This document shows positions 1 to 64,000 of a stretch of 64,000 nt of DNA, in pieces. The position numbers and the translations under genes are program-made. The stretch's first letter is position 1, and each line of letters begins with the position of its first letter. The stretch is from the NCBI RefSeq assembly GCF_009914755.1, contig NC_060938.1; one strand, given 5' to 3'. The notes beneath the pieces are model-generated. The model made no database searches. It was not told where the DNA came from and saw nothing but the letters and a program-made list of their open reading frames with translations. This DNA is from the human T2T-CHM13v2.0 reference genome, Homo sapiens.

Positions 1-1011
1 GTTTGCCTTTGTGTTTGAGCATGCAAATTTTAAAGGGTCAGGGCTCTAGTTCTTAGATTTTATGCAGGATATTTTGCTCATCATGAGTCTATAATGTCAA
101 ATAATAACCACAAGGATTTACAAAGCCCAGTTTGAGAAAGGTCACCAAAATATATGAGTTGACTTTTAGAGCTGATACTCTAGGCTTGAAATGAGGATGA
201 TTAAATCTTAAACCTTCACTAAAGTTTGGAAGAGCCTGGCTGGATTTGAGTTTTAAAGACCGAGGCATGATTAGCCTTCTTTTTCTATCATACCCTTCTC
301 CCAGTTTAGCTACTGAGCACTGTCTTTAAAAGTACTGTTGTTTTAATAAAAAAAGGAACAAAAGTATTACCTCATCAGCATTTAAAACATGAAAAAATGG
401 GATGGAGAAAAGACATGAGATGAAAAGACTAGTTTGAAAATGTTCCAAGATCCCAAGATGCAAACATGCAAAGCATCATGGGGGCAGAGAACGTGGCCGC
501 ATGAGGTAGCTCCAATCTCAGCAACATAAAAAGGCAGAGTGTTTACCAAATCTTTGAAACAGCTTTATTCCCAGAAAGGACCAATTATAGTTGAATATAA
601 TCCAGAAAATTGTGATTGAAGGCTACTTCCTGGAACAGGTAGCCTGAGAGTTCCAGGATGTGTGAGTTGAGGAGGAAATGCTGTTCACTTCCAAAGAAAT
701 GACTGGTGAGTAGAAGGCATCTGAAGGACAATGACTGACATCCTAAAGACTGGGGAGTGTGCAGAGGGTAAGCTGTTATCATTTGATGTATTGGAATGAG
801 AGTGCTTGATTACTCCATATAAAAATAGTTTTGTCCTGAGATCTGGAATTTCACTCTGCTGCATCAATATACAGTTTTACGGGCAACCTTAAAACAAGGA
901 CCATGTAATTATGGCCAGCCAGGCCAATTAGAGAGAAAACCATGAAACAGCTGGGTGTTAACTATCTCTGGAGGTTGATGTTGAGAAAAAACCATGAACT
1001 TCAGAGCTCAG

Positions 1012-1606
<595 letters not shown>

Positions 1607-2326
1607 TGTACCATATTTTCTTAGAGCTGTCACACTGCCCCCTTCCATGGAACTGGCTGATAAAGGCTTTAAGTGTCATCTAACCCAAGTGTACTTCCTA
1701 TACTGTAATCTTTTAAAGGCAACTTTGAACAATTTAAAAATTATTGTGACTTAAAGGAATCGATATCTAATGATAGAATTCTAGTTCCTGGCTTACTGGT
1801 ATGGGAGACAGTTTTGTCTGGGGCCAGCCAGTCCCATCTTGGTATCACACTTTGTAATTTTCTGAGCATTTGACCTTTTCTTCATGTGGTCTTTGTCAAC
1901 CTACTTGTAAGGCCAGCCTGCCTATAAAATGGAGGACTCTCCAGGACCACTTTAATCGGAGGTCAGAATAATTTACAGTTACTGTGCCAGTGGTTTGTGT
2001 GCAATGAGATCGTGCATAGCTTCATTAGTGAGTTTACTGTGCTGGGCCTTTCCAAAGATTGTGTTTCTTGATTTGGTCCCTGGATAAATTTGCAAGTGCT
2101 AATCTAGTTGTTGCTGGAGAGCATCCAAACCTAAGGCAGAACTCTTGCTCCTTGGATTGTTAGGCATTAGATTGGCAGGGTCTTGGACTCTGGTAAATTC
2201 TGCAGGCCTAAGGGAGACTGGTCATCCAGCCAGGTGTAGGGTAAAGGAATTATTGGGAAATATACAGTAAGGGAGGCCTGTGAGGTCAGTACCTTGAGGG
2301 ATTTGTGCTGTGACTTCCAAGTCCAA

Positions 2327-3305
2327 ATTCAACAGAGATTTAGTGCGTGCCTACTGTGTGCCAGACACCATTCTAGGAATTGAGGATGTATCAGAGAATA
2401 AGATGAACAAAAATATTCCTGCCTTTGTCGGTCTTATATTCTACTGGGAGAGTAGGGTAGAGAAGTACACACATAAAGAAAAATCACAATAAATACACTA
2501 GCTAGATACATAGATAGATGCTGGTAGGTGATATGTGCTATAGTAGAAACAAAATAGATCCGAGAAAGGGGGATTTGGAATGTGGGTGAGAGATGGAAAA
2601 CAATTTCCTATAAGGCAGTTAGAGAGACCTCACTGAGGATATGATATTTGGATATTTGAATGATGATGACATAGGGAGGGACCTACAGATTAGGAATTAG
2701 AGTGGGAAGTGGTTGAGGTGTGTGTGGGGGGCATATTTTATAAGCCTTTGATGGCTTCTGTGAGGACTCTGGTTTCTACTCTGAGAGAATGGGGAGTCAA
2801 CAGAGGGTTCTGTGTAGAGAATCTCTCTTGTATTTTAATAGTATCCCTCTGGCTGCAGCAGGGCCATTTGGGAGGCTCCTGCCGTAATCCAGGTGAGAGA
2901 TTGAGGAGGTGGGTGTTGGGCTAGAGTGGCTGCAGTGGACGGCGTGAGAGTGGTTCTATTCCAGTTTTGTTTGGAAGGTAGAGCCAGCAGTATTTGCTGC
3001 TGGATTGAATATGGGTGTGAGAAGAGAGGGATCAGTGAGAACTCCAAGGTATTTATCCTAAGCAGCAGGAAGGAAGGTATTGCCTTTCAGCAAGATGGGG
3101 AAGACTGGAGGAGGAGACAATTTACAGGGAAAGGGCAAGAGTCTAGCTTAGTCATATTATATCTGAGATGCCAGATTTGGGTTTGCTAACCAAGAGGAGA
3201 TATTGAGGAAGCGGTTGGGTTTGAGCTTACAGTTCAGGGGAGAGGGTCAGGCTGGAGATATACACTTGAGGGTCACCAGCATACAGACGGTGATTAAAGC
3301 CAGGG
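2327..3305 (-). mobile_element. L2 LINE (L2a-like) 3' portion
   Basis: 'aacagagatttagtgcgtgcctactgtgtgccagacaccattctagg' is the L2 3' end in reverse; L2-like purine-rich body continues to ~3300. Confidence 0.85.
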
Positions 3306-3479
3306 CACTTTCCAGAATCACTTCTTTCCTGTGAGAGTTTCCTAACTTTGTGTCAGAACTCATATTCCCTAAGGGTGGATTCAGATCAAGCTTCTAGCCA
3401 TAGGTCCCTTCCACTTGCTTCTCCATCTATCTGAGGTTCATACCTGGATGGGTTCCATTGTCTTCCCATGGAAGACGGG

Positions 3480-3702
3480 AGGGCTCCTCCCCGAGGATGA
3501 TACAAGATGATCCCCTGGGATGTAGGATGAACACGTCAGAATCTCTGTCTTTGATCTCGTCTGAAGTTGTGTGTGTGCGTGTTTGTTTTTTAAAGTGCTT
3601 AATATGTGTTTATATTTTATAAATTATTTGTTCATTGAGAATGTGTATTTAAAAACTTCTTACTAGCAAAGTGGGAGATTTGAGAAGTTTACGTACCACA
3701 GT
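3480..3702. mobile_element. Degraded hAT-Charlie (Charlie4-like) fragment
   Basis: 'tacaagatgatcccctgggatgtagg...' and end 'gagaagtttacgtaccacag' resemble a Charlie4 terminus. Confidence 0.45.
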
Positions 3703-4374
3703 CTGAATGAAGAGGAGAGGGAAACTTTGTTAATTCTGGACCTCTCAGTGGGGATGGGTAGTAATTAGGGAGTCCTATTTCTTTGTCCCTGTTGGAGTAA
3801 GAGGGACACTGAGCTTACCTATTGTAGAAAAGCTGCCTTTTTAATGATTCTGTAAACACTTATTGAAACACCTACTAGGGCTGGACGGAGCAGTGGAAAT
3901 TTTTGCCAACATTATATCCTCAGAGCAACCCCAGGAGTTTGGACCAGAGAATCGCTCTCCATGAAGGAAACAGGAATGGGGAGGTGGATTGAAGGTGGGT
4001 ACAGGGGATGCCCCTCACTTCATAAATGAGGGGAGGCGTCATCCCAGGCTCTCACCCCAAGGCCACTCTTCTCTAGTTTCAAGCCCACCCTTACCCCATG
4101 AATTCCTGATTTGAGATGTTCAACTTCTTTCCCTCTAAATCCCTTTTGAGTTTCAGAAAACATTCTCCTGAAGTCTGCACTTGAGATGATAAAAATAATT
4201 GGGCAATGTTAAGTGGTGGGCAGTGGCTCCCTTGGGAGGAAAAAGGCTGTTGCATTATTTTCCCTTTTTTCTCTCCCTTTTAAGACTTTTATAGGAAAAC
4301 CTCAAGTTTTACCCATTGTCTGTGGCCCTCTGGCACTCTGTCAGCTCTTTTAAATCATCAGTTATCTTTTCATA

Positions 4375-4524
4375 TGTTGATCTCTTATTTCTCAAGGTAG
4401 ATTGTAAAAGCCTTGAGGGCCAGGACTCTGCCCAAGCTGAGCCAGGCTCCCTTTCTGTCACTCTCCCCTATCTTGGTGCCTTGCACCTGGCAGGTGTTTA
4501 GTAATGACTGATTGATTGATTGAT
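4375..4524 (+). mobile_element. L2 3' end fragment
   Basis: 'tagattgtaaaagccttgagggccaggact...' ending in a (tgat)n tail. Confidence 0.65.
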
Positions 4525-5007
4525 ATTAATGTATAATATATTAATTACTAGTATCATTAGTTCAAAAGCTTTGATTATGAGTAAAATAAAGTAGACACAT
4601 TAATTCAGCAGTTCCCAATAGCCAGCAGCTGAAAGGAAGGCAGCTGTGGCCTGATTCCTTCCTCCCACCTGCCTTTAGTTTGCTGAGCATAAAGGGGAAG
4701 TGTTGTCTGCAGCTCTTGGAGGTCTACTGAGGTCTCTGAGTCATGACAAAAATGACTTCAGAGACCGAAGCACTCTCTGCATGAAAAGCCCTGTCTCCAG
4801 CTCCATGAAATGTAAATCTGGGAACTGCTGGGGAAGGCACAGGCAGTCAGGTGAGGCTAATGGGAAAAGCCTGAGTCTAGAGAGAGCATCGCTAAGGTAA
4901 CCAGAACCCTAACTCTGAAGGTTTTGCCTGGGTTCACAAAAGCCTTCCAGCTTTCCATTTTAAAAAGGAACTCCACAAAGTAGACTCAGGAAAATGTGCT
5001 TTGGAGC

Positions 5008-5210
5008 TGTGGTCTTCAAAATCCAGAGCTCCTCAGAATCACTGGAGAAGCAAGTTAAACTCAGATTCCTGGGTCCCTCCTCCCCACCCCCATAGAGTAT
5101 GATTCAATAGGTTTGGAGTTGTGGCCAGGTATCTGCACTTAAAACGGAAGTTCATTTATTTGTTTTTGGGTGTAAGTGGTTCTAGAGACCACGCTTTAAA
5201 GAATTCCTGT
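5008..5210. mobile_element. MER5-family hAT MITE
   Basis: 'tcagaatcactggagaagcaagttaaactcagattcctgggtccc...gattcaataggtttgg...tatctgcac'. Confidence 0.7.
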
Positions 5211-5402
5211 ATTTGACTTGGAGTTGCAGTGAGGCTGGGACCTGGGTTCTTGGAATTGGTCTGATTATCTTTAATGTGTTAATAATCTCTTTGCCAGTAG
5301 CTGCATTTTCTTATGCGTCCTTGGTCCTGAGTTGACTCGAAGCTGTGCCTCTCTTCCCAGGCCTGAGTTTGAACTGGTATTTTAGAAGGAAGAAAGGAGA
5401 CA

Positions 5403-5525
5403 AACTCATTATTTAGCAAGTGTGTACCGAGCATCTGCTTTGCTCCTGGCAGTGTTCTAGGTACTTGGGATGAACAGGGGATTAAGGTCAAGACCCTGCT
5501 CTCATGGAGCTGCTTCTATTCTAGG
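5403..5525 (-). mobile_element. L2 3' end fragment
   Basis: 'catttatttagcaagtgtgtaccgagcatctgc...gttctaggtacttggga...ccctgctctcatggagct'. Confidence 0.7.
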
Positions 5526-7199
5526 AGGCTCCTGGGTTTATATTTATGGTCGAGAAGGGACTCCTTCTCTGAAACTGAGCAAGTATATACTCCACAGGTC
5601 TTAAGTGGACATCCTCTGCTCATTGTTTGATAGATGAGGAGAGTAAGTGCCTCTAGAGGTTGAGTGACTCATCTGAGATGATTCTTAGTAACAGAGGTGC
5701 AATGGGTGGGGTGTCTTTTCAGCTCCCAGCATGTTCAAAGGGTCAGTATCCACATATGACCACCCCCAGGGTTCCCTCTTATCTGCTCTCCTATGAGAAC
5801 AGTTTTGGGGAAGATGGCTAGGGGACAGCATCCTGTTGTGATGCAATTCATTGGACTGGGACAATGACTTTCTGCTAGGCTCTAAGCCAGGTCATTGAAT
5901 CCTATGGGTCTCTGTTGCTCCTTGTGCAAATTTTGGTAGACTTTGGATCATCTGTATGTTTATAGCACAGGTCCTCTCTGATTTTCTAGAATTTCTAATT
6001 TTTTAGAATTTTCTAGAATTTAGTCTAAGCCCCTTTCTAATTTTTTTGTATTTTCTAGAATTCAGTGCCCAGACTTTTTTCTGAGCACGCCTGGTGTCTG
6101 CCTCAGTGGTGTCTTAAGGTGCGAAATAATAACTAGCAGTAATTTCACTTACTGGGGGAGGCAGCAGGCATGCCTTCACAGTAATGGACATGTATGGAGG
6201 TGGAGAGCAAAGAGCCAAATGGAAGAGGGAGGTGCAGTTTCCCTGACTGTACAGAGGGAATTACATGACCTCCCTGCCTTTAACCTTGAGCTCAGGGATA
6301 CCACTTATTTTCACACCATCCAAATTCTAGCATTCTGGAGCAAAGAGCTGCTCACTTATCCTAGTTATGGGTTTTACTGGGTTGTAGGTACCAGGGATAA
6401 TTAGTGAAGGTGGCAATGGGGGTTATGAGAGAAAAGGAAGGTAATGGGAACGGCAGGGACAGAAAGGAAGGGAAAACAGCTAACCAGCTTTGGGGATGAT
6501 AAAGTAAATGCTCACCTAGGCTTAGGGACAGCCTCCTGCCTCCATCACAGTGAGGGAACAAGGGAGTCTTTAAGATATTGGTGGCTATGTGCCTGTGCAT
6601 AGGGCTTGCTCTGGGGTTTCAAAGGCTGTCTCACCCTGTGTGTTAGGCAGAGCACTGGATATTTTCTCTAAGCACTGAAGGTCTAAATGAAATTTAGCTT
6701 TCTCAAACATCCTAATTATTTCTACATTCCTAAAGCTCTGAGAAGGCCGTATATATAGTACTGATATTGTTCTCCCAGGTGGTTGGCGACATGATTTTTA
6801 AACTTCCTTTGTTTGGAGGAACCAGAGATGAACAGATGAATCTGGAATGTTTGGGGCAGCAATGAAGTATATAGTTGGGTGGACTCACAGTCAAAAAGTC
6901 TAAGATCCTGAGGGTCATGACTGACTCAGCTTAGGCTGTCATGGCACTGAGTGACTTCAGAGTACCCAGTGGGAAGGTGGGCTGGAGGTACATGGATGGG
7001 GGGATGGAGAATGGGGTGTGAGTATTGTGTATTTCTCTCTTCCCTTTGGTGTTTAGGTTGTTATTGCTAGGAGTGAGCCAGGTCTTTCTGTCCTCAAAGA
7101 CTAAATTATTCCCAGAAGAGTAAATGCCATCCACAGACATATTGGTGACTTCCACCAGGGCTGCCCTTGATGCTGTATCTCTGTAACATTTCCCTCAAA

Positions 7200-7383
7200 G
7201 CAACACCATCTGACATGGTAGCCATTAGCCACATGTGACTACATTTCAAATGATGAAAATGAAAAAAACAAAATTCACTTCCCCAGTCTCACTAGTTTAA
7301 CGTGTGGCCAGTAACTAATGTGATGGACAGTGCAGAATGGTAGAACATCTCCATCACTGAAGAAATTCCTATTGAACAGAGCA
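7200..7383 (-). mobile_element. MER3 hAT-Charlie MITE
   Basis: 'ggtagccattagccacatgtgact...ggacagtgcaga...agaacatctccatcactgaagaaattcctattgaacag' matches MER3 in reverse. Confidence 0.85.
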
Positions 7384-7621
7384 GTCTTAAAGTCCTTTCT
7401 AGTCCAAGGGTCTAGAGCCCCTTTGGGCCTGTGTTTGCTGGTGGGGGAATGGGGACTCTTCCTTATCAATGAGCCCTGTAGTTGTCCCATAGCAAGCCAC
7501 CTGATGGATAGCCTAGAAGTGGAAATGACAGAAAGGGCAGAGGTTGGTGCAGACTAGCTAGGTTTCCAAAAGTAGATAAAATAAACTACAGTGCAAGTGG
7601 GACAACCGACCCACTCAGATG

Positions 7622-7734
7622 CTTGGGGACAGGGGAAGTATATCAGTTATTTATTGCTGCACAACGAAGTGATGGCTTATAACAACAATTTATTTTTCGT
7701 GATTCAGTGGGTTGACTCAGAAGTTTACCCCAAG
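7622..7734. repeat. Dispersed direct duplication of 9358-9464
   Basis: About 90% identical by eye: both read gggacaggggaagtatatcagttatttattgctgc...gattcagtgggttgactcagaagttt. Confidence 0.9.
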
Positions 7735-7854
7735 TTAGACTGAAAAAGAAATGAGAGCAGAATCCAGGACCACAAAAATTAGGCTTTGGTACTTTTAGGT
7801 GAAAATTTTGGACTTAACACTTTAACACTTGAAAGGGCCTCTTCATTGTGGTTT

Positions 7855-7990
7855 CATTCACCTTATTTAGAAATGAGGAAATCCAGTTTCTGAGAGGTTG
7901 TGTGACTTGCCCAAGGTGGTGGAGGTGGTTAGGCTGAGCCTCGGATCTAGGCTCCTGACTTTGAATTATTGGCTTTTTGTATTGGACCAA
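7855..7990 (-). mobile_element. MIR
   Basis: 'agaaatgaggaaatccagtttctgagaggttgtgtgacttgcccaaggt'. Confidence 0.8.
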
Positions 7991-8179
7991 ACTACCTCTC
8001 AACAAAAGGGGAATATTATGGCCTCATTGGGTCTGCAGTCCTCTGTGGTCAAACAAGTTGCTCTTCTTACCTGAGAAGGACAGATAAGGGCAAATAGACT
8101 ATTTGCCTAGGGGCTGGCTGCTCCCACTAAACCTTGTGACACCTTAGTTGGAGAAGCTGAAGGAAAGAGGTAAATATTA

Positions 8180-8372
8180 TTTGTTGAATCTTTACCACAC
8201 GTGAGGCACTTTGCCAGGCCTTTTAAATATATTTTCGCATGGGAGCAGGCATTATTTTTTCATTTTAACTGATGAAGAAACTGAAGCACAGAAATGTTTA
8301 GAATCTTGCTCAAAGTCTCAAAGCTAGTAAGCAGATGGGTTATAAATCTAGGTCCATGCTACTCTAGAGCCT
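8180..8372 (-). mobile_element. MIR
   Basis: 'cattttaactgatgaagaaactgaagcacaga...cttgctcaaagtctcaaagctagtaag'. Confidence 0.8.
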
Positions 8373-9374
8373 GATGTCCACATCATTCCATAGCTCTGTG
8401 ACAAACAGACACAGGCCCTTAGAGAGGAGGTGCACATATAGCATTGACTGTGTCTGGTGGTGTGTTTGGGAAGGGTGTCAGCAGAGCCTGGGTCACCCTT
8501 CCTTAGACATAGGATTATTCTAGCCATAAGTGTGAGGAGAAAAAATAGCTTTGAGGTAAGGTGGTCAAATAGGACTGCTGATTTCTTTGGAATCCAACTG
8601 CTTGAGTCAAGAAGGGATTGCCTTTTTGAAATTGCTGGCAGACAGGAGCTCCCAGCTAATCCCTCCTCTGTACACATGTGGACCCTTAAGATGAGTTCCT
8701 TGGATGCTAGGATTCCAGATAGAAGTAAATATCTTTAGGCAGCCATGTTGACCCCAGAAATTAGTGCCAGGGACTTTCTTAAAGAGGATTCTAAGATTTT
8801 CTGGAATTCCTGAAGAAAAGTAGATGAGGAGCACTGAGAAGAAGAAGTACGTCTCAGGTCACCCAGTTAAATTTGAATTTCAGTGCTCCTTCTCCTTTTC
8901 AGTGACACAAAGGGAGACAGAAAGAGAGATATTAGACTCTCCCTTTTAATCCAGAATCTTCGGTAACTGGAAGACAAGTTGTAGTCTACCAACAGCTGAA
9001 ATTCATGGAGGCAAGAATGAGTGAGAAGATAGCAAAAAAGAAAGCTGTTCATGGCTTAGAAAGCAGGTCTCATCCAATGGACTGTACGGGTTTCTGGGAG
9101 AGAATCATGCCTTGGAAATATCCGTTCATCAAAAGCATAGTTTGCATCTGCAAGCCCGAAGGGAAACTGAGAAAACCAGCCACCAATTTGGCAGGCAACA
9201 GAATTGTCTCCTCCAAGATAGTGAGTGGAGGAGAGAAGGCTGCCTTTTCCCAAGAGGACCAGTCCAGCCCTTGTTAGGCCATCTCCGAAGATGTATGTTT
9301 CCTTTACCAGGTGTAGCCTTACAGGAAGGGACTCTTTGGAGTGAAGCCAAGTGTCTACTTTGGGACAGGGGAAG

Positions 9375-9875
9375 TATATCAGTTATTTATTGCTGCATAA
9401 CAGATGGCTTATAACTACAATTATTTTTCATGATTCAGTGGGTTGACTCAGAAGTTTGCCCCAGGTCTATTGCTGGGGTCACTTATGCAGCTGCATTCAT
9501 CTGGCAGATAGGCTGGGTTTCATCAAGGTCTCTCTCACACATCCAGGGCCTTAGTGTTGACTGGAGGCTGAGACCCTTGGTTCTCCTCCATGTGGCTTCT
9601 CGTCTTCCAGGGTCTCTTCTTGCGGCTCCTCAAACCAGAAAGATGGCCTGGGTTTCCTGATAGCATGTTGGCTGGGTTCTAAAAGAATGAAAATAGAAAT
9701 TGTTAGGCTTCTTCAGGGCAAGACCTGTAACTGACACAGCATCACTTAAGCCCACTTCTGTTGGTCAAAGCAAGTCTAAAGGCCCAGCCAGATTCATGGA
9801 GAGGAGAAATAGATGATATCTCTTGATTTGATGGGTGGTGTGATTGGCAGCCACATTCGAAGGCAAACTGTTATA
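9375..9875 (-). mobile_element. MLT1 (MaLR, H/G-like) solo LTR
   Basis: Starts 'tatatcagttatttattgctgcataac'; contains 'cagcatcact...ctgttggtcaaagcaagtc...ggcccagccagattca' typical of MLT1. Confidence 0.8.
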
Positions 9876-9935
9876 GGAAGTAAGTACTTTTATACCTGCT
9901 TAGCCCAAATAAACGATAGCAAGCTTTCCCTTTGG

Positions 9936-10129
9936 TAGGGTTGCATTATTTAGCAAATAAAAATATAGGACACTCGGTTAAATGTGAATTTCAGATAAAT
10001 AATGAGTCAGTTTTTTATTATAAGTATATTCCATGAAATGTTTGGAACATGCTTGTAGTAAAAAAGTATTTGTTTTTTATTAGAGATTCACATTTAACTG
10101 GACAGTTTGTATTTTATTTTGCAACTTTG
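9936..10129. mobile_element. MER53 palindromic hAT MITE
   Basis: 'tagggttgc...tagcaaataaaaatataggacactcggttaaatgtgaatttcagataa' and inverse arm 'attcacatttaactggacagtttgtattttattttgcaac'. Confidence 0.9.
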
Positions 10130-10247
10130 GTAATAGTGGCTTTCCGAGGGTGAGATTCTCATGAGGGCATAAGTGGGTGTTTTGGGGGGAATTGGTCCCC
10201 AGAATTTGTAGTCCAAGACATGGGTAATTTGAAAAAGCCTCCTAGGG

Positions 10248-10370
10248 CAATGCTTTTCAGACTCTCATGTGTGCAGGAATCACCTGGAGATTCTGGTTTA
10301 GAAGTTTGGGGTAGGGCCCAAGATTTTCCCTTTCTAACAAGCTCCCAGGTGATGCCCATGCTGGTCCATG
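10248..10370. mobile_element. MER5A
   Basis: 'gaatcacctggagattctgg...ggggtagggcccaagattttccctttctaacaagctcccaggtgatgcc'. Confidence 0.85.
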
Positions 10371-10397
10371 GAATACAATATGAGTAACAAGAAGCTA

Positions 10398-10603
10398 GGT
10401 CTGTAAAGGCCCAGATAGGAAATATTTTTGGCTTTGTGGGCTGTAGAGCCTCCTTTGCAACTACTCAGCTGGTGTTTTATCAGGAAAGCAGCCATAGACA
10501 ATATGTAAAAAATGAGCGTGACTGTGTTCCAGTGAAATTTTATTTCCAAAAGTTGAGAGTGGATAGGATTTGGCCTGTGGCTGGCTGTCATTTGCTGACC
10601 CTG
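10398..10603 (+). mobile_element. MER58A hAT-Charlie
   Basis: 'ctgtaaaggcccagataggaaatatttttggctttgtgggc...gcaactactcagct...aaagcagccatagacaatatgtaaa...tttgctgaccctg'. Confidence 0.9.
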
Positions 10604-11054
10604 AGTTAGGTGATTCTCATGTGCTCCCTTCTGTAAAGATAATCTCTGGTGCAAGGAAGGGAAGGCTTGTACTAGAAGTCTACGATTTCAGGAGTTCAGA
10701 AAGGATTGCACTAAATCCCTTACTGCCAAACACAGATTTCTCTCTGCTCGTAATTATTCAGATCTTCAACTAATATTTGGTTCTCTATTGAAATGCAAAT
10801 TCCCTGAACTAGGAATCCTGTTAAGCTGATAAACAGTCTTTACATCCCAGAGTGAATGTATTTAGGATCCCTTCTTGAGGGGACAGAGAACCCCAGAATA
10901 GGGAAGTTGGGCTCTAACTCACTCATATGTTTGCCTAGAGTAGGCCAGCTGGTTTTTACCTTGCTCTCTACACGTAAGGTGTGCTTGCCAATGTCAATAA
11001 CTAAAATACTCATGTTACTGAAAGGTATTTAGGTGTGTGAACAAGATGTTGCTT

Positions 11055-11170
11055 TATCAACTGTCCAGGTTTGCCTGGGCCTGCAGGATTTCCTGAAATG
11101 TGGGACTTTCATTGCTGAAACCAGGACAGTTCCAGGCAAACCAGGATAGAGAGAGGGAGAGAGATGTCAC
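11055..11170. mobile_element. MER94 hAT-Blackjack MITE
   Basis: 'ctgtccaggtttgcctggg...tgggactttcattgctgaaaccaggacagttccaggcaaaccagga'. Confidence 0.8.
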
Positions 11171-11469
11171 TGAGCTCTCAATCAATTCCCACAATAATGA
11201 TTTGGTGACAACACAGCGTATTTCCACTGAACTCAAAGGCAGTTAGAAGAGTCTCAAAGGAATATCCATTTTATTTTAGTTGAACTTGAGAAATACATGC
11301 CATTCTGTTCTGTACTTTTAGGGAGGCATTGTTATAGGGAATACAAGCACAGGGTTGGGAAGTGCTTGCTAGGGCCACATTTCGTGGCCCTCTGTAATTA
11401 GGTGCCGAGATTGCCGAGGGTGACATTAGTGGAGATGGTGATGGTAATAATAATAGTTATTATAAATAA

Positions 11470-11700
11470 CCACTAACATTTCTTGGGTGCTTACATATAT
11501 GTCAGGTAAATTGTATGTTTCACATTCATTATCTGATTAAATGTTCTCTCAGCAAACCTGTGAGCTAGGTACTATTATTTTCTCAATTTTACAGACAATT
11601 AACTTATGGTTTAGAGAGTTGTGTTGACTTGTCCAGTCACATAGCTAATACATTGGTGTTCAAATGCTTAAGACCTTGAATTCTTAATTACTCATTACTC
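11470..11700 (-). mobile_element. MIR
   Basis: 'aaacctgtgagctaggtactattattttctcaattttacagac...gacttgtccagtcacatagcta'. Confidence 0.75.
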
Positions 11701-11992
11701 ATGTGTCTACAGCACCAAAGCCTTTCCTAGATTTTCTCTTGCCTCTAGTACCCCTTTCCTGGTCCCCACCCATCTCTGATGTGATGGGAAGCACACTTGC
11801 TATGTGTTTTTGATAGGATATTTTACTTCACTGAGCCTGTTTGCTCATATGCTTAAAAACAGGGGGTGGTTAATAACACTTTAGATTGTTCATTTCTTTA
11901 TCCACTCCCCCTGCCTCCCACTTTTTGCCACAGTCATAATTATTTCATTCTGCAGGGTGATTCTCTACCATCAGAGAAAGTTTGGCATAGTT

Positions 11993-12141
11993 CAGTCGTT
12001 CTCAAAGTTTGGCTACCAGACTAGCCACAACTGGGAACTGTTAGAAAAGCAAATTTCTTGAGCCTCATCCTAGATCTACTGAATCAGCAAATCTAGAGGT
12101 GGGGTCCAACAATCTGTTGCATGGTAAGGCTTGAGAACCAT
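11993..12141. mobile_element. MER5A
   Basis: 'cagtcgttctcaaagtttgg...gggaactgttagaaaagcaaat...tagatctactgaatcagcaaatcta...ttgagaacca'. Confidence 0.85.
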
Positions 12142-12746
12142 GAGTATAATGAAAAGAGCTTGGGGTCTTAAATCAACACAACCAAGTTGAATTTTGCTTC
12201 TGCCATTTGGGTGATGCTTACATCAACACCACACTATAAACTTTTTGAGCCTTTGTTTCCTCTTCTCTAATATGGAATATCATAATCTCACAGTTCTATC
12301 TATGATGAGGGTCAAATAAGAAAATGGCACAAAACTGAATTTAAACATTAAAGCATCAATGTTGACATTATCCATCTGTGGGCATCTCTCCCAAATCGCT
12401 CATGTTCTACCTTCCTACTGATGTATAAATCCTGTAGAAACTGATTTTTGGCTAAGAAAGGGTAAAAACAGCCAGATAAGTAATATTTATATGGCAGGCC
12501 ACTATCTTTAGAGTACTTTCAAATGATTTTATTTAATTCTTACACCAGTTCTGTGAAATAGAATTTTAAGGGAGCTTTGAGTTTCAGAGTGTGAATGACT
12601 TGCCTGAGTTGCCACTGCAAGAGTGTGTGACAAAGCTAAGGCTTAAATTCAGTCTCAATTAAAAATCTGGTGCTTCCTCTAGATCACTCTGGTTAAAGCC
12701 AGAGACAAAGGGCAGGCAGCTGCCAGCACAAAACCTCCTCCAGCCC

Positions 12747-13100
12747 ACTGTTCTCCACCTTGGCCGCACATTGCAATCACCTGGGGAGACTTTAAAAGTC
12801 TCCCAACCAATTAATCAGAATCTTTGGGCATGGGACCCCAGCATCAATGTATTATAAAGCTCCCCAGGAGATTCAGTTGCAATGAAGGTTGAACACATGG
12901 CTTTAAGCTCCCTGGCAGTTCTATTAGGCAGTGATGCTTGATGCTTGCTGCACATTAGAATCATCTGAGGAACCCTAAAAAAATACCTGTGCCTGGCCTC
13001 ATCCCCCTGGGTTGCAACGTCTGCAGTGGGTGGCTATTGTGGCTATTGTTATTTTGAACTTTCTTGATGATTCCACTAGATATCCAGGGTCGAGAAGCAC
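12747..13100. mobile_element. Two adjacent MER5-family MITEs (12747-12900 and 12929-13100)
   Basis: 'ttggccgcacattgcaatcacctggggagactttaaaa...agctccccaggagattca' and 'gctgcacattagaatcatctgaggaaccctaaaa...gatgattcc...gagaagcacag'. Confidence 0.75.
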
Positions 13101-13759
13101 AGCATGTCTTTGGCTCCAAGCAGGCTTGCTAGCCCTCGGAATGAAGCCCACCTCTCTACTTCTGGCTTTATCACTTGGCAAAAAAGCACTTGTTAAAAAT
13201 GCACACACATGTGGGTTTGCCCTCTTCATGGTTCAGCACCAGAATTTAAGCAGCTGGCGGACAAGACTTATCCTTGGAACAACATCCAACATTCCTACCC
13301 TAGGGCATATTGGAGTCTCTCAACCAATGAGGGCCCACAAATAAAGCAGTCAGCATTTACCTCCAGCAACTGCATTTAGGATTCTCTCACATGACAACAT
13401 TTCCTAAACAGGTAGTCAAAGCCAGAGAAAGAGATGCTGACTTTATTAAAATTCCTCTGGGCATGCCCACTGACTCACAACACATGCTCATTAATACAGC
13501 TGAGCAGGCATCCTCCCTTCCTCCTGCACGTGAGGCACATACACAGAAAGCCGGGCTGCCACTGGCATTCAGGATGGGGGAGCTGCTGCTCTGACGTGGC
13601 TGCTTTCGTTTGAGACTTCTTGGGGGCACTTTGATAACCAAATCTGAAATGGACACTGAGTCTACCTGGCCTTGTTCTGAGGTCCACTTTTCTCTGAATG
13701 ATGGTACATGGACACGACATTGCTTATCATCCTGTTCACTGTGCACCTGCTAATATAGC

Positions 13760-13925
13760 GTTCATTGCTGTATGGTTTTTTGGACCTTCTGGGAGTGCTT
13801 GTTACAAATGCTGGTACCTAGACCCCATCTCAACTCTCAGATTCTTTGAAAGGGGGTTGGGAATTTGAATCCTTAGCAAGCTCCCCAATTGTTTCCTAGG
13901 CCTTTGAAAGTGTGAGAGCCACTGC
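13760..13925. mobile_element. MER5A/B
   Basis: 'tgggagtgcttgttacaaatgc...ccttagcaagctcccca...tgaaagtgtgagagccactg'. Confidence 0.75.
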
Positions 13926-14087
13926 ACTAACAACTTTGTCATGGTTTAGAAAGCCTGGTTCCACCAGTTCTTAGGAATAAACCAAGTGAGAGCCTTGCAC
14001 TGTAGAGAATTGTGTTGGGAGGGTATGAATCAGGTAAGTCAGGAGAAAAGGGAATTGTGAGATGTCTAGGGAATGGGATAAGGGAGG

Positions 14088-14125
14088 GCATGCACATGCG
14101 CATGTGTGTGTGTACATGTGTGTGC
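14088..14125. repeat. 38-bp perfect purine-pyrimidine alternation (Z-DNA-prone)
   Basis: gcatgcacatgcgcatgtgtgtgtgtacatgtgtgtgc; contains the 14-bp palindrome cacatgcgcatgtg (14093-14106). Confidence 0.8.
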
Positions 14126-14189
14126 CTGTGTGTGGGTACATGCCTGTGGCCCACACTTGGGGGGCAGCTGTTACATTTGCTGCTTAGGT

Positions 14190-14480
14190 ATTCATAGCCA
14201 ATTGTTTTAACTGTTCCTTGCTTTATTAGCTTTTGCCAAGTAGTTCAGCTTTTACTAAGGGCACCCGGGTTTATGGCAGCAATATTTCTCACAGTGTCAG
14301 AGATAAAATATCAAGCTAATAACAGACTCCCTGCTAATGTAAATCGCACAAGGAAGGCAGTCTTGTTCAGGAGGAAGTCCTACCAGGGAATGCTAAGTCT
14401 TACGATTTTGAAACAGCAGTCGGTGGGATTGGATACACTTTGCACTTGCTAAGAAGATAAAATTAATGATTTGTGTTAAG
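14190..14480. promoter_or_regulatory. Candidate enhancer / conserved non-coding element
   Basis: No recognisable repeat; TTTATTA, TTTATGG, two AGATAA, two GCTAAT, AATTAATGA; function is inferred only. Confidence 0.35.
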
Positions 14481-15999
14481 TGGTAGCAGCTGCAGAAAAG
14501 AGCATTTTCCTACACCTGCCTCTTCCCAAGGGACTTGGGGGCTCCCAGAGGCTCAGACAAAGGGGCAGGGGCTTAACTGTGGGACTTAGGGAGAGATTTC
14601 CTCTCTCTCCTCCCCTCTCTTTTATTACCACTTCTCAGTCTCGATGGATATAGCAAGCCAATTGGTTTCCCTTATGGGTTATAAAGAGGAACCCGTTTTG
14701 GGATGTTGAGGGATCTGGGAAATAAGTCTCCTGGCAATTTCTGAGATTTCCTCTCTTCTCCCTGGTTACATCCAGGCACCTGCTGGGCAAACCGGCTGCC
14801 ACTTGTTGCAAAAAATGTTGACAATACCGAGGGAAACTGAGACTTGAAAGAACTGGAGGGAGCAAAGTGCTGCTTTTCTGTAGCATCAGGTCCCTGGGGA
14901 CAGGCCCTGAGTGTTGTACCTACTCTAGCTCTGAAGGGCCTGGGGCAGATGTGTCAGGGACTTCTGAGAAGATGGGGTTGTTTTCAAATGGGAAGGCCAT
15001 TAAAGGCTTTGGGACACTTGGGAGGCTGAGAGGGGATGCTCAGGAGAGGGAAAGGCCATGGGTGCTGGCTCAGCAACAGGGATCTGAAACTGCTGATGCT
15101 CTATTGAGACCTGAAGCACGGGTGATGGGGAAAAGCAGGCATCTTCTGATGCATGATTCTCCCAGCAACCAGAAGGCCCCACAACCTCTGGCTGATCTCT
15201 GACTACAGTCTTGACTGCGGCTCTTGCCCATCCTAGGGTCACTGGAATCAGATGTCCATCTTCCCAACTCCAGAAGGTTGGCCTAAGTCTCATGTCCTTT
15301 GTATTTGCTCCTAAAATCAGGCCCCACTCTTACCTGGGGCCTGGTCTCCTCCCTACCTGGTCTCCTGGTCTGCCTCAGTAATTCTCATAATCACTTGCTA
15401 TTTCCACTGGGGAAAAATTGGAGGGAAATGTCAGCTCCGTGTGAATCAAGTCAGCTTCATTGACTCCTTGAAACAGTTGCAGTGGCCCTGTGGAATAGGG
15501 GGCAGGTATTAGGGCCCCCATTTTCTGGGTGAGGAAACAGGATCAGGGAAGTTAAATGGCTTCCATTCACACAGAGAACACAATACAACTGGGGTGAGAT
15601 GAGCTCTTCTGACTTCTCAATCTGTGATCCTTCTAACACCCCACCTTACCCAGGGGAGCCTTGCACTGTTACTGCACTGTCTGCACCTGCTCAGATAACT
15701 CTGCCCAAACCACCTAACCCACCATGCCTCCATGCCACAGGACATGTGGTTGAGACACAAACAGCTCTGAGACTAAATGCCTGCCCCCAAGTGAGCTGGA
15801 GACAATGAAAATCTCTACCTGGTAACCCAGTGGGAGGGAGCAGGAGCAGGTGGCATGTGGGCAGAGGCTTGTCCACTAAATGTGGAAAGAAAAGCAGTCA
15901 TGTTTTTACGTGCAGGGAAGGAATGAGGACTTTGCTGACGGCAAAGGGTGATGGATGGTGTGGGAGACTGCATGGGGCGTGAGTAGTAATGTGATAGAG

Positions 16000-16325
16000 G
16001 GTGCACATTACAGGCAATTACAATTTGAATAAGTTATCAATGGAAAGAAGTAGAGGAGTGGAAAACTGTTTTATTAACCCCCTGAAGTTACGTTCACAGC
16101 ATTTTGAAAAAGTTTATGAATTGCCGTCAATTACAATCCCGGCGACAAATGCGGATGCTGGGAGAATCCCTGATTGCAGCTTCTGTAGCAGGCAATGTTT
16201 TATGGGGACAATTTAAAACAACAGTCTTATGTATTTTAAAACAGCAAAGGAGGAAGAAAAAGGAAGTGCTCAGGGAGCATAGTGAATTTACCTGCTCGTG
16301 AGCAATAAATCTTACTTATGATTTT
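16000..16325. promoter_or_regulatory. Candidate enhancer / conserved non-coding element
   Basis: No recognisable repeat; CAATTACAAT twice, TTTATGA/TTTATGG/CAATAAA Hox-Cdx-type sites; 5 CpGs within 16091-16153. Confidence 0.5.
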
Positions 16326-16959
16326 TCGGTGTTATCTGTTTTTCTTCTTTTGATAGTGTACAACATTTCTCCAGGCATACTGCCTGGGCCTAAGATGTGT
16401 CCTGTATGTTATCCCACGGAGTGTTTTACCAAGCCACTCCCTGGATGATAATAGAGCTCCAAATAGAGACAAGACAATGTATACTTTCTAAGCTGTTGCC
16501 ACGCTGAAATTTCCCCTTCATTCCCCTACCCATATTCCCATTTCCAGATAGCAAAAGGTAAGGTGGAATACAAGACATGCATCCCTGCTTGAGGACTCCC
16601 ACAGAGCTCTGTTGTCCTCCAACAGACCTGACCCTGTTGTGCCACAAAACTCTCTGATTATTTATTATCTTCACCACCAAACTAGAGCCCCTTGAGGCCT
16701 TAGTCTCTGTGACGTTGGGAACAGCATTTAGCTTGGAATCAGGAGTCCTTGGTTGTATTTTGAGAGCTGCTGCAGGCTGGCTGTGTACTTAGTATATCAG
16801 AAGCTCGTGATTTCCTCACCATTGAAAGGGAGATAAAATTGCCCAACCTCCCTGGCTCAAAAGGTTGGATAATAAGAAGTGAGAGAAGGGAAATACAAAG
16901 AAGAGTGGAGTCGTTGCAGAAGGGTTTGTGGAGGGGGCGAGAGGGTACTAGGATGCTAT

Positions 16960-17130
16960 GTGGTTTCCATGTATTACCTCATTTAGCTCATAAGTATATG
17001 GAGTAGGTATTCCCATTTTGTAGATGAGGAAACTGATGTTCTGAGAGATTAACTGAATCACTCTAGGAAAAACGTGTCGGAAGTCAGTTGAGCCCAGGTG
17101 TGCATGGCATCAAAGCTCATGTTTTTCACC
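16960..17130 (-). mobile_element. MIR
   Basis: 'gtaggtattcccattttgtagatgaggaaactgatgttctgagagattaactga'. Confidence 0.8.
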
Positions 17131-17174
17131 ACACCAGGTCCTCTGTGTTTTCTCAGATACAGAACTATTCATTA

Positions 17175-17295
17175 CCGTCACCTGGGAACAGCTTGGAAAT
17201 GCTAATTCTTGGCTCAGCCTACACCTATGCATTCAGAGGCTACGGTTAACAAGATTCCCAGGGGATTCCTATACACATTCTAAGTTGAGAAGCAT
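17175..17295. mobile_element. MER5A fragment
   Basis: 'tcacctgggaacagcttggaaatgctaattcttgg...aacaagattcccaggggattcctatacacattctaagttgagaagca'. Confidence 0.75.
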
Positions 17296-17623
17296 AAAAC
17301 TTGGGGACAAAAGCCTCCCCTATTTGAATCTGACCCCTCCATTTGTTGGCCAGTTGACACTGAATAAGTCTGTACTTTAGTTTACTCTTTCAAGGGCTTG
17401 CGATAAGGATTCCAAGATGTGGAAATGCCTAACACAACATTCAGCTCAACACATGAAACATGAAGTTCACTGCTCATCTCACTAGGTGTGGCCTGTAAGT
17501 TTGCTCAGGAAGCATGGGAGAAACTAACATCTTATTCTTAATCTTCACTCTTCCCCCATATGGTTCTTGGGGATGAGGAAAATGTTACCTTGGAGTGTAA
17601 GGCTGCGTATCATTCTTTGGGGC

Positions 17624-17785
17624 CATGCTTCTCAAAGTGTGGTCCCCGGACCAACAGCATCTGTATCACTTGGGAACCTACTGGAAATGCAGAATCTCGG
17701 GCCAGCACCCTAGACCTGTTGAATTAGAAACTCTGGGGGCGGAATCCACCTCTCTGTGTTTTCATGAGCTCTGTGGGTGACTGTA
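17624..17785. mobile_element. MER5A
   Basis: 'cttctcaaagtgtggtccccggaccaacagcatctgtatcacttgggaacct...gaaatgcagaatctcgggcc...gaattagaaactctgggg'. Confidence 0.9.
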
Positions 17786-17969
17786 GCACCACAACTTTAG
17801 GGGTTTGGAGGTCAGACACCTGAGAAGTAGCTGGTGAGGGTAGGATATTTGCAGGTGCTGGACTCCAGAGGCTGTCCTTTGTGGCAGACCCCAAGTGCTC
17901 CAGTGGGCACCGAGGTCATGTTACAACTAAATGATCATGTAAAGGTGGTCACTGTGCAGAGGGCACACA

Positions 17970-18230
17970 AGCAGCCAATTTATTAACCAAGAGCAACTTT
18001 CTGTAAATTAAAAATTGTTAGTGATCAGTTTTGAAGCGTTGAGAGCCTATCAGGGACCACATGCCTGGAATGAGCATTTACCATGTGGTGCCTTTAGAAG
18101 CTAATATTGATTCTCATTATTTTAAATGATTACAAACATTGCAGGTGTTTTGTAATAATCTCCATTGTCTAATTAGAACATGCGTGAAATGAGCTCATTG
18201 TGCCTGCTAACGAATATTGGTTCGAACAGC
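17970..18230. promoter_or_regulatory. Candidate enhancer / conserved non-coding element
   Basis: No recognisable repeat; two SOX-type CATTGT, palindrome TCTAATTAGA, E-box CAGGTG, CAATTTATTA. Confidence 0.4.
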
Positions 18231-18854
18231 AGAGCTCTGGTGCAGGGGCAAGACTGGGGCTGTCTGGCCAAGTTGCCGGCCAATGTTACCCCTTTTTCTC
18301 CCTAAATTATGAATCCTGGGGATACAGGACATTTTGACAGGCAGTTATTCATGGGGAGGCCTAACCTGATTTGGGCCTGCTCCAGCCTTCAGTGCCTATT
18401 CCCATCAGGATATTAGCTGGGAAATGTGGAATGAGTGTCAGCAATTTGGGAGCCCTTTCTTCCTTTCCGAGTCCCCATTTATCTTCTTCCACAATTTCTC
18501 CCACATGTTCATTTTAAAGTAGCTCTCTATCTAAATGCTTTAGGATAAATCTGGATTGTGTGTCACTCATTTTAGCTTTCAATTACATGCGGTCTAGTTA
18601 TAGGCTTTCAGTTGCTTCATGTCTTAGTATTATTTCTCCAGCAGGACTGTAAGCTCCTTGAAGACAAAAGATATGTCCCATCCTTGCTTTGCATTCCCCT
18701 TCAAGGACTAGCAAGTGCTTCATAGACACTCAATATAGGATAGCTGTTGTTACCAGTATTATTCCTAGTCATTGTCAAATGAATGAATAACACAACTCAG
18801 GGTGCTACTGTGTGCTCAGTGGGTGTTTCATATTTGCATGCATATTTTAATTTA

Positions 18855-19800
<946 letters not shown>

Positions 19801-19859
19801 GAGGGTTTCTATACAATGTGAGAGCATTATATGCTTTTCTTTCCTTGCTTCTGAAAACA

Positions 19860-21320
19860 TTAAAATAGAAAAATCTGGAGAATAATACAAACCCCTAAAA
19901 CCCCATTACCCAGAATGAACAAATATTTACATTGTATCTTATGTACTTCAGATCTATTTTTATTATAAAAATTAAAAAAATTACAGGTAAAGTTTCTCCA
20001 CTTAGTTCCATCCACTACTCCATTGCCAGAGGCAATCTTTGCCAGGAATTGGCATTTATCACAGTAGTCCAGACTTTCCTATGTTAGTCTCATAGTTAAG
20101 TGTTCATAAACATTATATAGTACTCACAGAAATGGTTTCTATAGTTTTCTGCAAATTGTTCTACATAGTGTTGATATGTTTAGCTCTAGGGCATCTATTT
20201 TTGCCTGCTGTATAGTGTTCTATCAATAAATATACTACATTCCTTTCTTCTAGTAGTAGACATTTAGATTGTTTACAGTTATTAGCTTTTGCAAACATTT
20301 CAGTTTTTGCATACATGAATGAGGACCTTTCTAGGATATATACTAGAAATGGAATTTTTAGTCTTAAGGAATACATATTTTCAAATTTATTACATACTGC
20401 CGAAGACTTTCTGAAGTGATTGTACCAACTAAAATTCCCACCAATAGTAGACGTTCTCTTTCTCCATGTCTTCTCCAACACTTGCTATTATGGGCCTTAT
20501 AAATTTAGCCACTCTGATGTGGGTGATTTTTCTTTGCATTTCTTTGATTACCAGAAAGAAAGAGCAACTTTTTATCTGGGTATTGGTCTTGAGGTTCCCT
20601 TTTCTGTGAGTTATTTGTTCATATGCTTTGCTCATTTTTCTCTTGGGTTGTTTGTCATTATTTTTCCTAGATTTGTTGGAATTCTTTATTATTCTGGATA
20701 ACCACTCCTTTCACTGGAAAGGATTATATAATATCTTTCCCAGTGTATCTCTTGTCATTTAACTTTTTGGTATTTTTCTTTTTTTTTTTTTTTTGCCAAA
20801 AAGAGGTTTTAACATTTTGATGTTGGCAAATTTATTAATTTGGCTCTCCATAGGTTGTATTTTTTATGCCTTATTAAAAAAAATCTCCTCCTATTTCGGT
20901 GTCATAAACATAGTAGGCATTGCCATACAAAAATTAGCCAGGTGTGTTGGCGAGCACCTGTAGTCCTAGCTATTTGGAAGGCTGAGGCAGGATAATTGGT
21001 TGAATCCGGGAGGCAGAGGATTGCAGTGAACCGAGATCGCACCACTGCACTCCAGCCTGGGCAACAGAGTCAGACTCTGTCTTAAAAGAAAAAAAAAAAA
21101 AAGATAGCAGGCATTGCCTTATATTTTCTTCTAATAGTCTTAAAGTTTTTCTTCTGACCATTAGGTCTCTAGTGCAGCAGAATATATTTTTGTGTGTGGT
21201 GCAAGAAGTAGGGAATATGATTCTCTTATTTATTTTCTTCCTTTGAAAGCCAATTACCCCACAGTATTTGTTGAACAATCCATCCCTTGCTCACTAACTT
21301 ACAGTGCTCTTTTCACTATG
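19860..21320 (-). mobile_element. Old L1 (L1ME-like) fragment
   Basis: T-rich reverse L1 3'UTR/ORF2 end: 'gacatttagattgtttacag...tctaggatatatactagaaatggaatt...ctccaacacttgctatt...ctttgctcatttttc'. Confidence 0.8.
20925..21100 (+). mobile_element. 5'-truncated AluS (right arm only)
   Basis: Begins in the A-rich linker 'atacaaaaattagcc'; TSD aaa(c/g)atag(t/c)aggcattgcc at 20906-20924 and 21100-21118. Confidence 0.95.
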
Positions 21321-22256
21321 TTCCCAGCTCCTCTATATGTCCTTATCTCTGGAAGGTCTCTTTCCTGGCTCTTGCTCTGTGTGTTTCCACTGGGTAAGCA
21401 CTACAAAGAAGCCAACACTTTACCCTGCCCCCATGCCCATGTAGCACCATTGGTGACCTTCTCCTAGTAACTCTAGATAGCTCCAGTTGAGTCTGAGCCC
21501 ACCATGACCCCTGGTTGAAGAAACCTGGTCTCCTGGCTGGGCTGTTTATTGGCGGGGTTGGGGAGGGGTGTGGGATTTACCCTCCACACTGTCAACAGGC
21601 TTTGTGCGGACATCAGGGCACAAAAAGCAACTCCTTGGATTTTCTGCCATCTCAGAAATCACTTTGAGATAAGAGAGATTTGTATTTAACTGAGAGACTG
21701 AGTGAGGACATAAGGGGAAAACATCTCAGTGGTTGCAAGCTTTGTGGCACCTGAGACCTAGATGTAAGCAGAGAGCACGGCTATCAGCTGGGCAGGCCCT
21801 TGAGGGGCTTGCTGTCATCAGGAAGGCTCTGCAAAGGCACAGAAGTCAGGCTTCATCTTTCTCTAACTTGGGGGAGAGAAGCTGTTTTGCTCCCCTCAAA
21901 TCTGCATGCAATCTGCTCCTGTCAACACAGTGATCCAAGAGCTTCAGCCATTGAAAGGAGGATGGGATTGGGCTGGGAATTTCTGACTCTTCCTTAAGGT
22001 CATGAGCAGGGAGTAAGGATCGATCACATTCCCTGCAAAAGGGGTAAAATTCTAGATTCTTAGGACTAGAAGGACATGCCAGATGATCTTGTCCAACATG
22101 GATTTTTATTCTTATAGATGAGGAAACCGGACTGGAGAGAGGCTGAGTAGCTGGTGCAAGTTATAATGCTAAGGAAAGTCAGGGAAAGCACAAGACCCCA
22201 CGTCTCTGGTTCCCACACACGTTCACTTTTCACTGCAGTGCTCTCTTTGACTGGGG

Positions 22257-22602
22257 TGTCTTAGAGTCCATTTGGGCTACTAAAACAAAATACCGTAGAT
22301 TGAGTGGCTTGTAAATGACAGAAATTTATTCATCACAGTTCTGGAGGCTGGAAAGTCCAAGATCAAGGCACCAGCAGATTCTGTGTCTGGTGAGGGCCTG
22401 CTTTCTGGTTCATAGCATTTTCTTGCTGTGTCCTCACATGGTGGAAGGGGCAAGGCAGCTCTCCGGGGACTGTTTTATAAGGGCGTAGTCCCATTCATGA
22501 GGGTATTACTCTCGTGATCTAACTACCTCCAAAGGCTGGGGTCACATTGGTGATCAGGTTTCAACACATGAATTTTGGGGGAACACAAACATTTAGACCC
22601 TG
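22257..22602 (-). mobile_element. MLT1A0-like solo LTR
   Basis: 'tgtcttagagtccatttgggctac...cacagttctggaggctggaaagtccaagatcaaggcaccagcagattc...tcaacacatgaattttgggggaacacaaacatt'. Confidence 0.9.
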
Positions 22603-23224
22603 AGAAAAAACTATTTTGAAGAAAAAAAAATCTGCAAACATTTTAAATGTATATCCCTTCCTCTGGTGGCTTGAAGAGGATAAAGGAGTCTAGGCATTTG
22701 GGACTAAGGGAGAGACAGCAATTCCAGAGATGTTTGTACCTGGAAATGGGCAATTTCTATATCCTCGGAGATGAGCCTCAGGGGAGGTACAGATTGAAAT
22801 TCGTAAGGGGATAAAATAAAACTACAGTCCTGAACTTCTGGTTCCTCATAGAAAAAGGCAGTCAGAGTGCACTGGGTAGTTTATGAAGGCTGACTTCAGT
22901 TTATGATTATATTCCTTAAAAAGGCCATTCATAAACCAGACCTTTAAAAATGAAGTCCTTTATTTTTTCTCAGTGACCTGCACTATTATTTCAAAAGTCT
23001 TCTAGCTTCATTTCTGATTGATATTTACTTGTCATTGACTGTTCACACTGTAGCTTTAGGTTCTTTTGTTGCCGTCTAATAGATTTGCCCAAAAGGAAAG
23101 CTACTATTAATGAAAATCTGTTTGAAATAGGAAGCATCCATTTGAAATACGAATGATCATCTAATTTACTTATCTCTGTATCTTCAAAAGGTGGAAGCCT
23201 CTGTAGACATCTGGAGTTTGGAAG

Positions 23225-23360
23225 AGAAAATGGCATAGTATCACATCCATTGTATTCCACTGGTCAAAGCAGCCATAGGACCCAAAGCAGCCATAGGATC
23301 CAGAGGACACAGACCCTGTCTCTTGATGAGAGAAGTATGAAAGAATATGTGGTTGCCACA
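23225..23360 (-). mobile_element. MLT1 LTR fragment containing an 18-bp tandem duplication
   Basis: 'tggcatagtatcacatccattgtattccactggtcaaagcagcca...tctcttgatgagagaagt'; caaagcagccatagga(c/t)c twice at 23265-23300. Confidence 0.65.
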
Positions 23361-24398
23361 CTTCCTTTCCCTGTGAAATTCAGAGCAGACATTTGCCCCA
23401 GACTGTTGTCCCAGCCTCTCCCATCTAGCCACTCCTAGTCTATTGAAACCAAATCATTCATCTTTGAGAGATGAGATGCCAAAGTCTCACTGCCTCTTTC
23501 GCTCCCCATGCAGCTGAATGCTTAGTACTCAGTCCTAAGACAGATACAATCTCGAATGATCATTGGGACAATTTTCTAAAGAATTGTCCCTCAGCTGTTA
23601 GAATACTTTTGGATACATGAAGAGTTCTAGGACTAGGTTTCCCTGTTTCTAGAAGAGCTTACATCACCTTTTGGCATCCAGTGTCTTACCATGCCTGAAA
23701 GATGTGTGTTTGCTAAACATTCTCTCTTTATTGCAAGTGACTGTTATGGAATAAAAATTCAACAACCAGTAAGAAGGTTTATGTGCTCTCTGAAGGAACA
23801 AGGACTAGAAAATCTCTGCAGGGACCAGGCTTTTAATTGAGTAAGACATCAGTGTAAAGTAAGAAAACAGAGGTAGTGGCTACCAAGGGGCTGAGGGAAT
23901 CTGTTCTCCAGGTTGAGACCTGAGTGGTCAGCACACAAGTCTCAGGGAGTGACACCGAACAAGGTGAGGCAGAGAAACCAGGAGACCCTACCTTGAACCA
24001 GGTAAGAAGAAAGAGGCTGCAGCCACTACGTATGTGTGAACCCTCCCCACCTTTTGAAAATTATCCATTAAGCCAACATTATCTCTTTGCCTGGATCATG
24101 ACCATAGACTCCTAATTGGTTTCCTCATGTCCTTAACTAAATTCATGTTTTCAAAATAAAATATTTTCACGTTAAATCCACCTTTCTCCCCTGCCAAAGT
24201 TTCCAAAACGCTTAGGATGAAAACAAAACCATATAAGGCTGCCTATCTTGTTCCCTTATCTCTCCCTTTGAGGGAGCACAGTGAGAGATGGGAGAACAAG
24301 ATAGGCAGGAGCTGGCTTGTGCAATAGGCTCTAACCATATTGACTTTTTTTTTTTTAATCAGGCCTCATATGAACCCATTTCTTTCAGTCATAGAGTC

Positions 24399-24712
24399 TT
24401 TTTTGTTTTTGTTTTTGTTTTCTCCTGAGACAGAATCTCACTCTATTACCCAGGCGGGAGTGCAGTGGCACAATCCTGGCTCACTGCCACCTCCACCTCA
24501 AACTGGGTTCAAGTGATCCTCCCACCTCAGCCTGCCAAGTAGCTGGGATTATAGGCACGTACCACTATGCCTGGCTAATTTTTGTATTTTTTAGTAGAGA
24601 CTGGGTTTTGCCATGTTGGCCAGGCTGGTCTTGAACTGCTGGCCTGAAGTGATCCACCCACCTTGGCCTCCCAAAGTGCTGGGATTACAGGCATTAGCCA
24701 CCACGCCCTGCC
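24399..24712 (-). mobile_element. AluJb-like
   Basis: Reverse dimer with J features 'gatcctcccacctcagcc' and 'ggcctgaagtgatcc'; degenerate TSD atagagtcttt/acagagccttt. Confidence 0.93.
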
Positions 24713-26075
24713 AACAGAGCCTTTACATACGCTGTTCCCTCTACCTAGAATGCTTTTCCTTTTCTCCTTTTCTGAGATTTTACGGATACGTCATTTATCA
24801 ATCTTTAATACATGATTGGTAAGGAGAGTTGAGGCATTCAGAGAATCATATAACCGTAATAGGAAAAGGGCTAGCTCCAGCTGCTTCCAGCACTAGGCAA
24901 CAGTTGAGCTCCTTCATTCATTGTAGCATTCAGGTTTGTTCCATTTGTGGTGGAAGTTGGCTAAGTCTGAGGGCAACTTTAAACTTTCCTTTAAAGGCAG
25001 CCTCAGAGACAGGTGGCGAAAAATCTTAACTTAGTTCTGGAGAATGTTTGATGAGAGAGGAGAATTTTACAACTGTGATTGCAAAGGGAAAGGCCAATTG
25101 TTGACACAGAAATTCTCACCCACTTTGCCTTCATGGGCTTGGTTGGCCCTCTCTCTTCTCTGATGATCTTACAAGCCTTAAAAAATCTCTGGATCCTAAC
25201 TTTCTGGATATTACGTAGATGTGATTTATCCAGGGTCACCCAGTGAGTTAATAAGAGAGATGGGACTAGAATCCAAGCCTCTTGACAACTAGTCCAGCTT
25301 GCCCTTATTCTCCTGATGAGGAATATGGGCAAGTCAGGAATAGATATGAGATATTTCAATTCTATGCCTCACCTCAAACATCCACAAGGAACCAAATATA
25401 CATTACTTTCCTCAATCCTAGAAAGGAACAAACTTGGGACTCCTCCCAGGTCTTCAGTGACTCCCATACCCCTTTAGTCCTTGCTTCCACCTTTGAATTC
25501 TCTGCTTTTGCATTCACCCAGTCTCCCTCCAAGTGGAAACTCATTCCTCGGGGTAATCAATGTCCCTCTCAGCCAGAACCCCGTTACCAGGGAAACCATT
25601 CCAGGCAGCCGACTTTGACTCATTGAGATGCAGCTGCAGAACCCAGGGCCTGTGTAAGGGCAACTGCTATCAGAGTGGGCAGTTTTTGGCAACTCTGGAG
25701 TGTATTGTACCAAATGGGACATAGTAATTATGTATTTGTGGCTTTCATTATATGCCAGTTTAATTGTCACAAATTCATTGTTGTTTCTAAGTTTTTATTT
25801 TATTTTTTTCTGGACTACTCAGCAAAAAAGGGAAATTGGTGCCATAGGGCAGGTGTCTTTCTGGAAGAGACACTCACTTGGATGAAAAAATAAATGCAGT
25901 GACTTAACGTCATTTGATTGGTCAGGAAATTTTCCCTATATGGCAGGGGAACAACCCTGACATGGGTGCCTCTGGGCCCTCACCAAGGGCCTAGAGCTGT
26001 GTCAATATGAAAATCGACAATAGAAGGTGAATTGGGTTTGACATGATGGGCTGTCATCCCCCTTGAAGACAGGGG

Positions 26076-26455
26076 TGTATTAGTCAGTTTTCATGCTGCT
26101 GATAAAGACATACCTGCGACTTGGCAGTTTACAAAGGAAAGAGATTTAATGAAGAACTCGTGGTTTCACGTGGCTAAGGAAGCCTCACAATCATGGGGGA
26201 AGACAAGGAGGAGCAAGTCACATCTTATGTGGATGGCAGCAGGCAGAGAGAGAGAACTTGTGCGGGCAAACTCCCTTTTTATTTTTAAACCATCGGATCT
26301 CACGAAACTCATTCACTATCAAGAGAACAGCGCAGGAAAGGCCCGCCGCCATAAATCAGTCACCTCCCACCAGGTTCTTCCCACCACATGTGGGAATTGT
26401 GGGAGTTACAATTCTAGATGAGATTTGGATGGGGACACAGAGCCATATCATATCA
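26076..26455 (-). mobile_element. THE1 (B/C) solo LTR
   Basis: 'tgtattagtcagttttcatgctgctgataaagacatacc ... ggggacacagagccatatcatatca'; 5-bp TSD agggg/aggga. Confidence 0.95.
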
Positions 26456-27214
26456 AGGGATCTTAAAAAGACATGGAGGTCATGGTCCCTTTTCTTTTTA
26501 GGCTTTGTTTCCCTACTGGTGAATTTCTGGTTGTGGGACTATAGGTTTCTGAAGTTGGACTTTTTTTCTAAAATCACGTCTTTGCCCTGTCCCTTGCCCA
26601 TGACAGCTTGGAAGCATGTCTTCTCTTATTTTAAGCATAGCCAATACAGAAGGCCTCAATATAGGCATGGAATAGTTAAGCTAGGTGATTTTAATCATTT
26701 CACCAGGAAGAATTCTGTTTTTACCAAAGGGCTTAACATTGGATTCACTAAGATAGCCAGCTCTTCACATGAATCTATGATATGGTGAATATGGTCATCT
26801 TAAATGCAATTTTTCTGGAAGTTTGTCAATTGTATGTTAACAATATGTTAACAACAGCAATAATAATAGCAATAGCTAACTTAGATTGAGTGTGTATGAT
26901 ATGACAGCATCCTACATCATCTTCTTCAGTCTTAGAGCAAGGTATGGTTGTACTACATCTCATATATCCCATAGAAAGGCTGCAGAGAGAGAGAGTCTCT
27001 GCTCAGTTCTCAAGTCAGGTGAGTTGAGGGGGTTGAGAATATAGGACAGAAAACATGAGTTCCAGTCCTGGGCACTACTCTTACTGGTTTTTGGGTCCTG
27101 GAGCCCATTGCTTAAGCTCTTTGAACCTTGGTTTCATTTTGGAAAAAGAGAGACAGAAAGTCAAAAGTGTTTTGTGGAGTGCTGTAGGGGTGGTGGTAAT
27201 GAGGATGGTAGCTA

Positions 27215-27420
27215 GGCTAACATTTACTGAGTGTTTACCATGTACTAAGTGTGGTTGTAAGTACCATGTGTGGATTATCTCATTTAATCATCACAGTAAT
27301 TCCATGGTACTTTATTAGCTCAATTTTCCTGATAGGAAACTGAGGCACAGAGTGGTTACACAGCAACAAAGTTGTGGAACCAGGATTCTAACCCATGAGA
27401 TTTACCTACAAAGCATTCCA
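27215..27420 (-). mobile_element. MIR
   Basis: 'aacatttactgagtgtttacc...tctcatttaatcatcacag...gataggaaactgaggcacagagtggtt'. Confidence 0.85.
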
Positions 27421-28185
27421 TGTCTCTCTGTTGCTGATTGCATCAGAATTAATAACTTTAGTCCTTGCTGCTATTCTGAGCGGGCTGGTATAACCGCTTG
27501 CTTCAAGAACACTAAAAAGAGATTGGCTTCTCCAATGCATGTTGAGTCTAAGATTCCTGGGGGGATGTCTCATTTTTCCTGTCTTTACTACGTCAGCTCA
27601 TCTTAGTGGCTGCATTTGTGGCTAAGAACGTTTGGGTAGCTACGCATCCAGCTGGTTGCTGCCCAGCTAGGATGCTTGGATGATCATCCTCATTTGATCC
27701 TGTCTCTTGGGATAAATCTCAGGCTTTGGGCTTGGTGACAGTCAGATTCTCCTGCCTTAACTGAGCATTCTGTTCAAAGATCACTGTGGCTTGGAAGGAC
27801 CTTGTGTCATGCATTATTCAGAAGGGTAGACAAGCTCTGGGCCAGTGCCCAGACCTTGGAAGAATGCATCTGGTAGAGCCAAGAAAATTCAGGAAGGGGC
27901 CTCGCAGGAATTTAGCATGGTCTCCATTGCTCAAGCCATCTCTTATTTTTGGTTTGTATGGTAATACATGTATTTATTATAGGAAGAGATTTACATTCTT
28001 TTCCTTTATACTAATAACCTAAGCCAGTTTATGGGCATAGGTAGGTGGAGAAATGTAATTCATTACTGTGTAAGTGGGTCTACAGCCCATTTAGTAGGGC
28101 CATTATATATTTTTTTCCAGATAGAATTTATTTAAAGAAAATGATTTTCAAAGCTGATATTAAGTCAGATTCTGTGACAAGTACG

Positions 28186-28548
28186 CAGTGGTTCTCAACC
28201 TTGGCTGCACATTGGAATCAATGGGGAGCTTTAAAAAATTCTGATGTATGGTTCTCAGCCCCCCAGAGAGTCTGGTTTTAATTGGTCTCAGGTGTGGCCT
28301 GGGCAGTGGACGTCTTAAAGGCTCTCCAGGTGATTCTAATGTACAGCCAGGCAGGGCAGGCTTTGTGGATAAGCAACTGTGCAGTCACAGAGGGCCCCGT
28401 GCTCAGAAGGGCCCCATACTTGGCTTAATGCTCTGCCATTGGCTTCTTAAAATTCTTAATAATTTTCCAACAAAGGATTACATATTTTCCCTTTGTGCTG
28501 AGTCCTGTACATTATGAAGACAGTTCTGCAGCTAGAGTTGAGCTACTG
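28186..28548. mobile_element. MER5-family MITE split by MER91A
   Basis: 'cagtggttctcaaccttggctgcacattggaatca...ctctccaggtgattctaatgtacagccagg' resumes as 'gttgagctactg' after 28536. Confidence 0.85.
28352..28528. mobile_element. MER91A hAT-Tip100 MITE
   Basis: 'cagggc...ctgtgcagtcacagagggccccgtgctcagaagggcccc...aaattcttaataatttt'; degenerate 8-bp TSD cagccagg/cagctaga. Confidence 0.85.
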
Positions 28549-29224
28549 TATTAGAACAACATCCCCATATAAGAAACACTCCTTGCATGCCAGCTGATGG
28601 TCCTCTTAGGAGCAACATGTCAATCAAGCAAAGCCCAGGAGGGTGTGGACGATGCCTTGATAATATTGTACCCTGCGGTACTTACTTTTCAAGAGACTTT
28701 GAAAAAACTGTTCCTAAGATAGTTGTTAACCTTGCTCTGAAGTACTGGTTGGGAAATACACACTTGTACTGCTAGACACAGTGCCAAGGGCCTGGTGTGA
28801 GTCTGTCTATCTAGGCGGGTCTCTCTTTCCGTGGAGGTGTTGGCAGGTGGACTCGCTGTGGTTGCCCTGCACCCTCCTGCCTTCTCCAGAACCTTATTCT
28901 GTCATCAATATCCCCCTGTCTCTCTTGAATTTTTAATCTCTCCCTTTCTTCTGGCACTTTTCCCTCACCTAAAAATAACTTTTCTCAAAGTACTATACCC
29001 TTCACCAATAAAGTTTTAGGAACAGGAGCTGCCCCTCACCAACTCCATGTCCTCATAACCATTCCTTAACTCTTTGCAGCTTAGCTCGCAACACCCCAGC
29101 TTCCTGAAAGGGCTTTCTTCAAGGCTTCTAATTCCCTCCTGATTGTGAAAATTCCTTATCTCAGACCCCATCCTGAGCTTCTCTAGGGAACTTGACAGTG
29201 TCAAATGACTTTTCCACCTTCTTA

Positions 29225-29350
29225 AAGATGCAAGTTCATGGGCCCCATCCAGGCTACTGAATTAGACCGTCTAGGGGTCGGGGTCCTTTCACTGTTTAAA
29301 AAAAAATCTATTCCAGTGATTCTTAGGCATACAAATATTTGAGACCACTG
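29225..29350. mobile_element. MER5 fragment
   Basis: 'atgcaagttcatgggccccatccaggctactgaattaga...ccagtgattctt...tttgagaccactg'. Confidence 0.7.
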
Positions 29351-29454
29351 CTTTATATATGTTTATTGAATAAATTGCACCCTAGCACTTGTAAGACTTG
29401 CTTTTAGTTTTTAACATAAGGTGTTTGCTTTGTGTCTAAGTTATGCACTACTGA

Positions 29455-29690
29455 TAGGTGGTTAAGAGTAATGATTAAAAGCATGAGCTCTGGAGCCACT
29501 CTGCCTAAATTGGAATTCCAGCTCTGTCATTTACTACCCATGTAGCCCTGGGTGCCTAGTTTCTTTATCTCCACAATGGGATAGTAATAGCGCCTACCCC
29601 ACAAGGTTATGCTAGATTTGGGTAAGTTAATACACGTAAGGTACTTAGAACAATGCCTGCACATAGTAAGGGTTCAAGAAAAGTTAGCTT
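29455..29690 (+). mobile_element. MIR
   Basis: 'aaaagcatgagctctggagcca...ccagctctgtcatttact...gtacttagaacaatgcctgcacatagtaag'. Confidence 0.85.
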
Positions 29691-30139
29691 TTAAATTGTA
29701 TATGTATGCTTTTTAAAATATATTTACATTTAAATTTTCTTTCTATTCTATTCAAAGCTAAAGTTAAGAAGATCAGTAGAGGAACTCCAAATCTGATGGA
29801 TTTCTATTTTTGGCAGCTCTCCATGTAGTTAATTGCTCCTGATGCAGTTACTTGGGAAAGTTGTCTTTTCCCTCTGAGTTTAAAGCCATAAACCTCAACC
29901 ACTTTTTCCTCAGGTACCCCAATCCACTGAGGTATATGTCATCCTCCCAACAGTGATGATGATTTCTCACCCCAGTGGTTCTCAGCTGATGCTCCTCAGC
30001 CAACTTGGATTCACTGATTTATGATCATCTATGATATTACAGAGAGCCTGGTAGTGTTGGGTTAATTTTAACATGGCCAATAAGAAAGCATTCAAAGCTG
30101 GAGAATGAATAACTGTAACTGAATCTTAGCCCTTTCTGA

Positions 30140-30300
30140 ACTAACCACTTTAGGATCACTGGGCTGTTACAAAAAATACCAGTAGCATCCAGGTCCCACC
30201 CCAGATCAATGAAATAAAAATCTCTGGGCATGGGTCCTGATACAGGTATATATCAAAAGCTTCCTGAATGATTCTAAAGTGCAATCAGAGTTGACAGTCA
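30140..30300. mobile_element. MER5 fragment
   Basis: 'ccaggtcccaccccagatcaatgaaataaaaatctctggg...aagcttcctgaatgattctaaagtgca'. Confidence 0.7.
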
Positions 30301-32039
30301 TTGATGTAGAGTAAGACATAAGATTCCATATTGGTAAGGAAGGAATGGGACTAAGTTTCTTGGGAAAAGGAACAAGCCCTGTATCTGTTGACCAGTACAA
30401 CTTGCTTAGATAAAGTGGCCCAAATATATTGAAAGAGAATAGTCTGCAAGGGGCCAAGAGGGAGATGCAGATGAAATGGATGATTTAATGGGTCATCTCT
30501 CCTGTAGTTAATTTCTCTAGATCTCTTGTGCTATATTGATTTTGTAAATAGCTATTGTCACATCTGCCCCTTCTGCCTGTGGGAACTAGTGGGTCTTAAA
30601 AAATTGAATTGGGTGAGAGTGTAGATTAATCAATACCAAGATTTATTGACTCGGGACATTTATATTAACTGTTGTGAAGTCAAGAATAATTTGAACCTTT
30701 TCAATACTTCATTAAGTGGCATAGTGTATTATCTATGGTGTATTTTGAAAGTATCCTTCCTGGATTTGGTACAGCTCTCACCTCGACTTCCTAAAACGGC
30801 TCCCTTTATTTGTCAAGCTATTAGGATTTATATTATAATAGGAATCACATCAAGGTACTTTTCAAAGGCTAAGTAAAAATCATAAGAAGAAACTATAGTT
30901 TCTGCTTGCTCATAACTTCTTTCAGATTCCTCCTTTTGAAACACATTTTTTTTTTTTCAACTGGGGTTAGGTTTTCAGTGAGATCAAATTCAGGCATGGG
31001 AACTAGAGATACGCATATCTTAAAATTTTGTTCTTTGTGGAATATTTGCCTATTGCACTTTAAAAAGTCAACAACTACTTTGTTTAATTAAATAATTAAT
31101 GCCTCTCCTTTTTACAAGAAGGAGTTACATCATCTTTTTCCAAAGGGCATAAATTAGAACACTTCAGACACAACCTGTTCTTAACAGGGATGTTTTTCAT
31201 ATCTATTAAGAAGGAAATAATTTTGAGTTGTATAGTCATGGTGAGAAAGATATATCAATAATTATTAACTTATCCTATCTCTTTTGGTGCTCTTATAAAA
31301 AATTGCATAAATCTATAAGAATTTGGTTTTGTTTTAGGGATATGGTTCATGGCTATCAGCTAGATCCAAGCTCACTGTTTTCCCTAGGAACAGTACACAT
31401 GACTTTGGACTTGGTAAGCAGCTCTTAAGACCCTCTAAAATGATGAAAAGATGCTATATTCACATGAAGGATTGTGGTAGTGGGGGATACTGTTGAGGGA
31501 CACGTTTTGGTTGTTTCTTCAAGAGCAGAGTACCACAATATAAGGTGTGGAGAGCCAGGTTGCTTAGGCATGGCTTGAGTCCATAGGTATTGCATGAGAA
31601 AAGTTAGATTGGTTCTAATGATTTGCACCAAGTGAGTCCTCTTTGTTGATAAAGAAGTAAGATCCTATTGTCAATCTGCCAGGCCTCCTGTCTTCCTCTT
31701 TGCCCTTCACCCACCTCATTTAGGGAATCCTTGAGTCGGGAAGGTCATTCCTGCTGCAGGCTGCCAGCTGCCTACCTGCCCTTCTTCCAGCCTGGCCCGG
31801 TTTGTTGCTTTGTTTTCACTGCTCATCATCTGTGACTTCTTGGCAAAGTCTTGCAGGGCGTGAGCATCCACTCTGCATGGCCCGTCATGAAGCACTCCTC
31901 TAACCTCTGATGTAGGTAAGCACTTGCCAAGCCTAGCTCTTAAGTACTTGGCAAATGATAGCTATGCCTCATTTATTTCCTTTTAAAGATGGGCTAAGCA
32001 AGGGCAAAAAGAGTGATTAATGATTGTGAAGAAGAGAAC

Positions 32040-32260
32040 TTTTTATTGAGAACCTATGACATGCTAACTCCTGGATTCTATCAGGTATAGCTGCTGTTTC
32101 ATTAAATTATCATAAAGATGACACAAAGTAGCTATTATTATCCCCACTTTAGTTATGATAAGACTGAGGCACATACAGGTTGATTAAATTACTCATACAG
32201 TTAGTCAATGTCAGAACCTCAACTTGAACTCAGCCCTGACTTCCAAACCCATTGCAGTGC
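32040..32260 (-). mobile_element. MIR
   Basis: 'ctattattatccccacttt...gataagactgaggcacatacaggtt...gaactcagccctgacttccaaaccc'. Confidence 0.75.
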
Positions 32261-33049
32261 TCCACTCAGGTCTTTCCTATTCGGCCCATGATAAGGTGCT
32301 ATCTGGCTGGAGAATCTGCTGTGTGTTCTGTCCTCTGAGTGCCTAGGGAGGCTTGCTCTTCCATGCATCCACTGTGAACTTACCTTCTCAAGGCTCCTGA
32401 TTAAGGGCATACGATTCTGAAATCATCTAGGGCTTCTCTTATCCTGTGTTGTCCTAAGCTGCCCTCATGATTTTCCTGGAGGATAAAATGCTCATCAGAT
32501 AAAATGCTTATTGTTTTTGAGAACCTCCCTTCTCAAATTCTTGTGAAGATTTCCTCTATGGAGCCCTCATGTGGCCCACTCAAGCCAGGGCTCTCAGGAG
32601 CCTCTTCTCCCACAACGCTTTATTCTTTCTGAAATACAAGGACTATGTTGACTTCACCAAAGGGATAGTCAGGTCGCACCTGGATATCATAACTTGTAGC
32701 CCTGGGGCCTTGTCACCAGTCATACTGCCTGCCAGTCACCATCTTTAGCATGTGTATGTACTTGAGTGGGTAAGATAGGCTTTTATTTCTTTTATGATTT
32801 GCCTCAGGACAAATCAAAGAGAGCTTCACTAATAACTTGTAATGTTACTCGGAAAAGAGACCAGGGCTTCTAGCCCATGTAAAGAAGTAGAACTCTGGCC
32901 TTGGGATAGGTAAGGTAGGAGGCTACAGTGGGAGAGAGTTTAAGCAGAGTGACATCAGCCATTTTACTGTATGCATAGCTGGGAGGCAGATCATGGACTT
33001 CAAACTTCAAGAGTAATGGAACTTGCTGTCCAAAGCACCTGCTGAACAA

Positions 33050-34330
33050 CAGTTTCAAAAACAAGGCGTGCCTATTGCAGGGTTCCTAGGTGCTAAAACT
33101 TCCACTTATTTTATAATGAAAAAGAAAAATTTTAAGATGAATATATTTTTACCTATTTTTATATGTGGATTGACACTGGCATTTTCAAATAATCTGATGT
33201 CAGATGTATACATGTGTCAGATGGATACATGTGTCATACGTATCCTGAAAGGAGGGCATGTTTGATGTCAGTACTTTCATATGTTCATTGGCCTTCAGTG
33301 AACTGGCACTCGTCACGTTTTAGTTGTGCCTAGGTAAATGGATTTATGTGTCAGGTGATCTAATTTTCATGAAACAACATCCACAAAACAGACAGGTGTC
33401 TTATACAAACTCCCAAAGAAACTGTGGGTGGAGGAGAAACCAGCACTGTATGAGAGCAACAATGAAGTGGCCGAGCTGTCACTTCTCCTGATTTGAGTTC
33501 TTTGTCCAGCCACATTCCACGGTGAAAACACTAAAGGTACGTTCAGAACCGATACAAACTCATCCACCACAAATATCAAGAAGACCATTTGAAATATAAA
33601 TTTGTTTTCACTATTGTTAATGATTAACCTTTCCCTAAGTTCCACTGTACCTGGAAATGTTGCCTAGTAATGCAATGGAACCAACAGGATTAGCAAGACA
33701 TTAAAAAAAATTAATCTACATCTCATTCTTTTTACATTTTATATTTTGATGTAGGTTTTATAGTTAATGTAATGTTGCAATAGATCATGTACATGATTTA
33801 TAAATTTATATATATATGTTATTTGAGCAGGCTCTGTATATTTTTTTTGGAATAGGTCATATATATATATAATATACACAAACAATTTTTAACTGATGTG
33901 GATGTGCATTAGTTGGGGAAGACCAATTGCTTTAATAAATGACACCAAGATCTACTGGTTTAACAAAACAAAGGTTTATTTGTTGCTCACATCTTGACCC
34001 AGTACAGGTCAGCTGAGCAGAGTAAGGCTTTACTCCATGCAGACATTCAGATCCTAGATTCTTTCATCTACTGTCTCTGTCATGCCTCCAGCTGACAAAT
34101 GAAAAAACAGAATGTGGAAGATAAGGTTTTGCAGGCCAGATCTGGAAGTAGCTATATCACTTCTGCTCATATTCTATTGGCTAGAACTCAGTCATGAGCT
34201 CATTCTCAACTGCAGGGAAAGCCGGGACATGTTGACCGGCTATGAGTCCAGTAGGTAAAGAAAAACTGTTTGGAGAACAATTTGCCAGTCTTGATCAGAG
34301 TGGAAGATGAAAAAAATGTGGAGACTAATT
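33050..34330. mobile_element. Degraded hAT-Charlie (Charlie4-like) element, interrupted by MLT1
   Basis: Subterminal 'gtacatgatttataaat...aacaatttttaactgat' and terminal 'gatgaaaaaaatgtggagact' after the LTR; family assignment tentative. Confidence 0.45.
33903..34297 (-). mobile_element. MLT1 (I/J-like) LTR
   Basis: 'ggtttaacaaaacaaaggtttatttgttgctcac...ggccagatctggaagtagc...tcacttctgctcatattctattggctagaactcagtcatg'. Confidence 0.8.
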
Positions 34331-34399
34331 TGCTCATATGAGGTTGAAAACTCAAGGATAGAATATTGTCGTTAGAATTTGATGTACTGAAGTTTGTTC

Positions 34400-34580
34400 A
34401 TAAATCTAACAAATGTTTACTGAGTATCTATTATATGCCAGGCACTCTTCTTGGCTCTGGAGATGTAGCAGTGAACAAAACAGATACAAATTTCTACCAA
34501 GAATCTTATGTTTGAGAGGGTACCCCGAATGAAAGAGGAGCAACCAAGAGTGGAGAAAAGCGTAAAATATAATGTTTGGG
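34400..34580 (-). mobile_element. L2 3' end
   Basis: 'aacaaatgtttactgagtatctattatatgccaggcactcttcttggctctggagatgtagcagtgaacaaaacaga'. Confidence 0.85.
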
Positions 34581-34604
34581 AAAGTTGCTTTGATTTGAAC
34601 CAAG

Positions 34605-34850
34605 TGGCTTAAAACTATGAACTCAGACAGATCTGGCTTTATATACTGGTTTTGATAGTCACCTAATTGCTGTGTGATCTTTTAGCCAGTTATCTAACCT
34701 CTCAAGCCTCAGTTTCTTCCTCTGTAAATGGGGATAATGATAGTGCTTATCACATAAGGATGTTTTGAGAATTAAGTAAAGAGATTAAACATAAAGTACT
34801 TAGTACAGTACCCTAACACAGACTCAGCTCTCAGTAAAAGCTAGCTATTA
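34605..34850 (+). mobile_element. MIR
   Basis: 'gctgtgtgatcttttagccagttatctaacctctcaagcctcagtttcttcctctgtaaatgggataat'. Confidence 0.9.
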
Positions 34851-35168
34851 TAATACCACCAATAAATAGTAACAATTATTAAGAAAGATGATTCCATTTC
34901 CCATGCAGGTTACCTGGGCTAATGGTGTGTCCAACTGAGGTAGCTCTGAGAGAGCTTTCTGTCTCTGTCTCTTTTGGCCGCCCAGATGGTTATCAGGTCA
35001 TTATTGTGCTTGATATTTAATTTTTTAATTAAAGTGCACATTTAATAAAAAATTTGTGTTTAAAATTAGTGCCCATCTGCTGAAAATATTAGAACTTATA
35101 GAAAAACATAAAAGAAGTAATTTCCCATAATTCCACTATTCAGACACAATGACTTTTAGCATGTTGGC

Positions 35169-35514
35169 TGTATTAGTTTGCTTTCATGCTGCTGATAAAG
35201 ACATATCCATAAGACTGGGAAGAAAAAGAGTCTTATGGCTGGGGAGGCCTCACAATTACGGTGGAAGGCAAAGAGGAGCAAGTCACATCTTACATGGATG
35301 GTGGCAGGCAAAGAGAGAGAGCTTGTGCAGGGAAACTCCCATTCTTAAAACTAATAGATCTTGTGAGACTTATTCACTATCATGAGAACAGCATGGAAAA
35401 GACCCACCTCCATGATTCAATTACCTCCCACTGGGTTCCTCCCATAACAGGTGGGAATTGTGAGAGTTACAATTCAATATGAGATCTGGGCGTGGACACA
35501 GCCAAGCCATATCA
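35169..35514 (-). mobile_element. THE1 (B/C) solo LTR
   Basis: 'tgtattagtttgctttcatgctgctgataaagacat ... ggacacagccaagccatatca'; 5-bp TSD ttggc/ttggt. Confidence 0.95.
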
Positions 35515-37071
35515 TTGGTGTATTTCCTTACTGTCTTTAATCTGCATAGGCTCAAGAGTGAGCTCCTCAGCGTGGCACCAGCTCTTCAGGGATGACAATC
35601 AATGTCGTCTTTTGCCCCTTCAGAGGCCTTTAGTGAAGAGGTTCTCTGTAGCAATAAGGGCAGCTCTATAATCAATCCAATAGACTCATTGCCCACTCTC
35701 TGATTCTCATTCCTGATGCTCTCTGATTATACAATTTCAGCTACTTTATTTTAAATGTGCTGGAAACTTCTGTTCTCTGAATACTAACTAGGGTTTTTCT
35801 GCTGGTTCTGTGCTTCTGGGCAATTGGTGGAACCAGGTGCACTCATAAAAATGTGCATCTCTCAAAAAACAGAGGTATAGTTTTCTGGCTTTTTCTTGCT
35901 TAGTCTGTGGTTGTCTAAAACTTGCACTGGGCTGTGGGACTAGGTATGAAAGGAGAAAAATAACACCACCAAGAAAACCTGCATTGTCCCTTGGAAGTTA
36001 CTAATTTCCATGAGCTAAATTAAAAAATCAATCAATCAATTAATCAATCTTCATCTTTTGAGGAATGAAGCAGCCCAATACTTAACAGTGGTCTGATAGT
36101 GACCTTATTCTCATCCTCCAGTAATACTGATTATATGCTTACAATTCACAAGCAACCAGCATTTATTTGCATGTCACCTACTCTGCTGACCCTGTGTGTG
36201 AGGTCTTTCTCATGTATGTGCCATTATCTCCTAAGACAAACAGAGACCACAGGATAGAGGATTTTGTTCCCTTGGAATCAAACCTGCCTTTGGGAAGGAC
36301 TTTTTGGGGGAGAGATTTTAAGAAAAGTTTTGGAGAAAGAAAGAAAAGAATAAGCTGGCAACTGTGCCTTGGGAGCTCCTTGGCATTTTTCTGAATCTGA
36401 TTCTGATTTCATTTAGATTTCCCCTATCTGAGCTGAAGTTTACTTTTGCTTCTCAAAGGCTTGCTTCCAGGGTCTGGATAATGCAAATTGATAATGTAAA
36501 CAAAGCTGTGGGAGAAAGATGGGTACTTATTGTAATACTTTAAAGACAAATATTTCCTTCATTTCTATCACTAACTAGGTTTTCAACAAAAGTCTGGGGG
36601 ATGACTTTAAAAGGCCTGGTAATTGCTTATTGCTTACAAACAATTCATATGCTAATTGAAAGCTGCTCCTATCTATTCATTGAAGCCCTTACTTCAAAAA
36701 TTTTACTAATGCTTTGGCAGTTTTAGCAACGGGAAAGTAAGAAAACTACCGTTTAAAATGCCATTATTTAGTCTTTTTACTAAATTAGGCTGGCCTTCCT
36801 TATCCCCTATCCCATTAAGCTTGCTTGAAGATTTTATAATTGAACATGCAAAGTGAAACATGTTTTACACAGAGAAAAATTCAAGAGCATTTAAAAACAA
36901 TGTAGAAAGTAACTGCAGTTACTGAGGTATGGAGCGTGGAAATAAATTTTACTTGCAGGCGCAACACCAGATTGTGGCCAGGGTTGTCTGGGGTTAAACG
37001 TGGGTGCCCTGGTGGGATTTTATTTCTATCATGTACATGTTTTATAAAATGGGATGTAAAAAATTGGAGAT

Positions 37072-37354
<283 letters not shown>

Positions 37355-38679
37355 AAAAACTGGAGATGTAAAAATTCCATGGGTGTGGCCACATGCTATG
37401 GATTTAGACAATATTAAACTGTTGTGAATTCTTAAGTCTGTAAGAATGGATTTATGAGGTTTTAAGGGGTCCTAAGAAAGACTTACAATATGGTCATGAG
37501 AGGTCACATCCTGACCACTAGAACTCCTAGTTTAGCTGAGAGGCAGGGTTGCCGAGTGAACACCATTTGTCTGTGTTCTACAAATTATTTCTTACCTAGG
37601 GTTACTCACTGGTCTTCTGGGCTGGACCAGCTCCACAGATGAATGGGAATACTCACTGAACTAGGAATCAGAGAATCATAGCTCCAGTTTTGTTTCTGTA
37701 GGTTCTTGGGTTTCTGGATTAATCGCTTAATATGGGCATCTAAATTTATCTACCTGTGAAATGAAATTGCTAAGGTTTACTCTATGAACCTCAGAAGGAT
37801 TTTAAGCATCAGTCTTCATCTCCATTTTATAAATGAGAAAAATAAGGCTCAGAGAGATTAAATCATATATCCAATGCAAGTGGTGGAAATACCAGATGCA
37901 GTAGTGCTTTGCCAATAAAGGTTTTTGCAAAAAAAAAAAAAGATGCTATTACTATATATGTGAAGACAGCCTTCAGAATTCCAGGTATCCTAGACTTCTT
38001 TGCATGTGGTCCTATTTCCTACTTTTGGGGATTTGTTTCTTCCCAAGTGCCTCGTGTCCAATTGCTGTTCCCATCTTTTTCCCTCATCCCATGCTCTTAC
38101 CTACCTTCTCTTGGATGTGCTGCTTTGGAAAGTTTTTGGTGTTTCTAATCATGTTAATGAACTTATTCTGTGTGTTCCTTCAGTATGTATGCTCCTGGCC
38201 TCCTCTTTGTTTTTCTGACACTTGTTTAAATGGAATAGTGTATTAACCACCCTAGGCGATGTGTTTTAACAGTTACTTATTGGAAAGACTGCTTTGATCC
38301 AAGGTCTAAGACAGAGCTGTTTCTGTTTGGGAAGTCAAGGTTACATTGAGTATAGTCAGTTTATAAGCCGGTGTAGCTTCTGGTAGAGAAGAGGGTCTCA
38401 CTTTGCTGCAGAGCTTAATTAAATGTTATTAATGATGTAATGAGACTGGGTCAAAGAAGAAGAATGTGTAAGCAAAAGCCAAAGACACTGTGGAAAAAGT
38501 GAAACTCAATAATCCCAAGTGGCAAATTTTAAGATCAGCTGGAGAGGGATTCTATATACTCATTAGCCTGGTTAAAAAAAAAAAAAAAAAGATTAACCTT
38601 ATTTGTCTGCTCAAGTTAAATATATTACCAAGAATGGCAAATTAGGGTATTTGAGGTCCGTCTTTTTCCCTGGTCACTG

Positions 38680-39270
38680 CTCATTTATCACCAATCCAGC
38701 CAATGCCACTTACTGAAGATCTGTCATAGTCATTCCCTCCTTTCCAGCCACAATGCCAAGGCTGAGATCATGCCACTATCCTATCTCCCCTTGTCTCCTC
38801 ACACATTTCCTTGTCCCCAGTCCATGCTTACTCCAATCATTCCAACGTAGTGATCTGGAACCCAAACCCAGCTTTCTGGCCTCAACTCTTGAAATCCACC
38901 CAATGTTGCCCATGCACCAGCCACACAGAATTTCCCAATTTTACTGAGACACTTTTTTTTTTTTTTGAGTGCTGCATACTGTTTCCTCTTGAAATGTCCT
39001 TTGGCCTCTGTTTGGTAGATGCCTCTTCATCCTTCCAGATATTGCTCAAATATTAGTTACTTCTTTAGGATACTTTCCTTGAAATAGTTGAAGAATTCTT
39101 TAAACTTTTACTTCATTTGTGATAGCACTTATATAAGGTTGTATCATTATTTGTTTTATTTGTCTTTACTCATCTCTAGACTCTAAATCTTTCCTAGTAC
39201 ACATCATAATGCCTACTAAAAAGCCAGTGTCTCTTGACTGAATGAATACATGAACATGTGAATGAATGGT
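38680..39270 (+). mobile_element. Degraded L2
   Basis: Pyrimidine-rich L2 body; 'ctagactctaaatct...' and tail 'ttgactgaatgaatacatgaa...gaatgaatg'. Confidence 0.65.
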
Positions 39271-39669
39271 GAACAATGTCAATTTTATACCACTCTAATA
39301 CTTTGAGCAATGCCAATTATATTGTTATTGCCATACTAAATTTAAAGTCTGTGATCTTTACATATAAGAAGAGGAAGGTAATGGGAAGGGTGAAAATCAC
39401 TGGTCTAACTTGTTTAAGTATGGATGTCTAAGATTGAACTTCACTGTAAGCTTTGGAAACAATGCTTACAAGCCTGACAATAATGGTCTTGATGGATGAA
39501 GCTGTTTCTACATTGTGTGGTAAGGGCATTAGTCAATGAAAGAATTAATTCATCAAACTACAGAGTACCTGTGTGATACTAGTGTGAATACAAAAAAGTA
39601 GATTAACCTGATTTTCCAAGAGCTTATATGTATCTGGGAAGCAATATTTACCAAAATGATGAATACTTG

Positions 39670-40458
39670 TGATATGGGTAGGAGGCAGGGAAATACTGGG
39701 TAGAAGAGGGCAGTTCCCCAGCCAAGGCCCCACTCTCAAACCTGGAAACTGCTGCCCTAAATGAGAACAGTTATCCCCGTTTTCCTTCCCAAATGCTACC
39801 TTTTTGGCCTGCCCTGCCTCCTATCCTGTGCCCCTATAAACCCCAGACCTCAGCTGGCAAAGAGGCAAGTGGCTGAACGTAGAGAGGAGAAGAAGCAACT
39901 GGGTGTCAGATACTTCAGATAGACGTGGCTTAGCTTCAGATGGCACAACTTCGGAGAGGAGCTCAGCAGTCTCTGGCTGGGCTTCCAGGAAAGATTACTT
40001 TCTTCCTGCTCCATCCCCCTTCCACCTCCCCTTCTGCTGAGAGCCACTTCCACTGCTTAATAAAATCCTCTGTTTTCATCACCTTTGAGACCGTTTGTGT
40101 GACCTGATTCTTCCTGGACACTGGACAAGAATTCAGGATGCCCTGGATGTGGGAACCCAAAAAGGCTGTCACACTGACTCTTCACTGAGCTGTTTAACAC
40201 TTAAGCTGTCCATGGACAGCAAAGCTAAAAGAGCATTAGTTGTAACACACCCCTAGATTGCTGTGGGGCCAGAGCCCAAAAGTGCTCACCCTGGCCCCGA
40301 CACCCACTCGCCTGTGTGCTCCATCCCATGTGGGGTTGAATCCAGAGGGTTTGAGCAAGTGGTGTTTGTCCCTGCTGTAGCGAAGTGGCGAGACGGGCCA
40401 AGAGCCAGTGCACTCCAGTTCCTGGCCATGAAAGGATCAAGGGAACTATTCTGTCTCA
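39670..40458 (+). mobile_element. MER50 (ERV1) solo LTR, complete
   Basis: TG...CA ends; opens 'tgatatgggtaggaggcagggaaatactgggtagaagagggc'; TATAAA 39835-39840, AATAAA 40059-40064; 4-bp TSD cttg/tttg. Confidence 0.9.
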
Positions 40459-40479
40459 TTTGTATAGTGATAAGTATGC

Positions 40480-40660
40480 AGTAGGTATTGTTCTAAGCCA
40501 TAATTTATGTTAACACTTTTTATCTTCATTGAAACCATAGAAGACAGGCACTAGTATTATCCCCATTTTACAGAACACAGAGGCACAGTGAGTGACTTGT
40601 CTACAAGTCATGGGTACCAATGACTAGACATTCTGGCTTCAAAGTCTATCCTCTTAATAT
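40480..40660 (-). mobile_element. MIR
   Basis: 'aggcactagtattatccccattttacagaacacagaggcacagtgagtgacttgtc'. Confidence 0.75.
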
Positions 40661-40741
40661 TGTACACACAATGACAGAATTACAGTCTACAGAATTGCAG
40701 AACAGTATGAGAGAGTTTGTCCTTAGAAAAAAGCATATTTA

Positions 40742-40916
40742 TTTTCTTTCTTTTTTTTTAAAACAAGGATATCCACATTTTATTGTTTTCCTTTTATCTG
40801 ATTCTGAAAAAAAAAAATTTACCAGAACTATGTATTTTTTCCTGTGGATATAATCATCAGGCTAATCCCTACGATGACTAAAAGTTGTGGTGGTTGCATG
40901 GTCACCAACTTCTCTC
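40742..40916 (-). other. Putative L1 3'-transduced segment with its own poly(A) signal and tail
   Basis: Unique sequence 40760-40916 between two poly-T tracts; tttatt (AATAAA on minus) at 40779-40784, 19 nt from the poly-T ending at 40759; lies inside the Alu TSD pair. Confidence 0.75.
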
Positions 40917-40983
40917 TTTTTTCTTTTCTTTTCTTTTTTTTTTTAATTTTATTATTATTATACTTTAAGTTTTAGGGTACATG
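40917..40983 (-). mobile_element. Extremely 5'-truncated young L1 (L1HS/L1PA2-5 type) 3' tip plus poly(A)
   Basis: 'attattattatactttaagttttagggtacatg' is the reverse complement of the young L1PA 3' terminus. Confidence 0.9.
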
Positions 40984-41266
40984 CTTGTTTGTTTGTCTGA
41001 TGGAGACTTGCTCTGTTGCCCAGGCTGGAGTGCAGTTCACTGCAGCCTCTGCCTCCTGGGTTCAAGCAATTCTCCTGCCTCAGCCTCCTGAGTAGCTGGG
41101 ATCACAGGCACCCACCACCATGCCTGGCTAATTTTTTTGTATTTTTAGTAGAGATAGGGTTTCACCATGTTGGCCAGGCTGGTCTCCCACTCCTGACCTC
41201 AAGTGATCCACCTACCTTGGTTTCCCAAAGTGCTAGGATTACAGACATAAGCCACTGCACCTGGCT
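40984..41266 (-). mobile_element. AluS (Sz/Sx-like) with a small right-arm deletion
   Basis: Reverse dimer; 'tgcagt|tcactgc' lacks ~14 nt; TSD aaaagcatattt at 41268-41279 with partner at 40729-40740. Confidence 0.95.
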
Positions 41267-43141
41267 GAAAAGCATATTTTCTGAGTTAGAACTTCCTGGA
41301 TTTAATTTCTGACTCCATCACTTGCAACATATTGGTGCTGTGCATGTTATTAGAATGATTTGAGGTCATCTAAATATTAAGGATATGCTAAGGTATGTTG
41401 AAAACATCATGCAGAGTTACACATAGTAGGGTTCAAATATTCATTTCTAACTTTTCTTTCATTAAAGAGTTCCTCTTCCTCTTGAATAAAATTAAGTAAA
41501 ATAAGTATGCTATAAAAAATAAAAGGCAATGTATCATAACACGGTAGACATTAGAAGAAGACAGTTGTCACTAGTAGGGCAAGAAACCTAGGTAGAATAA
41601 TGAAGCTGAGGTAGAATAATGAAGTTCTGGGTTAAAGTACCAAAGGCTGTCAAATATTCATGGCATCACCATGGCTCTGGGCTTACTGAAAAGGAAGTAT
41701 CTAAAATTGGTATGCAGGCTCAAGGCTCAGATAACCTTGTCCTGTTCAAACCTTTAACAGTTGAAGTATCTCAAATATATTAAACATTGGAGGTCGAGAA
41801 TGCCAAGTCAAAAGCAAAAGGGAGCCTTTTACAGTGGATATGTGTGTTTCTCTGAAGTCTAAAGTCAGAGGGGACAGTGGTTGTAGGTAGGTTGGGAACA
41901 AGAAAGATGAGGTGGGGAAGATGTCGTTTAGAGTGTGGCAACCTCAGGCAGTTAGCCTCAAAGCATTTACCAAAGAGGAAGAACAAACACTATAGCAGTA
42001 GCCCAAGGAAACTCTTCTTTCTGGATCCTCTTTTTGAGCTGCTGAGCTGATATTCCACCTGTGTGGAGATAGCTTAGTGCAAAACAGCTGGGTTTTGAAT
42101 ATGTAAACACTCACCGGAAATCTGTAAATCAGGGGTAAAGCCATGTGGTTGTGTATCTTTTCTATGGTACCTGCAAACTACAGCTGTTCATGGAGACAGT
42201 GCTTGTATTATGTGGCTGTGGGTGTCTCCTGGATGGAACATAGATAGATAGTGCCTATTCTTTCCTCAATGTGGTGATCCAACAGCAAAGGAAGGACTGC
42301 TGGATGTGTAGGAGTGGGAGGAGGAGAAAGTGGTGTGATGGAAATGCAAGGCAGAAAGGGAATGGCTGGTGCCATCTGCAAGGGAGATGGAGCCCTCCTG
42401 AATTCCTGGCAGAGCTATTGAGATGAAATTGATAAGGAAAGTGAGAACTCATCACCCACATATACTGTATTATCTCTGAGAGAGAAAAAAAGACCTGTCT
42501 GTAATGAGCTTTTAGCTTGCATCTGAAGGAGTCTGCTAACTTGAGCTACCAGAATAATATTTGCCATATTCTTTTTAAAAAATATTGGTTTTTATTTTGT
42601 GCTTTAATTCAGTGTTAAGTGAGTTGTTGACTTTTTTGGTTTGTTTAAAAAAGAAGTTAAACAGTTGGAATCCCATGTAGGCATAAAAGTGGGGTTCTAA
42701 AAACTAGGTCCGTCCTGGGTCCTAACACTTCCCACATATAGATACGTGTTTAGTGACAGTGGGCATTAGAACAGCTAATTAATAACTAATACCGTAAATA
42801 TTATATATTAGGATCTAGGATTCTCTGGTCATGTACCATGTTAGAGAAACAACTTCTGAAGTGCTATAGGTTGAGCTAGAAGTGTTTATGTGCCTAAGTG
42901 TGCTTTAGGTACTCCAAGCAAATCTTTAGTATAAGTTTTATGGTTGTTTATTACTTAAAATAGGAAAGCTTCACTAATAGAGTGGTTGTTATAAGTAAGG
43001 GTTAGAGAGAGCATATTAAGTTATACCTGGGAGTTTATAGTTCTTTAAATCTTGTCAAACTGTATTATTCTTTTAAATATGTCATATGACAGTTTATAAT
43101 TATTGTGAATACTTTAAAAAGCTGGTGGTGAATACGTTACA

Positions 43142-43487
<346 letters not shown>

Positions 43488-44134
43488 TTAATTATTTGAG
43501 ACATGTTCTATAATCACAATCACCACTGATTAGTAGTCAACCATGTTGAAGTTATAGTACCTGTGAGGAAATAGCCTTAAACACAGAATCACATAAATAT
43601 CAGAGCCATACTGGGAAATACCTTTATTAATTAGAAAATGTTTGCCATTCTGGCTTCTAAAGAAATCCAACTATTCTTGAGTTGCAACTGTAACATACCC
43701 TTAAGTAAAAATCAGTTAGTTCATACTTCATGGTAGCAAGGACTCCAACCTTTTGATAGACTTACTTTTTCTAAATTCCCTGCAATTAAGCCTCTACTTA
43801 GCTTAACCACCTTCAGTGATTGGGAGCTCACTCTTTCGCTGTTAAAGTGTTTCTATTTATTAGAAAGTCTGTCTTTATAGTAGGAAAAACTTTGCCTCTT
43901 TGCAAATTAACCGTAGGGATGCCATTTGGAACAACATGGCACATATTTATTTCCTCTTTCTTCCAATAAACTAAATTTTAAATATTTTGAGAGAGCCATC
44001 GTCTCACCTTTCAATATTTATAGTCCCAGATTCTCAGTTGTTTGGCAATTCCATGACTGTAAGCTTTTTAATCATCCTATTTTGGATACTTTCTAGTTTG
44101 TCAGTGTTCTGATTAAGACATTTCAGGACATGAT

Positions 44135-44500
44135 TCATCCACTCATTACATACTTAGTAAGCTCCTATTATGTGCCAGGAACTGAGGATACAATGGTGAA
44201 CAAGAGAGACAATCCTTCCATGCTCTAAGGGATAGGCAATAAACAAGTATATATATGTATTTTGTTTTCAGGTAAATGTTAAGTGCTGTGAAGAAAAATA
44301 CAATGAATGTATAGAAAGTGTTGGCAATGGAAGAGGTCTATTTTAGATAAGGTCATTAGGGAAGATCTTTCCAAGTAAGTGGCATTTTATCTGAAATCTG
44401 AGTGCAATGCAGTGCACCTGCAGTGATCTCAAAAAGGAGGTTCAAAGAAGGAAAACAGCAATTACCAAGGCTGTGAGGTGGGGATGATGTGACAATTTAT
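44135..44500 (-). mobile_element. L2 3' portion
   Basis: 'tacttagtaagctcctattatgtgccaggaactgaggatacaatggtgaacaagagagac...ttttagataaggtcattagggaaga'. Confidence 0.8.
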
Positions 44501-44634
44501 AATAAATTAAGGTCCCCAGCTTTTCCCCTTCTCATGACTCCCAAGGAACCCTAAAAAGGATAAACCTACATGGTTCAGTGTTAGTGAAAATTCTTTTTTT
44601 AAAAATTTTTGCTGGTTCAACTTCTTCCTCCTTG

Positions 44635-44636
<2 letters not shown>

Positions 44637-44670
<34 letters not shown>
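44637..44670. repeat. (AC)17 microsatellite
   Basis: Perfect dinucleotide run. Confidence 0.98.
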
Positions 44671-44672
<2 letters not shown>

Positions 44673-44807
44673 ATTCTCCTAAAGATAATATCATCTCTGC
44701 TAGATCCATTCTTTGAGATTTGTGATACAGCACTGAAAGACTGAGAAGAAAGAGAGAATTAAAGTAGCAGGACTAAAAATGGGCATGTTTAGCCAGGGAG
44801 GCATCAT

Positions 44808-45058
44808 TGAAAGTTGCAAACTCAAAGTTCTACAGGAACTAGGGCTAACATATATGAGTGATGCAGGATGGGTATAAAGCAATGAAGGATCATGGTTCCC
44901 ACTGTGGCATACCCCATCTAAAGAGGTCAGCTTCTACTCAGCTAGAGCAAATTGTTGGAATGCATAATGCAAACCCACTGTTGCCACATGTCCCAATTTT
45001 TCAAGAATAGTAACAGATCTGGTTTTTACATTAGATTTTTCAATTTTAAAAACACTGC
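44808..45058 (+). mobile_element. MER102 hAT-Charlie, left part
   Basis: 'gttgcaaactcaaagttctacagg...ccccatctaaagaggtcagcttctactcagct...ttgccacatgtcccaatttttcaagaa...tttaaaaacactg'. Confidence 0.8.
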
Positions 45059-46161
45059 CACAGGGACTCCCACTCCCAAAAAATTGGATAGACATATTGG
45101 TCCCTGTTCCATCCTTAAGTACAATTAAAACCCAATGACATTATATATAAGAAGACTCTGAAACATGAGAGGGAAAAGGGAAACCAGTTAGGAACCTTGG
45201 GACTCGTGGGAATACATGGTAGTAAGTTTCTTGAGTTTTCTTTTGCCTCCTGTATTCCATATCTGGAGCTAAAGAAGCTGAAAAGCTGGAAACATCAATC
45301 TACACAGGCAAAAAAGCCCAAGAAAAGCCTGTTTTCTCTAGCCCCAAAACTGGAAAGGGGAAGCCTACAGGACAGAAAACCCTATTCCAGCTGAATAGCC
45401 CAGAAATATTTGACAATTATATAATTAACAGGGGTAGGTAAAGGGAGATAAATTTCATTTCACTGCAACTGGTAAAATGATGACACGAGTGGATTGTGAT
45501 AAGTTATGTATATATAAGGTAATAACCAGATAAACCATTAAGAAAGCTACACAAAAAGATATATACTTTGTATGTAAAAACATTATGGACAAATCAAAAC
45601 GGAATTCTAAAAATTATTCAAGTAATCAATAGGACAGCAGGAAAAAGAAAACAGAAATAAAGAACAGAGAAAATAAAAGAAATAGTAGACTTAAGCCCCA
45701 ACATAACAATAATTACATTAAATGTAAATGGCTTAATAATTCCAATTAAAGAGATTGGGAGAAAGGATTAAAAACATGACCCAACTCTGTGTTATCTATG
45801 AGAAATACACTTTCGATATAATTATGTAGACAAAATGAAAATGATAGGTAAATATATATTATGCCAACATTAATTGAAAGAAAATAGGAGTGATGATATT
45901 AATATCACATAGACTTTAGAGCAAAGACTGTTGCCAGAGACAAACAGGGACATTTTAAATGATAAAATGGTCAGTGTACCAAGAACACTGCAATCCTAAA
46001 TGTACATGTACAAAATACAGAGTTGCAAAATGTGTGAAGCACAAATAGACTAAAAAGAGAAATAGACAAATTCGCAGTTATGGTTGGAGGCTTCACAGTC
46101 TTCTCAAAATTGGTAATAGGTAATTGGTAATAAATTGATATAGGAAATCAGCAAGGATAAA

Positions 46162-46520
46162 TGTATGAGTCTGCTAGGGATGCTGTAACATAATGTCACA
46201 CACAGAGTGGCTTAAACAATCTAAATTTATTTCTCACAAGATAATGTGGAAGCTGAAAGTCCAAGAGAGAGGTGTCAGAAGTTTGGTTTATTCTGCTGAG
46301 GCCTCTCTCTTTGGCTTGCTTTCTCAATATGTCCTCACCTGGCCTTTCCTTGGTGTGCCTGCACATCCCCAGTGTCTCTTTATAAGGTCACCAGTCTTAC
46401 TGGTCACCCTGATCACCTCATTTAACCTTTTAAAAGATTTTGTCTCCAAATAAAGTCACATTGGGAGTTAGAGCTTCAACATATGAATTGGGATGGGGAA
46501 ACATAATTTAGTCCATAACA
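46162..46520 (-). mobile_element. MLT1B-like solo LTR inside the L1
   Basis: 'tgtatgagtctgctagggatgctgtaaca...gaggcctctctctttggcttgc...ttcaacatatgaatt...tagtccataaca'; TSD ataaa/atata. Confidence 0.88.
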
Positions 46521-46828
46521 ATATAAAATAACTCAAAACCACTACCAACTAATACGAACTAATTGACATATATAGAATACCCAACAGCAGCAGAATACAT
46601 ATTTTTTTGCAGGTGTCCATAGAACATATACCAAGATAGACCACATCCTGGGCCATAAAACAAACCTCAATAAATTCAAAAGAATTGAAATACAAATTGT
46701 GTTCACTGACCAAAATGGAACCAATCTAGAAATTAATAACAGATTGATAGCAGGAAACTCTAAATACTTAGACACTATACAAGAGACTTCTAAATAACCC
46801 ATAAGTTAGAGGAAGTTTCAAGAAATCA

Positions 46829-47135
<307 letters not shown>

Positions 47136-47218
47136 TCAAATCATTAAACCAAATGAAAATGTAACATATTAAAATTTGTGAAACTCAGCCAAAGCAATGC
47201 TGAGAAAGACAGTTATGT

Positions 47219-47346
47219 AGCTAAATACATACATTAGAAAAGAGGAAAAGTCTCAAATCAATAATCAAACTCACATCTTAAAAGCTAAATACATACATTA
47301 GAAAAGAGGAAAAGTCTCAAATCAATAATCAAACTCACATCTTAAA
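47219..47346. repeat. Perfect 64-bp tandem duplication
   Basis: 47219-47282 is identical to 47283-47346. Confidence 0.97.
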
Positions 47347-48824
47347 AATCTAGAGATCAAAGAGCAAAGTAAGTCCAAAGAAAGCAGAAGAAAGGAAAGA
47401 ATAAAGAGAAGAGCAGCAATCAATGAAACTGAAAACAGAAAAACAACCTAGAACATCAATGAAACAAATAAATGATTCCATGAAAAGAACAACAAAATTG
47501 ACACAACTTTAGCTAGACTAATAAAGAAGAAAAGACAGAAATTGCCAATATCAAAAATGAAATAAAGGATATCGCTATAGACATTGTAGACAATGAAAGG
47601 CAATAAAAGAATACTGCAAAGCAACCCTACACACAAAAGTTTGATAACTTAGAAGAAACAGATCACATTCTGAAAAAAAAAATCTACCGCAACTTGGTAA
47701 TATAAAATAGATAATATGAGTAGCCATACAACTATTAAGGAAATTGAATTCATAATTTAAAAACTCCCACAAAAGAAACTTCTAGGCCCAGATGATTGTA
47801 CTGAGAATTCTACCAAACAGCAGAGTTGACACTAATTGCATATAAGCTCTTCTAGAAAATAGAAAAGGAGAAATCTCTTCCCTATTTATTTTATGAAGTT
47901 AGTATTACTCTGATACCCAAAACCAGACAAAGATAGTACAAAAACCCCACTACATACCAATGTCCTTCATGAATATGACACACAATCTTTAAAAAAATAT
48001 TAGCAAGTACAATTCAGCAATATGTAAAAAGAATTATGTACCAGGAACAAGTAAAGTAGAAGGGTGCAGGGAATGCAAATCTGGCTCAGCATTCAAAAAT
48101 TGATATATCCCACAATATTAACAGGCTAAAAAGAAAAATCATGTGATTATATCAATTGATGCAGAAAAAGCACTTGACAAAATTCAACACTTCTTTATGA
48201 TAAAAACTCTCAGAAAAATAGTAATAGAGGGAAACATTCTCAATAAGGAGCATTCACTGAACACCTACAGCTAACATTATAATTCATGTGAATGGCTAAG
48301 TGCTTTTGCACTAAGATCATAAAGAAACCCAGAATAACTGCTCTCTCAGCTCTTATTCAAATAGTGCTAGAAGTTCTAGCCAGTGAAATAAGGCAAGAAA
48401 AGGAATAAAAGGCATATAAGTTGGAAAGGAAGAAATAAACTGCCCCTATTTTCAGCAGACAGAGAAATCCCAAGAAATCTACCATAAACACTCGCAGAGC
48501 TAACAGGTAAGTTCAGCAGTGTCACAGGATTCAATTTAAATATACAAAGAACAATTGTATTTCTATGTATTAGTAGTGAACCACATGGACATCAAAATTA
48601 AAATATGATGCCATTTATAATGGCTCAGAAAATAAAATACTTCAGTATAAATCTAACAAAATGTGCACAACTTGTATGCTGAAAACTGCAATGCTAAAAG
48701 AAATAAAATCTAAAAGAAATAGAGGAAATAAAAACAATCTAAATAAATGGAGAAGCTAACATATCATGACTTGGAAGACTCAAAATAGTAGAGATTTCAA
48801 TTCTCCCTGAATTGATATCCAGGT

Positions 48825-49386
48825 TGTAATGAGTTGAGTTTGGCCCCTCAAAAGATGTGTTTACAGCTTGCAGTGAGCCGAGATTGCGCCACTGCAGTCC
48901 GCAGTCCGGCCTGGGCGACAGAGCGAGACTCCGTCTCAAAAAAAAAAAAAAAAAAAAAAGATGTGTTTACATCTTAATCCCTGGAATCTGTGAATGCTAC
49001 CTTACTTGGAAAAAGAGTCTTTGCAGATGTAATTATTTTAAGAATCTTGACATGAGGAGATCATCCTGGATTATCTGGGTGGGCATAAATCCAATGACAA
49101 GTTTTCTTACAGGATACACACACACAGGAGTACACAGACGCAAAGGAGAAGGCAATGTGAAGACAGAGCAGAGGGAAATGCAGCCACAAGCCAAGAAATG
49201 TTACCAGTGCCAGAAGCTGGAGGAATTAAGAAAAGATTCTTCCCTAAAACCTCCAGAGGGAGTGCAAACTTGCTTGATCCTCTGATTTCAGACTCCTGGT
49301 CTTTAGAACTGTGAGAGAGTAATTTCTGTTTTCTTAAGCCATCAAGATTGTGTTAATTTCTTACAGTAGTCACAGACACTAATACA
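48825..49386 (+). mobile_element. MLT1C/D-like solo LTR inside the L1
   Basis: 'tgtaatgagttga...tggcccctcaaaagatgtgt...aaagagtctttgcagatgtaatt...agaactgtgagaga...ctaataca'; perfect TSD caggt at 48820-48824 and 49387-49391. Confidence 0.92.
48866..48955 (+). mobile_element. 5'-truncated AluYb8/Yb9 (human-specific)
   Basis: Diagnostic 7-nt duplication 'cactgcagtccgcagtccggcc'; all CpGs intact; pure A-tail; perfect 16-bp TSD aaaagatgtgtttaca at 48850-48865 and 48956-48971. Confidence 0.97.
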
Positions 49387-50800
49387 CAGGTTGAACACAA
49401 TTTCTTTCAAATCTTATCAAGTTTTTTTTTTTTTTTTAGATATAGACAAGATTATTGCAAAGGAAATGCTACCAGAATAGCTAACCTAATTTTTAAAACG
49501 AAGAATGCCATGGGAGAAATGAGACTACTCAATTTTAAAACTTATTATATAGATACAGTAATCAAGACTGTGTGTTACTGGTAAAGGGATAGACACACCG
49601 ATGAACAGAAGATCCAGATATGGCCACACGAATATGCCCAACTGATTATTGAAAACAGTGCAAAAGTAATTCAATGGAGAAAAGGTAGCTTTTTCAACAG
49701 ATGATGCTGGAGCAATTGCATATCCACTGGCAAAAAAATGAACCTCAACCTAAGTATCACTACTTATTAAAAAATTAGCTCAAAGTGGATCACAGACATA
49801 AATGTAAAATGTAAAAACTTTTTGAAAAACATAGGAGTTTTCTTCAAGTTCTAGGGCTAACCAAAGAGTTTCTTAGGCTTGTCCCCAAAAGCATAATTCC
49901 TAAGGGGGAAATTAATAAACTTCATAAAAATTAAAAACTTTTGCTTTAAGAGAATCCCCAATAAGAGGATGAAAAGACAAGTTATGGAGTGGGAGAAAAT
50001 ATTTGCAATATCCAGCAAAGGATTATTATCTAGAATATATAAAGCACCCTTAAAAGTCAACAGTAAAAAAGCTGTAGTGAAACTGGATCACTCATAGATT
50101 GCTGGTGATATGTGAAATGGTAAACCACTCTGGAAGAGAGTTTGACAATTTTTAAAAACTAAACATGCAATAACTGCATGACCCAGCAATTGCAGTCCTG
50201 GTCATTTATCCCAGGGAAATGACAGTATTACAAAATCGTGTACACAAAATCCTATACAAGAATGTCTATAGGAGATTATATTATAATAGCCCCAAACTGG
50301 AGATAACCCAGATATCCATCAATGAGTGAATGGTTAAACAAACCATGGTACATCTATACTTTGGAATACTTGCCAGTAATCAAAAGGGTTAAATTATTGA
50401 TTCATTCCATAAACTGGGTGAATCCCCAGATAATTATACTGAGTGAAAAAAGCCAATTCCCCAAAGGGTACATATTATATGATTTCATTCTTTATTCTTT
50501 CTTTAAATGACAAAAATATAAAAGAGTGAACAGGTTAGTGGTTTCCACTGTCTAGGCCTGGGGAGAGGGAAGAATGTGTGCGGCTGTGAAAGGACAACTT
50601 GAAGGGTTCTTGTGATGGAAATTTCCTGTATCTTGATGGTATCAACATCAATATTCTGCTTGTGATATTGTACTATAGGTTTCACAAGATGTTACTACTG
50701 GGGGAGACTGGATAAAGGATCCTTTGGAACTCTCTGTATTATTTCTTACAACATTCATGTAAATGTACAATTAACTCAATATAAAAAAAGTAATAAAAAA

Positions 50801-50865
50801 CTGTCAGCCAATCAGAACATGTGTTCAGGCCAGATATTGCCTGCTGGCTATACTTTGCATACTTT
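50801..50865 (+). mobile_element. MER102, right part
   Basis: 'ctgtcagccaatcagaacatgtgttcaggccagatattgcctgctggctatactttgc' continues the MER102 consensus from where 45058 stops. Confidence 0.65.
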
Positions 50866-52294
50866 GATATGCATAATAAAGTACAGTGAAGGCAGAGATA
50901 AAGGTGAAGAAAAAAGTTCAGTATGATGAGGTGGAAGAGAGGATTTGTGGGCTGATGGATAGAGATACTCTATAATAGCTGTGGGACATGATGAAAGTAG
51001 ATAGAACAGAGAGAGGATTTTTGTTAGTGATGCATTCTGTGTATGTGTTAGGGGGACCTTTCTTGTTTCCAAGAACTTCAGGGAAAGATATTAACCAATG
51101 TGTTTTCTTAAGCAGTGCTATTGCAAAGCGACTGAGCCACATAGATCTAGCATTGCAAGTGTTACAAGTCAATGTTAGGAAACCCTTGTGGTTACCTGGA
51201 AGAGACTGAAGTAGTGTAAATAAGAGATTTAAGTGAGATATGGCTAAATGTCCATATACTAACAATAGTGCGTGTTGCTTGCCTTGCAGATCCCGCTATC
51301 CATTTTCTCTTGGCACGTGCTCATGGCTACTGGCACCTATTCCTAGTAAGGGGAAGCTTGGCTCTGAACAGGCCCCTATTCCCTCTCCTTGTTTCCAATT
51401 TGTACTTAGGATTCTAAAGTAACAGTACTCAGGATATGTATGGAGACATTATCTCCTGGGGCTTGTGAGGCTGGATAGAGGGATTTGATAAGGTGCTGCA
51501 AGGTCTGTACGATCTCTCTGATCTGAGATCACACTGCAGGAGTGTGTGTGTGGGGAGGAGGGGGGCAATCTCCCTCTGCTTATTATGGTCAGTTTGGGTG
51601 TTCTCATGCCATTTAAGCCACCAACTGCTTATTCTGGGCCAAGAGCAAATGAGCTCAGGTGCATGGAATTGAAAGGTAATGAGAATGATTAATCAAATTC
51701 CTTCCAGTAAAGAATGCCACTTGCCAGACTCTGTCCTGGATAACCCTCCTACAAGTGAATCAGGGGCTGGGCTCTTCCCTTAGGTGTCTGGTATCTGAGG
51801 GTAGACATCTGTGCTTGGAGTGAACTCGGAATGACTGGAGGCCACTTTTGGCATGGTGTCTTTGCTTTATCAGGCTTCCCTGCCAAGGTCTGCTCACAAT
51901 CTCCTCTGGCCATGCTCATTTCGTTATGGAAAATAGGGTGAACATGAGTAATGGGAAATGCAGTTAGCTGTTGGGGCGAGATGGGCCCAGTGATTTCCTC
52001 CTGTACCATGGAAAGCTCTACATGGTGACTACAATGGTTTCAAACCAGTGCAGAGAGATACCTGGGGAGTGAATCATTCTGTTGTTGGCATATTTATTTA
52101 TCTCATTATATCTATTTATCTACCTTTAATCTAATTTTAGGTAAATAGAAATGAGTTGATCTTGGAAGACTGGGATTTTAACTTTTAAAATTTCTTGATA
52201 AGATGTTTACAATAGGCATATCATCTACTGTACAACTCTTAAACAATAATATAAAACTGCATAAGATACATGAACTTAAGCGTCTTTAGTTTTT

Positions 52295-52450
52295 TTGAGT
52301 TCTATTCCTGACTTGGCAACTAATGAATTAGCCACTCATTGGGGTGTAACTTTCCTTACCAGTAAAATGGGGCTCATAATGTCTACCTTGAGAGCAGATA
52401 GGATGGAGAGTGATGCCTGATGCATAGAAGGTACTCAGTAAGTGTTAATC
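52295..52450 (+). mobile_element. MIR
   Basis: 'tttccttaccagtaaaatggggctcataatgtctacct...tgcctgatgcatagaaggtactcagtaagtgtta'. Confidence 0.7.
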
Positions 52451-53134
52451 CTTGCCTTTGCCCAATTTCCCACCTAGGAGAATTTTTGTACCTTGACCTT
52501 ATAAAATTCCCTGATGAGGAATCTATCCCAGTAGCAGTACCTTTTTCCCAACTGAAGGTATTACTTTGGTCTACATGGAGTCTACATGGTAAAAGCCAAT
52601 TGGTCCTGTGGCACAGAGAAAAGAGGAGTTGATTATCTGTAAGGAGTAATGGGTTCTCATATACAGTCTATGTACCAGGAAGTGCTTCATAAAATAAACA
52701 TTGGTTTATTGGAAGGAGACAGAATTACTGGGAACCCAGAGGAGCAGGTGTTGAAAACAGGTAGGAACCAATGGGACTTTGGAGGACTAGGCAGAAGGAG
52801 GAACCTGGCCAGATCTCTGCCACTCTGAATATATTTGAGAATCATTTTCTCTAGATTTAGAATTAGGCAAGAAGTATCCAATTGGTTGAGCCTGTCACGT
52901 GTCTATGCCTTGGCTGCTTGAGCTTGGGAAAGGAAGATTCTTCCCAATTATGCTTCTATAGCATACTCATACTCCAAGATGAGGAGAGGCTGGAATGTTG
53001 GATAACCATCCCCAACCCCCAATGACAGTCATCCACTAAGCTCTGCATTAATTAGCTGTGTGACCATGGATAAATCATTTCATATTTTTGACCCTCAGTT
53101 TATTCATGTGTAGCATGAGAGGTCTCAAACACAC

Positions 53135-53406
53135 CAGCAATTTTCAACTTTTATTTTTTAAACAATTGCTTACTTTCATAAAATGAAGTTTTATTTAGAT
53201 ACCCAAGATGTAAAACATGAAAAATGTAGACCCACTATAACTGGGGGAGTTCTTGAGGGTGGAAAGAGAGAACCCTGCTCAGCCTTCCTATTCTGCCCCC
53301 TCCCCAGATTCCCTTGCCTTTGCTACTGGCTTTCCCAGCCTTGGAAGCTACTGGGGTACGTTAAGGATCCTCCAGGATTCCATGGAGCACAATTAGGAAA
53401 CAACTG
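53135..53406. mobile_element. MER112-like hAT MITE
   Basis: 'ttttcaactttt...aaatgaagttttatttagatacccaagatgtaaaaca...ccaggattccatggagcacaattaggaaacaactg'. Confidence 0.6.
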
Positions 53407-53919
53407 GATTCTGCAATCGCTCAGGTCTCTTTCAAATATACCATTCGGTGATTCCATAACTCTAAGATTTAGAATGCTGCTCGTTTTATCCGTATGTATT
53501 TTTTGCACCCCACTCTAGACTTTAAGACGTTGGATCTTGATTCAGCATGTAGCTAATTAAGAAATTTGATTAAACTTTATTTTCTTTCACCTTAAAAAAA
53601 ATGAAACCAGGGAAATCAAACACTGCAGAAGCCTCAACATTTTCTCTGTCATTCTTTATTAGTTAATGGTTGTCCCATATGCAAACTGGCCAGAAAAATC
53701 TGCTAAAGAATTGAGAGGAAATTTGATTGAAGTAAAACAAGGACTCACTCCCTTCTAAGAAACAACATACTTTATATATGTCATGTGGTTTCACACACAC
53801 AAATAAAAAAAATGAAAGGAAATAAATCAAAATGCTAATGAGGGATACTTTTGGATAATAGGGCTATGGGCAATTTTGAATTTTTTTTTAAACTTCTTCC
53901 TATTTTCTGAACTTTAAGC

Positions 53920-53920
<1 letters not shown>

Positions 53921-53952
<32 letters not shown>
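53921..53952. repeat. (AC)16 microsatellite
   Basis: Perfect dinucleotide run, within a probable old L1ME 3' fragment (~53800-53980). Confidence 0.98.
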
Positions 53953-53955
<3 letters not shown>

Positions 53956-55179
53956 TATAAAACTTCCTAATCATAAAAAATTATGAAAAGTGAACACATT
54001 TGCAAGCCAAAGTAATTAAGTTAATTTAAAAAGTTATTAAGTCAGCACAAAAAATTGAAATTAATTGTGTTAAAAATAGTGTTCTATTGACTTTAAACCC
54101 AATGAGCCAGCACAGTTATAAATCTAAGCACCCACAATTCCTGAACTTATAGAGAATAACCTCTTACCCCTTCTTATGATGAATGTGCCTTATTTCTCCA
54201 GGGACAGAAGGCCAGTGATTGGGAAATATTCTATGTATGAAATGGCAGTTCTACTGGTCACCCATACAGGAAAGGATTCACTATTTTGGATGACGTTTGG
54301 CTTAGTGCAGATGTTTAAATCAGTAATAGATTCAACTTACACATCTAAGAATCCTCTTCTTTCTTAGTACCACACCCTGGACCTTCTCACAAGGTTTAGA
54401 AGGTAAGACACTCTTTATTCCTCCATTTACTGCAGTCTTGTCCTAGTGACACCTACAAGGAAGCACTTGGTAAATGCTACGAGATCCAAATGTCAAGACT
54501 GAACCTTTAGGACTACCTGTGACAATTGTTAGACCACAGCTTACCCTTTGACTCCTGTGAAAATCAAGGAGGGTGAGGAGCAACTGAAGAAAAGTCCTCT
54601 GATTTTTATTCCTTTTTTACTTCTATAAGGAGCTCTAAGGTATTAGATTTTTTTTTTTAACTGGCAAAACAAAAGAGCAAAAAAAAGTCCCATTTTCAGT
54701 ATCTGACTGTCTCCTTAAAGAGAGACGGGAGGATAATAGAGGGATAGATAGATGCGGGCAGACAGAAACAGTTACAGTAGCCAGACAGATCTATATTCAG
54801 TTTATTATATTTGATTTTCAGAGTTAATTGAGTGTTTTGCCTTAAAATTATCTTTTTCTTCCTCTTTCTCTCTTTGCTGTAATTTAAAAGGAGATAGATA
54901 AAGGCAAAGAAAAATCAATTTAAAAGTTTGCTTTTCAAAGTTGTTCCATGGTCTTAGGGGTCATTAATTCAAAGCTAGCACCAGGTAGTCAGAGGCAGAT
55001 GGCTTTATTGTACCCCTGTGATGAAGGTTCTTTGTGACTGTAGGTGAAGGGAAGAACAGGAAGGTGGAAGAGTGTCGCTTATAGCATCTTACCAAGGGAC
55101 CCAGAAGTCTTATATATTGTCTCTTATGGGTCTTAGTTTAACATCAGATCTTCATGTTCTGCCTAGCATGATGATGCCT

Positions 55180-55360
55180 TACATTTGTTTAAGAAAACAC
55201 ATTATCTGCAAGGTAGATATAATTATTCTTACTTTATGGATGAACAAACCAAAGGCTAGAATATGTAAGTGACCTATGTCACAAAGCTAGCAAGTGGCAG
55301 AGGAAGAACTTGAATCCTGGACTTCAGATTCTAAGGGTGGTGCCATGTTCACTGCACTCC
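55180..55360 (-). mobile_element. MIR
   Basis: 'ctgcaaggtagatataattattc...ggatgaacaaaccaaaggctaga...aagtgacc...tcacaaagctagcaagtggcagag'. Confidence 0.8.
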
Positions 55361-55397
55361 TTAGCTATGTTGATCAGGTTATAGTTTATATTGTTTC

Positions 55398-55698
55398 TCT
55401 TTTTTCTTTTTTTTTTGAGATGGAGTCTCACTCTATTGCCCAGGCTGGAGTGCAGCGGTGCCATCTTGGCTCACTGCAACCTCTGCCTCCCATTTCAAGT
55501 GATTGTCCTATCTCAGCCTCCCAAGTAGCTGGGACTACAGGCATGCACCACCATGCATGGCTAATTTTTTTGTATGTTTAGTAGAGACGGGGTTTCACCA
55601 TGTTGGTCAGGCTAGTCTCGATCTCCTGACTCAAATGATCCACCCTCCTCGGCCTCCCAAAATGCTGGGATTACAGGTGTGAGCCACCGCACCCGGCC
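55398..55698 (-). mobile_element. Full-length AluS
   Basis: Reverse dimer; TSD tatagtttatattgttt (55380-55396) / tatacttaatattgttt (55699-55715). Confidence 0.97.
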
Positions 55699-56669
55699 TA
55701 TACTTAATATTGTTTTTGAGGTTATCTGCAATGCTCACCCCCAGCTCACAAGACCAATGTAGTACTTTATGTATAACAAATGTCAATAAAATGACATTTT
55801 ATACTTCAAGTCATTTCTAATTTAATATTGAAGGAAATAATGATTTACTTAATTTGGAGAATGTCTTTCATCCTCATAAAAAAAGTACCAAAGTATTTGA
55901 TTTTTTTGGGTTAGCATCATGATTTCTTTTTTGAGTTATGCTGGGAACCAGGTTATAGGGCAGAAGATGGTCTTGAATATCAAAGAAAAGAAACACTTAT
56001 CTAGAAGACGCTATGTGACCTTGGGGTGACCTTAAATAAGTGACTTAACCTCTTGAAATCTTGTTTTTCTCCTTTCCATAAAGAGCTTGATAATACCTGC
56101 CCTACATCCTGAAGGGGCTGTTTCTAGAGTCACAAATCATAATTGTAAAGCATTGCTACATGTGAAGTGTGATTCCTTGCAGGACTAGGGCTCCTGGCTG
56201 AGACGTGGCCTAATTGGCCCCTCTCTTGGGAATGAAGACAATCAGTCAATGAATAGTGAGTTCCTGGGAAATTCTACAACAGGCTTCTTTCTTGCCATCT
56301 TCCATCCGTATTCCTTTCCCTCCCTACTCCCAGAACATCTCTGATCCAATAAGGACTTCTTAAAGAGAGATATGGGAAGTGCAGGCGAGTGACTGCCTTC
56401 TTTCCTATGGTGATAATGCTTATAATGTAGTCTTATGTTTTTGTGGCTGATATAAAGTATTTGGCCTGGCAAGTAAAAACACATAGGCATGTCATGGATG
56501 TGCCAGAGCTGCATTCTTGGACCACATGGTGGCTCTGTGGCTCGGGAAGAACAGGAGTTTTCTCTGCCTTTTCTACCCCTGTGCCACATCCTCCCTCCTC
56601 AACAAAGTGTAATTTACTCTTAAAGCAGAACTCACTCTCATACTTTTCAAATAAAAATATCACGGATCT

Positions 56670-56890
56670 TTAATGAGTGCCTAATTTGTGTCAGCCCCAG
56701 ACCAGATACTCCCATATGTGACCTCATTGAATAATTGCGCAGGTGGGATGGATATTACTATTGCTATTTCACAGGTCAAAAACCTGTCACTTCAGTTACA
56801 TAATGTGCCTGAAATCACCTAGAGAGTAAGTGATTGAGCCAAAACTGAAATTCGCGCTTCTGACTCCAAGTGCGAGGCTCCTTTGACTAC
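56670..56890 (-). mobile_element. MIR
   Basis: 'taatgagtgcct...ggatattactattgctatttcacagg...gagtaagtgattgagccaaaactgaa...tctgactccaag'. Confidence 0.65.
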
Positions 56891-57137
56891 ATTTAGGCTT
56901 ATTGAGTGTATGCGCAGCTGCAGGAAAATGGAGCCTACAGCACTGTAGTGAGCCATTGTCTTAGTCATGAGTGAGAAACCAGTTTGTAACCAACATTGAA
57001 CTACTGATAAGGAAATTTTGAGGGAAAGAAGAGAAAGTTCTGTTAAGAAATTAGTAAATAAAATCCATTAAAAACGTTTTAATAAGCACAAGATTTTTTT
57101 TTTCTTACTAAAGAAAGTAATTCATGTTCATATGGAA

Positions 57138-57325
57138 CAGGGGTTGGTACACAGAGGTCTGTGCAAATAAAGTTTTATTGGAACACAGTCATGTTCATTT
57201 GTTTCCATATTTTTTCTGACTACTTTTGCTCTACGATGGTAGAGTTGAGTGATGGCAATAAAGACTGTGGCCTGCAAAGCCTTAAATATTTACTATCTAA
57301 CCCTTTATAGAGTTAGCTGACCCTG
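57138..57325 (-). mobile_element. MER58A
   Basis: 'caggggttgg...aaataaagttttattggaacacagtcatgttcatttgttt...ggcctgcaaagccttaaatatttactatct...gctgaccctg'. Confidence 0.9.
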
Positions 57326-57329
57326 AAAT

Positions 57330-58790
<1,461 letters not shown>

Positions 58791-58835
58791 TAAAACTGTA
58801 AGTGCTTATTGGGCTATACCAGTAAGTATCTAGAG

Positions 58836-59016
58836 CAGTGGTTTTTAAGCTCCTAATTTGGCCCACTACCTATTTTTGTAAATAAAGTTTTATTGGAACA
58901 CAGCGATATTTATTTCTGTGTTATCTATTGTGTCATTTGCAGTACAGTGGTGCAGTTGAGTAGTTGTGTTAAAGACTGTATAGACCACAAAGCCTAATCT
59001 GCTTTGCTGCCTCCTG
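58836..59016 (-). mobile_element. MER58A
   Basis: 'tttttgtaaataaagttttattggaacacagc...gttgagtagttg...ccacaaagcctaa'; 8-bp TSD atctagag/atctagaa. Confidence 0.9.
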
Positions 59017-59389
59017 ATCTAGAAGATTTAGACTAGGAATTCAAGTAGACAGAAAACTGGTGTTACAAGGTTTAGACCTTACTTCTTGGCACACCCCACT
59101 CATTCCAAGTGGGATTTTAGCTGTTCGCTCCAACTTTTTGCATCTCGCCTTTACCTTATTAGTAAGGAGAAAGTCAAGATAGAGCAAAGACTCTCTAATC
59201 TGCCATTGGCCTTCCCATTATTTATATTGCCGTATTGACAACAAGTGTTTCTTCCGAGTCTAACTTCTCTCTACGATCCTAAGCATTTTTGTAGGGGGTA
59301 CCAATATATAATGTTAAATACTTCCATGTACATCTATTGCTTGAAAGAAAATCATTTCATTGCTGGTTAAATGAGTATTTTAGATAATC

Positions 59390-59774
59390 TTTTTAAAAAT
59401 GTTATTATTTTTAAGTTCCACGATACATGTGCAGGATGTGCAGGTTTGTTACATAGGTAAACATGTGCCATGGTGGTTTGCTGCACCTATCAACCCATCA
59501 CTAGGTATTAAGCCCAGCATGCATTAGCTCTTTTCCCTAATGCTCTCCCCACCTCCATCCCCCGACAGGCCCCAGTGAGTGTTGTTACCCTCCCTGTGTC
59601 CATGTGTTCTCATTCTTCAGCTCCCACTTAAAAGTGAAAACATGTGGTGTTTGGTTTTCTGTTTTTGCACTAGTTTGCCAAGGATAATGACTTCCAGCTT
59701 TATCCATGTCCCTGCAAAGGACATGATCTCATTCCTTTTTATGGCTGCATAGTATTCTATGGTGCATATGTACC
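59390..59774 (-). mobile_element. 5'-truncated L1PA (L1PA8-13 type) 3'UTR
   Basis: 'tacatgtgcaggatgtgcaggtttgttacataggtaaacatgtgccatggtggtttgctgcacctatcaaccc...ccctgcaaaggacatgatctc'. Confidence 0.93.
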
Positions 59775-61089
59775 CCTGTTCTGATTATCTTGTCACTGTT
59801 CCTCTGCATTTACACAGGAGTACAGAAGTTGACCACACATCTGGATTAGCTGAGGGCTCAAGATAAGAAAGTCTGAGGTGCTTTGATGGGAGGAGTAGGA
59901 GGTATGAGCTCATGAAAGGCAACAATGTTTACTAAGAAGGTTAATTCTTCAAGTGTGAAGGTGTATCTAAAAGTTCCTTCATGACCTTTTTTGTGGCAGG
60001 TGTGGCTATGTGCTCATGGGCTACTAAAGCGAGGCTTCAACAGACTTTTTAAAAATTGGATAACCATATCTCTCTAAGGATAGACCATTTCCCACAGAGA
60101 CCACTCACTCAAGCCTGTTTGGTTGTTTATTTTTATGACAGTTTTGGAACTCTGGCATATCTCAGTGGGACATGCTAGCCTTCTCTTTGTGTGGTCTGGA
60201 ATGACCTTTTATGCACTCAGCAAGGTGCTATAAAGGATTGCTGTAACTAGTCAGGGCTCCATGAGAGGCTGGCAGGAACACCTAAAAAGTTGCTAATATG
60301 TGCACACATGAACACATACACCCAATGAAGAGAAGGAAAACAGAAAAGCAAAGGAATTATTTTAAAAGTCATATATATTTTCTCATATAATCTCAGAATG
60401 ATATAGAGAAAAATGTATTGGGTGTTGGCTTCTATAATTCTCCCATAAAGAACTATTTTCACAACAGCCAAAAATTAAGAAAAATGCTTCTAGTATTATT
60501 TTTCACCTTCTCAGAATGGAAGGATGAGGTGTGGTTCTTCCAGCCTCAAGATATTTCATCCCTTCAAACCACAAAGATTGATTCAATAAGGTTGTGACAA
60601 GTCCTGTGCTAAAGGAAAAAAAAATCTAGGATATGAAGTAACCAAGAGAAAGGAAAACGTGACTATAAACAAGGAAAAAAGGAGAAACCAATGAGAATGG
60701 GAAACAGAATAAAAATATTGCAAAGAGCTACCGATGAGAAATGCGGTTTGATAATAATCTTTCAAGAGAAGTTTGGTCTTAGAAGAAAACTGGCTACATC
60801 ATGCTGACAAATACGTCAAGATATGCAACAGAGATGGCCTAACCATCCATGGCTCCACTGTGGGAAGGTCAGACATTGTTGAATATCTGTGCTCAATGAA
60901 ATATGTGTTTTCCTAACTCTGACACTCACTGTTATTGCAATGCATACAGACTCCTCAAAGATCGTAAGCCCTAAAAGTTGATAAGTGTTCAGAGAACAAG
61001 CTCTCACTCAGTACAGGAATTCTATCCTGTGATATTTCTTGAGAGAATGAAATTGTTGAATTCTTAGATCTTGAAAGCAGTTTAAATCC

Positions 61090-61325
61090 TCGAGTAGTGG
61101 CTAAGACTGGGGGCTACAGGGCCAGAGGGCCTAGATTTGAATTTATGCTGCCCTGGGTCCTGGCTGATTCTTTGGTTAAATCAACCCTCGAAGCCTAAAT
61201 AAGACTGTAAAATGAGGATGATAATAGCATCCTTTTGAAATGTAGTGTGGATTTAGTGAGATGATATAAATCATCTAACTTAGTGCTCTATACATGTAAA
61301 ATGGTCAATAAATGTTGGCTATTAT
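61090..61325 (+). mobile_element. MIR
   Basis: 'gtagtggctaaga...ctgtaaaatgaggatgataatagc...tcaataaatgttggctattatt'. Confidence 0.75.
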
Positions 61326-61799
61326 TGTATTTTATATTATCATTATTATCTCTTGTAGTCTACTCATTTTACAAATGAGGATCAATCTGCAGTGGGTTGT
61401 AGCAAGAAGACCCTTAAAACTAGAGAAATCAAATAAAAGTGTTTAATGCCAGGTATCTCTTAGTTGGTTGGATAAATTTTGGGTACTAGCTTCCTTTTGC
61501 AGGCCCAAAGTACTCATCACATAGGATAATAGATTTACTGCAAGAATAACTCTGATTTCTAAAGTATTGTAAAGTGGGTGAAAGGAGGGGAGATTAAATT
61601 AGCTTTATCTTTCAGAATCCGAAAGCTGATGATGAGTTAGGAGAAAGGAAGTTCTGATTCTCTGAGCTCTAGATTTTTCACTAATCTACCAGAAAAGAGA
61701 AAACCATTCTTCTGTGATTATATATTGTAAACGGGGGCAAGGGCCATTTTATATACAAAGAATTCCAAGGAAGAGGTCTAGCATGTGAAAATACATGTG

Positions 61800-64000
61800 A
61801 TTTTTTTTTTTTACTTTTTTTAAAATTAAACTTTTTATTTTGAGGTAATCGTATATTCATAAGCAGCTGTAAGAAATAATATAGCAAGATCCCAAGTACA
61901 CTTTATACAGTTTCCTCTATAGTAACATCTGGAGAAACTATTGTGTAATGTAACAACCAGGTTATTGACGCTGATATCATCAAGATACAGACCATTTCCA
62001 TCACCACAAGGATCCCTCCTGTTACCCTCTTATAGCCATACTAACTTCCTGTAGGCCTATTTATGATATCCCTATTCTGTTCCATTGACCTGTGTCTTTT
62101 TGCCAGTACTCTGAAGTATTTATTACTGTAGCTGTACAGTAAGTTTTGAAATCATGTAGATTGATTCCTCCTACTTCATTTTTCTTTTTCAATATTGCTT
62201 CAGGTATTCTAGTTTCTTTTAATTTCCATACACATTTTTAAATAATCCTGACTATCTCTCCCAAAACAATCTTGCTTGGATTTTGACGGAAATTGTGTTA
62301 AATCTGTATATCAATTTGAGAGAATTAAATCTTCACTATGTTGGGGTTTCAATCCATGAACATAGTATATTTCTTAATTTATTAAGACCTTCTTTGATTT
62401 TTAATAAACATTCCATAGTTTTCAGCATACAAATTCTGTTTATATTTTTATATCTAAGTGCTTTAAGTTTTTGAGCAATCATAAGTAGTATTTTTAATTT
62501 TGGTGGCTACTTGTCCATTGTTCATATAGAGGAATACAACAGACTTTTGTACGTTTATCTTGTGTCCTGTGACCTTGCTGAACTCACATATTGGTTCTAT
62601 GTGTGTGTGTGTATGTGTAGATTACTTGGGATTTTCTACATAGAAATTATGTTATCTGCAAATAATGACAGTTATATTTGTTTCTTCCAGAGCCGTATGT
62701 ATTTTTTTAAATTTCCTTATTTTACTGGCTAGAACTTCCAGCACTGTGTTGAATAAAAACAGTGTGAGCAGACATTCTTACTTTGTTTATGATCTTAAGG
62801 GCAAAGCATTCAGTCAAGCACCATGGTTAGCTATTGGTTTTCTGTAGCTGCTCTTTATTAAGATGAAGAAGTTCATCTCTATTTTTATTCTTCTGAGAGT
62901 GGGTGTTAAATTTTGTCAGATGCTATTTATGTGTCAATTGATATAACCATGTGTTTTTTTCTTCTTTAGCTGAAGAATGTGCTAGATTACATTGATAGGT
63001 TTTTGAATATTGAAACAACTTGCATCCTTGGAGTATACCCCAGTTGGTCATGGTATATAATTCTTTGTATATATTGTTAAATTCTGTTTGCCAATATTTT
63101 GTTAAGGTTTTTTGTGTCTATATTTATAAAGGATATTGATGTGTAGTTTTCTTTTTTGTACCGTTTTTGTCTCATTTTGGTATCACGATAATAACTTCAT
63201 AAAATGAATTGCAGTATCTCCCTTTTCTCTATTTTCTGGAAGTTATTTTATAGAATTAGTTAATTAATTTAAATGTTTGGTAGAATATTCCAGGGTAACC
63301 ATCTGGACCTAGAGATTTTATTTTGGGAAGTATTTTAATTATAGATTTAATTTCCTTAATAGTTATGTAGCTATTCAAATGATCTCTTCCATATTCAATG
63401 ATTTGGGGTAGACAGTGTTTTTTTGAGGAATTGGTCCATTTCACTTAAATTATCAAATTTATGTAAGTATTATCAAATTTATGTATGTATTCCTTTATTA
63501 TCCTTTTGATATGTTCGGGGGCTGTAGTGATATCCCTTCTTTTATTTCTGATATTGACAATTTGTGTCTTCTGTCTAACTTTGTCAGTCTTGCAAGATGC
63601 TTGTTGATTTTGAGCTTTTCAAGGAATCATCTCTTTGTTTTATTAATTTTCTATACTTATTTCATTTTTACTTTCATTAGTTGTTGCTTTTGTCTTTATC
63701 TTCCATTTACTTTGGATTTATTATTTTTTTTTAGGTTTTCGAGATGTGGCCTTAGATTATAAATTTGACTTCCCCCCCTTTTCTAATATATGCAGTTAGT
63801 GCTATAAATTTTCCTCTCAGCACTGCTTTAGTTATGTCCTATAAATTTTGATATGTTTTATTTTTCCTTTAGCTTAAAGCACTATTTGGTTTTCTTGAGA
63901 CTTCCTTTTTGACTTATATATTATTTAGAAATGTCTTATTTAATTTACAACTGTTTACTTGTTTTTGTTGTTGTTGTTGTTTCATTTGGTTTAATGTTGG
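61800..64000 (-). mobile_element. L1MD-like LINE (3' end, deletion near 62050, ORF2 remnant), runs off the window
   Basis: Poly-T then 'gcagctgtaagaaataatatagcaagatccc...caagatacagaccatttccatcaccacaaggatccctc'; reverse ORF2 gives 'MKWTNS...KSLGPDGYPGIFYQTFK' at 63256-63444. Confidence 0.92.

What the first reader, a model, noticed from the sequence alone, without database searches (positions are those of the whole stretch)
40729..41279. Hidden L1 3' transduction: young L1 tip plus ~157 bp of foreign DNA with a second poly(A), inside an Alu tail
Seen: read on the minus strand, the order is AluS (41266-40984), a 33-nt young-L1 3' tip (40983-40951), poly(A) 1 (~40950-40917), unique DNA (40916-40760) with AATAAA 19 nt before its end, then poly(A) 2 (40759-40742). 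The Alu's TSD aaaagcatattt (41268-41279) is not beside the Alu tail but 243 bp away at 40729-40740, so everything between is inserted. The flanks also appear to rejoin into a MIR 5' end. Known: L1 transcripts read through their weak poly(A) site and carry 3' flank, giving this double-tail structure, and Alu A-tails are L1 endonuclease targets. Inference: a later L1PA transduction landed in an older Alu tail, and 40760-40916 is a barcode of its source L1 elsewhere in the genome. A repeat annotation would probably show only a tiny L1 and an Alu.
Basis: partly seen in the sequence, partly recalled or inferred. Interest (0 to 1): 0.8.

Follow-up and report, generated by a model that had tools for sequence, protein, structure and literature searches.

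The report
Truncated L1 transduction inside Alu tail
An old Alu repeat in an intron of NRXN3 carries in its tail a tiny LINE-1 insertion that dragged along about 180 bases copied from chromosome 11; it is an ordinary but neatly traceable relic of retrotransposition.

Summary
On the minus strand, one perfect 12-bp target-site duplication (41279-41268 and 40740-40729) encloses five parts:
- a full-length AluS-like element;
- a 33-nt LINE-1 3' tip;
- an A-run;
- 178-184 nt of foreign DNA ending 19 nt after AATAAA;
- a second A-tail.

The foreign DNA has exactly one other copy in this genome, at contig 11:15012152-15012335 (10 mismatches in 184). That copy runs on into unique DNA, with no poly(A) there.

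Two corrections:
- The parent site has no L1. It lies behind an old AluJ-like tail, and no L1 was found within about 10 kb on either side.

Rough dating puts the Alu at about twice the age of the L1 and transduced part (one-sided p about 0.006-0.05).

Best reading (about 0.6): a severely 5'-truncated L1PA copy with a 3' transduction, from a source L1 now lost, nested later in the Alu tail. Main rival (about 0.27): a single-event Alu/L1 chimera, a kind already catalogued.

This is a new member of a known kind, with no function expected. Primate orthologues would settle it.

The parts
41268..41279 (-). Target-site duplication, upstream copy (minus strand AAATATGCTTTT). One extra C at 41267 separates it from the Alu.
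   Evidence: D5, 12 of 12 identical.
40997..41266 (-). Body of a full-length AluS-like SINE with a 14-nt internal deletion in the right arm.
   Evidence: aligns end to end with 17 other Alu copies and differs at 38/287 = 13.2% from their majority; non-CpG 15/230 = 6.5%, CpG columns 14/38 changed; best non-self genome matches are 82-86% identical over the full length, and none shares the deletion. The S-type label rests on recall.
40984..40996 (-). Degenerate remnant of the Alu A-tail (ACAAACAAACAAG). It forms the 5' junction of the L1 piece.
40951..40983 (-). 3' terminal 33 nt of an L1PA element (extreme 5' truncation).
   Evidence: 17,506 genome matches to its first 30 nt at up to 1 mismatch, control 0; 12 of 12 loci show L1 3' UTR upstream and an A tail downstream; in the window the likeness to those loci starts exactly at 40983. 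L1 ORF1, EN and RT domains upstream of such a tip.
40938..40950 (-). A-run (AAAATTAAAAAAA) not found at the contig-11 parent. Read as the A-tail of the source L1 copy, carried in the read-through RNA.
   Evidence: The assignment to a source L1 is inference.
40760..40937 (-). 178 nt copied from contig 11:15012152-15012329. It starts with a GAAAA-rich stretch (40937-40917). The six A at 40759-40754 also match the parent, so their origin is ambiguous.
   Evidence: E 5.5e-61, 94%; alignment; 10 mismatches in 184 ungapped positions.
40779..40784 (-). AATAAA polyadenylation signal, 19 nt before the last copied non-A base. The same hexamer is present at the parent.
40741..40759 (-). Second A-tail (A9 GAAAGAAAAT). 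The parent has AAAAAATCAACAAT here. On the nested reading, the last 10 nt may be the rest of the Alu tail.
   Evidence: The split into new tail and old Alu tail is inference.
40729..40740 (-). Target-site duplication, downstream copy.

Best explanation
Two successive L1-driven insertions share one visible TSD.

1. A full-length AluS inserted into this NRXN3 intron, antisense to the gene, and made the 12-bp TSD.
2. Much later, an L1PA element sat on contig 11 at an A-rich site between 15012151 and 15012152 (top strand GC/AAAAG). It was transcribed past its own weak poly(A) signal and polyadenylated after the next AATAAA, about 180 nt downstream.
3. ORF2p nicked the T-rich strand opposite the Alu A-tail here and primed on the RNA's poly(A).
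4. It copied the 178-184 nt of contig-11 flank, then the source L1's A-run, then only 33 nt of L1, and stopped.
5. The result is a 243-nt 'partnered' 3' transduction with extreme 5' truncation, nested in the Alu tail.
6. The source L1 was never fixed or was later lost, so the contig-11 site is empty today.

Shown: the anatomy, the unique parent locus, the direction of copying (an A-tail only in the window copy) and the L1 identity of the tip.

Inferred: the former L1 on contig 11, the two-step order and the lack of function.
For: - Parent locus and direction. The likeness to contig 11 ends on one side within the A-rich stretch next to the L1 tip, and on the other side at the AATAAA-plus-19 site.
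- The copied segment begins AAAAG at the parent. That is an L1-endonuclease-like site in the notation of Law & Burns Table S4, where YC/AAAA is scored as an EN motif.
- L1 tip identity.
- Age order, Alu: non-CpG divergence 15/230 = 6.5% and CpG columns 37% changed. Both lie inside the range of 15 other S-like copies (5.0-9.4% and 23-48%).
- Age order, younger part: the transduced segment differs from its parent at 10/184, about 2.7% per lineage. The 33-nt tip has no difference from the common form. Binomial p = 0.006-0.046.
- L1 copies with exactly this tip differ pairwise by a median of 6.0% over their last 300 nt (11 of 12 copies kept). That is close to the 5.4% between the transduced segment and its parent.
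- No Alu among the 40 scored candidates shares the 14-nt deletion or comes closer than 86% over the full length. The Alu's changes therefore look post-insertional.
- Truncated L1s that carry transduced DNA from a source absent from the reference are described as 'proxy elements' (PMC13009371, passages).
Against: - No L1 lies at or within about 10 kb of the parent site in this genome, so the source element is postulated, not seen.
- No sibling transductions exist.
- No second TSD can be pointed to. CAAA-type repeats lie 5' of the L1 piece and GAAA-type repeats lie 3' of it.
- The age contrast is weak. If about 5 of the Alu's differences came from its source gene or from my mixed-subfamily majority, p rises to 0.09-0.17.
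- Alu DNA may also mutate faster than the other parts.
- One TSD around everything is equally what a single event predicts.
Confidence: 0.6

Rival explanations
1. A single-event Alu/L1 chimera. One TPRT event started on the poly(A) of the contig-11 L1 read-through RNA and copied the flank, the A-run and 33 nt of L1. It then continued on an Alu RNA, by template switch or by prior RNA ligation, to the Alu's first base. That makes one insertion with one TSD.
For: - One perfect 12-bp TSD bounds the whole composite and no second TSD is visible.
- The Alu is full-length, in sense orientation and directly 5' of an L1 3' segment. This is the architecture of the 452 Alu/LINE-1 chimeras of Law & Burns 2026 (PMC13174262, section 12 read), 33% of which involve AluS.
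- The locus is missing from their Table S4: 7 chr14 rows, all at or below 65.9 Mb in hg38. This says nothing either way. Their TSD search reaches only 75 bp past the L1 3' end, and here the TSD lies 211 nt past it.
Against: - The Alu looks about twice as old as the L1 plus transduced part.
- In the published set, 82.8% of chimeras join subfamilies that were active at the same time.
- If all parts were as old as the Alu, about 15-20 mismatches to contig 11 would be expected. 10 are seen (my arithmetic).
- The Alu has no close sibling copies that would point to a late-active, already-decayed source (40 of 4,268 candidates scored).
Confidence: 0.27
2. There was never an L1 on contig 11. A Pol II transcript crossing the AluJ-like tail there ended at the AATAAA site and was reverse-transcribed in trans. 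At its A-rich stretch the enzyme switched to the poly(A) of an L1 RNA. It then stopped, which gives the nested version, or switched again to an Alu RNA, which gives a three-template chimera.
For: - The parent site is empty and no L1 is nearby.
- The 5' limit of the likeness lies in an A-rich stretch where a T-rich cDNA end could re-anneal to any poly(A).
- Double template jumps have been proposed for LINE enzymes (PMC2104539, seen in a search listing only).
Against: - It needs one or two template switches within 250 nt, plus an unknown transcript. I have no evidence for a gene on that strand and did not test for one.
- The order L1 tip, A-run, then flank starting at an AAAAG site is the textbook read-through signature, and a source L1 that did not survive explains it more simply.
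Confidence: 0.1
3. DNA-level rearrangement, assembly artefact or chance resemblance.
For: None found.
Against: - The window copy ends in an A-tail 19 nt after AATAAA, whereas the parent continues in unique DNA.
- It begins at an L1 tip plus A-run.
- A perfect TSD is present.
- The match to contig 11 has E = 5.5e-61.
Confidence: 0.03

Closest known systems
Partnered L1 3' transduction, including 'proxy elements' (truncated L1 with transduced DNA whose source L1 is absent from the reference; PMC13009371, passages read)
   Same: L1 3' end, then an A-run, then a unique flank from another locus, then a second A-tail after a downstream AATAAA. The flank names the source site, and the source L1 is not in the assembly.
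   Different: - Only 33 nt of L1 survive, so it is close to an orphan transduction.
- The event is old (about 2.7% per lineage) and fixed, not somatic or polymorphic.
- It sits inside an Alu tail, so its own TSD cannot be seen.
Alu/LINE-1 chimeric insertions (Law & Burns 2026, PMC13174262; sections 10, 12, 19 and 34 and the chr14 rows of Table S4 read)
   Same: A full-length sense Alu lies directly 5' of a 5'-truncated L1 3' end, and the whole is bounded by one TSD of at least 7 bp with an acceptable EN-type site.
   Different: - Arrival at the same time is untested here.
- The Alu seems older than the L1 part.
- The L1 part carries a 3' transduction, which the sections I read do not describe for chimeras.
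- The locus is not in their table.
Nested sense insertions into A-rich stretches of Alu (Levy et al. 2010, PMC2836564, passages read)
   Same: A sense-oriented L1-driven insertion into an A-rich stretch, using the opposite T-run as primer and leaving little or no TSD.
   Different: The passages read concern Alu-into-Alu insertions at the middle A-rich linker. Here the guest is an L1 transduction and the site is the terminal tail.

Membership tests
L1 3' transduction (offspring copy) | An L1 3' terminus lies directly 5' of the foreign segment, separated from it by an A-run. | tested here: met
L1 3' transduction (offspring copy) | The foreign segment is colinear with a unique locus elsewhere. 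| tested here: met
   (2 places in the genome: self and contig 11). (184 ungapped positions, 10 mismatches).
L1 3' transduction (offspring copy) | The foreign segment ends shortly after a poly(A) signal, with an A-tail that the parent locus does not encode. | tested here: met
   AATAAA is shared. The window continues as A9 GAAAGAAAAT and the parent as AAAAAATCAACAAT.
L1 3' transduction (offspring copy) | A source L1 stands directly upstream of the parent segment. This is corroborating rather than defining, because sources absent from a reference are documented. | tested here: not met
   (an AluJ-like element and its tail lie upstream). (0 hits of a 6.1-kb L1 in 23,101 nt).
L1 3' transduction (offspring copy) | The insertion is flanked by its own TSD. 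| tested here: inconclusive
   A-rich but unlike sequences lie on the two sides. A short or absent TSD is expected in A-rich targets.
Alu/LINE-1 chimeric insertion | A sense-oriented Alu abuts the 5' end of an L1 3' segment, and one TSD of at least 7 bp bounds both. | tested here: met
   Criteria taken.
Alu/LINE-1 chimeric insertion | Alu and L1 arrive at the same time across species (always present together or absent together). | not testable with these tools
   No other primate genome is held (state that the genome has no relatives here).
Alu/LINE-1 chimeric insertion | The parts have matching ages. | tested here: inconclusive
   The Alu is about twice as diverged, with p from 0.006 to 0.17 depending on the counts accepted.
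Alu SINE insertion | A full-length dimeric Alu with an A-tail and a TSD at its 5' end. | tested here: met
   no hit for the rebuilt empty site in 141 kb of held DNA; only a self hit in the genome; ambiguous alignment to one MIR-like copy. No MIR model is on hand.

The most novel reading that the evidence does not exclude
The composite is a single TPRT event: an Alu/L1 chimera whose L1 half is a read-through transcript. Its 3' transduction would then name the exact genomic source (contig 11:15012151/2) of the L1 RNA that recombined with an Alu RNA. Published chimera screens would miss such a case, because the TSD lies more than 75 bp past the L1 end.
Probability: 0.27. Interest if true: 0.4.

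Novelty: new member of a known kind. Interest (0 to 1): 0.2.

Why it matters
- It is a clean worked example of a 'hidden' transduction. A repeat annotation would show an Alu and at most a tiny L1, yet the 178-184 nt in between record an L1 source on contig 11 that no longer exists in this genome.
- Such relics can serve as presence/absence markers in ape phylogeny, and they help in cataloguing extinct source elements.
- It also exposes a blind spot of chimera screens that look for TSDs only close to the L1 end.
- No effect on NRXN3 is expected. The insert is deep in an intron, lies antisense to the gene, and its AATAAA is on the non-coding strand (inference).

Tried and rejected
1. Is the window's Alu a copy of the Alu that stands upstream of the contig-11 parent? 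Rejected. Identity is 70% over 262 nt and it is the most diverged copy of the set.
2. Pfam on four open frames next to two L1 tips gave 0 of 4 hits. Frames further upstream were needed (3 of 5 with hits).
3. The MIR empty-site test was tried three ways and was uninformative.
4. A look for the locus in Table S4 of Law & Burns found it absent, but the absence is uninformative.
5. I had recalled that the tip variant with G at position 12 marks the youngest L1s. The data say the opposite: pairwise distance is 10.0% for the G form and 6.0% for the A form. I dropped the recalled idea.
6. 'Alu inserted after the L1 piece' is rejected. The TSD abuts the Alu 5' end, and the Alu is the more diverged part.
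8. No complex or structure prediction was relevant.

Full report
**Anatomy**

I read 40500-41500 on the minus strand. The order is as follows.

| Window position | Part |
|---|---|
| 41279-41268 | TSD AAATATGCTTTT |
| 41267 | one extra C |
| 41266-40997 | full-length Alu body |
| 40996-40984 | degenerate Alu tail ACAAACAAACAAG |
| 40983-40951 | 33 nt that end in TAATAATAAT |
| 40950-40938 | A-run AAAATTAAAAAAA |
| 40937-40917 | GAAAA-rich stretch |
| 40916-40760 | non-repetitive DNA, with AATAAA at 40784-40779 |
| 40759-40741 | A9 GAAAGAAAAT |
| 40740-40729 | the same 12-mer as the first TSD |

- The repeat finder reports the 12-mer pair as 12 of 12 identical (D5).
- The whole 64-kb window has only 13 exact 12-mer direct-repeat pairs 300-800 nt apart. 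A pair that abuts an Alu 5' end and an A-tail is therefore not chance.

**The 33 nt are an L1 3' end**

- The first 30 nt match 17,506 places in the genome at up to 1 mismatch (8,758 forward, 8,748 reverse). The reversed control matches 0.
- In 12 of 12 loci fetched, the 30-mer follows one shared sequence and is followed by an A-rich tail. In the window, the likeness to those loci begins exactly at 40983, and an Alu tail stands before it.
- Open frames right next to two tips gave no Pfam hit (0 of 4).
- Upstream of the tip in L012, locus L019 carries Transposase_22 (1.7e-61) with its dsRBD, Exo_endo_phos (4.2e-17) and RVT_1 (2e-46). Hits came from 3 of 5 frames.

**The parent locus**

- Alignment with the flanks shows that the likeness starts 21 nt earlier, at AAAAGAAAAGAAAAGAAAAAA. 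It ends at TTGTTTT followed by up to six A.
- Ungapped, window 40937-40754 against contig 11:15012152-15012335 gives 10 mismatches in 184. Three of them are adjacent.
- Past that point the parent reads TCAACAAT and continues as unique DNA, while the window has an A-tail.
- The window copy is therefore a retro-copy of an RNA that was polyadenylated 19-25 nt after the shared AATAAA.

**What stands upstream at the parent**

- There is no L1. An AluJ-like element (L002 1154-1425) with a GAAA/GGAA-rich tail precedes the segment.
- That Alu is not the window's Alu: 70% identity, and the most diverged of the set.
- A 6.1-kb L1 query found nothing in 23,101 nt (contig 11:15000700-15023800) at E up to 1e-5.
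- The junction at the parent reads GC/AAAAG on the top strand. That is an endonuclease-type site by the scoring of Law & Burns' Table S4, where YC/AAAA counts as a motif.

**One event or two**

Published work offers both models.

- Law & Burns 2026 (PMC13174262; I read sections 10, 12, 19 and 34 and the chr14 rows of Table S4) list 452 single-event Alu/LINE-1 chimeras.
  - Most have a full-length sense Alu 5' of an L1 3' part within one TSD.
  - 82.8% join subfamilies that were active at the same time.
  - The present locus is not among their 7 chr14 rows. Their TSD search stops 75 bp past the L1 end, and here the TSD lies 211 nt past it, so the absence says nothing.
- Levy et al. [quoted passage not shown] The lack of a second TSD therefore does not argue against nesting.

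**Dating**

*The Alu*
Two very diverged copies were dropped from the majority.
- The 15 other copies range from 5.0-9.4% and from 23-48%. With CpG sites included it is 38/287 = 13.2%.
- Of 4,268 genome candidates, 40 were scored. The best non-self matches are 82-86% identical over the full length (89-90% for two partial ones), and none shares the 14-nt deletion.

*The L1 and transduced part*
- The transduced part differs from its parent by 5.4%, about 2.7% per lineage. The 33-nt tip has no change.
- L1 copies with exactly this tip differ pairwise by a median of 6.0% over their last 300 nt (11 of 12 kept).
- Copies with G at tip position 12 differ by 10.0% (21 of 29 kept). There are 1,658 exact copies with a non-A base at that position.

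*Comparison*
- A binomial comparison of the Alu against the transduced part plus tip gives p = 0.017. The range is 0.006-0.046 under other reasonable counts. It rises to 0.09-0.17 if five of the Alu's differences are discounted.
- At the 0.17% per Myr used by Law & Burns, this is very roughly 16 Myr against 38 Myr.
- The majority sequence mixes subfamilies and Alu DNA may evolve faster, so I treat this as moderate evidence that the Alu is older.

**Verdict**

| Reading | Odds |
|---|---|
| Later, extremely 5'-truncated L1PA copy with a 178-184-nt 3' transduction, nested in the tail of an older AluS; source L1 on contig 11 has not survived | about 0.6 |
| Single-event Alu/L1 chimera | about 0.27 |
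| No L1 ever on contig 11; template switching from a host transcript | about 0.1 |
| Artefact or DNA-level event | about 0.03 |

- The lost-source situation is the one described for 'proxy elements' (PMC13009371, passages).
- No sibling transductions exist in this genome.
- The kind is known, and the instance is new as far as my searches went (and Table S4).
- No function is expected.

**Not done or not possible**

- No primate orthologues were available.
- No curated Alu, L1 or MIR models were on hand.
- The MIR claim remains untested.
- Gene annotation of the contig-11 site was not available.

Noticed in passing
window 7622-7735 and 9358-9466: A two-part direct repeat (44 and 46 nt blocks, 93-95% identical) spaced 1,731-1,736 nt apart. 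It could be an LTR pair or a local duplication.
   Followed up: partly
window 47190-47317: A tandem duplication of a 64-nt unit (78% identical) right after an Alu tail (D15).
   Followed up: no
window 26073-26278 and 35166-35343: Two blocks 84-90% identical, about 9.07-9.09 kb apart in direct orientation (D14 and D18). They are probably two copies of one interspersed repeat.
   Followed up: no
L002 1420-1508 (contig 11:15012092-15012180): The tail of the AluJ-like element at the parent locus has grown into a GGAA/GAAA microsatellite. The postulated L1 target lies at its end.
   Followed up: partly
loci L003-L014 and L020-L049: L1 copies whose 3' tip has A at position 12 are less diverged from each other (median 6.0%) than copies with G (10.0%). 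This is the opposite of what I had recalled. There are 1,658 exact non-A copies, against 17,506 matches at up to 1 mismatch to the A form.
   Followed up: partly
window 44629-44688 and 53915-53976: Two (CA)n microsatellites (D12).
   Followed up: no
window 40828-40904: According to the hub's table, this is the only stretch of the composite left unmasked in NCBI's file. The masked blocks 40726-40827 and 40905-41272 cover A- and T-runs as well as the Alu and the L1 tip.
   Followed up: no
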